Origin: Candidatus Latescibacterota bacterium
GTDB lineage: Bacteria; Latescibacterota; UBA2968; GCA-2709665
Direction of reading: 5' to 3'
Assembly (NCBI GenBank): GCA_965222075.1
Contig: OZ244937.1
Coordinates: 2,560,001 to 2,624,000 of the forward strand
DNA: 64,000 nt
This document shows, piece by piece, positions 1-64,000 of the stretch (within the stretch, counting starts at the first letter, position 1; the number at the start of each line of letters is the position of its first letter). The translations under genes were made by a program, and so were the position numbers. The notes below the pieces were generated by a model. It was given only the letters and a program-made list of their open reading frames with translations, was not told the DNA's origin and ran no database searches.

Positions 1-2
1 AC

Positions 3-569
3 TACCACAAGGCACAGGCCGAAACCGCCAAACGGCAACAGGACGGCCGGGAGGCCTTTTCAATCGATCCCGAGACCTGTATCGCGCTTCAGATGGAGGC
101 CCTCCAGTATTACCACCGGCGGATCAGTTTTCTGGAACTGGGGGAATATGGACGCGCCCAACAGGACGCTAAGCGCAACCTGAAGCTCTTCGACTTCGTC
201 AAACAGTATGCAGCCGACGAGGAAGACAGTCTGGTCATGGAACAACATCGCCCCTTTGTGATTGGACACCGCGTGCGTGCGGCGGTCCTTCAAAAACTGG
301 AAGAGGAGGACTACGACCGGGCCCTGAAAGAGATCGAAGAGGGGATCGGTGAGATTCAGGCCTTTTTCAAGGATTTCGATCGGCCCGATCTGGTGGACGA
401 GAGCGAAGAGATCGCGTTCCTGAAGGAATGGGCAGATGAGATCCGGAAAGATCGGCCCAGATCCCTGTTGCAAGACCTGAAGGAGCAGCTGAAAGAGGCC
501 ATCACCCAGGAAGACTTCGAACACGCGGCAGAACTCCGGGACCGGCTCCGTGCCCTCTCCGAGAATTAG
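3..569 (+). CDS. UvrB/UvrC (UVR) motif-containing protein, 5'-partial
   Basis: Frame is open from the window edge; C-terminal LKEQLKEAITQEDFEHAAELRDRLR is a typical UVR motif. Confidence 0.75.
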   Translation, partial: YHKAQAETAKRQQDGREAFSIDPETCIALQMEALQYYHRRISFLELGEYGRAQQDAKRNLKLFDFVKQYAADEEDSLVMEQHRPFVIGHRVRAAVLQKLEEEDYDRALKEIEEGIGEIQAFFKDFDRPDLVDESEEIAFLKEWADEIRKDRPRSLLQDLKEQLKEAITQEDFEHAAELRDRLRALSEN

Positions 570-583
570 GGAGGCCATATCGT

Positions 584-1888
584 TTGATAAGGGTTGAAAC
601 CACAATCGAACAAGAACCCGAACGCGCACTGCTGGTGGGTTTGATCCTTCCCGAGGTGTCCCATCTGGAGGCCCAGGACACGATGGATGAAATCGTCCTG
701 TTGGCTGACACGGCAGGCGCCCGGGTGCTGGATAGGATCGTACAGGAGCGGAAGAACATTGACCCGGCTTATTTTATCGGGCGTGGAAAGGCAGAAGAAC
801 TGGGCCTGCGGGCAAAAGAGCTGGATGCCGAAGTCGTCATCTTCGACGACGACCTCTCACCGGCCCAGATGCGAAACCTGGAAGAGCTTATCGGCGTTAA
901 AATCATCGACCGGAGCCGGTTGATTTTAGACATCTTTGCCGGACGGGCCAAAACCCGCGAGGCGCAGACCCAGGTCGAACTGGCGCAGCTCAACTATATG
1001 CTGCCCCGTCTCACCCGCCAGTGGACCCACCTCTCACGGCAGGCAGGTCACGGCGGCACAACCGGCGGCATTGGCACCCGGGGCCCTGGAGAGACCCAGC
1101 TTGAGGTGGACCGTCGGGCCCTTCGAAACCGCATCAGTACGCTCTCCCGGGCGCTGAATCAGATCGTCCGTCAGCGCGCCCTGGGCCGAAAGAGGCGTTC
1201 CAACACCTTTTGCGTTGCCATAGTCGGCTACACCAACACGGGCAAATCGACCCTTATGCATGCCCTCTCAGGCGCCGATGTCCTGGTGGAAAACCGGCTC
1301 TTCGCCACCCTCGACTCCACGACACGCACCGTCTACCTCGGATACAATCGGGAGATTCTCCTCACCGACACCGTGGGGTTCATCAGGAAACTGCCCCACC
1401 ACCTCATCGCCTCTTTCCGGAGCACCCTGGAAGAAGCGGTGGAGGCCGACCTCCTCCTCCACATCGTCGACGTCAGCCACCCTTTCTGCGGTGAACAGAT
1501 CGCGTCCGTATTCGAGACCCTGGAGGGGCTTGGAATTGTCGAGAAGCCCATGCTGATGGTCTTCAACAAGATCGACCGCCTCGACGATTCGGGCAAACAG
1601 TCCCGCCTCCAGGCCAAATATCCCCAAAGCGTCTGGATCTCGGCTCGCACCGGAGAGGGCGTAGACGACCTCAGGGAGGCCATCTACGACCGAACCGAAA
1701 GCGACCGCATCACCCTGTGCCTCCAGGTTCCTCAGGCAGACGGAAAACTCCTCTCAGAGCTGTACCGCGCCGGTGAGATCTTAAGCATACACTACAAGGG
1801 CAACGACGTCCTCCTTGAAGTCAAACTCAGCAGCCAGCACGCGCGGTGTCTCCTCCCCAACGGTCGGTATCGGCTCAAGAACGAATGA
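584..1888 (+). CDS. hflX: Ribosome-splitting GTPase HflX
   Basis: GYTNTGKST, LFATLD, DTVGF and NKID motifs; glycine-rich GIGTRGPGETQLEVDRR. Confidence 0.97.
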   Translation: MIRVETTIEQEPERALLVGLILPEVSHLEAQDTMDEIVLLADTAGARVLDRIVQERKNIDPAYFIGRGKAEELGLRAKELDAEVVIFDDDLSPAQMRNLEELIGVKIIDRSRLILDIFAGRAKTREAQTQVELAQLNYMLPRLTRQWTHLSRQAGHGGTTGGIGTRGPGETQLEVDRRALRNRISTLSRALNQIVRQRALGRKRRSNTFCVAIVGYTNTGKSTLMHALSGADVLVENRLFATLDSTTRTVYLGYNREILLTDTVGFIRKLPHHLIASFRSTLEEAVEADLLLHIVDVSHPFCGEQIASVFETLEGLGIVEKPMLMVFNKIDRLDDSGKQSRLQAKYPQSVWISARTGEGVDDLREAIYDRTESDRITLCLQVPQADGKLLSELYRAGEILSIHYKGNDVLLEVKLSSQHARCLLPNGRYRLKNE

Positions 1889-1910
1889 CACGGAAGGTCA
1901 CCAAACCTTA

Positions 1911-1941
1911 AAAAAATAGGGGCACACCTGATTGTGCCCCT
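1911..1941. terminator. Hairpin between convergent hflX and bactofilin (intrinsic terminator, REP-like)
   Basis: AGGGGCACA-N6-TGTGCCCCT preceded by an A-run (U-tract on the minus strand). Confidence 0.65.
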
Positions 1942-1983
1942 GTATGCCCCCGATTAATCGGTCGAATACCTTTGCCCCACCAC

Positions 1984-2391
1984 TTACTTCACCTCCACGG
2001 GCTCCTCGTCCCGATTCCAGGCAGGCTGGTCCATCTCCGTGGATTCGCCGGCATTGCAGACCCCCCGGAACGTCGCTCCCTCCTCCACGATCAGCACCTG
2101 TGCCGTAATATCTCCGACCAGCACCGCGCTCGACTCCAACTTGACCTGATGCGACGCCTCTAACTTCCCCTCCAGCCGTCCGGCAATAACCGCGTCCTTA
2201 ACCCGAATCGAATCGGCCTTCACCTCGCCGGAGGAGCCGACCACCAGCGCACCTGAAGAGGTCAACTGCCCTTTGAGGGTGCCGTCCACACGGATGCCTT
2301 CATGGACCTCAAAGCACCCTTCTAAGACCGTACCCTTCCCCACAACCGTATTGAGCGCATCTTTCTCTGTACCATATTTTTTGTTCGCCAT
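1984..2391 (-). CDS. Bactofilin (polymer-forming cytoskeletal protein)
   Basis: TVVGKGTVLEG..IRVDG..G.L..LVVG..G.V..GDI...L.VEEGA.F.G pattern; follows an M23 peptidase, a common pairing. Confidence 0.92.
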   Translation of the reverse strand: MANKKYGTEKDALNTVVGKGTVLEGCFEVHEGIRVDGTLKGQLTSSGALVVGSSGEVKADSIRVKDAVIAGRLEGKLEASHQVKLESSAVLVGDITAQVLIVEEGATFRGVCNAGESTEMDQPAWNRDEEPVEVK

Positions 2392-2433
2392 TTGGATTTT
2401 CCCAACCGAATTGAACTTTCTTCGTATGGGCTT

Positions 2434-3270
2434 CTAAGGCAAATACTGCCTCGGATTTCGGTGCCCACCGCCTTCTAAAACCTCGTAGTGAAGGTGAGGC
2501 CCGCTGCTGTGGCCCGAGTTCCCCACCAGGGCAATCGGCTGGCCCCTCCGGACCTCTTCCCCTTCAGAGACCAGAAGGGCTGCATTGTGGCCATAACGTG
2601 TCAAAAAAACACCCGAATGGTCGATGGCAACCATCTGCCCCAGCACCTCGCTCACGCCTGCAAAAACCACCATGCCATCTGCGGTCGCCCGAATCACCGT
2701 ACCCTCGGCCGCTGCAATATCAATCCCCAGATGCTGATTTTGCAGAACGCCGGAGCGCTCCTCGAACTCCGCCGTCACCCATCCGACCGATCTGGAGATC
2801 GGCCAGATCAATGGTATCTGGCGGGGATCCACCGGCTCTTGAGAGCGTGGTGTAGAATGCCCTACGACCGTTGTAATCTGGCCCGACATCTCCGCGCTGC
2901 CCAGCAAGGTGCGGGAAGTGGCAGGGACCGAATAAGCGGCCGGCGCCAGATTCACTTTGGACGAAAGCATATGGCGCAACTGCTGATCCATCTGCTTCAT
3001 ATACGCGACCATCTGCGCCAGTTCTTCAACCCGTTCTACTTTGGCCTGCAATCGGATGTTCTCCCGCTTATGCGCCTGCGCCACCCGCTCCCAGTCGCGG
3101 GCCTGCCAGTAAAACCTCCCCCCCATAACCACCAGTACCAGGAGCACCCCAAGGCCCCCGGCTACTGCCCACAGCAGCCAGTAACTGACCTTGAACTCCA
3201 GCGTGTGGGCTCCGTCGTCCGGGACCACCAGCACCGACAGTTGTCTGCGACGCCGTTTGGACAATCTCAT
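2434..3270 (-). CDS. M23 family metallopeptidase (TM, coiled coil, M23)
   Basis: HLGID, YGH and SSGPHLHYEV motifs; start moved to ATG 3270 because a promoter lies at 3321-3349. Confidence 0.93.
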   Translation of the reverse strand: MRLSKRRRRQLSVLVVPDDGAHTLEFKVSYWLLWAVAGGLGVLLVLVVMGGRFYWQARDWERVAQAHKRENIRLQAKVERVEELAQMVAYMKQMDQQLRHMLSSKVNLAPAAYSVPATSRTLLGSAEMSGQITTVVGHSTPRSQEPVDPRQIPLIWPISRSVGWVTAEFEERSGVLQNQHLGIDIAAAEGTVIRATADGMVVFAGVSEVLGQMVAIDHSGVFLTRYGHNAALLVSEGEEVRRGQPIALVGNSGHSSGPHLHYEVLEGGGHRNPRQYLP

Positions 3271-3320
3271 AGACCTTCCGGTCAATACAGGTCGGGGGCA
3301 AAAGGGCAAACAGGTCGGGT

Positions 3321-3349
3321 AATATAAAGCGTACACCTGCAAAAGTCAA
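3321..3349 (-). promoter_or_regulatory. sigma70-type promoter for M23-bactofilin
   Basis: TTGACT-N17-TATATT. Confidence 0.65.
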
Positions 3350-3378
3350 TATCCCGATAGTCTTGTTCCCTTATCTCT

Positions 3379-3873
3379 TCACCGTGTGTTCTTAAACATC
3401 CGGTCCGCTAAGATGTGGAGCAGGTCGGGCAAACAGAGGCCGCAAAGCGCCCAGCCCACTCCGGTCCAATCCACATGCCGCAGGTTCCGAATCGACATCT
3501 TCCAGCCCAGATCAAAACAAACGTTTGCCACGGACGACAGAATATACACCATCGCCAGAAGATAAAGCACCCGGGTCAGGGTGCCAACAATCGGCATATG
3601 CGAAATCCCGCGGTGCTTGAACATCTGCGCATACGGCCGCCAGACTAAGCGGAGCAACCCCCAGTTGTGCATCGGATCGCTCCTGGCCAGATCCATATCG
3701 GGAGAAAGGAGGAACGTCCCGAAGAGATAGGCCAGCACAAAAACCGCACTGTACTCCACCAGTTCATCCCAGCCGAAATACCGCGCCAGCGGCTCCCGGA
3801 AATAGAAGGCCAGGCCGAACAGTACGGCCAGCATAAAAAGATCGATCCGTGTATGGGTCTGTCCAGAGGGCAT
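3379..3873 (-). CDS. DUF2227-like putative metal-binding membrane protein
   Basis: MPSGQTH, LSPDMD, HRGISH..GT..R and H..AD motifs. Confidence 0.85.
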   Translation of the reverse strand: MPSGQTHTRIDLFMLAVLFGLAFYFREPLARYFGWDELVEYSAVFVLAYLFGTFLLSPDMDLARSDPMHNWGLLRLVWRPYAQMFKHRGISHMPIVGTLTRVLYLLAMVYILSSVANVCFDLGWKMSIRNLRHVDWTGVGWALCGLCLPDLLHILADRMFKNTR

Positions 3874-3877
3874 TGTA

Positions 3878-3955
3878 TTGATTGCGGAATGCGGATTTGG
3901 GATTGCGGATTTAAAGTCTTTTATTGTTCGCGGTGGTGATCCGAAATCCGAAATT
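3878..3955. repeat. Inverted pair of degenerate 7-bp tandem repeats
   Basis: GCGGAAT-GCGGATT-TGGGATT-GCGGATT facing ATCCGAA-ATCCGAA. Confidence 0.7.
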
Positions 3956-4971
3956 TAAAAGGATGACTCAAAGTGGCGCACCGCCGCCCGGCCATCCCCG
4001 GCTGCCCGTACGCCGGTCAAAATCTCAACCCCCCGCCCGGGTTCTCCCAGCAGCAGCAGGCCCGTCAGGCCCCCCCCCACAGGTCCGTATCCCCGAAAGC
4101 GCAGACCGTCTCCCTCCAGACCGTAAACCCTCACGGCCCCGTCCATCGCCCCCACGCCCACCAGCCCGGGGGCGCCTGAAAGCGTCGACAGGTTCAGGGC
4201 ACGGGTCCTCCCCCCGGTAACCGGCCCGCGCCAGATCTCGGCGTAGCGCCCCCCGGCGGCTCGATAAACCCTCGCCTCTCCCCCTTCGTCGCCGGTCCCA
4301 ACCTCCAGCACCAGTTCGGGCGTCCCTGCGCCGTCCAGATCGCCCAGGGCCAGATCGCCCACATGCATCCGCACCTCCAGCGTCTGCCAGCGCCGCAGCA
4401 TCCCCTTCCCCCACCGGTAGAAAACCACCGCAGTTTCCTCCAGTTCGGCATCCCCTGCAATGTCATAAAGTGTCACCGCCACCTCGGCCCGTCCGTCGCC
4501 ATCTGCATCTGCGACTTCAACCCGGTCCGTCCACTCAGAGGCCAGCCGTTCTACATGCCACACGCTCAACCCGCCATTCTGCCAGCCCAGAACCACCAGC
4601 CGGCCCCCGCCAACCGCCACCAACTCCGCACTTCCGTCCCCATCTAAGTCCCCTGCCGCCACATCCTCTACCACGTGCAACTCCGGCCCAACTGCCAGGA
4701 GCTGCAAGAGCCGTCCTGCTCGCCGGTACACCTCCACCCGGGCGCGCTTTGAAACGGTGGGATCGGTCACCGCCCGAAAGGGCCCCACTCGCCCCCCCAC
4801 AATCACTTCAGCCCGCCCGTCGCCATCCACATCGCCCGATGCAAACCGCGGCCGGGAGATCCCTTCGGAGAAACCCACCTGTGCGGAAGCAGGGAAATGA
4901 AAAATGAAAAATGAAAAATGAAAAATGAAAATTCCAATCGTCATTCCGCGTTCTATATTCATCGTCCGCAT
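3955..4971 (-). CDS. Secreted FG-GAP/VCBS repeat beta-propeller protein
   Basis: Four GD[VL]DGDG.AE-type repeats; signal peptide ending ASA-Q. Confidence 0.85.
   Translation of the reverse strand: MRTMNIERGMTIGIFIFHFSFFIFHFPASAQVGFSEGISRPRFASGDVDGDGRAEVIVGGRVGPFRAVTDPTVSKRARVEVYRRAGRLLQLLAVGPELHVVEDVAAGDLDGDGSAELVAVGGGRLVVLGWQNGGLSVWHVERLASEWTDRVEVADADGDGRAEVAVTLYDIAGDAELEETAVVFYRWGKGMLRRWQTLEVRMHVGDLALGDLDGAGTPELVLEVGTGDEGGEARVYRAAGGRYAEIWRGPVTGGRTRALNLSTLSGAPGLVGVGAMDGAVRVYGLEGDGLRFRGYGPVGGGLTGLLLLGEPGRGVEILTGVRAAGDGRAAVRHFESSF
4895..4931 (+). repeat. Heptamer tandem repeat (TGAAAAA) x~5 inside the signal-peptide coding region
   Basis: TG recurs at 4898, 4905, 4912, 4919 and 4926. Confidence 0.9.
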
Positions 4972-4991
4972 ATCGCCCTTATCCCTGGTTT

Positions 4992-5699
4992 TTAAAATCC
5001 CCGATCATCAATATGCACCCACGACACCCGCGGCTGCCCATCGACCGACACCGAGGTCTCCGCCAGGGGAAGCACGAAATCGACCCCCACATCCCGGGCC
5101 TCGTTGAAGACCTCCTGCGCCCGCACGTTCGCGTCCGCACGGGCCTGGTCCACATCGATATCCACGGCATCCCCATAGATATGCCGGCTGTACGTCGCTC
5201 CCCCGACCGCCCGATTGTGTTCGGGGGAGCGGAACGCGCTGTTTAGCGTCAAAGGACGGCCCAGCCCGGACCGAATCTGCTGCACGTGGTCCGCAATCTG
5301 GGGGTCCACATAGGCCCGGGTCGCCCCCCTCTGACGCGCCGAAGCCACATACTCCCGGAGCCGAAAGTTGGCCGTAACCTGCTGGGAGAGCGACGCCCGG
5401 GGCAGATCGATAAAGTACGCCACACGGGCGTAGTGCCTTCCTCGGGCGCTGCCAAAGGGATTCCCATCAGGCGCAGGGTAGGTGGCCGTCAGCCCCCGGT
5501 CCCGAACCAGGATCAACCGCAGTCCGCTGCGAAAGACCACCCGCTCCGAATAGGGCGGGTCCGAAGATGTGGAAGCGCCCGGTTCTCCTGTGGTAACCTC
5601 CACAGAAACCGCCGTCTCCCGCCCGCACCCCACGGCCAGCCCCAGGGCCACCGCCAGCCACCCAATCCGAAATCCGCCATTCCCATGCATCATACACAT
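4992..5699 (-). CDS. Peptidase M15A-family lipoprotein
   Basis: Lipobox LAVGC; SAFRSPEHNRAVGGA..SRH..G.AVDI and WVHID zinc motifs. Confidence 0.88.
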   Translation of the reverse strand: MCMMHGNGGFRIGWLAVALGLAVGCGRETAVSVEVTTGEPGASTSSDPPYSERVVFRSGLRLILVRDRGLTATYPAPDGNPFGSARGRHYARVAYFIDLPRASLSQQVTANFRLREYVASARQRGATRAYVDPQIADHVQQIRSGLGRPLTLNSAFRSPEHNRAVGGATYSRHIYGDAVDIDVDQARADANVRAQEVFNEARDVGVDFVLPLAETSVSVDGQPRVSWVHIDDRGF

Positions 5700-5708
5700 C
5701 CTTGGAAC

Positions 5709-6560
5709 TCACCTCTGCTCTTGCACGCTCTCCAGGGCCCGCCTCGCCTTATACCGCACCCCCTCATCCGGATCCTCCAGCATCCGCTCTAAAAGCGCCG
5801 CCGTGTCTTTTCCCCCCAACCTCCCAAGCGCCGACACTGCGGCCCCCCTGACCCTCGGATTGGAATGGGAAAGCCGGGCCTTACAGGCCGCCGCTGCACG
5901 GTCATCTCCGGTCCGACCCAGCCCCACCAGCACCGCCGCTACCACCACATCCGACGTATCCTCCAGCGCCCCAACCAACGCCGGAACGGCCCGGACATCG
6001 CCCACCTCTCCCAGCGCATGCGCCGCAGCCATGCGCACCCAGGTGTTGGAATCGTTCAGACGAGCTGCCATCTCCACCACCCCCTCCCGGGCCTTCAGCT
6101 TTCCCAGCGCATCCAGGGCCTGAACGACCGTCTGCCAATCCCGGCTCTTTGACACAAGCCGGATGAGGGGCACCACGGCATCTTTGCCCTGCCGCAGGAG
6201 GATAACCTCAAAATCGAGCTTCTCCTCTCCCCCGGCCGCCTCCAGCAATCCGGCGGCCAAGCGGGCGGCCCGAACCCGGTCGTCTGCGGCCAGACTGTCT
6301 AACAGCGCACGCACCAGCGCCCGGTCTGAGGACCGGTACCGGGAGACCAAAAATGCCGCGCCATCCTCCTGCTGCAGGAGTTCTCCTCCCGCTGCCAGGC
6401 GCTCCTGTCTGGAGAGGGAGGCATCGGCGAACCGGCGCTTCAGGACCTCTCCCATCTTTCCGTCCGCCTCCACCCGACCCGGCGGCCGCTCGGGCCTCTC
6501 CTCACCCCCACACCCCGGCATCAAACAGAACACGACCATCCACAAAAACGCCCGCCTCAT
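5709..6560 (-). CDS. HEAT-repeat lipoprotein
   Basis: Repeated VR.AA..ALG..GD.RA units; lipobox-like MPGC; ATG overlaps the stop of the upstream small ORF (ATGA). Confidence 0.85.
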   Translation of the reverse strand: MRRAFLWMVVFCLMPGCGGEERPERPPGRVEADGKMGEVLKRRFADASLSRQERLAAGGELLQQEDGAAFLVSRYRSSDRALVRALLDSLAADDRVRAARLAAGLLEAAGGEEKLDFEVILLRQGKDAVVPLIRLVSKSRDWQTVVQALDALGKLKAREGVVEMAARLNDSNTWVRMAAAHALGEVGDVRAVPALVGALEDTSDVVVAAVLVGLGRTGDDRAAAACKARLSHSNPRVRGAAVSALGRLGGKDTAALLERMLEDPDEGVRYKARRALESVQEQR

Positions 6561-6727
6561 CGTCCCCCCAGGCGCTTCTGAATCAACCACCCCACCAGAA
6601 AAACCGCGCCCCCAAGGGCGGTAAACCACAGTTCCCGTCGAATGTCGCTCTCAAAAAGCCCAATAAAGAGCCCGTACCCCACTTCCAGAAGCCCTACAAG
6701 CTGTAAGGCCCGCGCCAGAACTCTCAT
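6557..6727 (-). CDS. Small 56-aa two-TM membrane protein (absent from the ORF track)
   Basis: GAGGGG RBS; MRVLARALQLVGLLEVGYGLFIGLFESDIRRELWFTALGGAVFLVGWLIQKRLGGR; ATGA coupling to the HEAT gene. Confidence 0.8.
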   Translation of the reverse strand: MRVLARALQLVGLLEVGYGLFIGLFESDIRRELWFTALGGAVFLVGWLIQKRLGGR

Positions 6728-6806
6728 CGTTTCCCCTCAAAAAACCCCCTTACGCGCAAGGCATTCTGCCTGTCCATTCCCTGGATGTTAACCGGCCTAT
6801 CGAAAA

Positions 6807-6839
6807 ATTATAAGACATAACTGCTCATTTGTCAATGAG
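6807..6839 (-). promoter_or_regulatory. Consensus sigma70 promoter with a palindromic operator over the -35
   Basis: TTGACA-N17-TATAAT; CTCATT-N4-AATGAG at 6824-6839. Confidence 0.8.
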
Positions 6840-6931
6840 TTCCCGTGTCCCGGCGGGATTGTTCAGGAGGCAAGCGACCATGCCCGGAATCCACGATAGA
6901 CCGCCTCTTGGAGCCATTCGGCATCTGACAC

Positions 6932-6965
6932 AAAAAACCGGCCGGTATCTTTTTCATACCGGCCG
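6932..6965 (-). terminator. Intrinsic terminator of the efflux operon
   Basis: CGGCCGGTAT/ATACCGGCCG stem followed by T6 on the minus strand. Confidence 0.8.
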
Positions 6966-7031
6966 TTCTGTTTTTCACCTTCCCCGGGGAGGAGCGGCGG
7001 GGACCAACGCCAGGCCTCCAGCCTCTGCCTC

Positions 7032-7490
7032 TCAAAATCCCTTCTTCAACCTCACCCGCACCCCCCGTCCCAGCGGGTCTCCCGCCACATCTAAGGCCAC
7101 CCCTTTCACCTTCACCAGCCCTTCGTCCATCTTCGGGGGAGGCAGGTCCTCTTTATCGTCCGACAGCATCAGATGGATCGAATAGCCGAGGGTACCCAAC
7201 CCCAGTCCCAGCATCACCACACTCCGGGTATCTTTCCGCTTGCTCTCGTCGTACAGCTCCTGTGCCTGCTGCGCAACCCCGGCCGCCTTGTACCGGTCGT
7301 AAAGGTCTCCGGCATCCTTCCGAGCGTTGTAAGCCTCCTTTAAAAACAGGGTACCGGCTCCGATGCCCAGAACCCCATAGAGCTTTTTGGAAAAAAGAAT
7401 ATCACCCTTCTTTGCACAGGCAGGCGCCGTTGCCGAAAGGACCAGCGCTGCTGCAACCAGTATGGCAGAGACTCGAAAGCACCCCTTCAT
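7032..7490 (-). CDS. Hypothetical exported/membrane protein
   Basis: GGAGG RBS before ATG 7490; signal peptide, two hydrophobic segments, C-terminal Phe. Confidence 0.7.
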   Translation of the reverse strand: MKGCFRVSAILVAAALVLSATAPACAKKGDILFSKKLYGVLGIGAGTLFLKEAYNARKDAGDLYDRYKAAGVAQQAQELYDESKRKDTRSVVMLGLGLGTLGYSIHLMLSDDKEDLPPPKMDEGLVKVKGVALDVAGDPLGRGVRVRLKKGF

Positions 7491-7573
7491 GGAATCCTCC
7501 GTATGATATGAAGATTGGGGTTGACGCCAATTTCCCTGTTCCCCGATCTCTGTCTCAAGTCCAACAGTCCAAC

Positions 7574-8950
7574 TCACTCCCCTTCCGGTCCCACAACCCG
7601 TCCGCCCATCGCCTGCTCCAGTCGGGCAAATTCAATCTGGTAGTTGTAGATAGACTGCACCAGATTGTTACGTTCCTGAAACAGGTCCCTCTGGGCCTGA
7701 AGCCGCTCCAAAAACGTCCCGGCGCCGAAATTGTAGCGTTCCTCCGCCAGCTTGAAGTTCTCCTCCTGGGCGCGCACCGAGGCCTTATTGGCTTCAAGGA
7801 GCCGGCGGAGCCGCCCCAGGCTCAGATAAGCCTGCTTGACCCGCAATGCCTGTTGCCGCTTGGTCTGGTCGAGCTGTTCCTGGCTCCGCAGGTACCTCAG
7901 CTGCTGCTGCTTGATGTTATTTTCAGTTCCCATGTTAAAGATAGGCAAACTGACATTCACACTGAAAGAGTAGCTGTAGTTCTTCAAAAACAGGTCTTCC
8001 AGCCCCCTGAAAGACTCACCTCTGCCCAGACTCCAGCCGTAACCGCCACTTACCCCCACCCTCGGATGGTACCGGCTGCGCTGGAGCCCCTTCAGACTCT
8101 CTCGGGACTGAAGCATTGTATATTTCGTCGACAAAAGGCCGGGATGTCCCTTCAGCGCCCGGTCCAGCGCCTCTTCGTAAGTCAGCGGCGGGACTTTAAC
8201 TTCAAACTCCTCTTCGGTGGGCACAATACGCACATCCGTTCCCAGACCCAGCGAGAAGCTTAAATTGGTGCGGGCGATCTCCACGGCGTTTTCCCGCTCA
8301 ATCAGCCCGGCCTGGAGACTCGCCAGGTTGGCCTGGGCGCTGTATACATTCGAAATAGGTGCCGAGCCGATCTCGTAAAGCGTCTCGTTCCGGCGCAGGT
8401 TCTCCTTGGCAACCCGGATCTGCTCCTGCTGGACCTCTAACAATTTGATCGCCTGGAGGAGGTTGAAATAGTCCTGCTTCACATTGAAGACCACCTGCTG
8501 ACGGTTGGCAGTCTGGCCCATCTTCACAGACTTCAACGCCTGTTTGCTCGCCGAGAGGTTTGCATTGAGCTGTGCATCGTAAACGGGAATGCTAAGACTG
8601 CCAAAACCTAAACCCTGTGATCCACCAACCCGGCTCTCTGTCAGGGTTGTAATCACCTGACCGGTGCCTTCCTCGATAAACGACCCTTCCCGGGGGCCGG
8701 TGATACTGCGGGACATGGACCAGCTGAAACTGGAACTCGGCAAAAAAGCGTTCCGGCTGTTGTCCACACCCGCTTCTGCAAGCGCCACATTGTACCGGTC
8801 CTGGACAACCAGGGTATTGTTCTTCAGACCAATGTCGATGCATTCGGAGAGGCTTAACCGCAACTCCTTTTCCTGGGCCAGGACAGCCCTGGACGGAAAA
8901 AGGGCCGCAATGACAAAGCAGAGCAACATGGACCGTAGATATCGTCCCAT
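7574..8950 (-). CDS. TolC-family outer membrane efflux protein
   Basis: Signal peptide; two OEP repeats (LSLSECI..GL.NN, V...YF.L, A.ERY..G). Confidence 0.93.
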   Translation of the reverse strand: MGRYLRSMLLCFVIAALFPSRAVLAQEKELRLSLSECIDIGLKNNTLVVQDRYNVALAEAGVDNSRNAFLPSSSFSWSMSRSITGPREGSFIEEGTGQVITTLTESRVGGSQGLGFGSLSIPVYDAQLNANLSASKQALKSVKMGQTANRQQVVFNVKQDYFNLLQAIKLLEVQQEQIRVAKENLRRNETLYEIGSAPISNVYSAQANLASLQAGLIERENAVEIARTNLSFSLGLGTDVRIVPTEEEFEVKVPPLTYEEALDRALKGHPGLLSTKYTMLQSRESLKGLQRSRYHPRVGVSGGYGWSLGRGESFRGLEDLFLKNYSYSFSVNVSLPIFNMGTENNIKQQQLRYLRSQEQLDQTKRQQALRVKQAYLSLGRLRRLLEANKASVRAQEENFKLAEERYNFGAGTFLERLQAQRDLFQERNNLVQSIYNYQIEFARLEQAMGGRVVGPEGE

Positions 8951-9003
8951 ACAATCGTTTCCTTGTTAAACAGGAGGGGTTAACTGTGTCAGGTCACCGT
9001 TAA

Positions 9004-9032
9004 ATTAGACGTCAAAAACCCAAAAAAGTTAC
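9004..9032 (-). promoter_or_regulatory. Putative ECF-sigma promoter upstream of the tolC-like gene
   Basis: GTAAC-N16-CGTCTAA with an AT-rich upstream tract. Confidence 0.55.
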
Positions 9033-9166
9033 CGAACTCTTACCAACACAGGAGCAAAACCATAACAAAAAAAACAGAATCAGAGCAAAAAAGAAAGCGA
9101 AAAATGATAATTTTTTTAAAATTCGGCCCTTGAATCCTTGCCAGAACCAGGCCATCACCGCCTCGT

Positions 9167-12100
9167 TCACTCCCCCCGGTCCATCAGCGAATAGACCGTC
9201 GGAATGATCACCAGGGTCAACAACGTGGCGCTGATCAGTCCGGCCACCACGGTAATCGCCATCGGCGTGCGGATCTCAGCCCCTTCCCCCACCCCTAAGG
9301 CCATGGGCAGCAGCCCCAGCACGGTGGTTGAGGTTGTCATCAAAATCGGCCGCAGGCGCACCGACCCCGCCTGCACGATCGCCTCGAATTTGGCCATCCC
9401 CCCCCGGCGCAGATGGTTGATATAATCCACCAGCACAATCGCGTTGTTCACCACAATGCCCGCCAGCATAATCAGCCCCAGAAACACCACCACGCTCAGC
9501 GGGGTACCGATCAAGCTGAGCACCACAATCACCCCGACCAGCGCTAAGGGGAACGTAGAAATGATCACAAAGGGATGGATGAAGGACTCAAACTGGGATG
9601 CCATCACAATATAAACTAAGAAAAGCGCCAGTCCCAGGGCTTTCCATAAGCTATCCAGCGATGTCTGCATCTCCCGGTTCTGGCCGCCAATCACAAACCT
9701 CACGTCCTGCGGCACGTCGATCCGTTCCAGAGCCTGCTGGATCAGCCCGGTCACGGTGCCCAGATCGATCCCGCTCACATTGGCCGTAATCAACACCGCG
9801 CGCTGCTGGTCGATGCGTCGAATCTCGCTGGGCCCCTCCTGCACCTGAATGTCGGCTACCGTCGCCAGCCGGATGGGCACCTCCCCGTTCGGATTCACCA
9901 CCAGACGCCGCAGGTCCGCCACCCCCGCCCGATCCGCTTCGCTTACCCGCACCAGCACATCGATGCGTCGGTCCGCCTCCCGAAACTGGGTCACCACCTC
10001 TCCCTGTACTTTCTCCCGAACCAGTGTGGCCACCGTGCGGAGGTTCAAATTGTACTTGGCCAGCAGATCCCGCCGGTAGACGACCTGCACCTCGGGGCTG
10101 CCCCGCTGCAGGCTCGACTTCACATCGTAGAGGCCGGGGATGCCCGACAGCGCCCGCTCCGCCTCCCGCCCCAGCCGGCTCAGATCGCGCAGTTCGTACC
10201 CCCGGAACTCCACCTCGATAGGAGTCTTAAAGCTGAACAGCGAGGGCCTGGAAAAAACGATCTTCACCTGCGGCAGATCGCCCAGGCCCGCCCGCAGCCG
10301 GGCCAGCAGGCCCTCCTCCCGCTGCGCCAGCAGGTTCTCGCCCATAACACCGCCCCAGATCTCCGCAGGCAGATGGCCTGTGGTCTGCCAGATCCGCGCC
10401 AACACGCCCTCTTCAACTGCGCCCTCGGCTTCCCGCAGCGCAACCGTCACCTTGGCGGTATGCTCGCCCTGATCCGAGGAGACAATCGACATCCGGTCCG
10501 CACCCACAACCGTTGCAATCCCCCCCACGTCCGGTTCGTTCAAAATCCGGGATTCGATCCGACGGACCACCGCGTCGGTCCGCTCCAGGGGCGTGCCGAC
10601 CGGCAGGGCGACCTCAACGTTAAACTCCCCCTGGTGCACCTGTGGAATCAGCTCCTTGCCGATCCGGGGCAGGAGGACAAACCAGCAGATGCCAAACGAC
10701 ACCAGCGCCAGAAAGACCACGGCCCAGCGGTTGTGCAGCGCCCACCCGATCGCCGGAGGATAGGCCCGGCTGACTGCGCCGAATCCCCTCTCAAACAGGA
10801 AAAGCAGAGGCCTCAGGATTGGTACGACCAGCAGGGCCAGCAGGGTCAGGCAGGCCACGCCGGTCAGGAGGACCAGCATCAGGGCCAGAACCAGGACCTT
10901 GCCCACCAGCACAAGCAGCAGAAAAATCAGGTATCGAAGCAGAAAATAGAAGGGTTCCAGCGGGAAAAGCAGCGCCAGAAAGACCAGGGCCAGCAGGGCC
11001 GGCGCCCCCTTCAAGATCCGCTTTGCATCCCGCTCCTGAAGCGCCCACCGGACCGTCCGCCGCATGGCCCCCCACGCCCAGCGCACCCCCTGGGGCAGGT
11101 CACCACCCAGCGACGCAGGGGCCGTGAACACAAGCAGATCGTCCCAGATCAACCGCACAAAGGCAGATCCGAACAAATCCCGGTCTTCGGCCCACCTGCA
11201 CAGCCCCTGCCAGACCTGGCCGGGGCCTGCCTTCCGCCGGACCTTCTGAACCAGCGAGGCAATCGGAAAAACCAGCACAGCCCCCACGATCAACGCCGCG
11301 GCTTTAAGAGCCACAGCGACGGTGGAAAGGAGCACCCACAGCACCCGCAGAACGAACTCGCCCAGCATCCAGAGCAACACAAGCAGGCCCCAACCCAGCA
11401 GGAACACGATCCCCCTGTGCCCCCCCGCCTGTCCCGACGCGACCGCCTTCAGCGCGGCGACCGACCGAAATTGCAAAATCTCCGACCGGACCAGCCCCCT
11501 CAGGCCGCCGGATCCCCCCACTTCCGCTTCGGGCGCGCCCCTGCCCAGTTGAACCCGGCGGGACGCCAGCATGGGGATGAAAAAGAGGGCCACGCCCAGA
11601 GAGGCCAGCAGAGAGAAGACCACCGCCAGTGACATGCTGCCAAAGACCTGACCCGCCACCCCCTCCACAAAAACGATCGGAAAAAAGACCGCGACCGTGG
11701 TCAACGTGGAGGCAAACACCGCCCCACCCACCTCGCCGGTCCCCCGTATGGCGGCCGCAACGATATCGTCCCCCTCCTCCCGGCAGCGGAAGATGCTCTC
11801 TAACACCACGATCGAATTGTCCACCAGCATCCCGACCCCCAGCGCCAGGCCGCCCAGCGACATGATATTCAGCGAGACGTCAAAAATCTTCATGGGCGCG
11901 AAGGTGGCCACAATCGAAATTGGGATGGCCAGTCCCACAATTGCGGTATGACCCGGGTTGCGGAGAAAAATGTAGAGTATCAGAATGGCCAGAATGCCCC
12001 CGATGATGGCCGTGTGCTTGACCTCGTCCAACGAACGCTTGATGAACGTGGACTGGTCCGACAGCACCTCCACCTCCAGGCCCGTGGGCAGGGCGTAGGC

Positions 12101-13186
12101 AATAAAACTCGTCATCTCCTTCAGCTGCACAAACTGCCGCACCTGGGCCTTCCGGTCGTCCGATTTGGCCTTTTCGATCTCCCCTGCTTTCAGCTTGGCC
12201 ACATAGTCCAGCTGCTCCGGCTCCCCGAACAACCGGGCCCGCACCCGCTGCGCCGTGGCCACAATATTGGCGTCGGCCTCCTTGAAAATCTCGATCTCCA
12301 CGCTTTCGACGCCGTTGACGCGGGTGGTCATCTCCCGTTCCTTGTGCGTGCGCGCCACCAGCCCCACATCCTTGAGCCGGATCTCCACCCCGTTCTTCTG
12401 CCCCACCACTAAGTTCTTGATCTCCTCCATCGACTGGAACTCATTCAGCGTGCGCACCAGGTACTGAGTCTGCCCATCCAACAGGCTCCCTCCCGCTAAG
12501 TTCACGTTCTCCTCCTGCAGCCTCCGGTTGATGCCGGCAATCCCCAGGCCCATCAGCGCAAGCTGGCGCTCGCTGATCTCCACCCGGATCTCCTCTTCCA
12601 GCCCACCGTGCACCCGCGCCGCGGCCACCCCCTTCAGCGCCTCTAACTCCTGTTTGATCTCCTCCTCGGCGATCCGCCGGAGCGTAAAGAGGTTCGCATC
12701 TCCGTAGACCCCGATGCGCATAATCGGATCCTGCGTTGGATCATAACGCAAAATCAGAGGTTTGTTCACCCCCCGCGGCCGGCGCCACCGGTCTAAGTTC
12801 TCGCGCACCGTCTGCACGGCGTCGTTCATATTGGCGTCCCAGCCAAACTCCAGGATAACGTCTGAGAGGCCCGCCCTGGAGATGGAGGTGATGCTGACTA
12901 AGTTGTTCAGCACCCCCAGGGTTTGTTCGATGGGACGGGAGATCAGATTCTCCACCTCTTCCGGCGCCGTATCCGGGTAATCCGTACGAACCGTCAGCGT
13001 CGGATAGGAGATGTTGGGCATCAGCGTAAGGGAAAGCTTCTGGTAGGAGATATACCCAAAAACAGCCACGGCTAAGACCACCATAATGATGGCCACGGGC
13101 CGCCGCGTCGTAATCTCAAACGTCTGGGAAACCCGCGTCCTGGCCCGGAAGAGGGGGGAGGGCGTCTCTTTGGGGGAATCGTCCAT
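9167..13186 (-). CDS. RND efflux permease (AcrB/AcrD/AcrF family) with a large central insertion
   Basis: GMLVDNSIVVLE, GIVVNNAIVLVD and RLRPILMT motifs; 1339 aa against the usual ~1030-1050. Confidence 0.95.
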   Translation of the reverse strand: MDDSPKETPSPLFRARTRVSQTFEITTRRPVAIIMVVLAVAVFGYISYQKLSLTLMPNISYPTLTVRTDYPDTAPEEVENLISRPIEQTLGVLNNLVSITSISRAGLSDVILEFGWDANMNDAVQTVRENLDRWRRPRGVNKPLILRYDPTQDPIMRIGVYGDANLFTLRRIAEEEIKQELEALKGVAAARVHGGLEEEIRVEISERQLALMGLGIAGINRRLQEENVNLAGGSLLDGQTQYLVRTLNEFQSMEEIKNLVVGQKNGVEIRLKDVGLVARTHKEREMTTRVNGVESVEIEIFKEADANIVATAQRVRARLFGEPEQLDYVAKLKAGEIEKAKSDDRKAQVRQFVQLKEMTSFIAYALPTGLEVEVLSDQSTFIKRSLDEVKHTAIIGGILAILILYIFLRNPGHTAIVGLAIPISIVATFAPMKIFDVSLNIMSLGGLALGVGMLVDNSIVVLESIFRCREEGDDIVAAAIRGTGEVGGAVFASTLTTVAVFFPIVFVEGVAGQVFGSMSLAVVFSLLASLGVALFFIPMLASRRVQLGRGAPEAEVGGSGGLRGLVRSEILQFRSVAALKAVASGQAGGHRGIVFLLGWGLLVLLWMLGEFVLRVLWVLLSTVAVALKAAALIVGAVLVFPIASLVQKVRRKAGPGQVWQGLCRWAEDRDLFGSAFVRLIWDDLLVFTAPASLGGDLPQGVRWAWGAMRRTVRWALQERDAKRILKGAPALLALVFLALLFPLEPFYFLLRYLIFLLLVLVGKVLVLALMLVLLTGVACLTLLALLVVPILRPLLFLFERGFGAVSRAYPPAIGWALHNRWAVVFLALVSFGICWFVLLPRIGKELIPQVHQGEFNVEVALPVGTPLERTDAVVRRIESRILNEPDVGGIATVVGADRMSIVSSDQGEHTAKVTVALREAEGAVEEGVLARIWQTTGHLPAEIWGGVMGENLLAQREEGLLARLRAGLGDLPQVKIVFSRPSLFSFKTPIEVEFRGYELRDLSRLGREAERALSGIPGLYDVKSSLQRGSPEVQVVYRRDLLAKYNLNLRTVATLVREKVQGEVVTQFREADRRIDVLVRVSEADRAGVADLRRLVVNPNGEVPIRLATVADIQVQEGPSEIRRIDQQRAVLITANVSGIDLGTVTGLIQQALERIDVPQDVRFVIGGQNREMQTSLDSLWKALGLALFLVYIVMASQFESFIHPFVIISTFPLALVGVIVVLSLIGTPLSVVVFLGLIMLAGIVVNNAIVLVDYINHLRRGGMAKFEAIVQAGSVRLRPILMTTSTTVLGLLPMALGVGEGAEIRTPMAITVVAGLISATLLTLVIIPTVYSLMDRGE

Positions 13187-13274
13187 TTTCCTGGTTCACC
13201 TGGTCAATATTGAGTTTACTCCGAAAAGGCAGGTTTACTCATTCGAAAAAAAGTACTAATCCGCATTCCGAAAT

Positions 13275-14438
13275 CTATGACGCCTGGTCCTTCCCCTTCG
13301 TCGTATCCGGCCTGGCCGGGATCCGGAGGCCTTCTCCTTCGATAACCCGGACCTTTGCCTGGTCCTTCAACCCGTTTTGCCCCACCACCACGATCAGATC
13401 TCCCCGCTCGATGCCCGAAAGCACCTCTAAGTGCTTGCTGTCTTCAAATCCTACCTCAAGCTTGACCTTCCTGGCGGTGCTGTCCTCCACCACAAACACG
13501 TGGGGCAGCCCATCGTCGTAAACCACGGCGCGTTTGGGCACCAGAACCGCCTGCTCGTGGGTCGCCGTCACAATATGGGACTTCACGAACATACCGGGAC
13601 GCAGCTGACCGTCCGTGTTGTGGAGTTCGAGCGTCACCTTAAACGTCCCGCTGCCCGGGTCCACCACCGGACTGATGCGCATGACGCGCCCCCTCAACGT
13701 GGAATCGGGCAGAAAATCGGTCGTGATCATCGCGGGCCGCCCCACAGACAGATTTCGCATCTCCCGGCCCGGCACGTGCACCCGGGCAATCAGGCTCACC
13801 ATATTCACAAGCACATAGAGCTTGTTGCTCGGCCCAATCCGATCGCCCAATTTCACGATTCGCTCCGCAACCACTCCGTCCACGGGCGACCGTACCGATG
13901 CGTGGGCCAGCGCCAGTTTGGCCCGTTCCCATTGGATCCGGGCCTGCTCCAGACCGTATTTTTGTTGCTCGTACTCCTCATTGGAAAGCAGCTTTCGGCT
14001 GAACATCTCCTTCCTCCGACGGAACTGGCTCTCCAATTTCTGGTAGTTCACCCAGGCATCGGCCTCAGACAGCTTCAAATCGTCGTCCATCAGCTCCACC
14101 AAGACCTGCCCTGTCCTCACCTGGTCCCCCTCTTCTGCCAGCACACGCCGCACCAGACCCGTCGTCTGGGTGTAGACGTCCACCGCCTCCTCCGTCTCCA
14201 CCGTCGCGTCGTACAGCAAATAGGAGGAAATCTCCCCCGCCTCCACAGAGTCCACCTTCACCGGCACCCCCTCGGGCACCTTCTTTTTCTTTTGCGCGGC
14301 CTTTGTCGAATCGGCCTTCGCGCCTTCCTGCTTTTCCCCCTCGGCCCCCTCCCCTCCACAGCCGGTTAGCGCCATGGAAATCAGAAGCAGCACGGCGAGG
14401 GACTTCCACACCCGTACCCCTACCGCATACATAAACAT
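13275..14438 (-). CDS. RND periplasmic adaptor (MFP) lipoprotein
   Basis: Lipobox LTGC; lipoyl EEGD.V..GQ.L, SPVDG.V, LRPGMF and VP..AV motifs. Confidence 0.93.
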   Translation of the reverse strand: MFMYAVGVRVWKSLAVLLLISMALTGCGGEGAEGEKQEGAKADSTKAAQKKKKVPEGVPVKVDSVEAGEISSYLLYDATVETEEAVDVYTQTTGLVRRVLAEEGDQVRTGQVLVELMDDDLKLSEADAWVNYQKLESQFRRRKEMFSRKLLSNEEYEQQKYGLEQARIQWERAKLALAHASVRSPVDGVVAERIVKLGDRIGPSNKLYVLVNMVSLIARVHVPGREMRNLSVGRPAMITTDFLPDSTLRGRVMRISPVVDPGSGTFKVTLELHNTDGQLRPGMFVKSHIVTATHEQAVLVPKRAVVYDDGLPHVFVVEDSTARKVKLEVGFEDSKHLEVLSGIERGDLIVVVGQNGLKDQAKVRVIEGEGLRIPARPDTTKGKDQAS

Positions 14439-14492
14439 CCAAAACCCCTTCTCGAATTTCGGAATTCGGTTGAACTTCGACCTCTCTTTTTC

Positions 14493-14519
14493 GACTCTTA
14501 AAGGCGGCCGGATGTTTCA
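14493..14519 (-). promoter_or_regulatory. Putative ECF-sigma promoter upstream of the MFP gene
   Basis: TGAAAC-N16-GAGTC. Confidence 0.4.
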
Positions 14520-14539
14520 CCAAAAGGCGCCGTCATCCT

Positions 14540-14782
14540 CAGGACCTCACGCCGTCCAGCAGCAGCCGGCCGATGAAATCCTCCCGGTAGCCCAGGGTGT
14601 AGAGCAAAAAAAAACAGGATAGATCGATCCTGCGCCAAATCGGTGTTCGGCCGGGAACAAGCGTAATCGCCTGCCCCACAGGCACATGGTGTGGTACTCC
14701 TCCCCAGGAGATCCCGGAGAAGCAACTCTGCGCGTCCGTCCATCCCCGTTCGGATGACGTCTCCGGGGCGCAGCAGGTCTCC
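14540..14782 (-). pseudogene. Gene remnant containing a FecR-like fragment
   Basis: GDLLRPGDVIRTGMDGRAELLLRD directly after the mrp stop; no start codon or RBS; degenerates afterwards. Confidence 0.45.
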
Positions 14783-15589
14783 CTATTCCAGACCTCCCTT
14801 CTCGATCGTTTCTATGACCCGCCTGGCCACCCTCCGATACGTCCGCCCCACCTCCGACTCGGGTTCGGCCGCCGTGATCGGTGTGCCCACATCTCCAGCC
14901 CGCCGCACCTGCAAATCTAAGGGGATCTCCCCCAGGAAGGGGATCCCGTAGAGATCCGCAGTCTGTCGCCCCCCGCCGTGCCCGAAGATATCCGTATGCG
15001 TCTTGCACTTTCCGCAGATGTACGTGCTCATGTTTTCAACAACCCCCAGCACCGGCACGTTGACCGTGTGAAACATCTGTACCCCCCGCCGCACATCCTC
15101 CAGCGCCACCGGCTGGGGGGTGGTCACAATCACCGCACCCTCTAAGGGCGCCGTCTGCGTCAGGGTCAGCTGCACATCCCCGGTCCCGGGAGGCAGGTCC
15201 ACCACCAGATAATCTAAAGGCGCCCACGCCACATCCTGCAGAAACTGCGTCACCATCTTGGCCAGCATCGGCCCTCGCCAGATCACCGGCACCCCCTCCT
15301 GGGCAATCAACCCCAGCGAGATCACCTTCACCCCGTGCCGCTCCGGGGGAACCATCTTTCCCTCGTCGCTCATCTCGGGTCGTTCTCTTACCCCCATCAT
15401 AATCGGCACATTGGGGCCGTAGATATCGCCGTCCATCAGCCCGACCTCTGCCCCCTCCTGCGCCAGAGCCACCGAGAGATTTACCGCCGTGGTCGATTTG
15501 CCCACTCCCCCCTTTCCACTGGCCACGGCCAGCATGTGCTTCACGCCTGGAATGGACGGACGCTCGGGCATGGTCGGATGTGCGTTCAC
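14783..15589 (-). CDS. mrp: Mrp/ApbC/NBP35 Fe-S cluster carrier ATPase
   Basis: SGKGGVGKST, DLPPGTGD, VTTPQ and ENMS..C..C motifs; GTG start with AGGAG RBS. Confidence 0.93.
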   Translation of the reverse strand: MNAHPTMPERPSIPGVKHMLAVASGKGGVGKSTTAVNLSVALAQEGAEVGLMDGDIYGPNVPIMMGVRERPEMSDEGKMVPPERHGVKVISLGLIAQEGVPVIWRGPMLAKMVTQFLQDVAWAPLDYLVVDLPPGTGDVQLTLTQTAPLEGAVIVTTPQPVALEDVRRGVQMFHTVNVPVLGVVENMSTYICGKCKTHTDIFGHGGGRQTADLYGIPFLGEIPLDLQVRRAGDVGTPITAAEPESEVGRTYRRVARRVIETIEKGGLE

Positions 15590-15641
15590 ACCGAATTCTC
15601 CTCTCCATACAACCGTTTCAGGGTGCCCCTCACCGTGCCCA

Positions 15642-15670
15642 AATATACGGGAGACCGCACGGACCGTCAA
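15642..15670 (-). promoter_or_regulatory. sigma70-type promoter of mrp
   Basis: TTGACG-N17-TATATT. Confidence 0.7.
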
Positions 15671-15705
15671 CCCCTTCCGGGAGCTGCGACGAGGGTTGCC
15701 ACAAG

Positions 15706-15741
15706 AAAGGGCCGTCCTGCCGGATTCAGAACGGCCCTTTT
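15706..15741 (-). terminator. Intrinsic terminator after the aminotransferase
   Basis: AAAGGGCCGT...ACGGCCCTTT inverted repeat. Confidence 0.75.
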
Positions 15742-15760
15742 CGATCGCCAGGCGCAACAC

Positions 15761-16879
15761 TTACCCTTCCTGGGTCTCCCGCACACACTCGGCCAGCAGG
15801 GCAATCCCCTCCCGGATCTCGTCTAAAGAGGCAAACCCGAACGCCAGCCGTATATAGGCTACATCCCGGCTGTAAACGTGGAAAGCCTTTCCGGTTGCGT
15901 AGTCGATCCCCCGCGACTCGGCAAGCCGTTCACACACGGCCGTATCGGTCCCATCCGGCAGCTTCACCCAGATAAAGAGGCCCCCTTTGGGGCGGCTAAA
16001 CCATTCGAAAGCATCGGGGAACTGCGCCAGCATCTCGAACATCAGGTCTCGCTTCTGCTTCACAATCGCGTTGATCACCTCTAAGTGGGACCACATCTCC
16101 TCGCGGAAGAACTCGTATACAACCGCGGCGCTCAAAGCACTGGTCCCCCCGTCCCGGCGGTACTGCAAGATCTGGTCCAACAGCGGCTGCGGCGCCGCAA
16201 AGTAGCCCATGCGCACCCCCGGCCCCAGGATCTTGGAAAGCGACTCGATGTGGATGACAGGCGTCTCGTGTTCCAAAGTGTAGAGCGCAGGCACGTGGCA
16301 CGCTTCATACACCGTATCGGCGTAGCAGTGGTCCTCTACCACCGGGATCTCAAACCGACCTGCAATCGCAAGCAGCTCCTCTCGTCGTTCCAGCGGCATA
16401 ATCGACCCCGTCGGATTCTGGTAGGTGGCCAGAGTATAGATAAACTTCGGCCGCTTTCCCCGGGCCGTCAAATCCGCCACCGCATCCTCCAGGGCGTCCA
16501 TCCGCATCCCATCCTCATCCAGCGGGATGCCCACCAGTTCGGCCCGCTCCTTCTGGTAGGCGCCGATGGTCCCCGAATAGGAGTACTCCTCCATCACAAT
16601 CACATCCCCAGGCGCCTCCACAAAGGCCTGCGCCATCAGGGTCACCGCCTGCATTGACCCCGTGGTCAGCGCCACCTGGCCCACCGGCAGAGGCGCCCCC
16701 TCCCGCCGCTCGAACCGCTCCGACATCAGCCGCCGCAGAGGCTCAAACCCGAGACTGCCGGGATATTTCGCCAGTTCATCGCCCAGCTCGGGCAGGATCC
16801 GCATCGCCGCCTCGGCCAGCCCCCGGTTCGGAAACGAGCCAGGATCGGGCCGCCCGCTGCCAAAGGGAAACGTCTTCAT
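15761..16879 (-). CDS. PLP-dependent aminotransferase class I/II (LysN/MocR-like)
   Basis: YQNPTG, ED..Y and SLSKILGPGVRMG (PLP lysine). Confidence 0.92.
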   Translation of the reverse strand: MKTFPFGSGRPDPGSFPNRGLAEAAMRILPELGDELAKYPGSLGFEPLRRLMSERFERREGAPLPVGQVALTTGSMQAVTLMAQAFVEAPGDVIVMEEYSYSGTIGAYQKERAELVGIPLDEDGMRMDALEDAVADLTARGKRPKFIYTLATYQNPTGSIMPLERREELLAIAGRFEIPVVEDHCYADTVYEACHVPALYTLEHETPVIHIESLSKILGPGVRMGYFAAPQPLLDQILQYRRDGGTSALSAAVVYEFFREEMWSHLEVINAIVKQKRDLMFEMLAQFPDAFEWFSRPKGGLFIWVKLPDGTDTAVCERLAESRGIDYATGKAFHVYSRDVAYIRLAFGFASLDEIREGIALLAECVRETQEG

Positions 16880-16932
16880 TCAGACCCTTTATCATTGTAG
16901 ATTGTGGATTGAAGGTTTTTAAATTCGCAATC

Positions 16933-18528
16933 CTAATACCCTTTCTCTTTCCCGCCCAGCCTTGGATCCAGCGTCGCCATCAGTTCGCTTGACTCCGCCA
17001 CCTCAATCGCCCGCACACTTGCAGCCGCACTCCCCTTGCGCAGCGTATATCCCACCGACCGGAGATACGCCGGGGCGGCCTCGCCAAACTCCTCTTCCAT
17101 CATCACCCACTTGTTGCCTTCCGAGTGCACCCTGGGCGCAGATACGGCCCAGTCGAGATCTTCGTCCAGCACCAGCCGCCGTGTCAAAACCTGAAACAGG
17201 GACGACGGAATGCGTGTGCCGCCCGATGCCCCAATCGTCATAGACGGATCCCGATCTTTCAGAACCAGTGTGGGACACATATTCACCAACGGGGCCTTGC
17301 CGGGGCCCACCGAGTTGGGCAGGCCAGATCCCGGATCGAAACGGGACATCCCGGCGTTCATCGTCAACCCCATTCTGGGAATGGTCACAAACGACCCGTA
17401 AGACGGACCGTGAGTCAGCGTGAGCGACACCATATTTCGATCTACATCTACTACCGAGATATGGGTGGTACCGCCCGAATACAGGGGGCGCAGCAGGCAC
17501 TGCCCGTGTTTTCCCTCCGAAACATAGTCGGCCACCTCGCGGCCCGTTGCCCCGATATTCACATCCGACATCACCATGTCAAGCGGCACATCCACAGCCC
17601 TGGGGTCTCCAAAGTGCCGGTAGCGGTCCAGCCAGGCCGCGCGGATCGTCTCCGTCATGCCATGCGCCAGCCGCGCGGCGTCCCTCGCCCAGAGATCCAG
17701 CTCGGCCACCTCGGCAATGCGGCACATCTGCAGCAGGCTGACCCCGCTGCTGCAGAGGGGAGCGCTGTAAAGATCGTAGCCCATGCACGTTGCGTGGACC
17801 GGCTCCACCAGCCGGGCTTGATACGCTTCCATATCTTCTTTGGCCAGAATCCCCCCGTTTTCCTGGATGTGGGCCACAATCCGGTCCGCAATTCTTCCCT
17901 TGTAAAATTCCTCAACGCCTTTCCTGGCAACCTGTTCCAGCATCTTACCCAGGTAAGTATTCTTGGCCCGATCCCCTGTCCTGGGAGGGGCATTGTCAAC
18001 CAGAAGCAGACGGGCGGTTTCCGGAAACATCCGGATGTTCCGTTCACAACTCGCCACACGGTCCGCATACGCCGCCGAAATCCGAAACCCGTTCTGGCAG
18101 GCGCGGACTGCCGGTGCCAGCGCATCGGCCAGCGAAAACGTCCCGAACCTCTCCAGGGCCAGGGCCAGCCCTGCCAGCACACCGGGCACCGACACCGCCC
18201 GGTAACCGACCGCATTGGCCCCGTCTTTCACCGTTGATCCGAAGCGCCCATCCGAACGGAGCACCTCATACATCGTCGGCGCAGCGGCACGGGGCGCAAC
18301 CGTATTGAAATCGATGCACCTGACCTCGCCCCCCATATAAATGACCATCATCCCCCCGTACCCCCCAATCCCGCTTGCGTGGGACGCGACCACACTTGCC
18401 AACAGGGCGGCCGTTACGGCTGCATCCACCGCATTTCCCCCCTTCTTCAGCACAGCAACCCCTGCAGTATCTGCCTCCGGCTGTCCCACAACAGCTCCGT
18501 GGTCAAACGTCAACGACACAGATTTCAC
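16933..18528 (-). CDS. ggt: Gamma-glutamyltransferase family (Ntn hydrolase)
   Basis: GGNAVDAA, SGIGG, VPG, autocleavage TTHISVVD and GASGG. Confidence 0.9.
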   Translation of the reverse strand: MKSVSLTFDHGAVVGQPEADTAGVAVLKKGGNAVDAAVTAALLASVVASHASGIGGYGGMMVIYMGGEVRCIDFNTVAPRAAAPTMYEVLRSDGRFGSTVKDGANAVGYRAVSVPGVLAGLALALERFGTFSLADALAPAVRACQNGFRISAAYADRVASCERNIRMFPETARLLLVDNAPPRTGDRAKNTYLGKMLEQVARKGVEEFYKGRIADRIVAHIQENGGILAKEDMEAYQARLVEPVHATCMGYDLYSAPLCSSGVSLLQMCRIAEVAELDLWARDAARLAHGMTETIRAAWLDRYRHFGDPRAVDVPLDMVMSDVNIGATGREVADYVSEGKHGQCLLRPLYSGGTTHISVVDVDRNMVSLTLTHGPSYGSFVTIPRMGLTMNAGMSRFDPGSGLPNSVGPGKAPLVNMCPTLVLKDRDPSMTIGASGGTRIPSSLFQVLTRRLVLDEDLDWAVSAPRVHSEGNKWVMMEEEFGEAAPAYLRSVGYTLRKGSAAASVRAIEVAESSELMATLDPRLGGKEKGY

Positions 18529-18678
18529 TCCCCCTTTCCGATGATGAAGAATATATATATCATGTCGCTCTCCACCTGATCAAGCCTTTTTTCCCTGGCC
18601 AACCGTCAGTCCAAACGCCAAACGTCTGATGCCTTTTGTTTCACGTTTATGGACGGTATCATGCACAACCGTATCATA

Positions 18679-18760
18679 ATATAGTGCCTCTTCCCGTGAA
18701 AGTCAATCGGGCTGAGGGGGTAGAGATTCTCTTGACGGCGGGTGGTGAAATTTTTATCTT
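18679..18760. promoter_or_regulatory. Divergent sigma70-type promoters
   Basis: Minus strand TTGACT-N17-TATATT; plus strand TTGACG-N17-TATCTT. Confidence 0.6.
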
Positions 18761-18904
18761 GTCGAAGCTGAAAACCTGAACCTCTGCGCTTTGCAAAAGT
18801 CGGGATAAAAGTACACCTGAGGTACGGCTGCCTCAAGTTCGATGGGGGGACCTCCCCGTTGGAGATCTTCTGAACCAGCCGGGCCCCAACGAGGATGTAC
18901 GCAT

Positions 18905-20575
18905 ATGAAAACGCTGAAGACGTTTTCCCTGAGTCTGGTGATCGCCTCGGTCCTGCCGGCCGGCCAGCCCCTTGCCGGATCTCAGCTCTGGACCCACACA
19001 TTCAACAAGGATATCTGGTGGCACAAGGTAACGGACCTGGGGACGCTGCTGGTGGGCACGGAAGACGGCATCTACAGTTTCAATCCTGAGACCGGTCAGA
19101 TCGCCTGGCAGCGGGAGGATCTCAAAAAAACCCCCGAGTTCAACGTGGAGGAGATCAAGGGAACGCCCTTCCTCTTAGTCAGCCAGGTCGAGGGGAAGAT
19201 CAAAGTCAAAACGAAGCTCTACGCCCTCAACGTCTTAACCGGCGAGGCCATCTGGGAAACGGACAAGGTCAAGGGGTTGGGCGTGGATGCCGTGCCTGTG
19301 CCTTCAAAGGGGCTTGTCCTCCTCCTGACGACGCCCTACACCGCCCTCAAATCGGAACTCGGCCTGACCGCCTTGGACCTGGCCACCGGAAACGTCGTTT
19401 GGGAGTCGGAGTTGAAGCAGAAGGTGGATCTCGCCATAGCCGAGGGGTCGGACAAATTCTTCAAAAAGTTCGACCTGAGCGGCCACCAGCCGCCCGTGAT
19501 TGAAAGGGACGCGATCTATTTCACCTGCGCGGGCCTGCATAAATATGACCTCAACACCGGCAAGCTCCTCTGGGGGCAGAAATATGACATCACGGAGAAA
19601 AACCTGAAGCGGGCGAACGCCCAACCCATCATCGACGGAGACGTCATCTACACGTCTGCCAAGAAAAAACTGAAAGCGATCGACAAGAACACAGGACAGC
19701 TCAAGTGGGAATCCGAGAAGAAATTCAGTGGCGCGGTCGCTGAGATGGCCGCAGTCGGGGACGTCATATACGGGCGGATGGGAGGCAATTTCTTCGACAC
19801 CATGAAGCAGCAGTGGGAATTGAAAAAACCCCTCGGCGTGGTGGCCGTAGACAAGCGCACCGGCGAGCTCATCTGGAAATACGACAAGGCCAAGAACGGC
19901 ATCACCAACATGGTCATCCGGGAGGATCTGGGCACGATTCTCATCGCCGACGCCAGGAACCTGATCGGCCTGGACGCGCACAGCAAGAAGAAGCCCAGGG
20001 AGGCGTTCAAGGAAAAGCTGGCGTTCAACCTGAAGATCGGTCTGGAAGGCCACAAAGGGGGCAGGTTGAAGGGAGACATGCCGGTGGCCATTTCAACGCG
20101 GGAAGACGGCATCGCGGTGGTAAGAGGTAAGCAGCACCTCTTGGCTTTCGATCCCCGGAAACGGAACATCGTCTGGTCGGTGCAGTACAAGGCCCCCGGC
20201 GTCTCCGGATGGACGAAGCTGGCCATGGGCGCGGTCACGGCGTTCGCCTATGCCGAGGCCAGCAACCGGGCCGCCGGCTCCCCCAGACAGAACCAGTGGA
20301 CCAACGAAGACCGGTGGAAGGCCCTCGCCAACTACGACCAGGTCGCCGGCCAGCGCTTCTCGGCAGCGGCCGACAAATATGCCTACATCCTGACCGAAAT
20401 CGAAGAGGGAAACGAAAAGGGCGCGGGCGTCATCGGCGTGAACTTAGATACGGGAAAAGGGGAGCGGCAGGTCCTCCTGAACGACGAGAAGCCGAACTAC
20501 AAGGTAGACGAAGTGGCCGGCCGCGTCTTCAACGTGGTGAAAAAGAAGGAGCTGATCGCCTTCTCGGTCAATTAA
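18905..20575 (+). CDS. Secreted PQQ-like (BamB-type) beta-propeller repeat protein
   Basis: Signal peptide; repeated A.D..TG...W motifs. Confidence 0.85.
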   Translation: MKTLKTFSLSLVIASVLPAGQPLAGSQLWTHTFNKDIWWHKVTDLGTLLVGTEDGIYSFNPETGQIAWQREDLKKTPEFNVEEIKGTPFLLVSQVEGKIKVKTKLYALNVLTGEAIWETDKVKGLGVDAVPVPSKGLVLLLTTPYTALKSELGLTALDLATGNVVWESELKQKVDLAIAEGSDKFFKKFDLSGHQPPVIERDAIYFTCAGLHKYDLNTGKLLWGQKYDITEKNLKRANAQPIIDGDVIYTSAKKKLKAIDKNTGQLKWESEKKFSGAVAEMAAVGDVIYGRMGGNFFDTMKQQWELKKPLGVVAVDKRTGELIWKYDKAKNGITNMVIREDLGTILIADARNLIGLDAHSKKKPREAFKEKLAFNLKIGLEGHKGGRLKGDMPVAISTREDGIAVVRGKQHLLAFDPRKRNIVWSVQYKAPGVSGWTKLAMGAVTAFAYAEASNRAAGSPRQNQWTNEDRWKALANYDQVAGQRFSAAADKYAYILTEIEEGNEKGAGVIGVNLDTGKGERQVLLNDEKPNYKVDEVAGRVFNVVKKKELIAFSVN

Positions 20576-20673
20576 CCCAAAGGGCAGAACGCATAAAAAA
20601 ATAGGTGGGGCGCACGGCCGTTCAGGTTCGCAGGGCGTTCAGGTGGTTCTGGACTTTAACCTGGAACCTGGAA

Positions 20674-22836
20674 CTATGTTGTCACATAAATCGGACTCGC
20701 CCACGCCTTCGCGCCGTCTACCTGAACGACTCGCACCCAGTACGGATGGCAGCCGGACCGCAGGTCGGGCTCACGGAAGGTGAAAGCGGTTTCCCGTCCT
20801 GCGCCTGTGGGCATCTGTTCAAAAACCACCGTAATCTGGATCCCCCCGGCGTCCACCCGCACCGGCCCCCTGGCAATCTCCGCAAGCGAAACCGATCGAT
20901 CGACCACGTCGGTCCTGAAACTCAGCACCGTCTCCGGGGGCGCATCCAAGGTCAGGACCACGCCGTCGGCATCCCCGGTCGTCACCGACTTCCATGACAC
21001 CGACCGCTCCGTTACCTCTTGAATCCCCTCCGACGCCGAATCGAATGCGTACCCCCCCGCCTTTAGAATTCGTCCCCGGTCAATGGACAGCTCACCGTCC
21101 CACCGCACCAGACGATTCCGTGCGCGGATACGCTGTCCTGACCATGCCACCCGGATCCTGTTATCGGACCGTTCGACCGTCTCCGGAAAGCTGTAGACCT
21201 GCTCCAGGCCTCTGAAAACATCCACCCGCTCGACAGGCGCCGTTCCGGTGACATGTACGGAAATTTCCGGAGATGCGGTCGCCTGGTAATCGGCCCCCAT
21301 CGAGTGTCCGTCCGCCGTCACCTCCAGCAGGATGCGCTGCCCGGTGGTCCCGTAACATCGGCGGGCCTTCAGCGCCTCCCAGAGCCCCTCCCGCGTCAGC
21401 TCTTTCGCATAGATACAGGTCAACCCTCCGTAGACCCCGAACGACCCGCTACCGGGATAGGCCGCGCCGGGCCGGCCTTTGTGGTCGTCACTGCCTGCGG
21501 TGAACCCCACCCTGTAGCCCTTTTCCAGCGCCTCTCTCAGGAACCACTCGAACTCTCCCCATTCGGAATAGACCTCCACGACCCACTCCAGCTCCGGATC
21601 GTGCCAGGTCAGATTTGCATAGCGCCCCCCCACGTGGGGCACCAGCAGCACGTCCCGGCGGCCCTTCAGCGCCTGGTAAAGATCGGTCACGTGTAAACAA
21701 TCGGTGTCGATATCAGACTGATCCGGAATCAACACATGGCTCGACCGGTACAGCGGACCGTCTTCCCCCAGATAATAAACGTTGTGGTCGCCCCCAACGG
21801 GCGTGTTCCCGGACCATTCGTAGCCCACGAATGCGACAAACCGCCCGGGCTTGTACTGAGTATTCGCCTGCTTCTTGATCTCGGTCCAGACTGCCTCCGT
21901 AATCTGGAAGTCGTTTCCCTGATGACCCGCAAAATCGACCAGCGCCGACTCCCTGGCAAACCGGAAATACGCAGAGACCGGATTGGTCCCCACCGTCTCC
22001 TCGCTCTGCCCGTGCAGATCCCCCCAGAATGGACGGAATTCTCCCCGTGTCTCCACGCACACAAGCGGATTCCCCTCTGCCTCCATCCCGTTCTCCCGGT
22101 CCTCTACCCGAACCCGGTAGACCCCCGGCGCCGACGCTACCACCCCCTCGAAACGGTTCACTCCCCGGTCTTTCGGACCGAACCGATAGACCTCCCGCAG
22201 CCCGGAAAGCCCTCCTGCATCGATCCGAACTTCTCCGTCGTAGCCTGTACAGGGGTTCCCCCACACATCTTCCGCCTTGATCCCCACCCACGTCTTCTCC
22301 CCGGGCGCCGTCTCAGACGGCCCCAGTACCACCAGCTTGTGGGGCGGTCCGCTCACGACCTCCACCTTCGGCGAGGGCACCACCGTGTAGACCCACGTGC
22401 CGCACCAGTCCACCGCCACCCGGAACTCAAATGCCTCCTTGCAGAACGTCTGCACCCGGCTGCCCGGGCTTCCCCCCGACGTCTCCCCCAGGGTCAGTGT
22501 CACCCAGTCCCCTTCCAAGAGCGAATCGTCGAACACATCAATCGTCACGCAGCGTCGCCAGGGTCGCACGAAGCGCTGTTTCTCAAATGCCGGCCGCAGC
22601 GACGCCGGACCGGACGTGGACACCGTCGCGTATCCCGGCGCACCGGGATCGGTAAACTGGGGCGCCTCCCAGTCGCTTACATCCCGCCATGCGATCTTGA
22701 GCACCCCGCCATCGTCCACCCCGTAGCGTCCGGCGTGGTAGGTGATCCGCCACGTCCCGGTCGATCCGGCTACCACCGGACCGTCGGGGTCAATCTCCGC
22801 CCATCCGTACAGCTCTCGGACCTCCGCTTCTGTCAT
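20674..22836 (-). CDS. DUF3604-like PHP-fold metallohydrolase
   Basis: WGDLHGQS, GYEWS, GDHNV, PHVGGR, GSDDH.GRPG and YGTTG. Confidence 0.82.
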   Translation of the reverse strand: MTEAEVRELYGWAEIDPDGPVVAGSTGTWRITYHAGRYGVDDGGVLKIAWRDVSDWEAPQFTDPGAPGYATVSTSGPASLRPAFEKQRFVRPWRRCVTIDVFDDSLLEGDWVTLTLGETSGGSPGSRVQTFCKEAFEFRVAVDWCGTWVYTVVPSPKVEVVSGPPHKLVVLGPSETAPGEKTWVGIKAEDVWGNPCTGYDGEVRIDAGGLSGLREVYRFGPKDRGVNRFEGVVASAPGVYRVRVEDRENGMEAEGNPLVCVETRGEFRPFWGDLHGQSEETVGTNPVSAYFRFARESALVDFAGHQGNDFQITEAVWTEIKKQANTQYKPGRFVAFVGYEWSGNTPVGGDHNVYYLGEDGPLYRSSHVLIPDQSDIDTDCLHVTDLYQALKGRRDVLLVPHVGGRYANLTWHDPELEWVVEVYSEWGEFEWFLREALEKGYRVGFTAGSDDHKGRPGAAYPGSGSFGVYGGLTCIYAKELTREGLWEALKARRCYGTTGQRILLEVTADGHSMGADYQATASPEISVHVTGTAPVERVDVFRGLEQVYSFPETVERSDNRIRVAWSGQRIRARNRLVRWDGELSIDRGRILKAGGYAFDSASEGIQEVTERSVSWKSVTTGDADGVVLTLDAPPETVLSFRTDVVDRSVSLAEIARGPVRVDAGGIQITVVFEQMPTGAGRETAFTFREPDLRSGCHPYWVRVVQVDGAKAWASPIYVTT

Positions 22837-22858
22837 CCGGTTATCCTTCCTGCCTTCA

Positions 22859-22882
22859 GAGCGAACGGCCGTTCGCCCCTGC
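22859..22882 (-). repeat. GTAG-family REP-like palindrome
   Basis: GCAGGGGCGAACGGCCGTTCGCTC, with a perfect 16-bp palindromic core. Confidence 0.6.
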
Positions 22883-23090
22883 AGGTTGCATGATCCATTT
22901 TTTCGATTAGACCCTTGCCCCTCAACAAAATAACGATACTTCTTCCTCGGCCCCTCCCTAACCCTCCCCTTTCTGCTTGACCGTTCCCCCCTTCTATCTT
23001 ACCTTTTCAGAGGCCGTCTGCAGCCTTAGAAGCTGTCTTAAAACCCCCACAAGAAAAAGGCCAAGAGCAAAAGAACCGTTGACCCAGGTC

Positions 23091-23396
23091 ATGTCCAAAG
23101 AGCCTCCCCTCCCCCGCGTCACCCTCTACTCCAAACCGGACTGCCACCTCTGCGACATCGCCAAAGAACGAATCGCGAACGTCCGAAAGCGCGTGTCCTT
23201 CGCCTTAGAAACGGTCGACATCACGACCCACCCCGACCTCTTTAAACGCTACAAAGAGCGCATCCCCGTCGTCCTCATCAACGGCGAGGAAGCCTTCGTC
23301 TACCGAGTCAGTGAAAAGCACCTCACCCGAAAACTCCGGGCGCTCCACCCCCGGTCCTCCATGTGGGAGCGCCTCACACGTCCCAAACCGACATGA
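23091..23396 (+). CDS. Glutaredoxin-like protein (DUF836)
   Basis: TLYSKPDCHLC and IPVV motifs; TTGACC-N17-TACCTT promoter at 22977-23005. Confidence 0.88.
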   Translation: MSKEPPLPRVTLYSKPDCHLCDIAKERIANVRKRVSFALETVDITTHPDLFKRYKERIPVVLINGEEAFVYRVSEKHLTRKLRALHPRSSMWERLTRPKPT

Positions 23397-24705
23397 ACAC
23401 AGGCGACCTCTTTGCTGCCCTGCCGCCCGAGGCCCCGCTGGCCGACCGCATGCGCCCCCGCACCCTGGACGACATCCGCGGGCAGGACCACCTCGTTGCG
23501 CCCGGCGCCTCCCTGCGCGGGCTCATCAAGGGCGACCAGGTTCCCTCCCTCATCCTCTGGGGGCCTCCCGGCTCGGGCAAGACCACCCTCGCGCGCCTCG
23601 TCTCCGACGCCACCAAGAGCCTGTTCGTCGCCTTCAGCGCGGTTACCTCCGGCGTCAAGGACATCCGTGAAATCGTCGCCCGGGCGCAACAGGAACGCCG
23701 TCTGGGGCGGTGCACCATCCTCTTTGTGGACGAAATCCATCGCTTCAACAAGGCCCAGCAGGACGCCTTTCTTCCCCATGTGGAGAATGGCACGATTATC
23801 CTCATTGGCGCCACCACTGAAAACCCCTCCTTTGAGGTCAACGCCGCCCTCCTCTCCCGGGCGCAGGTCTTCGTCCTCAACCCCCTGGACGAGGCCGCCA
23901 TCCGGGACGTCTTAGACGCCGCCCTCTCCGACGTCGAATGCGGCCTGGCCCCCCTGAAGGCCGACCCCGGCGCCCTCGACCTGATTGCAAAAACCGCCGA
24001 AAGCGACGCTCGCCGGGCGCTCAACACCCTCGAAATGGCCGCCGCGGCCGTAGAGGTCGGAGGCCGGCTCACGGTCGACACCGTCAAAAACGTTCTGGGC
24101 GGCAAGGCCCTCCTCTACGACAAAAGCGGTGAAGAGCACTACAACCTCATCTCCGCCTTCCACAAAAGCCTCCGGGGCAGCGACCCCCACGCATCTCTCT
24201 ACTGGCTGGCCCGCATGATGGAATCCGGTGAACACCCCCACTACATCCTCCGGCGCATGGTCCGCTTTGCCTCCGAAGACATCGGCAACGCCGACCCCCG
24301 CGCCCTCGCCATCTGCCTGGCCGCCAGGGAAACCTACGACTTCTTAGGCAGCCCCGAAGGCGACCTCGCCATCGCCCAGGCCGCGGTCTACTTAGCCACG
24401 GCTCCCAAAAGCAACGCTGTGTACGCCGCCTACGGCGAGGCGATCAAAGACGTCCGCGAACAGCCCAACCTCCCCGTCCCCCTCCACATCCGAAACGCCC
24501 CTACCGACCTCATGAAATCCCTGGACTACGGCAAAAACTACCGCTACGATCACAACGACAAAAACGCCTACCTCCCCCAGGACTACCTCCCCGAAAACCT
24601 CCTGGGCCGCGAATACTACCGCCCCACAGACCGCGGCTACGAAAACAGATCCGCGCCCTTATGGACTGGTGGGAAGAACTGAGAAAACGGCATCAAAAAA
24701 AATAA
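23393..24705 (+). CDS. rarA: Replication-associated recombination protein A (MgsA/RarA), 1-bp frameshift near the C-terminus
   Basis: PLADRMRP, GPPGSGKTT, DEIHRF, GATTENP, SAFHKSLRGSD; one more A at 24641-24645 restores GYEKQIRALMDWW. Confidence 0.93.
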
Positions 24706-24806
24706 AAACGATTGCAAAGTGATAGAATCAGCAATCTGCAATACGCTCAATTCTCTCCGCGGTCTCTGCATCTGTGCGGCGCATTTTTCCAGACTCCTGA
24801 CCCCTG

Positions 24807-25661
24807 ATGGTCTACCTCATTCTCACCCTCGGCGTCTGCGCCGCTTCCTCCGCGGCCGTCCTCATCCGGCTCTGCGACGCTCCGGCCCTCGTCATTGCCG
24901 CCTACCGCCTGGGCATCGCCGCCTGCGTGGTCCTCCCTCTGGCCGTCTTCAGGTATCCCGGGCAGTTCCGAACCGGCTCCCGCCGCGACCGCCTCATCCT
25001 CCTCGCCAGCGGTATCTTCCTCGGCCTTCACTTCGCCCTCTGGATCTCCTCTCTTTCCCACACCTCCGTAGCCAGCTCCGTGCTGCTTGTTACCACCAAC
25101 CCGATCTTCATCGGCCTGGGCGGGTGGCTCATCCTTAAAGAACCGGCCGACGCCCGCCTGACCATCGGCACGGTCGTCTCCCTCTTGGGCGCCTCCATCG
25201 TCAGCCTCAACGACTGGGGCCAGGAGCAGCACGGCCTCTTTGGAGACCTCCTCGCCCTGGCCGGGGCTATGGCCATCTCCGGACACCTCCTCATCGGCCG
25301 CCGGCAGCGCCAGCGGCTGGCCCTCATCCCCTACCTCGCCGTGGTCAACACCACAGGCGCGGTCGTGCTTGCGCTCCTCGCCCTCGCGGCCGGACACACC
25401 TTTGCCGGCTACAACGACCACACCTACCTGCTCTTCGCCCTCCTCGCCCTGGGGCCCCAGCTTTTGGGCCACACCAGCTTCAACTATGCCCTCAAGCGTG
25501 TCTCCCCCTCCCTCGTCGCCCTCATTCTCCTGGCCGAACCGGTCGGCTCCTCCGCCCTGGCCTACCTCGTCTTAGACGAAGTCCCTTCCATCGCGCTCTT
25601 CATCGGCGCCGCCGTAATCCTCACCGGCATCGCCCTGGCCACCCGGCCCAGGGGTCGGTAG
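24807..25661 (+). CDS. DMT/EamA family transporter
   Basis: About 10 TM segments; two EamA repeats; HF..W..SL..TSVA, GD.LAL and EPV. Confidence 0.9.
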   Translation: MVYLILTLGVCAASSAAVLIRLCDAPALVIAAYRLGIAACVVLPLAVFRYPGQFRTGSRRDRLILLASGIFLGLHFALWISSLSHTSVASSVLLVTTNPIFIGLGGWLILKEPADARLTIGTVVSLLGASIVSLNDWGQEQHGLFGDLLALAGAMAISGHLLIGRRQRQRLALIPYLAVVNTTGAVVLALLALAAGHTFAGYNDHTYLLFALLALGPQLLGHTSFNYALKRVSPSLVALILLAEPVGSSALAYLVLDEVPSIALFIGAAVILTGIALATRPRGR

Positions 25662-25759
25662 ACATTGATCCTTCGATACGCCCACTCAGTCAGGATCAAC
25701 GGTGTAGCCGTGTCTCCCGGCAGGCCGAAGGCCATATCGTGGGGATGCACACCCCCCCT

Positions 25760-26092
25760 TCACATCGACACACCCAGCTTCTGCCGAATCAGCACCAGCA
25801 GAACCCCAACGATCACACTCAGCAGCAGCACCGCTCCGGCCGGCATCATTTTCCGCGTCCGAAAAAACCGGCTCGAAAAGACTCCCGTCAGCAGCAGCGC
25901 CAGCATCGTTCCAATCAGAAACCCCTGCGCCGGATCGCTTAGACTCACCCACAGGGCGACCAGCGAGACCAGCCCGCACAGCCCCCCGGCAGCCAGTGAA
26001 ACCGTGCTCCCGGACTTCACCTGTCCCATCACCCCCCCCAGAATCAGCAGCATCCCGTAAACTCCCAGAACCACCTGTCCTGCCAGCAGCAT
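25760..26092 (-). CDS. TMEM14 family small membrane protein
   Basis: YG.L...GG.MG..K.GS..SL.AG and RF..T.K.MPAG signature. Confidence 0.85.
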   Translation of the reverse strand: MLLAGQVVLGVYGMLLILGGVMGQVKSGSTVSLAAGGLCGLVSLVALWVSLSDPAQGFLIGTMLALLLTGVFSSRFFRTRKMMPAGAVLLLSVIVGVLLVLIRQKLGVSM

Positions 26093-26156
26093 AAGTCACC
26101 TCTCCCTGTCTTTCTGCACCCAACGCCAGTGCCTGCCTCCCACGCTTCAATTTCCT

Positions 26157-27161
26157 CTACCCTATACGATATTTCTCCACCCCCCCCATATCCAGCGTCA
26201 CCCCCAGCCCCGGTTTCTCCGGCACTTCAAAATGCCCGTTCTCCAGAACCAGACCTTCATCCAGCACATCCGCCACGCGCGTAAACGGCAGCTCGTCGCA
26301 CGGCAGCGTCGCATTTGGAATCGTCGCCTGCACATGCACCGAATAAGCGGTCTTGACCCCCAGGCACAGCCCCCCCATCTGTACCCAGCAGGGCACGTCC
26401 GCCGCAGCCGCCACAGCCGCCGCCGCCTTCACCTGCTGCGCCGGCCCGCCTAAGTTCACATAATCAATACACTCCGCCTTCAGCGCCTTCAACACATCAC
26501 CGGGCGCGCCCAGGTGCAGTGCGATCGGAATATGCGTCTTCTCCCGCAGCAGGCGGTACCAGTCCAGGTTGTTCTTCAGCACCGGATCTTCAAAATTGGC
26601 CACCGTCCCAAACGGCTCCAGCTCCTCCGCCAACCGCGCTGCAACATAGGGATACTTGAACAGCGTATTCGGATCTACGCCTACCGTGTAGTCGGCACCC
26701 GCCGACTCCTTCATCATCCTTACCGTCTCCACGATATTCCACGGCCGCGCCTTCAACTTGTGGTTGGTAAACCCCAGCTTCGCGCCCACCTCCGCCTCCG
26801 CTGCCGTCTCGTGCGGCTCCATCGAGCAGGACCAGTACGAAACCGGCACCCGGTCGCGCACCTTCTCGCCAAAGAACCGGTAGACCGGAATGCCGAAGGC
26901 CTGTCCCGCAATATCCAGCAGCGCGCACGTAAAGGGGTCCGGCTGGGCAAACGGGTCCAGCGCCAGCGGATCCTGTCCCTCGTAAGACGCGGCCTGCGCT
27001 TCAAACTGCAGCGGTTTCCCCTGCGTCTCCCCCAACCCCACGGTCCCCTCATCCGTCTGCATCCGGCAGACCGTCAGATCGTAGATCTTGGGAAAGTACT
27101 TCGCAATCGGCGGAATCGGTGGAATCTCTATCTCGTAGAGGTCGATCTGAGTGATCTTCAT
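26157..27161 (-). CDS. Enolase-superfamily (mandelate racemase/muconate lactonizing) enzyme
   Basis: ALLDI.G, KLK, VDPN, EDP and PEKPGLG; GGAG RBS. Confidence 0.88.
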   Translation of the reverse strand: MKITQIDLYEIEIPPIPPIAKYFPKIYDLTVCRMQTDEGTVGLGETQGKPLQFEAQAASYEGQDPLALDPFAQPDPFTCALLDIAGQAFGIPVYRFFGEKVRDRVPVSYWSCSMEPHETAAEAEVGAKLGFTNHKLKARPWNIVETVRMMKESAGADYTVGVDPNTLFKYPYVAARLAEELEPFGTVANFEDPVLKNNLDWYRLLREKTHIPIALHLGAPGDVLKALKAECIDYVNLGGPAQQVKAAAAVAAAADVPCWVQMGGLCLGVKTAYSVHVQATIPNATLPCDELPFTRVADVLDEGLVLENGHFEVPEKPGLGVTLDMGGVEKYRIG

Positions 27162-27187
27162 GGTAGCTCCTTTATGTTGAAGAAGGG

Positions 27188-28693
27188 TCAGCTCATCTTC
27201 AGACACTGCTTCACCGCCGCAAGACAGACCTCCACCACCGTATCCGTATTCATCACCAGCGCGTGCACATCGTCCCGGTTGCCCGACATCTCAATCAAAA
27301 ATGCAGCCGGCGTCCCCTGCTCCGCCGCATACGAGATGCAGTAAGGCTCCGGCGATCCGAAATCCGTGATCCGCTCCATATTCACCTGCTGATACGGCCC
27401 ACCGTACGGCCTCTGCGTGAGGTACCGGTCCTTCAACCTTCGCCTGATATCCCGATGGATGCCCTCCAGCAGCGCCCTGTCCCCTTTGTGGGGCAGCAGC
27501 ATAATATAGTCCGCCGTGTGATAATCGATCACACACACAGGGCGGTGGCGGTCAATGATTCCCTGAACGATCTGCACCTCCCGCTCGGACGCAGGCCGGG
27601 TGCCCTTATAGTTGTAATCCCACGGCATGCCCACATCCTGAGCCTCCTGGAACTGCCTCCAGTGGCAGTCGAAATTTCGGTTGAGGTCCACGCCGTTCCC
27701 ATTCTGCCGCGTGAAATGGTCGTACCCCCAGGGATTCTGAATCGGCACGATTTTGAAGTGCAGCTTCCGGGTATTCATACGCTCCACCCCCGGATTTTCG
27801 CACAGCACCTCCGCAAGCCGCATCAGCCCGAACGCATTTTCCCATTCCCATCCATGAATCGCCGCCCCGAAATAGATCGTGGGATTTGCCTCATCCCCGA
27901 TATTGAACGACCAGACCTGCCGCCCGTCGCTGCACGGCCCCTCCGCCTGAACCGACAGATCGGGATGGCGCTCTGCAAGCGCGTGCATCGCATCCACAAA
28001 CCCGTCGTAGGACAACCGCTCCGGATAGTGTTGCCCGTACCGGACGGCCCCGTTAATCACGTTGCCGACAAAAAGATACTTATTCGTACTCCCCCATGAA
28101 TTGTAAAACGGCCGGTTCGGCGACAGCAGGTCCATCGCCACAATCCGCCCCTTACCGACCTTTTCCTCAACCATCATAGCCCCGCCGTTCACGGTCGAAC
28201 TTCCAAGCAGGGAAACACCCCCGACTTCCACCAGCCCCATCACCTGCCGCTGAAACATCTGGTTGGAATACATGGAGTCCGTCGCGCCCGAAGACACCGT
28301 CCCGTACCACCAGAGCGTATCGCCGATCGCGTAGCCCCGGGTCACATCCTTCTCCATCTCGATCTTCATCCCCGGCCGGATGCGGTCCATCACGTGTGTC
28401 TTGCTGAAGTGAAGCCCCCGGCTGCCGGCATACTCGTAAAGACAGGAAATCACCTGCCCTCCCGCCTTCGCATAAGCCGTCACCGCGGGATAATCCAGCT
28501 TGTGAAGATTGCACCCATCTCCCACCACCGTAATCACGTGCTCGTACTGCCCGAGCAGCCGCACCCCGTATCTTTCCCGCGTAAAATTCAACCGCCTGAC
28601 CCGCCCCGGGTAGAGAACATCCAGATCGGTCCCGATGCTCCCTCCCCGTCCGGCGCCGTCCGTCAACAGCAAAATGGTTTGTCCTTGAGGCAT
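27188..28693 (-). CDS. M14 family zinc carboxypeptidase/amidase with an N-terminal extra domain
   Basis: IHGWE, NP.G, R.N.NGVDLNRNF, DYH and catalytic IE. Confidence 0.88.
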   Translation of the reverse strand: MPQGQTILLLTDGAGRGGSIGTDLDVLYPGRVRRLNFTRERYGVRLLGQYEHVITVVGDGCNLHKLDYPAVTAYAKAGGQVISCLYEYAGSRGLHFSKTHVMDRIRPGMKIEMEKDVTRGYAIGDTLWWYGTVSSGATDSMYSNQMFQRQVMGLVEVGGVSLLGSSTVNGGAMMVEEKVGKGRIVAMDLLSPNRPFYNSWGSTNKYLFVGNVINGAVRYGQHYPERLSYDGFVDAMHALAERHPDLSVQAEGPCSDGRQVWSFNIGDEANPTIYFGAAIHGWEWENAFGLMRLAEVLCENPGVERMNTRKLHFKIVPIQNPWGYDHFTRQNGNGVDLNRNFDCHWRQFQEAQDVGMPWDYNYKGTRPASEREVQIVQGIIDRHRPVCVIDYHTADYIMLLPHKGDRALLEGIHRDIRRRLKDRYLTQRPYGGPYQQVNMERITDFGSPEPYCISYAAEQGTPAAFLIEMSGNRDDVHALVMNTDTVVEVCLAAVKQCLKMS

Positions 28694-28707
28694 CTCTCCT
28701 CCTCCCC

Positions 28708-30675
28708 TCACAAAGCAACGATCTGCCACAGTTCATTGCCCTGGGAGAACAGAAGACTGTTTTCAAAAGCGGCCAGATAGGGGACATTCTGTGTAAACGG
28801 GATACCGCTCTCCGAAGCAGGGGCGGCAGCCTCTCCCTCATCCAGCCGGACCTGCGTCAGGGTTTCCGTCTCCGGATCGAGACAGACAACGCGGTTGCCA
28901 TGCACAAAAAACAACCTGCCGTTAGCGGCGACCGTCATCGGCCTGTTCTGAACCCTGCCATCCTCCAGGCGGTGTTCCAGCGTCCGGATCGTATGCGATC
29001 CCGACTCGTAAACAAACAGCCGCTGCCCCCCGTCGTGGTCGTCCGTCCAGAAAAAGACCTTCCCGGATGCGCAGCCCATCGTGATGAGACTGCGTGCGCC
29101 GTCAATAGCATATTGGAATAGGACACCCTCCTGATCCGGGTCGAACACCAGAAAATACGCATCTCCCTCCGCCTGTGCGATATACCCGTCGGCAACAACA
29201 CTCGTCCCCACGTACACGTGCTCCGGCCCGGCGGCCAGCCCCAGAACCGAGTGGTCCTGAACCAGATGTCGGAAAGACTGCTGCGTATCGTCATTCGGAT
29301 CGACAACCGTCAGCGCCCCGCCCCGGCTGCCGTATTCGGGCATTGTCCCCACATACAGTTTCCCCCCGGGGCCGTTCAAAATTCCGGTCACCGGCCGGTA
29401 CTGTTCCTCTCCCAGCGACCCCAGGTTGCGGGGGTTGTCCCCCGCCTCAGGCCCCGGCTGCCAGGGCCGGTCCGGATCGTACACCGTCAGAACCGCATTG
29501 GTATAAGACACGCTGTAGATTTTTCTGTTCGCCTCGGCGCTTCCGTAGATCTCGCCCGACCCGTTGTGCACAAGCCCCAGGATCTCTGTCCGTCCGGTTT
29601 GAGGGTGCACGCGCGAAAGCGTCACACCCAGGTGTGCGGAACAGTAAATGTCCCCCCTGCCGGACCCCAGGATGGAAAAGATTCCGATTGGGGGATTCTC
29701 CACCTCGGTCCGGTGCAGGTCGAAGTGACCGTCCGCGATATGGTACACACCGTAATACTGCGAATGCCCCGCCATCAGGATGCGCTGGCCGTCGAGAAAG
29801 TAATACACCGCCCGGCTCGGCACACGGGGCACCCGGTAGGCCAATTCAGCGGATTCGGCCTCCAGGTCCAGGGCATAGATCGCCCCTCCGTCCACCGACA
29901 GATACGGCTCGCCTCCCGGCCCCTGTAAAAACCGGCGCCCCGACACAACGGGCATCCTCACCGGAAAAGACCCCCGAAACGCCAGATCGCCAGCCGAAAA
30001 CCGGCAGATCTCAATCCCCCCGTCCACACCCCCAACCGAAACCAGAAACTCATCCCCACACCGCAGAAACTCGCTGTAGGCATCCGCACGCCCGGCCAGG
30101 TCCGGGGGAGATTGGAACACGACATCCTCCGTCTCCGGATTCACGGCATACACCCCATGCTGTAGACCGTTGAGCACGCCGATATAACCCTGATCCGTCA
30201 CACAGGCCCCGAACAACTGGTGGTTCTCTTCCGCAACCGGGTACTCCTGATATTCACCTGTGTTACGATCATATGCCACGAGCATCCCCGCAGGATAACT
30301 CGGCATATACAACCGTCCATCCGGGCCTTCCACCACATCCGTCAGGTGCGACGTCTTTCTGGACGCCTCATAACGTGGCACCTCTGTGAACCGTTCTTCC
30401 ACCGGGTCGAAGCAGGCCAACTGTCCCGGTCCATTCATCCCGAACCAGAGCCTGTTGTCGGACAGCAGCCGCACGCGCCACGACCCCCGTCCATCCGGCT
30501 GTGTGAAAGAGCGGTATTCGTGTCGCTCAAAATCGATCCTCACCAGCGCAGGAGGCCGGTTCGGAATACCCGAAAACATCGACTGGTAGAGCAACTCCCG
30601 CCCGACGACGACCAGTTCCCCGGACGAAGTCGAAGGCGCCAGAAACGGCACCTCACAGATTTTTCGCACATGCAT
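28708..30675 (-). CDS. Cytoplasmic beta-propeller repeat protein, function unknown
   Basis: Repeated G.LY.G.YP.G.L..YDP blades; no signal peptide; TTGACG-N17-TATATT promoter at 30716-30744. Confidence 0.75.
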   Translation of the reverse strand: MHVRKICEVPFLAPSTSSGELVVVGRELLYQSMFSGIPNRPPALVRIDFERHEYRSFTQPDGRGSWRVRLLSDNRLWFGMNGPGQLACFDPVEERFTEVPRYEASRKTSHLTDVVEGPDGRLYMPSYPAGMLVAYDRNTGEYQEYPVAEENHQLFGACVTDQGYIGVLNGLQHGVYAVNPETEDVVFQSPPDLAGRADAYSEFLRCGDEFLVSVGGVDGGIEICRFSAGDLAFRGSFPVRMPVVSGRRFLQGPGGEPYLSVDGGAIYALDLEAESAELAYRVPRVPSRAVYYFLDGQRILMAGHSQYYGVYHIADGHFDLHRTEVENPPIGIFSILGSGRGDIYCSAHLGVTLSRVHPQTGRTEILGLVHNGSGEIYGSAEANRKIYSVSYTNAVLTVYDPDRPWQPGPEAGDNPRNLGSLGEEQYRPVTGILNGPGGKLYVGTMPEYGSRGGALTVVDPNDDTQQSFRHLVQDHSVLGLAAGPEHVYVGTSVVADGYIAQAEGDAYFLVFDPDQEGVLFQYAIDGARSLITMGCASGKVFFWTDDHDGGQRLFVYESGSHTIRTLEHRLEDGRVQNRPMTVAANGRLFFVHGNRVVCLDPETETLTQVRLDEGEAAAPASESGIPFTQNVPYLAAFENSLLFSQGNELWQIVAL

Positions 30676-30791
30676 AGCGTACCCCCCAGGTCAAAAAAAG
30701 CCACAAAGTTCGCCCAATATAATACGCCTCGCAAAAGCCGTCAACCCCTATAAGTGTCTGCGCCGTGAGCGCGTCCTGTCTTGGGGCTAAG

Positions 30792-30826
30792 AAAAAAGGC
30801 CCAGAGCATTCTCTCTGAGCCCCTTT
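30792..30826 (-). terminator. Intrinsic terminator after mqnA
   Basis: GGCTCAGAG/CTCTGGGCC stem followed by T6 on the minus strand. Confidence 0.65.
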
Positions 30827-30873
30827 GATAACTTCCGATCTGTCCGGTGGCGCCCTTCAGATCATCAGAAGCG

Positions 30874-31673
30874 TCAGAACCCGGGGTAAAACCGGACCTC
30901 CGGAATCTTCTCAATCAAACCCAGCTCAAAAGCATACCCGTAGAACCGCCGGAGCCCCTCCAGTTCCGCATCGCCGAGGTCGTACCCGATATTGCAAGAG
31001 AGATACGCTGCGTAAAACGCCGCCGGAAAGGAATGAGAGGCTGCAAACGCTTCTGCGATCGAAGGAATCTGACGAACCCCGAGCTCCTTGGCCTCAACCA
31101 GCTTCTGCGCCTCCCCGGGCTTCAGTACCCCCGGCCGGCCGGTCCAGCACGCGTATACAAAGGGCAGCCCGGTCAACTCGGTCCACGCCGCACCTAAGTC
31201 CAGCACGCGATAGGCACCCGGATCCAGCTCCAGCGCCGAATCTCCGATCAGCAGTGCGGCATCGGCGCGTTCCAGCATCCGGTCCGGCTCCGGAGGGCTT
31301 TGAAAGACTTTGGGCACACACCCGTACTGTTTCTGGAGGATAATCCGGCTCAATGCGATTGACGTTCGAGAACTGGTATCAAGCGCCAGAGAGCAGATCT
31401 CTTCGGGCGCTTTTTTAAGGACAAGAATAACGCTGCGGACCGGCCCCGAGGAGGCGATACTCACGCCGGAACAAATCTCATAAGGCTCAGGGCTGCGGGC
31501 GACCTCTATGGAGGGAATCAGCGCGACATCGGTCTCTCTGCTGTGCAGCCGTTCGGCGCAGCGGGAAGGCACATCGTAGATCAGATCGAAGGAATGGCCC
31601 AGCCCGCCCGATTCAAACGCCTGAACAAGAGGCCGGGTATTCAAAAAGCTAACCCGCCAAGACGGGTACGCAT
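30874..31673 (-). CDS. mqnA: Chorismate dehydratase MqnA (futalosine pathway), 1-bp frameshift near the start
   Basis: SFLNTRPL, G.V.SV, SSRTS, LLIGD.AL and W...TGLPFVYA; one more G restores MRTRLGGVSFLN. Confidence 0.92.
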
Positions 31674-31818
31674 TTGAAGGTCTTCAACAGCCGGGCATTC
31701 CCGATTTCGGAATGCGGAATACGGATTTAAAATCATTTATTCCAACGGAAAGGAGACGATCCGCTGAGCCGGAGACAGGCCTTAGCCAATCGTCCGGGGT
31801 GGAGTGCTTTGGGAGGGA

Positions 31819-32919
31819 TCAGTTCAAAATGTTATACCGGGTATTCCGCCGAACCGGCTCGTACCCGGCGTCCCGGATCACGCGCTGCATCTCGGGCAGC
31901 GTCATCTCGTTCGTATGGCTCGTCCCCGCTGCGCTCACCACATTCTCCTCCATCATCGTAGAGCCAAAATCATTCACCCCGTAGCGCAACCCCACCTGGG
32001 CGATCCTGGGCCCCTGGGTCACCCAGGACGCCTGGAAACTCGGCACATTGTCCAGGAAGATGCGGGACACCGCAATCGTGCGGAGGTAATCGTAGCCCGT
32101 CGCCTTCCGCCCACCCCAGCGACTGGAATCTGCGGCCAGGTCGGTATAGTCCGGCTGGAAATTCCAGGCGATAAACGCCGTCAGCCCCCCCGTCTCATCC
32201 TGCAGCTCCCGGATCAGCCGGAGGTGCTCCACCCGCTGCTCCACCGTCTCCACGTGCCCGTACATCATCGTCGCCGTGGTGTGCATCCCCAGCTTGTGCG
32301 CCACCTGGTGCACCTCCAGCCACTCGTGCACCCGGTCCTTCCGGAACCCGATGATATCCCGCACCTCATCCGACAGGATCTCCGCACCCGCGCCTGGAAT
32401 CGAATCCAGCCCGGCGTCCCTCAAACGGCGGATGCAGTCTTCCAGGGACAGCCGGGAAATGTGGGCAATGTAGATAATCTCCGTGGCCGACAGGCAGTGC
32501 TGGTGCACCTGCGGATACCGCTCCCGGATCGAGGAGAACAGATCCTCGTAATAATCGATCCGCAGCTTCGGATTCAGCCCCCCCTGCATCAGGATCTCGT
32601 TCGACCTGGGCGCGTCTCCGCCTACCGCCACCATCTCGTCGATCTTCCCGAAAATCTCCTCCCTGGGCAGCACGTAGCCCTCGTCCGAACCGGGAGGGCG
32701 GTAAAACGCGCAGAAATCGCACCGCACCCAGCACACATTCGTATAGTTAATATTTCGCCCGATATTGTAGGTCACAATACCTTCCGGACACTTCCGTCTG
32801 CGCACCGTATCGGCCAGCAGCCCCAGCTCCGTCAGATTGGGGTGGGCCATCAACCGCAGCCCCTCCTCAACGGAAATCCGCTCTCCGGCGTAGACCTTTT
32901 CGGCAATATCGTCAATCAT
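31819..32919 (-). CDS. mqnC: Cyclic dehypoxanthine futalosine synthase MqnC (radical SAM)
   Basis: RNINYTNVCWVRCDFC, LMQGG, PG.GAEIL, QASWVTQG and DFGSTMMEENVV. Confidence 0.93.
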   Translation of the reverse strand: MIDDIAEKVYAGERISVEEGLRLMAHPNLTELGLLADTVRRRKCPEGIVTYNIGRNINYTNVCWVRCDFCAFYRPPGSDEGYVLPREEIFGKIDEMVAVGGDAPRSNEILMQGGLNPKLRIDYYEDLFSSIRERYPQVHQHCLSATEIIYIAHISRLSLEDCIRRLRDAGLDSIPGAGAEILSDEVRDIIGFRKDRVHEWLEVHQVAHKLGMHTTATMMYGHVETVEQRVEHLRLIRELQDETGGLTAFIAWNFQPDYTDLAADSSRWGGRKATGYDYLRTIAVSRIFLDNVPSFQASWVTQGPRIAQVGLRYGVNDFGSTMMEENVVSAAGTSHTNEMTLPEMQRVIRDAGYEPVRRNTRYNILN

Positions 32920-32992
32920 CGGGTAGTACCCCCGCAGGATGCATTTCCTTCTTGGGCAGTACGGCGTCACGCGTCAAGACAATCGCCTCCTC

Positions 32993-34147
32993 TCAGGAAA
33001 GCACCGGAAGCTCGCCGGGAATACCCACCGGTTGCTCTTCCTGGATCTCCCGCTCGGTCGAAATCACGTTGTAGAGATTGTCCCGCTCCACCGGGTCCCG
33101 CCCCGCCTCTACGATCCGCTCCATCAGTTGCTTCCGCGTCAGAAACTGCCGGGTCTCCTCGTAGGTCCGCCGCGTAATCTCGTACTCCTGGATCGTCCCA
33201 TCGATATCGTCCGCCCCGTACCACAGCGCGACCTGCGAGATCTCGATCGTATTCATAATCCAGAACGTCTTGATATGCGGGAAATTGTCCAGCATAAGCC
33301 GGCCTACCGCAATCTCTCTCAAATCGGACATCCCCGTCGGTCCCGGAATCTGTTCCATCTCGGTCCGCTCCGGATGAAAAGAAAGGGGAATATAGGTCAA
33401 AAACCCACCCGTCTCGTCCTGCAGCTCCCGCAGCAGAACCTGGTGTTCGACCTTCTCTTTCGGATTCTCGATGTGGCCGTAGAGCATCGTCGCATTGGAA
33501 GACAGCCCCACCTCGTGAGCCGTCTGCGCCACCTCCAACCACTCCTCCGAATCCGCCTTGGTCCAGAACAGGTCCCCGCGCACCCGGTCGCTGAACACCT
33601 CCGCGCCCCCGCCCGGAATGGACGAAACCCCCGCCTCCTTCAACTCCAGCATCGCCTCCCTGAGGGGCTTCTTGGCCGCCCGGGCGATCTGCACCCACTC
33701 AATCGCCGTAAACGCCTTCACCGCCACATTGGGACGGACCTCCTTCACCGCCCGGACGATATCCAGGTAATACGAATACGGCAGCTTCGGATTGATCCCC
33801 GCCACCATGTGGATCTCCGTAATCGGAACATGGAGGTACCGCCGCACCCGTTCCTGTACATCCTCCGGATAAAGCACATACCCCCGGGCGTCCTTTGGCG
33901 GCACATAAAAGGAGCAGAACTTACACAACTTGTTGCAAATATTGGTATAATTGATATGCTGGTTGCGCACGTACCAGGCCACATTGCCGCACATCCGCTC
34001 CCGCACGATATTGGCCATATACCCCACCGCATTGAGTTCAGGCGTGGCATAAAGCCGCATGCCATCCTCCGCCGAAAGCCGCTCCCCTGCCTGCACCTTC
34101 TCATAGATATCCCCAAGCGCGTCCGGTATGTTCGGCCTCACACGCAT
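32993..34147 (-). CDS. mqnE: Aminofutalosine synthase MqnE (radical SAM)
   Basis: HINYTNICNKLCKFC, KAFTA.E, PGGGAE.F, NATMLYGHIE and HIK.FW; start approximate (34141-34147). Confidence 0.92.
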   Translation of the reverse strand: MRVRPNIPDALGDIYEKVQAGERLSAEDGMRLYATPELNAVGYMANIVRERMCGNVAWYVRNQHINYTNICNKLCKFCSFYVPPKDARGYVLYPEDVQERVRRYLHVPITEIHMVAGINPKLPYSYYLDIVRAVKEVRPNVAVKAFTAIEWVQIARAAKKPLREAMLELKEAGVSSIPGGGAEVFSDRVRGDLFWTKADSEEWLEVAQTAHEVGLSSNATMLYGHIENPKEKVEHQVLLRELQDETGGFLTYIPLSFHPERTEMEQIPGPTGMSDLREIAVGRLMLDNFPHIKTFWIMNTIEISQVALWYGADDIDGTIQEYEITRRTYEETRQFLTRKQLMERIVEAGRDPVERDNLYNVISTEREIQEEQPVGIPGELPVLS

Positions 34148-34249
34148 CCTCCCGATAAGTAGTGAAACGGCCCCCCCACCCTTCCCCGGAACCCTGGCTT
34201 GCTGGATTTGGGGGGGAGGCGGGATGACACGTTTCACGTTTCAGGTCTT

Positions 34250-35950
34250 TCAATTCTGACTCAACATCTCCCGGGCATGCGCCATCGTCACCTTTGAAAT
34301 CTCCTCCCCCCCCATCAGCTTTGCCAGCTCTTCGGCACGGTCCTCCCCGTCCAGCGCCTGCACCCGCGTTACCGTCCGTCCCTTCTCCATTTCCTTTCGA
34401 ACCGAGAAATGCCGGTCGGCCATCTTGGCGATCTGCGGCAGATGGGTAATCGACACTGCCTGGTAGGTCTGCGACAGGTCCTTCAATTTCTTCCCGACCA
34501 CCTCCGCAATCCGGCCCGAAATCCCGATATCGATCTCGTCGAAAATCAGCACCTGCACCGAATTGGTGTGGGCCAGCACCGTCTTCATCGCCAGCATAAT
34601 CCTGGAAATCTCTCCTCCGGAGGCCACCTTCGCTAAGGGACGGATCGCCTCCCCCGGGTTGGTGGACATATAGAATTCGGCCTGCTCGATCCCCTTCGGT
34701 CCTGCCTCAAACCGCCGGCCGTTCAGGGCCGCAACCCCCTCGGGGGTCTCCCTTCGGTTGAACTCGACCTGGAACGCAACACCGGACATCCCCAGTTCAC
34801 CCAGCGCCTTCCGGATATCCGATGACAGCCGGCGGGCGGCCTTCTCACGCGCCCTGGCAAGCTTTCCGCACAGCTCCGAAAACGTCGCCTTCACGGCCTC
34901 GATCTCCGCCCTGATCTCATCTAAGGAGACATCCAGTTCCTCTGAACGCGCCAGCTCCTCCGAGACCTTTCTCCGGTAGGCCAGCGCCGCCTCTAAGCTT
35001 CCACCGTACTTCTTCTTCAAATGGCCCAGCAGTTCCAGCCGTTCGGCCACTTCCGCCAGACGCTCCGGGTTATGCTCCACATGCCGGGCATAATCGGTAA
35101 AAAAGCGGGCCAGCTCGTCCACCCCGTAGCGCAGGGCGTTCAGCTCCTCCAGGCGGGGTTTGAGCGAACCGTCCATCCCCACCGCTTCGTCCAAAAGCCG
35201 GCTGGCCGCGCCCAGCCGGTCTTCAATGGAGTCCTCCCCCTGGTAGAGCAGCGTCTCCAGTTGAACGGCCGTCTCGATCAGCCGCTCGGCGTACATCAAC
35301 ACCGACTGCTCCTGCGCCAGGCGCTCATCCTCGTCCGTTTCGAGGGCCGCGGCCGAAATCTCCTCCACTTGAAATTCCAACAACTCCCGCCTCTCCCGCA
35401 GGCGCTTCGCCTCCGCTTCCTGCTCGTCCAGCCTGCCCTGGAGTTCGGCCAGCCCCCGGTACGCGGCACCGACCCCCTCTCGCACATCCTCCAACCCCCC
35501 GAACCCGTCTAAGAAATCGACGTGCCTGTCCACGTCTAACAGCGACTGGTGCTCATGCTGCCCGTGCAGGTCCACCAGCAACTTCCCCAGCGCATGCAGC
35601 GCTCGAACCGGAATCGCCAGCCCGTTGGCATAGCATCGGCTGCGCCCCCCCGCCAGCACCTCCCGGCGGAGGATCAACTCCCCTTCCTCCGCCCCAATCC
35701 CCATCTCCGCCAAGAAAGAAAGACAGGGATGGTCTGCGTGCAAATCGAAGATCGCGTCCACCACGCACCGCTCCTCACCCGTCCGGATCACCTCCGGGCT
35801 GGCGCGCATCCCCAGGACCAGCCCCAGCGCCCCGATCAGAATCGACTTGCCCGCGCCCGTCTCCCCCGTAATGATATTCAACCCCGGCCCGAACTCGATC
35901 TGTACATCGTCAATCAGGGCATAGTTGATCACGTGCAATCGACACAGCAC
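34250..35950 (-). CDS. recN: DNA repair protein RecN
   Basis: TGETGAGKS, HGQHEHQ, ASGGEISR, FDEID.G and ITHLPQ. Confidence 0.97.
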   Translation of the reverse strand: MLCRLHVINYALIDDVQIEFGPGLNIITGETGAGKSILIGALGLVLGMRASPEVIRTGEERCVVDAIFDLHADHPCLSFLAEMGIGAEEGELILRREVLAGGRSRCYANGLAIPVRALHALGKLLVDLHGQHEHQSLLDVDRHVDFLDGFGGLEDVREGVGAAYRGLAELQGRLDEQEAEAKRLRERRELLEFQVEEISAAALETDEDERLAQEQSVLMYAERLIETAVQLETLLYQGEDSIEDRLGAASRLLDEAVGMDGSLKPRLEELNALRYGVDELARFFTDYARHVEHNPERLAEVAERLELLGHLKKKYGGSLEAALAYRRKVSEELARSEELDVSLDEIRAEIEAVKATFSELCGKLARAREKAARRLSSDIRKALGELGMSGVAFQVEFNRRETPEGVAALNGRRFEAGPKGIEQAEFYMSTNPGEAIRPLAKVASGGEISRIMLAMKTVLAHTNSVQVLIFDEIDIGISGRIAEVVGKKLKDLSQTYQAVSITHLPQIAKMADRHFSVRKEMEKGRTVTRVQALDGEDRAEELAKLMGGEEISKVTMAHAREMLSQN

Positions 35951-35955
35951 AGCAC

Positions 35956-36810
35956 CTATTCCTCGCGTTCCCGCCTGTCTATGCTCCAGTCCAGCTTCCG
36001 CCTGAGCAGATTGTAGAAAGAAATCCCCTGCAGGTTGACCAACCGTACCGGATGGGGCACCCGCTGCACAGCCACCCGCGTCTTGGGCCGCAGAGGGGCG
36101 ACCGTCTGTCCGTCGGCCGACAACATAATATCGGTATGCTCCGCGATCACCTCTACGGTAATCGACTGATTGCAGGGGATCACCAGCGAGCGCTGCGACA
36201 GGGAATGGGGGCAGATCGGGGTCACGATCATGGCCTCGACGCCCGGATGGATCACCGGGCCTCCCGCCGACAGGCTGTATCCGGTCGACCCTGTCGGGGT
36301 CGCTACAATCAGACCGTTGCCAAAAAAGGAGCTGATCTGCGCATCCAGCACCCAGGTCTTAACCTGCACCAAATGCGCCAGCACCCCCTTTTCAATCACA
36401 ACTTCATTGAGCGCAAAAGCCGTCTGCTCCTCAACCTGCGCTTCGAGCGCCATCCGCTCCTCAACCTCATACTCCCCCTTCAGCAGCCGCTCTAACCCCC
36501 CTTCCAGTTCCTCGGGCGCCGCACCCGCTAAAAATCCGAGCCGCCCCATGTTGACCCCCAGAATCGGGGTCCCGGCCGATCCCACGAGCCTCGCCGCCCG
36601 CAGAATGGTCCCGTCCCCTCCCGGCGCAATCACAATATCCACCCGTTCGGGCAAATCGGCGGGCCTGCAGAACTGCCCCTGGCAGATCTCGTTCAGATCG
36701 TCCGCCAACCATACCTCAACGCCGCTCTGTTCCGCCAGAGATACAAAGCGGTCAACCACAGGGCCAACCGCTGCAACCTGTGGATTTGCCAGAATCCCGA
36801 TCCGATTCAT
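35956..36810 (-). CDS. nadK: NAD(+) kinase
   Basis: GGDGT, G.LGFL, LNE and TPTGSTGYSLSAGGP. Confidence 0.96.
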   Translation of the reverse strand: MNRIGILANPQVAAVGPVVDRFVSLAEQSGVEVWLADDLNEICQGQFCRPADLPERVDIVIAPGGDGTILRAARLVGSAGTPILGVNMGRLGFLAGAAPEELEGGLERLLKGEYEVEERMALEAQVEEQTAFALNEVVIEKGVLAHLVQVKTWVLDAQISSFFGNGLIVATPTGSTGYSLSAGGPVIHPGVEAMIVTPICPHSLSQRSLVIPCNQSITVEVIAEHTDIMLSADGQTVAPLRPKTRVAVQRVPHPVRLVNLQGISFYNLLRRKLDWSIDRREREE

Positions 36811-36871
36811 TCAACCCCTGCAAAGATAAAGTTAAAATACGCAAAACATCACCCGGGAACAAGAAGATCCC

Positions 36872-37120
36872 TCACGCCTCCTCAGAGGCATCCAGTTCCG
36901 TCAGACGAAACGCGCCCCCGCTTTCGACCACCAGCACCTCCACCTGCTGCTTGGCCTCTTCCAGCCGCGTCCGGCACAGGTTCGACGCCTTCAGCCCCTC
37001 CTCAAACAGCCGCAGCGCCTCGGCCAAGGGCAGATTCCCCTCCTCTAAGCGTTCCACCACCGCTTCCAGCTGCTTCAACGTCTCCTCAAACGTCGGCTCT
37101 TTCTTCTTTTTCTCAGCCAT
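36872..37120 (-). CDS. xseB: Exodeoxyribonuclease VII small subunit
   Basis: TFEE.L..LE..V..LE.G.L.L.E.L..FEEG. Confidence 0.95.
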   Translation of the reverse strand: MAEKKKKEPTFEETLKQLEAVVERLEEGNLPLAEALRLFEEGLKASNLCRTRLEEAKQQVEVLVVESGGAFRLTELDASEEA

Positions 37121-37131
37121 ACCTGTCCCTC

Positions 37132-38343
37132 TCATATCCCATCTTGATCCTGCACCACCTCATCCACCGTGCACATCACCTCTCCCGTCGCAAACCGGAT
37201 CTGAAGTCGATCTCCCGCGGAGAGGACGCCCGCATCCTGCACCACCGCCCCGTCTTCCGGCCGCTGCGTCAGGCTGTAGCCCCGGTCCAGCACCGAAAGG
37301 GGGCTGAGCGTCCCCAGTTGCGCGCTCAACCACCGGTAGACCCCCACCCGGGCCTCGTAGATCCTTCGGACGCCGGTGTGGAGATCCTTGTGCAGCTCAT
37401 CGATCCGCTGCATATTCTGAAACACCAGGTCATCCACCCGGCGAAGACCGTAGCTCTCCCGGTAGGCGTCCAGAAGCTCCTCATTCTCCTCCAGCAGCCG
37501 TATCAGCGTGTCGTAGGACCGCTGCTCCAGCTCGGCCAGCCCTGCCTTGAGCTCCGCACCATCCCGCACGGCCAGTTCGGCAGCCGCCGAAGGGGTTGGC
37601 GCCCGGCAGTCGGCCGCCAGGTCTGTCAGCGTAAAATCGATCTCGTGCCCCACCGCCGAAATCACCGGAATCTCCGACGTATAGACGGCCCGCACAACAG
37701 CCTCGGTGTTGAACGCCGCCAGGTCCTCAGCCGCGCCGCCTCCCCGGCCCACAATCAGCACATCCACCTGGCCGTAAGCGTTCAACTCCGCAATTCCCTG
37801 CGCAATATCTTCACCGGCCCCCTCTCCCTGGACCAGCGCAGGACGCAGCACAACCCGCACGCCCGGAAACCGTCGCCCCAGCACCTGGAGAATATCCCGG
37901 ATGGCCGCGCCCGTCTGCGACGTCACCACCCCAATCGACTGGGGATAAGTCGGCAGCGGGCGCTTGCGCGCTTCATCGAACAGGCCCTCCACCATCAGCC
38001 TGTGCTTCAGCTCCTCCAGCGCAAGCTGCTGCTGGCCCACACCGGCCTGGAAGAGCTGCGTCGCATTCAATTGGTACTGGCCACTGCGTTCATACACAGT
38101 CACCCGGCCCTGGGCCAGCACCTGCATCCCCGCCTCCGGCTCAAACCCCGACGGCCTGTGGGAGCGCCACATCACGCAGCGGAGCTGACAGCTCTCATCC
38201 TTCAGGGTAAAATACCGATGTCCGGACGCAGCCTGCGTATACTCCGAAAGCTCACCGATGACCCAGAGGGGTGGAAACGCCATTTCTAAGGTCTGACGAA
38301 CCGCCTGCGTGACCTCCGACACTGTGCAGGGACGCTCCGCCAC
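37132..38343 (-). CDS. xseA: Exodeoxyribonuclease VII large subunit
   Basis: SGH.YF.LKD, RGGG, SAVGHE.D, TPSAAA and L.RGYS. Confidence 0.96.
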   Translation of the reverse strand: MAERPCTVSEVTQAVRQTLEMAFPPLWVIGELSEYTQAASGHRYFTLKDESCQLRCVMWRSHRPSGFEPEAGMQVLAQGRVTVYERSGQYQLNATQLFQAGVGQQQLALEELKHRLMVEGLFDEARKRPLPTYPQSIGVVTSQTGAAIRDILQVLGRRFPGVRVVLRPALVQGEGAGEDIAQGIAELNAYGQVDVLIVGRGGGAAEDLAAFNTEAVVRAVYTSEIPVISAVGHEIDFTLTDLAADCRAPTPSAAAELAVRDGAELKAGLAELEQRSYDTLIRLLEENEELLDAYRESYGLRRVDDLVFQNMQRIDELHKDLHTGVRRIYEARVGVYRWLSAQLGTLSPLSVLDRGYSLTQRPEDGAVVQDAGVLSAGDRLQIRFATGEVMCTVDEVVQDQDGI

Positions 38344-38345
38344 CC

Positions 38346-39134
38346 CTAAGCCTCCTCCCAGTCGATCCGCAGCCTGTCGATCTGCCTCGCTCTGCCGGTC
38401 TCCTCGTCAACATCTAACAGCGCCCCACAGAGCTTCACATCACCGATTGCCGGCTCAAACCGGGCGGGCAGCTGGTTGATAAACCGCTGGATGGCAACCT
38501 CCTTTTCCGCCCCAATGACCGAATCGTGCGGGCCGGTCATGCCCGCGTCGGTAATGTAGGCGGTCCCCCCGGGCAGAACCCGCTCATCGGCCGTCTGCAC
38601 ATGGGTATGGGTGCCCATCACCGCGCTGACCCGACCGTCCATAAACCAGCCGAATGCAATCTTCTCCGAGGTAGCTTCCGCATGGAAGTCGATCACCACC
38701 ACGCGCACCTCCTGCCTGAGAGCGTCAACGATCTCCCGGCCCGTCCGGAAGGGACAGTCTAAACTCTTCATATTCGTGCGCCCCTGCAGACACACCACGC
38801 CCACCGGCATCCCGTTTTCCGACGGAAAAACACCCCATCCAACCCCCCCGACCTCAGGTGGGAAATTGGCCGGGCGCAGCACCCGGTCTCCCGCCATAAT
38901 ATAGGGTACACCATCCTTCTGATCCCAGACGTGGTTGCCTGTGGTGATGACATCTGCGCCATAGGCGTGGATCTTTCGGCCGATCTTCTCCGTAATCCCA
39001 GCCCCTCCGGCCGCATTCTCCCCGTTTACAATGCAGAAATCGACCCCGTGGGCCTCTCTCAGCCGGGGAATCAGTCCGGCCGCAGCCCGCCGCCCCGGTC
39101 TGCCGTACACGTCCCCCACAAACAGAAGCTTCAA
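38346..39134 (-). CDS. ymdB: YmdB/TIGR00282 metallophosphoesterase
   Basis: GD..G.PG, NGEN, GNH, DFHAEATSEK and GTHTHV. Confidence 0.94.
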   Translation of the reverse strand: MKLLFVGDVYGRPGRRAAAGLIPRLREAHGVDFCIVNGENAAGGAGITEKIGRKIHAYGADVITTGNHVWDQKDGVPYIMAGDRVLRPANFPPEVGGVGWGVFPSENGMPVGVVCLQGRTNMKSLDCPFRTGREIVDALRQEVRVVVIDFHAEATSEKIAFGWFMDGRVSAVMGTHTHVQTADERVLPGGTAYITDAGMTGPHDSVIGAEKEVAIQRFINQLPARFEPAIGDVKLCGALLDVDEETGRARQIDRLRIDWEEA

Positions 39135-39142
39135 ACTGCCTC

Positions 39143-40723
39143 CTATCTTGCAAAATCGATGGCCCGGGTCTCCCGAATCACCGTAACCTTCACCGGCCCC
39201 GGACAGGTCGCGTCCGCCTTGAGCCGCTCGACAATTTCCGTGGCCAGCCGTTCGGTATCTTCATCGCTCATCATCTCACAGTCGGCAATCACCCGAACCT
39301 CCTGACCGGCATTGATCGCATAGACCTTATCCACCCCCTCAACCAGCCGGGCGGTCGACTCCAGCCGCTCCAGCCGGCGCACATAGTTCTCGATGACCTC
39401 CCGCTGCGCCCCCGGTCGCGACCGGGAAATGATATCGGCCGCATCTACCAGCACCGCAATGGGCGAAATAGGATCGGCATCCCCGTGGTGCGCCTCAATG
39501 GCATTGATCACAACGGGATCCTCTCCATACTTTCGCCCCAGGTCCGCCCCATTCTCCCCGTGCGTCCCCTCCGCCTCGTGGGTCAACCCTTTGCCCACAT
39601 CGTGCAGCAGCCCGGCGCGTTTGGCAAGCTGGGAATCCAGCCCCAATTGCGTGGCCATCGTCCCTGCTAAGAAGGCCGCTTCCTTGCTGTGGTTGAGCAC
39701 ATTCTGCCCGTACGTCGTCCGGAACTTCAAGCGCCCCAAACACTCGATCAACCGGTCGTGCAAACCGGGCACGCCCGCGTCGAACGCCGCCTGCTCACCC
39801 GCCTCTCGGATCACCTCCTGTATCGATTCCCTGGACCTCTGAACGATCTCCTCGATCCGTCCTGGATGGATGCGCCCGTCTAAAACGAGCCGTTCCAAGG
39901 CCATCTTGGCAACCGCCCGCCGGATCGGATCGAATGCGGACAGAACCACCGCCTCTGGCGTATCGTCAATCGTCACATCCACGCCGGTGGCCATTTCAAA
40001 CGCCCGTATGTTTCGCCCCTCTCGACCGATAATCCGTCCCTTCATATCATCCGACGGGAGGCGAACAATCGCCTGGGTCGATTCAACCGTATGGTCTGCG
40101 GCCAGACGCTGGATGGCGCTGGTGATAATCTCCTTCCCTTCGTCGTTGGCCCTGGCAAGGGCATCTTCCCGGATCTCCTTGATCCGCCATGCCGCATCCT
40201 GCCTCGCCTCATCCTCTAAATTGGCCATCAGAATCGCCTTGGCTTCATCCTGGGTCAGCCCTGCAATCCGCTCCAGCCGTGTATTCTGTTCCAAAATCCG
40301 GGCCTCTAAGCCCCGGGCCTTTGTCTGGATCTGTTCCTGCAGCCGGGCAAGCTCCTCTTCCCGGGACGCCGTATTCCGCTCCTTGTGGTTTAACAGATCC
40401 GCCCGCCTGTCGAACTGCCGTTCCCTGCTGCTCATTTTTATCTCTTCCCGTTTGAGCTGCTCCCACTTGTCCTCTATCTCCTGCTCAAACTGGAGGCGCT
40501 CCTGGTGCATCTGGTCCTTGGCCTCTAAGACCGCCGTCCGCTTCATCGATTCGGCCTCTTTTTGGGCATCATCGAGGATCTTTTCAGCCGTGACCTCCGC
40601 TCGGTACGTCTTGCTGTGCGCAAACTTGCTCCTGCCCAGCCATCCCAGAACGAATCCCAGCAACAGCAGACCGGCCGACAGGATCATGACCACCAAGGTT
40701 CCTTCTATCGACATATTCAGCAT
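39143..40723 (-). CDS. rny: Ribonuclease Y
   Basis: N-terminal TM and coiled coil; KH motif KGRIIGREGRNIR; HD motif LLHDVGK. Confidence 0.97.
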   Translation of the reverse strand: MLNMSIEGTLVVMILSAGLLLLGFVLGWLGRSKFAHSKTYRAEVTAEKILDDAQKEAESMKRTAVLEAKDQMHQERLQFEQEIEDKWEQLKREEIKMSSRERQFDRRADLLNHKERNTASREEELARLQEQIQTKARGLEARILEQNTRLERIAGLTQDEAKAILMANLEDEARQDAAWRIKEIREDALARANDEGKEIITSAIQRLAADHTVESTQAIVRLPSDDMKGRIIGREGRNIRAFEMATGVDVTIDDTPEAVVLSAFDPIRRAVAKMALERLVLDGRIHPGRIEEIVQRSRESIQEVIREAGEQAAFDAGVPGLHDRLIECLGRLKFRTTYGQNVLNHSKEAAFLAGTMATQLGLDSQLAKRAGLLHDVGKGLTHEAEGTHGENGADLGRKYGEDPVVINAIEAHHGDADPISPIAVLVDAADIISRSRPGAQREVIENYVRRLERLESTARLVEGVDKVYAINAGQEVRVIADCEMMSDEDTERLATEIVERLKADATCPGPVKVTVIRETRAIDFAR

Positions 40724-40776
40724 GTCCGATCTCCTTAAGGATAGCCCATTTTGTCCATAAAAAAAACCCGCTTGCG

Positions 40777-40950
40777 CCCCCCCAGCACCTATTCCGCTGC
40801 GCCATCCTGCACAAATCGCACAGCAGACGGATTCTCAAGTCAACGTGAACGCAGCAGGGAGTCTGCCCGGCATAGCCCTCATGTGGCCCGCCGCAACAGC
40901 ATACACCCCATTTCCTGGTTGGTCCCGACCACGCCCAGGGTGCCGGGAAA
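40777..40950 (-). ncRNA. ssrS: Putative 6S RNA
   Basis: Sits between zapA and rny (known 6S synteny); ~175 nt with pairing ends (UCCCGGCACC / GGUGCUGGGG) and a downstream U8 tract. Confidence 0.65.
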
Positions 40951-40957
40951 CCCACTC

Positions 40958-41251
40958 TCAATCGCGCTGTGTGATCCGGTTCGTCGTATCGGCCAGTCGA
41001 TCGGCCTTCCTGCAAACGACCTGCTCCATACGCTGGCCGGATTCCTCTTCTTTGAACAGCTCATCGGCTAAGTTTACAGCCGTGAGCACCGCGATTTTGG
41101 CAACCGACCGTAGCGAAAGCGTGTTGGCAATTTCTCGCATCTTACGATCAACGTACCGGGCCACCTCACGGGTATGATCGGAATCGGTTTTAGACGCAAT
41201 TTTATATTCTGTGCCAAAAATATGGACGTGTACAAGCGGTAAATCCGACAT
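40958..41251 (-). CDS. zapA: Cell division protein ZapA
   Basis: V.IFG.EY, VA.YVD.KM.EI and AVL.A.NLADE. Confidence 0.92.
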   Translation of the reverse strand: MSDLPLVHVHIFGTEYKIASKTDSDHTREVARYVDRKMREIANTLSLRSVAKIAVLTAVNLADELFKEEESGQRMEQVVCRKADRLADTTNRITQRD

Positions 41252-41265
41252 GGGGGCAGATTTCC

Positions 41266-41571
41266 CTATTCTGTGTCCACAGCATCCAGCCGAGACAACA
41301 TCGCCTCGATTTTCTGTTGAATCTCCTCCTTATTCTCAATCAGAGAGGCATTTTCCTCACAGACCTTCCGGAGCCGATCCCGCTCGGCGCGTAACTCGGA
41401 AAGGGTCTTCTCCTGAAGCTCCACCTTCTCTCCAAGTTCCTGATTCCGTTGCTTCAGGTCTGCATTTTCGCCGCGTAAATGCTCCATCCTGTCGACCGCC
41501 CGGTCGATCTCTGCCACCAGACGATTGACGCCACCGTGCAACTCGTTTTCCTCCTGCGTGTCAGCGTCCAT
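41266..41571 (-). CDS. ZapB-like coiled-coil protein
   Basis: Continuous heptad coiled coil ending KIEAMLSRLD; directly upstream of zapA; TTGACT-N17-TAAATT promoter at 41624-41652. Confidence 0.75.
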   Translation of the reverse strand: MDADTQEENELHGGVNRLVAEIDRAVDRMEHLRGENADLKQRNQELGEKVELQEKTLSELRAERDRLRKVCEENASLIENKEEIQQKIEAMLSRLDAVDTE

Positions 41572-41689
41572 CCCAATTCCCTCCAAATGGGGGTCTCTTA
41601 CGACCAACACAGCCTCATAGGCCAATTTAACACCTCTGGCCCTTAAAGTCAAGCGTCTGACAACAACCTTCTGGTTCTTCTTAACTTAT

Positions 41690-41753
41690 AAAAAAAACGG
41701 AATCTGCATAGAGGGCGATCCACCGTCTGAACCGCCTCCCCCATGCAGATTCC
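41690..41753 (-). terminator. Long-stem intrinsic terminator after rplT
   Basis: GGAATCTGCAT...ATGCAGATTCC followed by T8 on the minus strand. Confidence 0.75.
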
Positions 41754-41844
41754 ATCTTCAAATCAGACGTATCAAAGCAGGGAATCGGGAAGGTAAACCG
41801 CCCGGTTTTGGAGAGCAGGGAGGGGCCCTGCTCCCTATTCCCCT

Positions 41845-42198
41845 CTAAATGTGCTGCCTGGCCTGCTCGGACAGGGCCGCAAATGCCTCTGCATCTGTCA
41901 TAGCCAGATCTGCCAGCACCTTTCGGTTGACATCCACGCCGGCCTTTTTCAGACCGTTCATCAGGCGGCTGTAGGACAGCCCGTTGAGCCGGGCGGCCGC
42001 GTTGATCCGCACAATCCAAAGTGCCCGAAACGTCCGCTTCTTCTGTCTCCGGTCACGGTAGGCATAGGCCAGCCCGCGATTGACACTGTCGTCGGCAGTG
42101 CGGTACAGCTTGCTCCGCCCACCCCAGTATCCCCGGGCGGCCTTGAGCACCTTCTTTCGTCTGCGACGCGATGCAACTCGATTTGTTACCCTCGGCAT
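41845..42198 (-). CDS. rplT: 50S ribosomal protein L20
   Basis: MPRV..RRRRKK.LK.ARGY.G, YAYRDRR, FR.LWI.RINAA. Confidence 0.99.
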
Positions 42199-42208
42199 CG
42201 ATTCCCTC

Positions 42209-42403
42209 CTAAACGACCAGCATCCGCTTGACCCGCTTTAGATCCGCTTTGTGGATCGTAGCCGGCTTCCGCAGATGCATTTTACGTTTACTCGACTTCT
42301 TGGCCAGGTTATGGGTAGCCGTTGACTTGCCCCGGCGGAGGCTTCCAGACTTTCGCCGCCCGAAACGCTTGGCAGCACCCCGATGACACTTCATTTTAGG
42401 CAC
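42209..42403 (-). CDS. rpmI: 50S ribosomal protein L35
   Basis: [13 protein letters not shown] and H.L.KK..KRK..LR. Confidence 0.97.
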
Positions 42404-42556
42404 GGATCACTCCTTGATGTTAATTTCGTGATTCTTCGCTCGATTCTCGTTATTCGATCACGCGTCGCGAGTCCAAAGCCGCGGGTCCTCCACCCAACCC
42501 CGGTTTGGGGTGACTCGTGATGCGTGACCCATAGACGGTCTTTTCACGATCCACAA

Positions 42557-43093
42557 TTACTTGGGAATCAGGATAATCACGACGTTGCGCCCTTCATCCC
42601 GCAGCGGCGTCTCTGGGGTTCCGACCTCCTTGAGGTCTTCTTCCACCCGTTTCAACAACGCCCGCCCCTGTTCCCGATACATATTCTGGCGACCCCGGAA
42701 TTCCACCGATACCTTCACCTTGTGACGCTGCTTCAGGAAATTCTCGGCGTGTTTCATCTTGAACTCATAATCGTGGTCGCTGATCATCGGTCCAAGCCGG
42801 ATCTCCTTGAGCTGCGAACCGCTCTTCTTTCCCTTTCTGGCCTTCTTGCTCTGCTCGTATCGGTACTTTCCATAATTCATAATACGGCAGACAGGCGGCC
42901 GGGCATTCGGCGCAACCTCCACCAGATCCAGGTCTTGCGCTTCGGCCATTTCCAGAGCCTGCTTCGTCTCTACAATACCGAGTTGCTCGCCCGACTCGGA
43001 AATCAGCCGAACCTGATGGATCCGGATCTGTTCGTTGACCCGGGATGTATTCTCCTGCCTGCGCTCTCTGAAACCTCTGGAACCTCGATTGAT
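42557..43093 (-). CDS. infC: Translation initiation factor IF-3 (probable ATC start)
   Basis: RVNEQIR, LDLVEV.P.A.PPVC.IM.YGK..YE; GGAGGTGA SD followed by in-frame ATC. Confidence 0.96.
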   Translation of the reverse strand: MNRGSRGFRERRQENTSRVNEQIRIHQVRLISESGEQLGIVETKQALEMAEAQDLDLVEVAPNARPPVCRIMNYGKYRYEQSKKARKGKKSGSQLKEIRLGPMISDHDYEFKMKHAENFLKQRHKVKVSVEFRGRQNMYREQGRALLKRVEEDLKEVGTPETPLRDEGRNVVIILIPK

Positions 43094-43179
43094 ACGATCA
43101 CCTCCAGCGTGAAACCCAGAGCACGCGACAGGCCGCCCGCTGCCCCGGGACGATAGATGGCTTCCTCTCTGCACACTCC

Positions 43180-45123
43180 TTACGACATCTTCTTTTCCTG
43201 GATCTCCTGCTGCATTTTGGCCGTCACATCTTCCAAAGACAACTTTCCCAGGTCTCCTTCCCCGTGTCGGCGCACCGAAACCGTTCCTCCTCCGACCTCC
43301 TGTTTGCCCACAATCAGCATATAGGGAATCTTCTGAACCTCTGCCTCTCGGATCTTATAACCCAGTTTGGCGTCCTGATCGTCCACCTCTGCACGGATGC
43401 CCGCCGCCTTAAGGCGCCGCGCCACCTCGGCAGCATAATCCGAAAACGGGTCGGAAACCGGCAGCACAATCGCCTGCACCGGCGCCAGCCACAGCGGGAA
43501 GTTGCCCGCATAGTGCTCGATCAACACCCCGAAAAACCGCTCCATCGACCCCAGCAGCGCCCGGTGGATCATATAGGGGCGGTGGTGCTTGCCGTCCTGA
43601 CCCACAAAACTCAGGTCGAACCTCTCGGGCAGGTTGAAATCGAACTGGATCGTGGTGCACTGCCACTCCCTGTCTAAGGCATCGTTAATCTTCACATCGA
43701 TCTTCGGCCCGTAAAACGCGCCGCCGCCCTCATCCACCCGGTAGGGCAGCTTCTGCGAGTCCACCGCCCGCCGCAGGGCATCGGTCGCCCGGTCCCAATC
43801 TTGAGGGTCTCCTACGTAGTCTTCCGGCCGTGTAGAGATATACACGTTAAAATCCTCAAACCCGAAAGATCTCAGGATGTAGAGCGTGAAGTCGATCACG
43901 CGGACGATTTCATCCTCTACCTGGTCCGGTCGGCAGAAAATGTGCGCATCGTCCTGCGTGAACCCACGCACCCGCATCAGCCCGTGGAGCACCCCCGCGC
44001 GCTCATACCGGTAGACCGTGCCCAGCTCCGCCCAGCGGAAGGGAAGCTCCCGGTAGCTCCGCAGCCGATTCTTGTAGATCATGCTGTGAAACGGGCAGTT
44101 CATCGGCTTGGCAAAGTACTCCTGCCCATCGATATCCATCGGGGCGTACATATTCTCCCGGAAGAAATCCAGGTGCCCGCTGGTCTGCCACAGCCTGGAC
44201 CGCCCGACATGGGGCGATCCGACCAGTTCATACCCACCCTCGTAGTGGGCCCCGCGCCAGAAGTCTTCTATCTCGTTCCGTATCCGGGCGCCTTTGGGGT
44301 GCCACAGCGCCAGCCCGGGACCGACGGTATCGCTGATCGAAAAGAGATCCAGCTGCGCTCCCAGCATCCGGTGGTCCCGCTGTCTGACCCCTTCCAGCCG
44401 TTCCAGATAGGCCTTCAGATCCTTTTTATCCGGAAACGAAATCCCGTAGATCCGCTGCAGCATCTTGTTGGATTCGTCTCCACGCCAGTACGCCCCAGAA
44501 GAACTCAACAGCTTGACCGCCTTGATCCGCCCTGTGCCCGGCACGTGGGGACCCCGGCAGAGGTCGCACCACTTATCCGCATTCCGGTAGATGCTGATCG
44601 TCTCGTCCGGCCCGATATCCTCTAAGATCTCCAGCTTGTAAGGCTCGTCCAGATCCGAAAAAATCTTCACCGCCTCATCCCGGGACGCCTCCACCCGTTC
44701 AAAGGGCTGGTCTTCTCGAATGATCTCCTGCATTCGGCCCTCGATCCCTTCCAGATCCTCCGGCGTAAAAGGCTCGTCCCGGTCGAAATCGTAGTAAAAC
44801 CCATTTTCGATCGGAGGGCCGATGGTTACCTTCGTATCCGGGAAAAGGTCCTGCACGGCCTGCGCCATAATGTGGGCCGTGCTGTGCCAGTAGACCTCCT
44901 TACCCCCGTCGCTGGCAAAGGTCAGAAGCTCGACTTCAGCATCTTCCCACAGCGGATAACTCAGGTCAACCGCTTCCCCATCCACCCTCCCGGCCAGGGC
45001 CGCACGCGCAAGCCCCGCACCGATCGATTCGGCGACCTCTAAAAGGGTGGCGCCTGTGGGGAAGTCTTTTTGAGACCTATCAGGCAGTGTAACGGCAATG
45101 CAACCGTTCTTCTCTTCTGACAT
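43180..45123 (-). CDS. thrS: Threonine--tRNA ligase
   Basis: HSTAH, DLCRGPH, RDHR, KPMNCP.H, RVRGFTQDDAH and GAFYGPK. Confidence 0.99.
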   Translation of the reverse strand: MSEEKNGCIAVTLPDRSQKDFPTGATLLEVAESIGAGLARAALAGRVDGEAVDLSYPLWEDAEVELLTFASDGGKEVYWHSTAHIMAQAVQDLFPDTKVTIGPPIENGFYYDFDRDEPFTPEDLEGIEGRMQEIIREDQPFERVEASRDEAVKIFSDLDEPYKLEILEDIGPDETISIYRNADKWCDLCRGPHVPGTGRIKAVKLLSSSGAYWRGDESNKMLQRIYGISFPDKKDLKAYLERLEGVRQRDHRMLGAQLDLFSISDTVGPGLALWHPKGARIRNEIEDFWRGAHYEGGYELVGSPHVGRSRLWQTSGHLDFFRENMYAPMDIDGQEYFAKPMNCPFHSMIYKNRLRSYRELPFRWAELGTVYRYERAGVLHGLMRVRGFTQDDAHIFCRPDQVEDEIVRVIDFTLYILRSFGFEDFNVYISTRPEDYVGDPQDWDRATDALRRAVDSQKLPYRVDEGGGAFYGPKIDVKINDALDREWQCTTIQFDFNLPERFDLSFVGQDGKHHRPYMIHRALLGSMERFFGVLIEHYAGNFPLWLAPVQAIVLPVSDPFSDYAAEVARRLKAAGIRAEVDDQDAKLGYKIREAEVQKIPYMLIVGKQEVGGGTVSVRRHGEGDLGKLSLEDVTAKMQQEIQEKKMS

Positions 45124-45145
45124 TTTAAAACCCTGAACCTCAACG

Positions 45146-45262
45146 AAAACAAAAAAACGCGCCACCTGCCATCTGCGCGCCCAATTCAGCAAAGCATCAG
45201 GTGGCATTCATCCGTCCCTTTGGCTCTCCTCGCAAATGGGTTAAGAGGGAATTGGACCTAAA
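45146..45262 (-). promoter_or_regulatory. Structured 5' leader of the thrS-infC-rpmI-rplT operon (terminator-like hairpin)
   Basis: GCCACCTG..CAGGTGGC stem (45161-45205) followed by a U-rich tract before the ATG. Confidence 0.55.
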
Positions 45263-45270
45263 GTTAGGTT

Positions 45271-45299
45271 AATTTATACTATATATCGTATATTGTCAA
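45271..45299 (-). promoter_or_regulatory. sigma70-type promoter of thrS
   Basis: TTGACA-N17-TAAATT in an AT-rich context. Confidence 0.75.
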
Positions 45300-45389
45300 G
45301 CGAAAACTCCAGACCAGGTGCCGTCCAAAAACAGCGTATAAAAAGAAAAATAAAAGGCTCCTGCCTCCCCTCTCTCATCCCTTTTCCTT

Positions 45390-46196
45390 TCAACCTCCCA
45401 AGAGATAGAACGTCTCAACCGGATACGCCATTTTACGCACAGAGACCTTCAGATCATCCACCATACGGTCCATCAAAGCGTCATAGTGCTGCGCCATCCC
45501 CTTCTCCCTTCCACCCAGCGTCCGGGCGGGAAAAGAGACCACCACATAATCCGCCCGCAATCGCCTCAGTAAATCCCCCGTGGCCCCCTTCATCTGCTGC
45601 TCCAAACAGGGGACTGACTTGAACAGGAAGACCACATCCGCTTCCAGGTCCGGCCCCGACACCAGAATATCCCTGCAAACCGCCCCCGGATCGTGCCCCA
45701 CGCATCTGAAAAAATCGTTGGCCGCGCAGACCAGCCGGTGGTCAATGTCGTACGCCACGTATCGGGCCGCCCGGTCCAACTCCATCCAGAGCAGCGCAAA
45801 AGGATTCAGCCCGCAGGCCAGGTCCAGGAGGGTGCGCGGCTGCCCGATCTCCTCGAACAGATCCCGGTAAAACCCGGCCATGATAGGCAGGCGCTCCGCC
45901 GTTGAAGCATGGCACTGAAGAATCTCATAACAGGCCGCCCGCAGGTCGGCGTCCGGCAGGGAAGGAGAAAGCCTGCCCAGCAGTTCCTCCACCCGGGCAA
46001 ACTGAAAAGCATCGAAATACGCGCCGTAAACCTGGTGCAGCTTCCGTTTTGCCGCCCTCACCGCCGTCTTGCCGTTCGGATGGCGGCGCCCTGCCCAGTC
46101 GGCCACACGGTAGAGCGTATCCTCACACAGGTGCCGGTACTTCCTGGCCTGCCTCAGCCGGTCCACAACCTCCTGACAAAAATCGCTGTGTGTCAA
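45390..46196 (-). CDS. ArmA/Rmt/Sgm (FmrO) family guanine-N7 methyltransferase homologue
   Basis: K.KLHQ..GAY, HAST.ERL, DLACGLNP, K..PCLEQQ and VVSFP..TLGGR.KGM...Y. Confidence 0.88.
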   Translation of the reverse strand: MTHSDFCQEVVDRLRQARKYRHLCEDTLYRVADWAGRRHPNGKTAVRAAKRKLHQVYGAYFDAFQFARVEELLGRLSPSLPDADLRAACYEILQCHASTAERLPIMAGFYRDLFEEIGQPRTLLDLACGLNPFALLWMELDRAARYVAYDIDHRLVCAANDFFRCVGHDPGAVCRDILVSGPDLEADVVFLFKSVPCLEQQMKGATGDLLRRLRADYVVVSFPARTLGGREKGMAQHYDALMDRMVDDLKVSVRKMAYPVETFYLLGG

Positions 46197-47299
46197 AGCG
46201 GAAGCCCCTTACCCGGCCGGTCCAGGGCTCGAAGACGGTCTATCAGGTTGCCGTAAAACTTGAGATTGTGTATCGTCGCAAGCCGGTGCGCAGAGGCGTC
46301 GTTAACCTCGAAGAGGTGATGCAGATAAGCCCGGGTATACCGCCTGCAGAACAGACAGTCGCAGCGCTCGTCAATCGGCAGCCGATCCCTGGCATACCGC
46401 TCGTCCCCGATGTAGAGATACCGGTAGAACGCCCTGCCCTCTAAGCCGCTCGTCTCCAGCGCATCGTTTAAAACGTAGAGCCGCTTCTGGCGGGCGTCAC
46501 GCGTCGGGATCGTGCAGTCGAACGTATCGTACCCCATCCCGAACGCCTCCACCAGATTTTCCGGTTTGCCGATCCCCAGCGCATGTTTGGACAACGCTTC
46601 GGGAATCAACTCGGCCACATACCCCACCCCGTCCACCAGCATCCCTTCCAAATCGATTGGCCACCCGCCATACCCGTACCCGTCGAACCCGATCTCTAAC
46701 AGCGCGTCGGCGCATCGTTTTCGAAGGTCGGGATTTTCTCCGCCCTGGACAATACCGTAAAGCAGAGGCCGTTTTCCCCCCAGTGCCCCCTTCTCCACCT
46801 GGCGATCGTATTCCACCTTGCATCTGCGGGCCCATTCAATCGTGTGTTCAACGCTCTCCACCTGTGCCGTCTCAGGCTCATTGGGATGGGTGCAGTGATC
46901 CAGGCAGAACATCAGATCCGCCCCTATACTAAACTGTTTCTGGATGCACTTTTCGGGCGTCAGCACCCGCCGCTTCTGCTTTTTTCCCAGCCGGTACGTG
47001 AACCCCCGGCTGGAAATGCGGCCCCCTCCGGGATCTTCCGCAACCAGTGAAAAAACCTGAAACCCGCCCGAATCCGCGGCCACCGGACCGTCCCATCCCA
47101 TAAATCGGTGGATGCCACCCAAACTTGAGACCAAAGAAATCCCCGGATGGGACGAAAGGTGCAAGGTGTTCACCATCACCCCCCCCACGCCGCAGGCTGC
47201 CAGATCGACCGAATCCAGCGTTCGCACCACCCCCCGCGTGCCGTCCGGCAAAAACGCGGGCAGCCTGAGTTCCCCGCGGCCCGTCTGCAAAACCTTCAC
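46193..47299 (-). CDS. tgt: tRNA-guanine transglycosylase family protein (divergent)
   Basis: DSGGFQ, LDHC, VQGG, FDC..PTR, Zn site CDC..C and HN; AAGGAGG RBS before GTG 47299. Confidence 0.88.
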   Translation of the reverse strand: MKVLQTGRGELRLPAFLPDGTRGVVRTLDSVDLAACGVGGVMVNTLHLSSHPGISLVSSLGGIHRFMGWDGPVAADSGGFQVFSLVAEDPGGGRISSRGFTYRLGKKQKRRVLTPEKCIQKQFSIGADLMFCLDHCTHPNEPETAQVESVEHTIEWARRCKVEYDRQVEKGALGGKRPLLYGIVQGGENPDLRKRCADALLEIGFDGYGYGGWPIDLEGMLVDGVGYVAELIPEALSKHALGIGKPENLVEAFGMGYDTFDCTIPTRDARQKRLYVLNDALETSGLEGRAFYRYLYIGDERYARDRLPIDERCDCLFCRRYTRAYLHHLFEVNDASAHRLATIHNLKFYGNLIDRLRALDRPGKGLPL

Positions 47300-47384
47300 C
47301 CCATCGGCCTCCTTCTCCTCAGAACGCATCCAGCCCCAGCCCTCCCGGATCCGCCACCACATCCACGGCCGCAACCAGATCCAC

Positions 47385-48038
47385 TTAAGGCAAATGCAGC
47401 ATCCGGTGAATCCGGCACGACAGCCGCCAGTTGGGGTGCCGCGTCAAAATCTCCAGCGCCTTGTGAATATACTCTGACCTGCTCGACTCCGGCTGCAGGT
47501 AGATATACTCGGCCCGGTCTTCTTCGACCATATCCTCCCGAAACGTCTTCCCCACCACGTACTTCAACTCCGTAATCCGCGTCAACCCCGCTGCAATCGT
47601 CCGCCGCTTGGGCGACACCGTCCAGTGCTCGATCAGTTCATAAAGCGCCGGGGCCGGATCGATCGTCCCGTTCGTTTCAATATGCAGCCGGTAGCCTGCA
47701 TCCTTCAACGACCCGCAGAGCGGAATAATATTCTGCCCCAGCGGCTCCCCTCCCGTCAAACAGACCCACTCCACCGTATGCCGCCCCACCTCCTCCAAGA
47801 CCTGTTCGACCGACATCTCCACATAGGAATCGAACTCCGTATCGCAGAAAAAACAGCGCAGATTGCACTTGGCGAGCCGTACGAAGGTTGTGGGCTGCCC
47901 CACCCGAAGCCCTTCCCCTTCGATCGAGTAAAAAATCTCATTGACCTGTAAGACCCGTCCCTCCTCCCGCCAGACCGGCATCCGATCCGCGGGGGCAGGG
48001 GGAATCCCTTCCAGGCTATCGAGCTCGCGTTCCGACAC
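47385..48038 (-). CDS. queE: 7-carboxy-7-deazaguanine synthase QueE (radical SAM)
   Basis: EIFYSIEGEG, FVRL..CNLRCFFCDT, TGGEP, IETNG, VSPK and YLQP; GAGGAG RBS before GTG; start approximate. Confidence 0.9.
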   Translation of the reverse strand: MSERELDSLEGIPPAPADRMPVWREEGRVLQVNEIFYSIEGEGLRVGQPTTFVRLAKCNLRCFFCDTEFDSYVEMSVEQVLEEVGRHTVEWVCLTGGEPLGQNIIPLCGSLKDAGYRLHIETNGTIDPAPALYELIEHWTVSPKRRTIAAGLTRITELKYVVGKTFREDMVEEDRAEYIYLQPESSRSEYIHKALEILTRHPNWRLSCRIHRMLHLP

Positions 48039-48071
48039 CAAAGTGCTCCTCATCCAGGTGGCCAGTGACCC

Positions 48072-48147
48072 ACCTGCCTGCAGCGCAGAGCACTGCGCAG
48101 GCAGGTCCCTCCCTGTGAAATATACTACCCATTCGCTGCATCCGCAA
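48072..48147 (-). promoter_or_regulatory. queE promoter and 5'-UTR hairpin
   Basis: TTGCGG-N17-TATATT, then the ACCTGCCTGC..GCAGGCAGGT stem. Confidence 0.5.
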
Positions 48148-48161
48148 GAACAAGCCCTTGA

Positions 48162-48196
48162 AATTTCTTGACAACGCCTCCTGGAGTCAAGAAATT
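48162..48196. promoter_or_regulatory. Perfect 11-bp inverted repeat between divergent genes
   Basis: AATTTCTTGAC-N13-GTCAAGAAATT. Confidence 0.6.
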
Positions 48197-48282
48197 GTAG
48201 CAATCAACCGTCTCCAAAACGGAACGGCCCTGGTCTCCATTCTCCCGTATCTGACAATCCGCCTTCAAAAAGGAGATCCCCA

Positions 48283-49074
48283 ATGCACCCCTTCGAAGCC
48301 CTCAAAGTACCCCAGGGCAGCGTCGGCATCCACTGGTTCGGACAGAGTTCCTTCGCCCTTAAAAACACCTCGGACCCCATCGTCCAGGTCGACCCCTACT
48401 TTCCCAGGGAGCGTCCCGCCGACCGGTTCATCCACGCCCAGCCCCCGCTGGATGAGGCAGCGCTCAAAACCGACTTCGTCCTCCTCACCCACAACCACGG
48501 AGACCACACCTGCGTCGAGTCCCTCCGCCGCATCCACGCCGCCTTCCCCGAAGCCCGCTACATCGGCCCTCCCGAAAGCGTGGCGAACATGCTGGAGAAC
48601 GACATCCCCGAGGGCCTCCTCACAACCGTCACGGCCGGAGAGTCTGCCTCTCTGGGCCCCATAACCGCCCACGCCGTCTGGTCCAAACCCATGGAAGGCG
48701 TGCCGGAAGAGGAGATCAAGCCCCCCGACGTCCAGCACCTCGGCTACGTTGTCGAAGCCGGGCCGGTACACGTCTTCATCTCCGGAGACCCCATCAACAC
48801 CATTGCCGACCACGACGAACTCCTTCAACCTATTGCCTTCCTCCAGCCCAACATCGGCCTGCTCACCACCCACCCGGACGAAGGCGAATTCCCCTTCTTC
48901 GCCGGATCGATCGAAACCGCCCTGAAACTCGGCCTGGAGGCGGCGGTGCCGGCCCACTACGACTGTTTCGTCACCCGCACCTACGACCCCAACAAATGGG
49001 CCGCCATGTTTCCGGAGATCGGCCCTCAACCAATCATCATCCCGTACAACGACTCAATCGTCTACCCGGGTTGA
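48283..49074 (+). CDS. MBL-fold metallo-hydrolase (UlaG-like)
   Basis: W.GQS, VDPY, THNHGDH, SGD and PAHYD. Confidence 0.9.
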   Translation: MHPFEALKVPQGSVGIHWFGQSSFALKNTSDPIVQVDPYFPRERPADRFIHAQPPLDEAALKTDFVLLTHNHGDHTCVESLRRIHAAFPEARYIGPPESVANMLENDIPEGLLTTVTAGESASLGPITAHAVWSKPMEGVPEEEIKPPDVQHLGYVVEAGPVHVFISGDPINTIADHDELLQPIAFLQPNIGLLTTHPDEGEFPFFAGSIETALKLGLEAAVPAHYDCFVTRTYDPNKWAAMFPEIGPQPIIIPYNDSIVYPG

Positions 49075-49128
49075 CCTCTTCCCTTCCAGCGAAATAATCG
49101 ACGCAAATCAAATTAAAGAAAGGACAAT

Positions 49129-49815
49129 GTGCAAATCCGGAAACACCACGCCGTCATTTTCGATGTGGACGGCCTCATCATAGATACTGAAGAACTCTAC
49201 TGGAAAACGTTCAACAAAACCCTCGGCGATTACGGCTTCTCGCTCACCCGGAGAGAATACACCGTCTGCGTGGGGCACCCGGTGGAAGACAACTGCCGGT
49301 ATGCCGTTGATCGCTATCATCTTGAAACCTCGCCCGGGGCCTTCTGCAAAATCTGGATGGCGCGGTTTGAGCGGGCCATCTCCGATCCGGAAAAGATCGC
49401 CCTCATGCCCGGCTTCCTGGACCTGTTGGCACACGTCAGGCGCAAACCCTACCGCCTCGGTATTGCCTCTGCCACGCAGCGCTCCCGCATGGAAAAGACC
49501 CTCCGAAACGGTTTGCTTTCCCGCCTGGAAGGCCTCTCTTCCCTGAATGAAATCTTCACGGCCATGCTCTCCGGCAGCGACATTGAACGGCCCAAGCCCG
49601 CTCCTGACATCTACCTCCTGACCGCAGAACGCCTCGGCGTATCCCCCAAAACATGCCTGGCTTTGGAAGACAGCGAAGCCGGCGTCCGGTCTGCGAAGGC
49701 TGCGGGCATGGCCGTCATCGCCGTCCCCAACCTCTTCACCGCCCACCAGGACCACAGCGCGGCCGATGCTGTACTGGCGCATCTGATGGATGCGGTGAAG
49801 GAAGGGCATGTGTGA
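49129..49815 (+). CDS. HAD-family phosphatase (beta-PGM/CbbY-like)
   Basis: FDVDG...DTE, KPAPDIY and EDS..G..SA..AG. Confidence 0.92.
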   Translation: MQIRKHHAVIFDVDGLIIDTEELYWKTFNKTLGDYGFSLTRREYTVCVGHPVEDNCRYAVDRYHLETSPGAFCKIWMARFERAISDPEKIALMPGFLDLLAHVRRKPYRLGIASATQRSRMEKTLRNGLLSRLEGLSSLNEIFTAMLSGSDIERPKPAPDIYLLTAERLGVSPKTCLALEDSEAGVRSAKAAGMAVIAVPNLFTAHQDHSAADAVLAHLMDAVKEGHV

Positions 49816-49950
49816 CAAGCAACTTATGTTCTCTCTTCCACAAATGACCTCTCAACGCCCTCAGGCGTGAGGAGCCTGCAACGATCCTACCCGGAGCACC
49901 CGCGTTCTGGACTTCCACAAGGCCAAATTTGAAATTTTTTCAAAACCACC

Positions 49951-50676
49951 TCATGCATACGCTTCCGCATCATCCTCCGGTTCGTAGCCAAGCTCCTCAC
50001 GCGCGTTCTGGAGGTCCCAGTAGGCCCGGGTATTGTTGGAAATCCCGAAGTAGACCCCGAACCCCACCGACTCGGCCTCAATGCTTCGCCACACAAGCTG
50101 CACCGTATCCCGGTGGCTCAGCCAGGAGGAGAGAATCCGGTCGCCCTTCCGGTTGATTACCGCCTCGGCCGGTTGAAAGGACCCGATGCGGAGGCAGATC
50201 ACGGACAGCCCGAAGGCGTCCACGTAGTACCTCCCCAGGTCCTCTCCGAATGCCTTGCTCACCCCGTAGTAACTGTCCGGCCGCGCCGGCATCTCCGGCG
50301 TCGTATAAACCCCGTTCTTTTCGTAGTACCCGATCACGTGGTTGGTGCTGGCGAACACCACCCGGTTCACCCCGGTCCTCCGGGCAGCCTCATAAATATT
50401 GTACGTCCCCCGGATATTTGTCTCCAGCACCTCCTCGAACGACGCCCCCCCGGACGGATTGCCGGCCATGTGCACCACCGCATCAACCCCGTTCACGGCC
50501 TCGACCATCCGGTCCAGGTCGGTAATGCTGGCAACGCAGACCTCTTCTCCCGGCGCGCCCGGCAGCACGGTGTTGTGATACAGCAGCCTCAGATCGTAGC
50601 GCTCTTTCAACCCCTCTCGCAGCACCTGTCCGATCCTTCCGGCTGCGCCGGTAATCAACACCTTTTTATGGCACAT
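49951..50676 (-). CDS. NAD-dependent epimerase/dehydrogenase (uronate dehydrogenase-like)
   Basis: TGAAG.IG, ASTNH, YYGVSK, LRIGS and WLS.RD. Confidence 0.85.
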   Translation of the reverse strand: MCHKKVLITGAAGRIGQVLREGLKERYDLRLLYHNTVLPGAPGEEVCVASITDLDRMVEAVNGVDAVVHMAGNPSGGASFEEVLETNIRGTYNIYEAARRTGVNRVVFASTNHVIGYYEKNGVYTTPEMPARPDSYYGVSKAFGEDLGRYYVDAFGLSVICLRIGSFQPAEAVINRKGDRILSSWLSHRDTVQLVWRSIEAESVGFGVYFGISNNTRAYWDLQNAREELGYEPEDDAEAYA

Positions 50677-50713
50677 ACCCCTTCCTTTCACCGCATGGAT
50701 GAAGTGTCATATC

Positions 50714-51472
50714 CTATCCTTTTACAGTAAGAATACGCTCTGCGTTCCCACCCAGGACCGCCGTCGCGTCCTCGTCGGACAGATCGGTCACAACGCGGGA
50801 CAGCGCGGCGTAGGGAATGAACAGAGGGGCATGGGACCCGAAAAGGAGCTTCTCTCTCAACCCATCCTCTACCAGCACCTTCAACGCATCCATCCCATCG
50901 GCCTGGGACACGTCGGCATAGAGGTTGGGCAACCCCAGCAGCCGGTCTCCGAGCGCCCGGATTTCGGCCGTCCTCGGCCCCCCGATGACCACCGTCAAAC
51001 CGGGATGCCGTTCAGCAGCATCTGCGACCTCGGCCGCAGCGACGTCGGGCACCTGCGCCAAGGGGTGCTGCCGCCTGGGGTCTTCCAGGCGCGTCTGCAC
51101 AATAACCGCCAGCCCCTCCCGTGACAGGGCCTGGAGGAGACCATCGGCGTCGGCAAGCGCGTAGGGCGAATAGGCGGGCAGCAGCCGGACCAGTCTGACC
51201 CGCAGTTCCCGAACCGCCCGGTTCAGTTCGTCCCGCCAGGTCGCCACGGTGGGGTCCAGCACGGGCACCGGCCAGATGTTGTCGGTGGTGCCGGCCGCCC
51301 GGTAAAGCGCGCCGTTGAAGCGGTGGGGGTTGCGGCACCAGGCCGCTTCTAAGGGCGAGATGCAGATCCGGTCCACCCCGTATTCCTGGAGCGAAGCCCG
51401 TACGCTGTTGAGGTCTCCGACCACCGGGTGCGAGGGCCAGTATCCTGTAAATGCGTTCAGGTCGATAATCAT
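50714..51472 (-). CDS. Amidohydrolase-2 fold protein lacking canonical metal ligands
   Basis: IIDLNA in place of DxHxH and LFGSHAP; ATGA overlap with the upstream paralogue. Confidence 0.75.
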   Translation of the reverse strand: MIIDLNAFTGYWPSHPVVGDLNSVRASLQEYGVDRICISPLEAAWCRNPHRFNGALYRAAGTTDNIWPVPVLDPTVATWRDELNRAVRELRVRLVRLLPAYSPYALADADGLLQALSREGLAVIVQTRLEDPRRQHPLAQVPDVAAAEVADAAERHPGLTVVIGGPRTAEIRALGDRLLGLPNLYADVSQADGMDALKVLVEDGLREKLLFGSHAPLFIPYAALSRVVTDLSDEDATAVLGGNAERILTVKG

Positions 51473-52317
51473 GGTGCATCTCCTTCCGGAACCCCGACCC
51501 CTGCCCACTCTGGCAGCAGCCGGGCCGTGTTGTTCCAGAGGATGTCCTGTTTGGCCGCATCAGGCAGGTGGGTGCCCAGCGTTTTGCCCAACTGCACCCC
51601 GAAGTGGCGGATGGGGGCGTCCGAGCCGTACACCACCCGCTCCGGCCCCAGGGCATCCACGGCGATCTCCACGAAGCCGCTTTCCGGATCGCCTCCGGAG
51701 GTATCCACGAAAATGTTCGGACAATCGACCACATCTTCGATCCCGCGCAGGCCGTGGCCGTTGAGGTGTGCCATCACAATCCGTGCTTCCGGATGGCGTT
51801 TTGCCAGGCCCGCAACATCCGCAGGAAACGACTCGCCCACGAGATTCCCCGTCGTCTTCATCCACGCGTGCTGGAGCACCGGTACCCCCAGCGCCACCGC
51901 CCGCTCCAGAATCGGGTCCAGCCCCGGGTCCGTCGCCCGCCGCGCCACCCACAACTTGATCCCGCTCATCCGTTCGCCCGCCACACACCGATCGATCTCC
52001 TCCACCGCCTCGTCCGGATACATCGGGTTCACATAACAGAACGGCAGAAACACCTCCGGCGCGGCCTCCCGCATCCTCAGCGCATAGTCGTTCGCCTCCC
52101 GGCACTCCGCCACCGACGGCTCCCGGGGACAGGTCGTATACAGCGAAAACAGGCACATCTTCTCCACCCCCGACCGCTTCGCCGATTCCACCAGCAGCCG
52201 CGCATCCTCCCGGATCGACGCCACCTTGTAAAGCCCGAAACAGTCCAGCGGATGCACGTGCACATCCAGCGCAGGCCAGGGCGGCCGCAGCCGGTTTCGT
52301 ACATCGTCAGGCGTCAT
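51469..52317 (-). CDS. Amidohydrolase-2 family protein
   Basis: DVHVH, GIKL, LQH, MAH and YGSDAP. Confidence 0.88.
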   Translation of the reverse strand: MTPDDVRNRLRPPWPALDVHVHPLDCFGLYKVASIREDARLLVESAKRSGVEKMCLFSLYTTCPREPSVAECREANDYALRMREAAPEVFLPFCYVNPMYPDEAVEEIDRCVAGERMSGIKLWVARRATDPGLDPILERAVALGVPVLQHAWMKTTGNLVGESFPADVAGLAKRHPEARIVMAHLNGHGLRGIEDVVDCPNIFVDTSGGDPESGFVEIAVDALGPERVVYGSDAPIRHFGVQLGKTLGTHLPDAAKQDILWNNTARLLPEWAGVGVPEGDAP

Positions 52318-52715
52318 TCTCTTACCTCCGGATGTGGGATAACCGATAAAGAATCTTGACCTCTATACCAAACCTATCTATCTTTCAAAAGGAGAGCAAG
52401 ATAAATTCTCTAAAAATTGACACCGGAGAAGATATCCTGCCGGGATTTTCCATTCTGGTCTCTCAGATTTTCGAATAAGGCGACCCGATCGGTCGCTGCT
52501 GTCCCTTTTATGCGCCCCTGGAACACCTGATCCAGGGGTTTCTTCATGATTTCCCTTGCCCCGATACATCCCGTCGTATATAATTACACCGCCAGGAAAA
52601 ACCGGTCGGCGCGCATCGATCACCAGCTCCGGGCGGTAACCGCCATGGCCTATGGACCTGACGCGGAATGCCCCCGTCTTGATGTGTGCGGTTCAGACCC
52701 CAGAGCCTGAATTCT

Positions 52716-53480
52716 ATGAACGTCCTCATCCTCGCCGCCGGATATGCCACGCGCCTCTATCCGCTAACCCGCGACTTTCCCAAGCCGCTCTTGAAAGTCG
52801 GGAACAAAACCATCCTGGACCACCTCGTCGACCAGGTCCGCACCGTCCCTGAAATCGAGCACGCCTTCCTTATCACCAACCATCGGTTTGTGGACCACTT
52901 CCGGCGATGGGCTGCGCATAAAGCCGCAACCGCGCGTCAAAGCAGGCGCGTGCACACCGGCCTCCGATTCGACATCATCGACGACGGAACGGCCTCCATC
53001 GACGACCGGTTAGGCGCAGTGGGCGACATTCAGTACGCCATTGCGCGCCACGGCATTGCGGACGACCTTCTGGTGTGCGCTGCAGACAACATCCTCCAGT
53101 TCCCCTTAGAGCACTTTGTTGGAGTCTATCGCGCCAACCCCGTGTCCCACATCTGTGTGCGCGCCATCGAAGATGTGGAAGACCGCAAGCGGCGGGGCAT
53201 CGCCGTCTTGAACGACGGAGGCCGCATCGTCGAATTCGCCGAAAAGCCCGGGTGTCCCAAATCCCATTGGGGATCGCTGCCGCTCTACATCTACCCAGCA
53301 GCCATCCTCCCACGCATCGGCGAATACCTCAAAAGCGGTGGAAACCCCGATGCGCCGGGCCACTTCATCGAGTGGCTCTGTGGGGTAGAACCGGTCCACG
53401 CCTACAAAATTCAGGGGTCAGTTCTGGACATCGGCAACCATGAATTGCTCGCCGAGGCAAGAGAAGTATTCCGTTCGTAA
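52716..53480 (+). CDS. Sugar-phosphate nucleotidyltransferase family protein
   Basis: LAAGYATRLYPLT...PKPLL, F.EKP and DIG; TTGCCC-N17-TATAAT promoter at 52556-52584. Confidence 0.9.
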   Translation: MNVLILAAGYATRLYPLTRDFPKPLLKVGNKTILDHLVDQVRTVPEIEHAFLITNHRFVDHFRRWAAHKAATARQSRRVHTGLRFDIIDDGTASIDDRLGAVGDIQYAIARHGIADDLLVCAADNILQFPLEHFVGVYRANPVSHICVRAIEDVEDRKRRGIAVLNDGGRIVEFAEKPGCPKSHWGSLPLYIYPAAILPRIGEYLKSGGNPDAPGHFIEWLCGVEPVHAYKIQGSVLDIGNHELLAEAREVFRS

Positions 53481-53525
53481 CCGGTATATGGCTACGGCAC
53501 ACACCTTATTCAAAGAGGGAGTCCC

Positions 53526-54728
53526 ATGGCAAACGTCAACATCATCCGTCACCAGCCGGGCGCCGTTTTCTGCAGTACCTGCGAAGTCGTCATCACCGAC
53601 AACGACCACAACATCGTCCGCCTCGTAGAGCCCAGCGGCAACGTGGGCACCCAGTACCCCAAAGAGCTCGCCGCCCAGTGGTTCGGCACGGTCCAGAACC
53701 TCAACGCCGGCCTCGCCCGGGGCGGCGTCACCTGGGCCGATGTCTACAAAACCGACGTCCTCTGGACCACCCCGTCTGACGACCGCGATGCCTGCGACGC
53801 CTACAAAAACGCATTCAATGCCGTCTACGCCCCGCTCGTCCAGGCCGTCACCGGGTGTGCGCTCAACGCCAACCGCATGGCCCGCTTCACCCATCCCGAA
53901 GGCTTCCCCGACCCCGAAGCCCTCTTCGAGGTCCAGATCAAAGCGATTCGGGGCGAGGGGGTCACTGTAGGCGGCGGCAAAATCGACTACGGCGCCTGGG
54001 TCGACCACCAGCCCAGCGGCGCCTCCGTGCTGCACACAGACGCCGGCGGAAACACGATCACCACCCTGGGTTCGGATCTGGCGACAGAGGTGGAATTCGT
54101 CCTGACCGAACAGTACGAAAAGAAACTCGCCGGCCAGGGCGTCGACTTCAAAACGCAGACCGCCTGGATGGAGATCCTGGTCGCCGTGGACGACGACCCT
54201 GCCCAGACCTGGAACCGGGTCGAAGCGGTCCGCCAGGCCATGGCCGATTATTTTGGCGACCACCGGCCTGCAGGAAAGATCTACCCGGTCTCCCGTATCC
54301 CCAACTTAGACGGCATCGTGGAGCCTGAGCCCCGCTGCGTGGTCGGCGACGGCGTCGAAATCGACCGCTCCGGCGAGATCGTCGACGGCTTCAGCACCTG
54401 GACCTCTATCCGCCGCTCCGGCGTCACCGAAGTCATGGTCAGCGGCATAGGCGGAGACAACGCCGCCGCCATCCTGGAAACGATAGACGGCCACGTTCGC
54501 ACTGCCGGCGGAGCGGGCCTCAAGGCTGACGGCGTCTTCAACAACGCCTACATCGTCGCGGCCGAAAACAGCGCAGCCAGCCGCAACCGGTTGACCGAAT
54601 TCAACGCTTCATTCTCCGGCTACTACGAAGGTGTGGTCCCCGCCGGCCGCACCGCCCAGTTCGTCCCCGGCTTTATGGCCGAGGCCTGCACCTGCGGCAT
54701 CTCCAACCGGTCGGTCTTCGCCGGGTAA
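53526..54728 (+). CDS. Protein with three tandem Rid/YjgF-like domains
   Basis: NL...L..GG....DV.K, FN.VY and P.AL.EV in unit 1; YFGD.RPA and VE.E in unit 2; FN.....Y.....PA.R in unit 3. Confidence 0.65.
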   Translation: MANVNIIRHQPGAVFCSTCEVVITDNDHNIVRLVEPSGNVGTQYPKELAAQWFGTVQNLNAGLARGGVTWADVYKTDVLWTTPSDDRDACDAYKNAFNAVYAPLVQAVTGCALNANRMARFTHPEGFPDPEALFEVQIKAIRGEGVTVGGGKIDYGAWVDHQPSGASVLHTDAGGNTITTLGSDLATEVEFVLTEQYEKKLAGQGVDFKTQTAWMEILVAVDDDPAQTWNRVEAVRQAMADYFGDHRPAGKIYPVSRIPNLDGIVEPEPRCVVGDGVEIDRSGEIVDGFSTWTSIRRSGVTEVMVSGIGGDNAAAILETIDGHVRTAGGAGLKADGVFNNAYIVAAENSAASRNRLTEFNASFSGYYEGVVPAGRTAQFVPGFMAEACTCGISNRSVFAG

Positions 54729-54930
54729 CCGTGCAGCGTTAAACAGCTCCACCATGCACACACCCTCCCGCATGTCAAGCAACAAAAAAGACGATTGTTG
54801 AGACGTTCGAGGACGAAGACGTATCGGGCGTTGATCCGGTAGAGACTGGTCATCGACTCCCGGATTCCCTGTATTTTCGATGATTCAAATGCCAGAACAA
54901 ATCGGGAGTTATCGAAAAAAACGAACTGCC

Positions 54931-56388
54931 ATGAGCCTCACCAGAACCCTCCTGACCCTCTGCCTGTTCGAGCTCCTCGCCGGATCGGCGTCTGCCCACG
55001 TTTCTGGCCCGGACTTCGACGGCGACCACTACGTCGGACTCTCCGACTTTGTCCTCTTCGCCCAGGCCTTTGGCTCCACCCAGGCCCGGTTCGACCTGAC
55101 CAACGACGGACGGGTGGACTTTCAGGACTTTGTCGCCTTTGCCAGAGATTTTGGGAAGGTGGTCCGCGAAGAGGGGGAAACAGCAATCGTCGTCACACCC
55201 TCCACCTTCGAGAACTTGCAGCGCTACGTCTTCAACGAAAACTGCATCAGCAGCTCCTGTCACACCACCGCAAACGCTGCGGGCGGCCTCTCCCTGGAGC
55301 CCGACGTGGCCTACGAAAACCTGGTGGACCGGGCTCCCATGAATCCCACCGCGTTCGAAAACCGCATGAAACGCGTCGTTCCCGGCGCTCCGGATCAAAG
55401 CTTCCTCATCAAAAAGCTGACCGGCTCCGGCGTGGGCTATGGAGACCCGATGCCGAGGGGGCCCAGCCTCAGCGGGGTTCAGATCGACGCGGTTCGCACC
55501 TGGGTCGCCGGCGGTGCCCCCAGGCAGGGTGTTGTGGAAGGCATGCCCGACCTGAGTGCTCTTGCAATCAAGCGGGTCTTTGAACCGCCGTCGCCGCCAG
55601 AGCGGGGCATCCAGATCCACCTTGAGCCCTTTGCGGTCGAACCCGGCAAGGAACGGGAGATCTTCTCGGCCATGAGACTTGGCGCCACAGAAGACCTCAT
55701 GGTCAATAAGGTCGAAATCGTACAGCCCGAAGGCAGCCACCACTTTATCATCTACAAAGTTGACGACGAGGAGGCCCAGAAACTCCCGCCCGGACTCCGG
55801 GACTTCAATCCCACCACCCCCCTTCAGAACCTCGGCATCTTCACCCGCCGGTTTATCGTCGGCACTCAAACGCCTTACACCCTCCTGGAATTCCCGGAAG
55901 GCGTCGTCATCCCCATGCCCGCAAACGCCGTCTATGAGCTCAACTCCCACTTTGTCAACACCTCGGGGGTAAACACCCTCGTCGGCGAGGTCTACATCAA
56001 CCTCCACACCATCCCCGCAGACGAGGTAAAACACGCCACAAAACCGATCTTTGTCGCCCACCTCGGCTTTGCAATCCCCCCCGGCCAGACCGTCACCTCC
56101 GGCGCGTCCTGGACGCTCGACCGGGATATCAACCTTCTTCTCCTTTTCTCCCACATGCATCGGCACGGCAGACAGTTCGACATCTTCCTGGAAGAAAATC
56201 GGATCTACCGGAGCCTCCACTGGGACGACCCGGAAACCCTGCTCTTCAACCCGCCCCTGTTTGTCAAGTCCGGCCAGAAGGTCCGGTTCGAATGCACCCA
56301 CGAAAACGACGACAAACCCTTCACCATCCGCTTCGGATTTACCGCCGAAAACGACGAAATGTGCATTATGCTGGGCTACTACTACTGA
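54931..56388 (+). CDS. Secreted dockerin-like EF-hand / c-type cytochrome / copper type II monooxygenase fusion
   Basis: Signal peptide; DFDGD..V...DF twice; CISSSCH with downstream MP; SHH, HMH and EMC copper ligands. Confidence 0.78.
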   Translation: MSLTRTLLTLCLFELLAGSASAHVSGPDFDGDHYVGLSDFVLFAQAFGSTQARFDLTNDGRVDFQDFVAFARDFGKVVREEGETAIVVTPSTFENLQRYVFNENCISSSCHTTANAAGGLSLEPDVAYENLVDRAPMNPTAFENRMKRVVPGAPDQSFLIKKLTGSGVGYGDPMPRGPSLSGVQIDAVRTWVAGGAPRQGVVEGMPDLSALAIKRVFEPPSPPERGIQIHLEPFAVEPGKEREIFSAMRLGATEDLMVNKVEIVQPEGSHHFIIYKVDDEEAQKLPPGLRDFNPTTPLQNLGIFTRRFIVGTQTPYTLLEFPEGVVIPMPANAVYELNSHFVNTSGVNTLVGEVYINLHTIPADEVKHATKPIFVAHLGFAIPPGQTVTSGASWTLDRDINLLLLFSHMHRHGRQFDIFLEENRIYRSLHWDDPETLLFNPPLFVKSGQKVRFECTHENDDKPFTIRFGFTAENDEMCIMLGYYY

Positions 56389-56499
56389 TTCTTCTCAACA
56401 CCACCCCGGTCGCTTTCGACATCGACTCGCGTAATCTGAAGCTCGTGCCGCACTCTGTATCCGTCGTCTGTCGTCTGTCGTCAAACTTCACAAAAATCC

Positions 56500-57576
56500 C
56501 TATTCCCCGCCCCCTAACGCTCCTTCCGTGTCCTTCCCTACCCTTCTGTGTTCTTCGGTGATATCAAAGCCTACCTCTTTCAAAGACACCCGTTTGCCGG
56601 TCTGGTGCGCCTGGCGGGCGGCGGTAGCGACCGCAGTGTTTTCAAGCATCTCCCCGTAGGACACCGGCGGTTTCCCGGTCTCAACCATCTGTTTGACCTT
56701 CTTGAGGATCTCAAAAGCGCCATAGGGGAACTCAAAATCCCCCAGATCGGAGGAATGAATGGCCCCCAGGGGACCAAAAGCGCTCGCGTAAAACGCGCAG
56801 TGATAAGTAGCGCCGGTGTCGGCATTCAGCATCACCCCGCATGGGGGAAAGCCCGGTTTGTCGGGGTAGTTTAAATGGATAAACCCAAGCGGATTCTCCC
56901 CCATGCATTCAACGGACGCCACACCCGGGCCGAAAAAATTCTGGGCCAGCGAAATCGCGTGGATCTGTCCGGCAAGGCTCGGCCCTCCCCCTTTTATCGA
57001 CACAAACTCCACCTCGCCCACCTCGGGAAACCGATCGGCAAAAAGCCTGGCCTGCGGCAGCATGCGAAGGATGGACAGGGACAGGACGGGGACCTGATGT
57101 CTTTGGGCCAGGTCAACAATCGCCTGCGCATCTTTCAAATCACAGGCAAGCGGTTTGTCGATAAACGTCGGCACTCCTTTCTCGATACCCGGCGTCGCCA
57201 GTTCCAGATGGTCCGAGCCGTCGTAGTTGCAATCCGCAACAAACACCAAGTCCACATCGTCGGAGACCTCGTCGAAGGTCTGACAGACGCCTGGCCGGGT
57301 CTCAAAGACCGTCGCGAAAACCTCCGCCGCTTCCGGCGACTCGTCCCATACCCTGGTAATTTCAAAATCGTGCAGCGAGGGCACCGTCATGTGCGTGGGA
57401 TCGCTGTAGTGGGTATAAAAGTAGAAATGCGCCCCACCCGTCTGCCAGGTATATGTGGCCTCAGACCGATCGGGCATGGGGGCCTGCAAACGCATGGGAT
57501 CGTGCTCGGCCATCAATGCCCCATAATACATCCCATGCATATCGCACCGGATCAGGCCAACTCGAATCTTATCCAT
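56500..57576 (-). CDS. Gfo/Idh/MocA-like oxidoreductase
   Basis: KIRVGLI, VDLV, H and FIDKPLA motifs. Confidence 0.78.
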   Translation of the reverse strand: MDKIRVGLIRCDMHGMYYGALMAEHDPMRLQAPMPDRSEATYTWQTGGAHFYFYTHYSDPTHMTVPSLHDFEITRVWDESPEAAEVFATVFETRPGVCQTFDEVSDDVDLVFVADCNYDGSDHLELATPGIEKGVPTFIDKPLACDLKDAQAIVDLAQRHQVPVLSLSILRMLPQARLFADRFPEVGEVEFVSIKGGGPSLAGQIHAISLAQNFFGPGVASVECMGENPLGFIHLNYPDKPGFPPCGVMLNADTGATYHCAFYASAFGPLGAIHSSDLGDFEFPYGAFEILKKVKQMVETGKPPVSYGEMLENTAVATAARQAHQTGKRVSLKEVGFDITEEHRRVGKDTEGALGGGE

Positions 57577-57689
57577 AACACACTCCTATCTAAGTGTCCA
57601 AATTTTTAATATGTTATACGGATACCAGAAAACACCCCGGAGATGAAATCAAGATACGTAAAAATTCCTCGAAGAACAAAAAATTTTGC

Positions 57690-57718
57690 TTGACAAATGA
57701 ACGAATGTTCACTATATT
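57690..57718 (+). promoter_or_regulatory. sigma70 promoter with a palindromic LexA-like operator in the spacer
   Basis: TTGACA-N17-TATATT; TGAAC-GAAT-GTTCA at 57698-57711. Confidence 0.7.
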
Positions 57719-57803
57719 TGGAGGAGCACTGAAGTCCAGTACATCAGCTCAGGCAACGTGGTTCGCAATCGGCCAGGAAACTTCAGTTACGGAGGGTAAA
57801 TCC

Positions 57804-58664
57804 ATGAGTATTGCACGTTCAGAAGGTCAATGGTTCGATGGTGAAAAATCTCTGGAATACTACTATCAGGAAGTGGATCGGTACCCGCAAATCACGGCCC
57901 AGGAGGAACAGGACCTGGCAGCCCGCATAGAACGTGGAGACGAAAAGGCCCTGGAAAAGCTGGTCCAGGCCAACCTTCGGTTCGTCATCCACATTGCCAA
58001 AGGCTTCCAGAACCAGGGGCTCTCGATGGCCGACCTCATCAACGAGGGCAATCTCGGCCTCCTGACCGCCGCCCGCAAGTTCAACCGCCGCAAAGGCTCC
58101 AAATTCATCACCTATGCCGTCTGGTGGATTCGCCAGAACATCCTCAAAGCCCTCGAGGTCCAGACCCGGAACATCCGGGTTCCCGCCAACGTCTTCAACG
58201 ACCTCAACCGACTGCGCAGGGCCGAAGCCGGCCTTGCCCAGGACCTTAAGCGCGATCCCACGCTGGAAGAGGTCGCCGCCGAGGTCAACTTCCAGACCGA
58301 AAAGGTCGCCCATCTCCTCGATGCAGCGTCCAATACGATCTCCCTGCATACCCCCTCCTGCGGTGAGGCCGACGTCGGCCTCGAGGAATCGGTCCCGGAT
58401 CTCCAAACCTCGCTGCCGGACGAATCCCTTTTCCAGAAATCCAGGTCTCAGGCAGTTAGCGACGTATTGCGTACCCTTTCCGACCGCCACCAGCAGGTCC
58501 TCTCCCTCGCCTTTGGCATGGATGGGGCAGAACCTGCCACCTATCAGCAGATCGGAAGCCGGCTCGGCATCAGCCGGGAACGGGTCCGCCAGCTCAAGGA
58601 AGACGCCCTCAACAAACTGAAGCAGCCGACCCTCCGCAAACGCCTCGCCGCGTATGCCGAGTAG
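57804..58664 (+). CDS. Alternative sigma70 factor (RpoD/RpoS-like, no region 1.1)
   Basis: ANLRFV..IAK, DLINEGN.GL..A..KF, TYAVWWIRQ and SRERVRQL; GGAGG RBS. Confidence 0.95.
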   Translation: MSIARSEGQWFDGEKSLEYYYQEVDRYPQITAQEEQDLAARIERGDEKALEKLVQANLRFVIHIAKGFQNQGLSMADLINEGNLGLLTAARKFNRRKGSKFITYAVWWIRQNILKALEVQTRNIRVPANVFNDLNRLRRAEAGLAQDLKRDPTLEEVAAEVNFQTEKVAHLLDAASNTISLHTPSCGEADVGLEESVPDLQTSLPDESLFQKSRSQAVSDVLRTLSDRHQQVLSLAFGMDGAEPATYQQIGSRLGISRERVRQLKEDALNKLKQPTLRKRLAAYAE

Positions 58665-58702
58665 AAGATATATCCGGCGGTTTTCACCCCCTTCCAGAGG
58701 AG

Positions 58703-58746
58703 AAGCGCCCGGCCATTTCGGTTTACGAGATGGCCGGGCGCTTTAT
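58703..58746 (+). terminator. Intrinsic terminator
   Basis: AAGCGCCCGGCCAT..ATGGCCGGGCGCTT then TAT. Confidence 0.8.
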
Positions 58747-58916
58747 ATCTGGCCCTCCCAGCGAGGAATGTCCCCGTCCCCTCTTGCCCCCAGCCTGAAT
58801 GCACTCACTCACCCCCTGCAATTTTCCTGCCTATCTTTCTTCTTGACTTAGCAGGGCAAAATTCTTCAATTTAGAAGCCGTATCTTTACCCTCATCATAC
58901 CAAAGAGGTCCGCACG

Positions 58917-59732
58917 ATGAAGATTATTCTGCTTACCACAGTTGCCGCCCTGATCCTGATCTGGGGCGCTATCCTGGCCATAATCAAGTGGATACATCCC
59001 TTCGAAACAAAACACCTGCTGGGGTTTGGCGGCTACGTCAGCGTGGTTTCCAGCATCCTCATCTACCTGGTCATCCAGACCTCCATCACCCGGCAGGAAG
59101 CCGCACTCGCCAACACCAGGGCACAGCTCAATCAGGAACTGGACAACTTCCGGGAAAAACTCGGCGAGGTTCAATCTCGGGTCATGCAACAGCTTCAGGA
59201 AAAGGCCGAACTCACCCAGTCGGAGATGGAAGTCCGCGGCAATCTGCAGACAGAACGGGCCGGGCATGCCCGCACCCGGGAAGAACTCGCCGACGCTCAG
59301 GCCCAACGGATGGACACACAGGCGGAACTCATCCGGGAAGCCGATGCCCACCGTGCTTATAGGGACAGCCTCAACACCGAACGTGCCCTCCACCGTTCCA
59401 CCCAGAGAAGCCTGAGCCAGGAAGAAAAAAGGCACAAGCAGGCCCGGCACAATCTGAACACCACCCGGGGATCCCTGGAAAAGGCCCGGGAGCGGCTGGC
59501 CATTCAGACGGCCGATATCGGCCGTCTCCGGGAGGACCTCAAACAGACCGAAACACGCTCCCGGAAGGCCCTGGAGAACGCCGAAATCGCCCAGAAAAAA
59601 CTCGTGCAAAAAGCCGCCTCTCAGCAGCAAGCCCTAAAGCTGCTCCAGGCCTCTGTGGATTCAATCTACCGGAAGGTCCTCAAAAGACCCAGAGTCCCTC
59701 CCCCCCCCAAACCGAAGAGAAAGAGGAAGTAG
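58917..59732 (+). CDS. Two-TM membrane-anchored long coiled-coil protein
   Basis: Two N-terminal hydrophobic helices, ~200-aa heptad region and a Pro/Lys tail. Confidence 0.75.
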   Translation: MKIILLTTVAALILIWGAILAIIKWIHPFETKHLLGFGGYVSVVSSILIYLVIQTSITRQEAALANTRAQLNQELDNFREKLGEVQSRVMQQLQEKAELTQSEMEVRGNLQTERAGHARTREELADAQAQRMDTQAELIREADAHRAYRDSLNTERALHRSTQRSLSQEEKRHKQARHNLNTTRGSLEKARERLAIQTADIGRLREDLKQTETRSRKALENAEIAQKKLVQKAASQQQALKLLQASVDSIYRKVLKRPRVPPPPKPKRKRK

Positions 59733-59752
59733 GAGCAAGGCATGCCTTGCCC
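59729..59752 (+). repeat. GTAG-family REP-like palindrome
   Basis: GTAG-GA-GCAAGGCATGCCTTGC-CC; its TAG is the stop codon of the upstream gene. Confidence 0.65.
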
Positions 59753-59894
59753 AGAGAGTCTCCTCTAAGGTAGACGATAAGACCCCCTGAGTCCGGGTTT
59801 TTATCGGCATTTTTCAAGTCGAGAATAGATTTTGCTTGCCCTGTATGGAGATTGAATTTATCTTAAACTGGCGTTTTGACCTCTGGAGGCACCT

Positions 59895-60749
59895 GTGGAT
59901 AATGGAAATGGGACGTCTGCGGACAGCAGGAAGATCATCCTGATCGTTGGTGCGGTCACCGTTGTATTGGCCATTATCCTGTTGATTGCGTTCATTCCAA
60001 AAGAGCCTGAAGTCGATCCGTACGTCGTGCAACTCGAAAAGGAAGTGGCGATGTACACGGCGCGCATCGACTCCCTGAACACCATTGTAGATGGGCTCAA
60101 CGGCCGTCTCAACAACATCCGGGCGCAAATGGACACCGCCAGGACCGCCAACCGCACCCTGATTGCCTCCCTCCACAGAGTCACAAACAAGATGAAAGAG
60201 TTTCAGCGCCTCTACCAGGAACAACAAACGCTCAACAGAAAGCTGGTCACCGAACTGAGGCAGGTCAAACAAGAAAAAGAACGGACCACAACGCAGACCA
60301 GACAACTCAAAATCCAGGTCGACAGCCTCAACAGTGAATTGTATGAAAAAACCGTTCGCCTCGTCCGGCTCGAGTCCAGCCTCGAAGAGGCCCTGCAGCA
60401 GGTACAGACCGTGGTGGAGACCGTCACCTCCGTCCTGGTCTACGCCGGCACCGAAGACGAACTCAAACAGGCCGGCTATCTCAAGACCGGCAGATCCGTC
60501 ATCTTCAGAAAAAACTACCGGGCGGTCAGCTTCCCCGATGTAATGGAAAGCGCTGTCCTCCGGATCTCGCTGGGTGAAACCCTGGCGCTTCAGGGCAAAC
60601 TGGCTGCCTTGGCCGACAGGCACGGCAAACTCAGCAAAGGTGAAGAATACGAAGTCAGCAAAGGCCCTCCCGGCCAGACCCTCGTCACCTTCATCGACTC
60701 CACCCTCCAGGGACAGCGCATCCTGGCTGTGCTCAAAAATAAAAAATAA
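59895..60749 (+). CDS. Single-TM coiled-coil protein with a small C-terminal domain
   Basis: TM helix, heptads, then Y.GT..ELK..G.L motif; GGAGG RBS; TTGCCC-N17-TATCTT promoter upstream. Confidence 0.75.
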   Translation: MDNGNGTSADSRKIILIVGAVTVVLAIILLIAFIPKEPEVDPYVVQLEKEVAMYTARIDSLNTIVDGLNGRLNNIRAQMDTARTANRTLIASLHRVTNKMKEFQRLYQEQQTLNRKLVTELRQVKQEKERTTTQTRQLKIQVDSLNSELYEKTVRLVRLESSLEEALQQVQTVVETVTSVLVYAGTEDELKQAGYLKTGRSVIFRKNYRAVSFPDVMESAVLRISLGETLALQGKLAALADRHGKLSKGEEYEVSKGPPGQTLVTFIDSTLQGQRILAVLKNKK

Positions 60750-60777
60750 AAGGGGCGATGCCTCTGATTCAACCTCT

Positions 60778-60807
60778 GACCGGTCCTCGGATGACCGGTC
60801 TTTTTTT
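60778..60807 (+). terminator. Intrinsic terminator
   Basis: GACCGGTC-N7-GACCGGTC followed by T7. Confidence 0.85.
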
Positions 60808-60829
60808 ACCCCACCCGATCCCTGCATTT

Positions 60830-61252
60830 TCACCACATGTGCACAAACACCGCCGGTCGCACCTTGGCCCCTGTCGGCGCCGTTGAGAGCAGCGAATCTG
60901 CATACGCCGCGTCGTTCACCAACCGCTCCCGGCTGCCCCCCCTCAAAAAAAGGTGCAAATTCCGGTCGGGTTGCGCCACCATATCCGCGACCGCCTGCTT
61001 GAGTTCTCCCAGCCTCAGCATCCGGCTCACCGACCTGCCGTCTCGTGAGAACCCCGGTCCTTTCGAGGTGTAAACCACCACCATATCCCCCGGATTGGGG
61101 TCATGGTGGTGCACGCGCCACACCGGTTGGGACACGTTCAGGATCATAATGCCCAGGGTAAGCATCAGCATCATAATCCCCAAGAAGAGCTCCTTGCTCA
61201 CATCGTGCTCTTCGGCCTCAACAACCGCCCGCTTGAGGAACCGTCCCCTCAT
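60830..61252 (-). CDS. ExbD/TolR-like single-TM protein (divergent)
   Basis: Short basic/acidic N-tail, one TM and a small soluble domain; ATGA overlap with the ExbB-like gene. Confidence 0.55.
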   Translation of the reverse strand: MRGRFLKRAVVEAEEHDVSKELFLGIMMLMLTLGIMILNVSQPVWRVHHHDPNPGDMVVVYTSKGPGFSRDGRSVSRMLRLGELKQAVADMVAQPDRNLHLFLRGGSRERLVNDAAYADSLLSTAPTGAKVRPAVFVHMW

Positions 61253-62052
61253 TGCCCGTCCCTCCCCTCAAGCGCCTCGTCCCTCAGCGTCAGCCATCTG
61301 CGTTCCAGCACCGCCATCCGGGCCAACAGCACATCGAACGCCTTCCGGAGCGGCAGGTAAGCCAGCAGGGCCACCAGGGTCGTCTGAAACGCCAGCACCA
61401 GCCCGCCGGCCATATTCCGCAGCACCCGGAATGTTTCGGTGGCCTCATCCAGCCCGGTCAGTTCCTGGGCCATCAAGAGAATCCCGCACACCGTGCCCAG
61501 ATACCCGTAAAACGGAACCCGGCTGAGCGCCCGCTGTCCAACCAGCAGCCGCTCTCCGAAAACCCCCACCAGTCCATCCACAGCCTCGTCGTCGCGTGCC
61601 TTCAAATCGGCGTAGGCCGCAGTGCTCCGCAGAAGGTCGTCCAGTGCCGTTCGCCGGTGCAAAGACAGCGTCGCTTCCTGCGCCCCCTTTCCCTGCTTCC
61701 GGTGATCCCGTTCCTCGGTGTCCAGACGGATCCAGATGTGGATCAGCACCACCAAATGCCCGGCCGAAGCCGCCAGGACCAGCGCGTAAGACGAGCGTCC
61801 CACCCACGCGATCCATCCCGCCCCGTCCCCCGCAAACAGATAATAGTAGATACACAGCGCGGCAATCCCCAACCCCGCAACCCCCCCCACAATCGCACCG
61901 ATCAGATTGGCATGTCCGTGCGGCAGCCCATAGCGGCGTTCCTCCCGGCAGACCGCTGCCATTCGCTGCATCAAGACCAGGGCCCCGGCCATCGCGCAGA
62001 CCGCCGAAAAAAGGACCGATGACAGCATCTCCACCCAGGTCAATCCCCCCAT
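61249..62052 (-). CDS. MotA/TolQ/ExbB proton channel family protein
   Basis: P..G.LGTV.GI and G...AF.TT...L motifs; extra N-terminal TMs. Confidence 0.82.
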   Translation of the reverse strand: MGGLTWVEMLSSVLFSAVCAMAGALVLMQRMAAVCREERRYGLPHGHANLIGAIVGGVAGLGIAALCIYYYLFAGDGAGWIAWVGRSSYALVLAASAGHLVVLIHIWIRLDTEERDHRKQGKGAQEATLSLHRRTALDDLLRSTAAYADLKARDDEAVDGLVGVFGERLLVGQRALSRVPFYGYLGTVCGILLMAQELTGLDEATETFRVLRNMAGGLVLAFQTTLVALLAYLPLRKAFDVLLARMAVLERRWLTLRDEALEGRDGQ

Positions 62053-63323
62053 GGAAACCTCGTTTTTCCTCCGGTCAAATCCTGCCATCGTGAAATCACA
62101 TAGCCCATATAAAGCGCCAGAACCAGGGTCGGCACCCACAGGCCCAGCCGGGACGCCCGCCCCCCTCCGCCCCATCCCCCTCCGCCCACCCCCTGGCCGC
62201 TCTCCGTCTTCCCGCTCCCCTGCCTCCCTGCCTCCCTGCTTCTCTGCCCCTCTCCCGCCTTGCCTTCCGCCTCTCCCGATGGAACGCTCTCCCGCTCCTC
62301 CGGTGGTCGATACGCAAGCTGTCGCTCTCCCCTTTTCCCTCCCGTCGGCGCCGCCTGCTCAAACGCCGGGGTCATCCCCCATTCCCCCTTCAACCCCCGC
62401 CGTTCTGGATAGATCAGCCGCTTCTGCGCCTCTGGAAGCGCCCGGGCCCAAGCCTGCACCTGCTCGGCCACCCGCAGCGCGGCATCCTCCTGCAGCGGCC
62501 CGGCCTTGCCCAGCGTCAGGCTCAGTGACCGCCGCGCCTGCCCCTCGTAAGCCGGAAGATCCATCTTCAACAGCCCCCGGGCCTGCAGCATCTGTCTCAA
62601 TGCCTTTCGCCGCTCCTGCAGCTGCGCCAGACTCTGCACAAAGGCATGGTAATCCATCCGGCGCACCTGTCCCTTTGGCGAGAGGCCGACCGCCGGCGCC
62701 GACGCCGCCTGTTGAATCGCCTGCCTATCGAACGTCTGCACCAGCTCAACGGCGCCAAAAATACGGGGTCCCCATACTACCTCCGCACCCGGAATGTCCG
62801 GCATCGGATGGGCGTACGTAATCTCCTGCGCCGGTCCGTCCCCTGTCTGCCAGCTCCCGTCCGAGACCAGAACCGGATGCAGGTTCCCCCCCTGGTCCCG
62901 CAAATAGAGACCGCACAGAAAACCGCTTTCCACCCAGTCCGTATCCCAGCACCGGGCCCGGATCCGGTTGTGGCCCCCAAGGTAGAGGGGCGGAATCGTC
63001 ACCTCGACCGGAGCCAGGCGCGTCTCCCCCACCAGGTAGTCGTTGATCCACACCCGCGCCTCGTCATCCGCCCAGAAGATCAACACCACTGCCATCCCCT
63101 CCAGGGCCGGCCCCTGCTCCTCTCCCGCAGGCAACCCCTTTGCATCCAGCGCCTTTGCATCCAGCGCCTGCATCGCCCGGACCAGGCTGTCAATCCGGAC
63201 AGAGACCGCATTGTAGTCCTGCCGCAGGGCAAACAGATCCGGGGCACCATCGGCGGCTTCAACCGTCAGCACGCAGGTCAGGCAGAGCATACCCGCCCTC
63301 GCCAGATGTCCAAAGTGTGACAT
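62040..63323 (-). CDS. Exported protein with a beta-sandwich (lectin-like) domain, Gly-rich linker and C-terminal TM anchor
   Basis: Signal-like N-terminus; ADD....W.N, N.I and VSDGSW motifs; C-terminal hydrophobic helix; 15-bp duplication (ALDAK x2). Confidence 0.65.
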   Translation of the reverse strand: MSHFGHLARAGMLCLTCVLTVEAADGAPDLFALRQDYNAVSVRIDSLVRAMQALDAKALDAKGLPAGEEQGPALEGMAVVLIFWADDEARVWINDYLVGETRLAPVEVTIPPLYLGGHNRIRARCWDTDWVESGFLCGLYLRDQGGNLHPVLVSDGSWQTGDGPAQEITYAHPMPDIPGAEVVWGPRIFGAVELVQTFDRQAIQQAASAPAVGLSPKGQVRRMDYHAFVQSLAQLQERRKALRQMLQARGLLKMDLPAYEGQARRSLSLTLGKAGPLQEDAALRVAEQVQAWARALPEAQKRLIYPERRGLKGEWGMTPAFEQAAPTGGKRGERQLAYRPPEERESVPSGEAEGKAGEGQRSREAGRQGSGKTESGQGVGGGGWGGGGRASRLGLWVPTLVLALYMGYVISRWQDLTGGKTRFPWGD

Positions 63324-63374
63324 TACGCCCACAAACGTGTGCCTTGAAAATTTAAATATCAAGCCGGGATCGAT

Positions 63375-64000
63375 TCAATAATCCGCAAACGACCCATCCT
63401 CCTCAGATCGCCACATTCCTCTAAACCGGAAGCTCTCGTTCCGCGCCGCCTCCAGCGCCTCGTCGTCGATCTCCACCCCCAGTCCCGGACCCGTGGGTAG
63501 CTCGATAAACCCGTCCTTGAACACCAGCGGCTCCCTGAACAGCCCCTGCCCCCGGCTCGTTCCTCCCTCGCAGATCAGGAAGTTGGGCACCGTCGCCATC
63601 GCATGAACCGACGCCGCCACCCCCAGCGGTCCCGCCGCGTTGTGGGGCGCCAGCGCCAGGTCGTGAATCTCCGCCAAGTTCGCGATCTTCCGCATCTCCG
63701 AAATCCCCCCCACGTGCCGGATATCGGGCTGCAGAATCGCGCACGCCCTCCGCTCCACAACCTCCCGGAACCCCCAGCGGGCCAAGTGCCGTTCCCCCGT
63801 CGCAATCGGCGTCGTTGTAGACTGGGAAATGTTGATAAGCGCCTCCGTATTCTCCGGGTGGCAGGGCTCCTCCGCAAACAGCAGCTTGAACGGCTCCAAC
63901 GCCTTGACCGCGATGATCGCCATCGTGGGGCTGAACCGCCGGTGCAGGTCCACCGCGATATCCACCTCGTCCCCCACCGCCTCCCGCACCGCCGCTACCC
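63375..64000 (-). CDS. Mandelate racemase-subgroup acid-sugar dehydratase (DgoD-like), 5'-partial
   Basis: D.H, EEP, ATGE, QPD....GG.SE..KIA, APHN and PGLG. Confidence 0.88.
   Translation of the reverse strand, partial: VAAVREAVGDEVDIAVDLHRRFSPTMAIIAVKALEPFKLLFAEEPCHPENTEALINISQSTTTPIATGERHLARWGFREVVERRACAILQPDIRHVGGISEMRKIANLAEIHDLALAPHNAAGPLGVAASVHAMATVPNFLICEGGTSRGQGLFREPLVFKDGFIELPTGPGLGVEIDDEALEAARNESFRFRGMWRSEEDGSFADY

Follow-up and report, generated by a model that had tools for sequence, protein, structure and literature searches.

A TGT paralogue linked to an Rmt-type methyltransferase: a possible, as yet undescribed joint modification at the ribosomal decoding site

INTRODUCTION

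Why should a gene for a TGT, an enzyme of base exchange, lie directly in front of a gene for an Arm/Rmt-type 16S rRNA methyltransferase? Arm/Rmt methyltransferases provide self-resistance in antibiotic producers and acquired pan-aminoglycoside resistance, and the Rmt enzymes confer their phenotype alone, so a TGT is not needed for the methylation. To our knowledge, nothing explains as yet what Arm/Rmt enzymes do in their many other bacterial hosts. The question is raised here by a locus in the window (the whole analysed stretch of 64,000 nucleotides of Latescibacterota DNA), in which three co-oriented and closely spaced minus-strand reading frames encode a QueE-like protein, a divergent TGT and an FmrO/Rmt methyltransferase. 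An earlier note on this DNA had read the three as a seemingly self-contained unit, a candidate system for a new modification at position 7 of guanine.

RESULTS

Layout of the locus

The identities proposed for the TGT and the methyltransferase were borne out by profile matches to PF01702 and FmrO (PF07091), the third gene, a radical SAM gene, is QueE-like by its best matches, which lie below cut-off, and the open reading frame list places all three on the minus strand (Table 1). A direct read of the sequence also confirmed the TTGA overlap that had been described between the tgt paralogue and the methyltransferase gene, the TGA stop of the former occupying 46195-46193 and the TTG start of the latter 46196-46194. 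The likely start of the TGT paralogue, as read from the sequence, is the ATG at 47329, which has GGGAGGG in front of it. The start of the QueE-like gene is uncertain, with candidates at TTG 48203, ATG 48053 and ATG 47981; position 48147, where the unit had been said to end, is not an in-frame start.

Table 1. Features of the locus (window positions)
Feature	Position	Strand	Basis or remark
infC, after thrS	42557-43174	-	conserved backbone downstream of module
thrS	43180..45207	-	conserved backbone downstream of module
Promoter-like site before thrS, TTGACA-17-TAAATT	45271..45299	-	10/12 consensus matches; consensus only
Terminator-like hairpin and T-run, directly past methyltransferase stop	45352..45369	-	consensus match only
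FmrO/Rmt-family 16S rRNA (guanine-N7) methyltransferase (predicted)	45390..46196	-	PF07091 160.7 bits; NF000466 224.6 bits
TTGA overlap, tgt-paralogue stop / methyltransferase start	46193..46196	-	direct sequence read
TGT paralogue, 'GGWP' subfamily	46193..47374	-	PF01702 298 bits; maximal ORF from TTG 47374
QueE-like radical SAM gene, neighbour outside module	47385..48203	-	Radical_SAM 38.4 bits; best NCBIfam = QueE models

The expression signals support the proposed arrangement only in part. A single promoter had been placed ahead of the trio, but our scan showed no promoter-like site upstream of queE, and the only minus-strand site other than the one before thrS lies inside queE (47759-47730). 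The claim that thrS has its own promoter agrees with the promoter-like site at 45299-45271 and the hairpin at 45369-45352; however, three promoter-like sites were found against 1.4 +/- 1.4 in shuffled sequences, so none of them is significant. An Rfam search of positions 40000-52000 at E <= 0.1 returned neither a T-box nor a riboswitch of the preQ1 or any other class, and the same search on 11 related loci (out of 80) returned tRNAs only and no riboswitch.

The TGT and the methyltransferase form a conserved pair

The earlier note had suggested looking for the same adjacency in other genomes, and it does recur. In 74 of 80 FmrO loci, spread over more than a dozen phyla, a GGWP-type TGT lies beside the FmrO gene on the same strand, within 635 nt, and in 73 of those 74 it is upstream. 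Five of the six loci that lack a TGT are cut by a contig end; the sixth, L046, has an FmrO gene with 4 kb of upstream sequence and no TGT. Among the native carriers is a cultured, non-pathogenic bacterium, Longilinea arvoryzae KOME-1 (L079). Spacing is tight, with -17 to +5 nt between the two reading frames in 30 of 68 related loci. Viewed from the TGT side, FmrO was adjacent in 60 of 80 metagenome loci; nine were uninformative, and the remaining 11 carried a GGWP-type TGT with at least 400 nt downstream and no FmrO match, one of these TGTs sitting between the tRNA-related genes hisS and mnmA. In a survey of 168 genomes of the phylum, both genes were found in the same 20, and were adjacent in 19 of these. 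Thus, the coupling of TGT and Rmt that had been claimed is real and far above chance, as judged from the locus counts and the co-occurrence in the phylum.

The two genes are also found as fusions, both with each other (TGT-FmrO, P0121, with two members on two contigs) and with RsmI (RsmI-TGT, P0134; RsmI-FmrO, P0271 and P0272). One further candidate for a fused TGT-methyltransferase, L005, was ruled out when translation revealed a TGA between the two genes. Two FmrO paralogues are present in 19 of the 80 loci. Across many phyla, the pair is conserved and shares one orientation, often with translational coupling.

QueE does not share this pattern. Its five best NCBIfam matches are all QueE models, at 62-99 bits (cut-offs 200-300), and tblastn shows it to be the only copy in a genome that also encodes QueC, QueF, QueA and a canonical Tgt; of the genes that the earlier note had advised looking for, a second tgt, queC, queF and queA are thus present. 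QueE is linked to the pair in only nine of the 80 loci, all of which also have thrS, and is absent from the other 71; in five of the nine a GFO/IDH/MocA oxidoreductase gene separates it from the TGT. In related genomes without the TGT-methyltransferase pair, queE adjoins thrS. Because it is the sole copy and adjoins thrS in such relatives, we regard queE as a bystander, and neither its membership of the unit nor the self-contained nature of the trio can be upheld. The functional unit is a two-gene module, TGT paralogue followed by Rmt-type methyltransferase, lying between housekeeping queE and thrS. ThrS and InfC follow the pair downstream in Latescibacterota-like loci. The suggestion that a resistance-type methylase had simply inserted into a queuosine operon captures the insertion beside queE, but what was inserted is the pair and not a methylase alone.

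The TGT paralogue has a distinct active-site signature

The first point to note about the TGT is that it is clearly a relative of bacterial Tgt (Z. mobilis, E. coli; TIGR00430, PF01702), with the same fold and length, about 37% identity, and a shared CxCxxC...H zinc site and PTRxAR motif. It scores 297.7 bits against PF01702, where the canonical Tgt of the same genome (37% identical to it) scores 526.6, and its TIGR00430 score of 288.2 bits falls below the equivalog cut-off of 306.75; the match to Z. mobilis Tgt has an E value of 7e-66. When aligned with the Z. mobilis enzyme, its ADSGGFQ, LDHC and FDCTIPTR motifs and CDCLFC...HH fall into register, and the equivalents of Asp102, Asp156, Gln203 and Asp280 are retained. 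The Zn site of the TGT domain is thus in place, and so are the nucleophile and the general acid/base, both Asp; the guanine-edge ligands are kept as well, as are the R286 and R289 equivalents and the Zn subdomain.

The difference lies in the predicted guanine pocket. In canonical Tgt a Leu231/Ala232 peptide switch together with Glu235 accommodates guanine first and then preQ1, the NH of Ala232 contacting N7 (PMC3660597). In the paralogue Leu231-Ala232 is replaced by Trp-Pro, and therefore no amide NH would face N7. The same replacement is found in all 87 rows with the GG[WY]P signature, among them all 64 FmrO-linked rows, and these rows have no conserved Glu at position 235; the GGWP subfamily thus has neither the Leu231/Ala232 switch nor Glu235. 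Other positions that separate the clade are Val45, which becomes Asp, and Ile276, which becomes Tyr. As judged from its sequence, the paralogue has lost the switch by which canonical Tgt binds plain guanine through N7.

All 64 FmrO-linked TGTs fall in a separate clade with 99% support (FastTree, SH-like values only). A canonical Tgt was present as well in all six carrier genomes checked, that of the window and five others. Unlike bacterial Tgt, then, the paralogue is always additional to a canonical Tgt in the genomes checked, and it adjoins rRNA methyltransferases rather than queA or yajC-type neighbours.

TGT-superfamily proteins with substrates other than tRNA set a precedent for retargeting: DpdA, the DNA-guanine transglycosylase of the Dpd system, and Cap10 of type IV CBASS. 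The window TGT differs from DpdA, to which it is only marginally similar (NF041059, 17.4 bits against a cut-off of 200; PADLOC DpdA, 17 bits). No DpdB/DpdC, QueC-like or CBASS genes neighbour it, the neighbours being thrS and queE, and the locus therefore lacks the combination of a DpdA profile with DpdB/DpdC that marks a Dpd-type system. Apart from the match to DpdA at 17 bits, PADLOC gave only weak radical SAM matches of the viperin-like kind, and on this outcome a reading as a defence system was dropped.

The methyltransferase retains the residues critical in RmtC

The methyltransferase, the only FmrO gene of the genome, matches PF07091 over residues 17-254; its NF000466 (Rmt_gen) score lies below the equivalog cut-off of 250. 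It aligns over its full length with the structures of Sgm (6-264), RmtC (2-257) and RmtB, and thus has a full-length FmrO domain including the N-terminal docking domain. The likeness to the m7G1405 methyltransferases of the Arm/Rmt/Kgm group (Sgm, RmtC, RmtB, ArmA) extends to the domain for 30S docking. The residues critical in RmtC, K20, Y21, R50, H54, Y60, S107, D160, K204, R241 and M245, correspond here to K19, Y20, K50, H54, Y60, S98, D150, K193, R230 and M234, so that the residues which RmtC uses for 30S docking, SAM binding and G1405 flipping are kept. Among 77 partner methyltransferases, K19 is conserved in 72, H54 in 70, S98 in 77, K193 in 75 and M234 in 73. The 16S gene of the host has G at the 1405 equivalent, in the context C-G-U.

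Unlike the Arm/Rmt/Kgm reference enzymes, the predicted methyltransferase of the window is natively paired with a TGT, and its gene lies on the chromosome of an uncultured member of the Latescibacterota, where no mobile element accompanies it. A predicted complex of the TGT with the methyltransferase scored 0.01 against a mark of 0.32, which speaks neither for nor against binding.

Decoding-centre methyltransferases recur beside the pair

RsmI, RsmH and RsmF-like enzymes modify 16S C1402 and C1407, within five nucleotides of G1405. These housekeeping methyltransferases of the decoding centre are neighbours and fusion partners of the pair elsewhere: RsmI-like genes were found in 40 of the 80 loci, RsmF-like genes in 12 and RsmH in three. 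The adjacent RsmI was the sole copy above the cut-off in two of five genomes checked, and the best-scoring copy in two more. Beside the pair in this window there is no RsmI, RsmH or RsmF gene, and a search of this genome for RsmI gave no match.

G1405 methylases interfere with RsmI and RsmF, and the methylation blocks RsmI, according to PMC3923132. The linkage to RsmI and RsmF could reflect such interference, which would tie these genes to the methyltransferase and be silent on the TGT.

The pair is carried on clinical plasmids

The pair also occurs on clinical plasmids with rmtG, rmtD2 and rmtB2. The arrays are rsmH-tgt-rmtG, tgt-rmtD2 and tgt-(metallophosphoesterase)-rmtB2, with the gene order seen here, and their TGTs share the GGWP, xLDxCTxP and PTREARH signatures with the window TGT, to which they are 45-47% identical. 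Comparison of the three plasmids with one another gives identities of 65-77% for the TGTs and 39-57% for the Rmts. The plasmid copies were mobilised by IS91/ISCR and IS26 in Enterobacterales, whereas the window module is chromosomal and environmental.

The earlier note knew of no described pathway that couples a TGT to an Rmt-type enzyme. This holds for function, but the gene arrangement was already on record: a 'putative tRNA ribosyltransferase' was noted upstream of rmtG (PMC3904158), and an operon of 'rsmH, tgt, and rsmL', or rsmH-tgt-rmtG, is listed in a review (PMC9311965), neither passage giving a function for tgt. In the literature outside subscription journals we found annotation-level mentions only, and no function for a TGT beside an Rmt gene.

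DISCUSSION

The linkage of TGT and Rmt suggests a joint modification of the ribosomal decoding site that has not been described before. Among the alternatives offered in the earlier note, the best fit is a TGT that either works on a target other than tRNA, for example rRNA, or removes m7G. Methyltransferases of the 16S decoding centre are what the pair repeatedly adjoins and is fused with. The reading that we favour, if tentatively, is that the methyltransferase makes m7G1405 and the TGT then swaps a base of 16S rRNA, either this one or one beside it. In a first step the methyltransferase would form m7G1405; in a second the TGT would carry out base exchange on the same 30S decoding-centre segment. 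A TGT substrate in 16S rRNA at or beside G1405 is, to our minds, a serious possibility that falls just short of probable. The most likely leaving base would be m7G1405 itself, cationic and labile, and the inserted base would be guanine-like with a position 7 that is non-nitrogen or substituted. Since the host makes preQ1, this is the simplest candidate. The specific version, a methylation-primed swap of m7G1405 for a 7-deazaguanine by what would be the first rRNA-guanine transglycosylase, is somewhat unlikely.

As regards the order of action, RmtD, which has a native TGT partner on plasmids, is reported to form m7G1405 (PMC3923132), and the host 16S rRNA has G1405. Several observations stand against a 16S substrate. 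Canonical Tgt requires a UGU hairpin loop (PMC10103133), whereas G1405 lies in helix 44 in a C-G-U context. There are also the 11 FmrO-less GGWP loci among 80, L046 with no TGT, and the absence of a riboswitch or of linked queC, queF or queA. Indeed, none of these three genes was found in the 80 FmrO loci, and two of five carrier genomes have no convincing QueC, so a 7-deazaguanine donor is not implied by the context. QueE would contribute only to the general supply of the cell's 7-deazaguanine pool.

It is possible, though unlikely, that tRNA is still the substrate of the paralogue, at G34 or elsewhere and perhaps with another base, and that shared regulation is all that joins it to the rRNA methyltransferases of the decoding centre, for example as a means to adjust decoding when ribosomes carry m7G1405. 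Its closeness to bacterial Tgt (288 bits against the 306.75 cut-off; E 7e-66 to the Z. mobilis enzyme), its retained R286/R289 equivalents and Zn subdomain, and the GGWP-type TGTs with no FmrO nearby, one of them between hisS and mnmA, would all suit such a role. However, a canonical Tgt is already present in all six genomes checked, the paralogue is found in just those genomes of the phylum that have FmrO (20 versus 20 of 168) and also occurs fused to FmrO and RsmI, both of which act on the 30S, and the guanine-N7 peptide switch is lost.

An improbable variant makes the TGT an eraser or proof-reader, which reverts m7G to G, whether at 1405 or off target, and thereby keeps down the burden that the methylase places on fitness. 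The changes in the pocket fit an m7G ligand, and methylation of G1405 is reported to be costly in fitness and to block RsmI (PMC3923132). Yet a writer and an eraser that are co-transcribed, often overlapping and even fused would run a futile cycle at one site, and clinical plasmids retain the TGT beside rmtD2, rmtG and rmtB2, which are annotated resistance determinants.

The converse order, proposed in the earlier note, with the Rmt-type enzyme methylating a 7-deazaguanine that the TGT has put in place first, appears less plausible still. It would account for the strict linkage of the pair, and the two FmrO paralogues in 19 of 80 loci could mean more than one methyl transfer. However, N7 is missing from a 7-deaza base, the RmtC residues that position the N7 of G1405 are all represented in the methyltransferase, and the natively TGT-linked RmtD reportedly makes m7G1405 itself (PMC3923132).

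We give very little weight to queE, tgt and the methyltransferase as one self-contained pathway for a new position-7 modification: the genes are co-oriented and closely spaced, and the arrangement recurs in nine related loci, but the comparative data contradict it, QueE being the sole copy in a genome whose queuosine pathway is complete, missing from 71 of 80 loci, separated from the TGT by an oxidoreductase gene in five of nine, and next to thrS where the pair is missing. Finally, a resistance-type methylase and a spare tgt that travel together by chance or hitch-hiking, with no functional link, would suit the patchy distribution (20 of 168 phylum genomes) and the IS91/ISCR-type elements, movers of adjacent DNA, that flank the plasmid pair, but this is excluded for practical purposes by the linkage statistics, with order, strand and tight spacing repeated in over a dozen phyla, joint divergence on plasmids (TGTs 65-77% identical, Rmts 39-57%) and a dedicated TGT clade with a fixed active-site signature.

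Outside the antibiotic producers, then, Arm/Rmt-type methyltransferases are usually locked to a dedicated TGT subfamily. The pair is set among enzymes that modify C1402 and C1407, and has been carried onto clinical plasmids with rmtB2, rmtD2 and rmtG. If the TGT acts on 16S rRNA, this would be the first case of a ribosomal RNA modified by base exchange, and the TGT superfamily, with tRNA, DNA and protein as its substrates so far, would gain a new class of them. How the clinical 16S methylases arose, and what they do natively, would then be seen in another way. Should the methylation-primed swap also prove true, the clinical 'resistance' methylases would be one half of an ancient two-step rRNA editing module.

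Genes and signals in the window

Five consecutive genes encode a QueE-like radical SAM protein, a TGT, an FmrO/Rmt-family methyltransferase, ThrS and InfC, all on the minus strand. The first three names are supported by family scans of the predicted proteins. The TGT scored 298 bits with PF01702 and 288.2 bits with the Tgt equivalog, under its cut-off of 306.75, the methyltransferase scored 160.7 bits with FmrO and 224.6 bits with the general Rmt model (cut-off 250), and the QueE-like protein matched five QueE models, all far under cut-off. The overlap of the TGT stop (TGA) with the methyltransferase start (TTG), read earlier as TTGA, is present in the sequence. The earlier note also had one predicted promoter ahead of queE, tgt and the methyltransferase gene, a claim that our scan does not confirm, as no promoter-like site was found 5' of queE. 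A terminator-like hairpin lies between the methyltransferase gene and thrS, together with a promoter-like site (10/12 consensus matches), the number of such sites in the scan being within the range of shuffled sequence.

Features of the window (coordinates count within the window)
Feature	Coordinates	Strand	Remark
infC	42557-43174	-	
thrS	43180-45207	-	
FmrO/Rmt-family methyltransferase	45390-46196	-	
TGT gene	46193-47374	-	start likely 47329
QueE-like radical SAM gene	47385-48203	-	alternative starts 48053 and 47981 possible
263-aa ORF	48283-49074	+	divergent from queE

Counterparts of the 263-aa ORF are conserved upstream of queE in four other loci (L006, L024, L031 and L035). GC skew is negative in all 2-kb bins of window 1-64000 (-0.05 to -0.27), consistent with mostly minus-strand genes or with one replichore.

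The host genome

The assembly is one contig of 5.36 Mb, and its closest public relatives are Latescibacterota MAGs. A second, canonical tgt, which the earlier note had proposed looking for along with other queuosine genes, was found at 526.6 bits and shares just 37% identity with the window copy; QueC gave two matches, and QueF and QueA one each. The window QueE-like gene is the genome's only one (tblastn, E <= 1e-3), and there is one FmrO gene. One QueC match (L084, G000:C1:1887181-1887810) falls within an open frame of 509 aa, roughly double what is normal for QueC; a fusion or an over-extended frame is possible. The single 16S gene reads CCGCCCGTCAAGC, with G at the 1405-equivalent position. 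RsmI (TIGR00096) had no match in this genome (single contig, 97.6% complete), nor in one Dehalococcoidia carrier of the pair, G002; loss of Cm1402 may accompany the pair in some lineages.

The TGT and the methyltransferase form a conserved pair

An alignment of 30 methyltransferase homologues, used as query, returned 80 loci, one genome per species, from groups including Latescibacterota, Gemmatimonadota, Armatimonadota, Nitrospiraceae, Dehalococcoidia, Anaerolineae, Acidobacteriota, Aminicenantes, Hydrogenedentota, Bacillota, Dictyoglomota, Spirochaetota, Bacteroidota, Ignavibacteriaceae and Phycisphaerae. The adjacency seen in the window recurred in 74 of these, with a same-strand TGT within 635 nt of the FmrO gene (upstream of it in 73), and these TGTs were more like the window copy (41–95% identity). 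In five of the other six loci the contig extends <750 nt upstream, and L046 (4158 nt) is the only one with enough space that still lacks a TGT. Both ORFs could be listed for 68 loci, and in 30 of these they are spaced by -17 to +5 nt, many of the remaining rows being uninformative through over-extended start calls. Across 168 genomes of the phylum, FmrO above cut-off and a window-type TGT (E <= 1e-80) were each found in 20, the two sets of genomes being identical; in 19 the genes are direct neighbours, and in one they lie on two contig ends.

The reciprocal search with the TGT, in metagenomes, gave 80 loci, 79 with the subfamily signature described below. FmrO adjoins the TGT in 60 and 9 are uninformative (<400 nt downstream); the remaining 11 lack an FmrO match, three of them with <700 nt downstream. 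Among the clear exceptions are one TGT beside a HAD hydrolase, one beside an NYN-domain gene and one between hisS and mnmA. The last, on metagenome contig L131, has a GGWP-type TGT between hisS plus a ParA-like gene and mnmA, a tRNA-flavoured context that runs against an rRNA substrate.

Related pairs occur on clinical plasmids, whose genes are matched by the window TGT at 45–47% identity, as against ∼37% for canonical tgt. Three arrangements were seen: rsmH-tgt-rmtG, tgt-rmtD2 and tgt-(metallophosphoesterase)-rmtB2. The plasmid TGTs share the subfamily signature and are 65–77% identical among themselves, their Rmt partners 39–57%. Published mentions of tgt beside Rmt genes are at annotation level only: ‘a putative tRNA ribosyltransferase CDS’ upstream of rmtG (PMC3904158), and a review's ‘an operon that includes ... 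rsmH, tgt, and rsmL’ (PMC9311965). Our literature search found no functional account of the pair.

The conserved unit is thus the TGT–methyltransferase pair, and queE is a bystander. The view of queE, tgt and the methyltransferase gene as a self-contained trio does not hold, since QueE occurs in only 9 of the 80 loci and ThrS in 10, in the same Latescibacterota-like set, and since in relatives without the pair thrS follows queE within ∼420–460 nt (G059 and G058) or ∼1.2 kb (G078). The pair therefore sits inserted into a backbone of queE, thrS and infC. Two further pair-less relatives gave no thrS after queE inside the 1.5-kb flank (G077) and no QueE match (G046). Homologues of the host's own QueC, QueF and QueA were absent from all 80 loci. 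Among five carrier genomes checked, canonical Tgt is present in all and convincing QueC is missing in two.

A TGT subfamily with a predicted change in the base pocket

In an alignment of 184 TGT sequences, GG[WY]P replaces the canonical GGL(A/S)VGE in all 64 FmrO-linked rows and in 23 rows from databases. FastTree placed the 64 within one 87-row clade (SH-like support 99%), with the host's canonical Tgt in the other half of the tree. The two types share the same catalytic Asp residues and zinc ligands; equivalents of Asp102, Asp156, Gln203 and Asp280 and the PTRxAR motif are kept. In canonical Tgt the Leu231/Ala232 peptide flips, turning its NH to the pocket with guanine and its carbonyl with preQ1; Glu235 stabilises both states, and the Ala232 amide contacts guanine N7 via a water molecule (PMC3660597). 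With Z. mobilis numbering read off the alignment by eye, the groups are best told apart at Val45 (Asp in the subfamily), Leu231 (Trp), Ala232 (Pro) and Ile276 (Tyr), and Glu235 is variable in the subfamily. As proline has no amide hydrogen, a guanine-type N7 contact would be impossible with Pro at 232.

The methyltransferase resembles a G1405 enzyme

The window methyltransferase aligns over its full length with the Sgm, RmtC, RmtB and ArmA structures. In RmtC, Lys20, Tyr21, Arg50 and His54 serve docking on h45/h44, Tyr60, Ser107, Asp160 and Lys204 form the active site, and Arg241 and Met245 act in h44 distortion (10.1101/2023.03.13.532395). The window counterparts are K19, Y20, K50, H54, Y60, S98, D150, K193, R230 and M234, most of them conserved across 77 partner methyltransferases, so that by its residues the protein looks like a genuine G1405 enzyme. 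RmtD is reported to make m7G1405 (PMC3923132, citing Gutierrez 2013), which argues that a TGT-linked Rmt methylates an ordinary G1405.

A second FmrO paralogue stands beside the TGT in 19 of the 80 loci (L055 3422-4201, L079 5182-5964, L065 6875-7669 and 16 more). H54, Y60, S98 and K193 are kept in 18/18 second copies, and some first copies are substituted (Y20A 7/77, H54Y 7/77, Y60F 14/77), which suggests divergence among copies.

Neighbouring genes and fusions

RsmI-like genes (TIGR00096, 189–220 bits, cut-off 167.9) occur in 40 of the 80 loci, for the most part immediately 5' of the TGT; the copy beside the TGT is the only one to pass the cut-off in two genomes and scores highest in two others. 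RsmF-like genes lie downstream of the pair in 12 Chloroflexota loci, and RsmH precedes RsmI-TGT-methyltransferase in three. Fused proteins join TGT to FmrO (P0121, two members on two contigs), RsmI to TGT (P0134, a single case and possibly an assembly error) and RsmI to FmrO (P0271 and P0272, from two Actinoallomurus species; PF00590 + PF07091, which their source labels simply as RsmI). The 30S targets of RsmI, RsmF, RsmH and FmrO enzymes all lie at G1405 or a few nucleotides from it. Because G1405 methylases interfere with RsmI and RsmF (PMC3923132), the clustering of these genes with the methyltransferase could arise from that interference alone, which leaves the presence of the TGT unexplained.

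A different, unrelated TGT–methyltransferase fusion type combines canonical-type TGTs (423–482 bits) with a C-terminal Methyltransf_30 (MnmC-like) domain (P0230, P0232, P0239, P0257, P0260). In P0224 the TGT domain is interrupted by a DUF559/endonuclease-like insert (residues 238-340). A LysM-domain protein gene lies directly 5' of the TGT in Chloroflexota loci L065, L069, L073, L076, L078, L080 and L083.

A possible mechanism

The starting points for a mechanism are the linkage, the distinct TGT subfamily, its retained chemistry and its altered contact to position 7. The methyltransferase would make m7G1405, and the TGT would act downstream, dependent on that product; the reverse dependence is improbable because Rmt enzymes work alone. 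Tentatively, and with a chance we put a little short of even, the TGT substrate is 16S rRNA at or beside G1405. Against this, canonical Tgt requires a UGU loop (PMC10103133) whereas G1405 lies within a helix in the context C-G-U, and the FmrO neighbour is missing for some subfamily members.

The specific swap of m7G1405 for preQ1 or a similar base we rate as rather unlikely; the pair has no link to deazaguanine genes outside this lineage, which counts against it. It is nevertheless the simplest chemistry. m7G carries a positive charge, lacks the N7 lone pair and is held by a weakened glycosidic bond; it would be the base displaced by the conserved Asp nucleophile of the TGT. A guanine analogue whose position 7 is a substituted carbon would then be inserted, and preQ1 would be the obvious candidate, the host having QueF. 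7-Methylguanine binds TGT pockets as an inhibitor.
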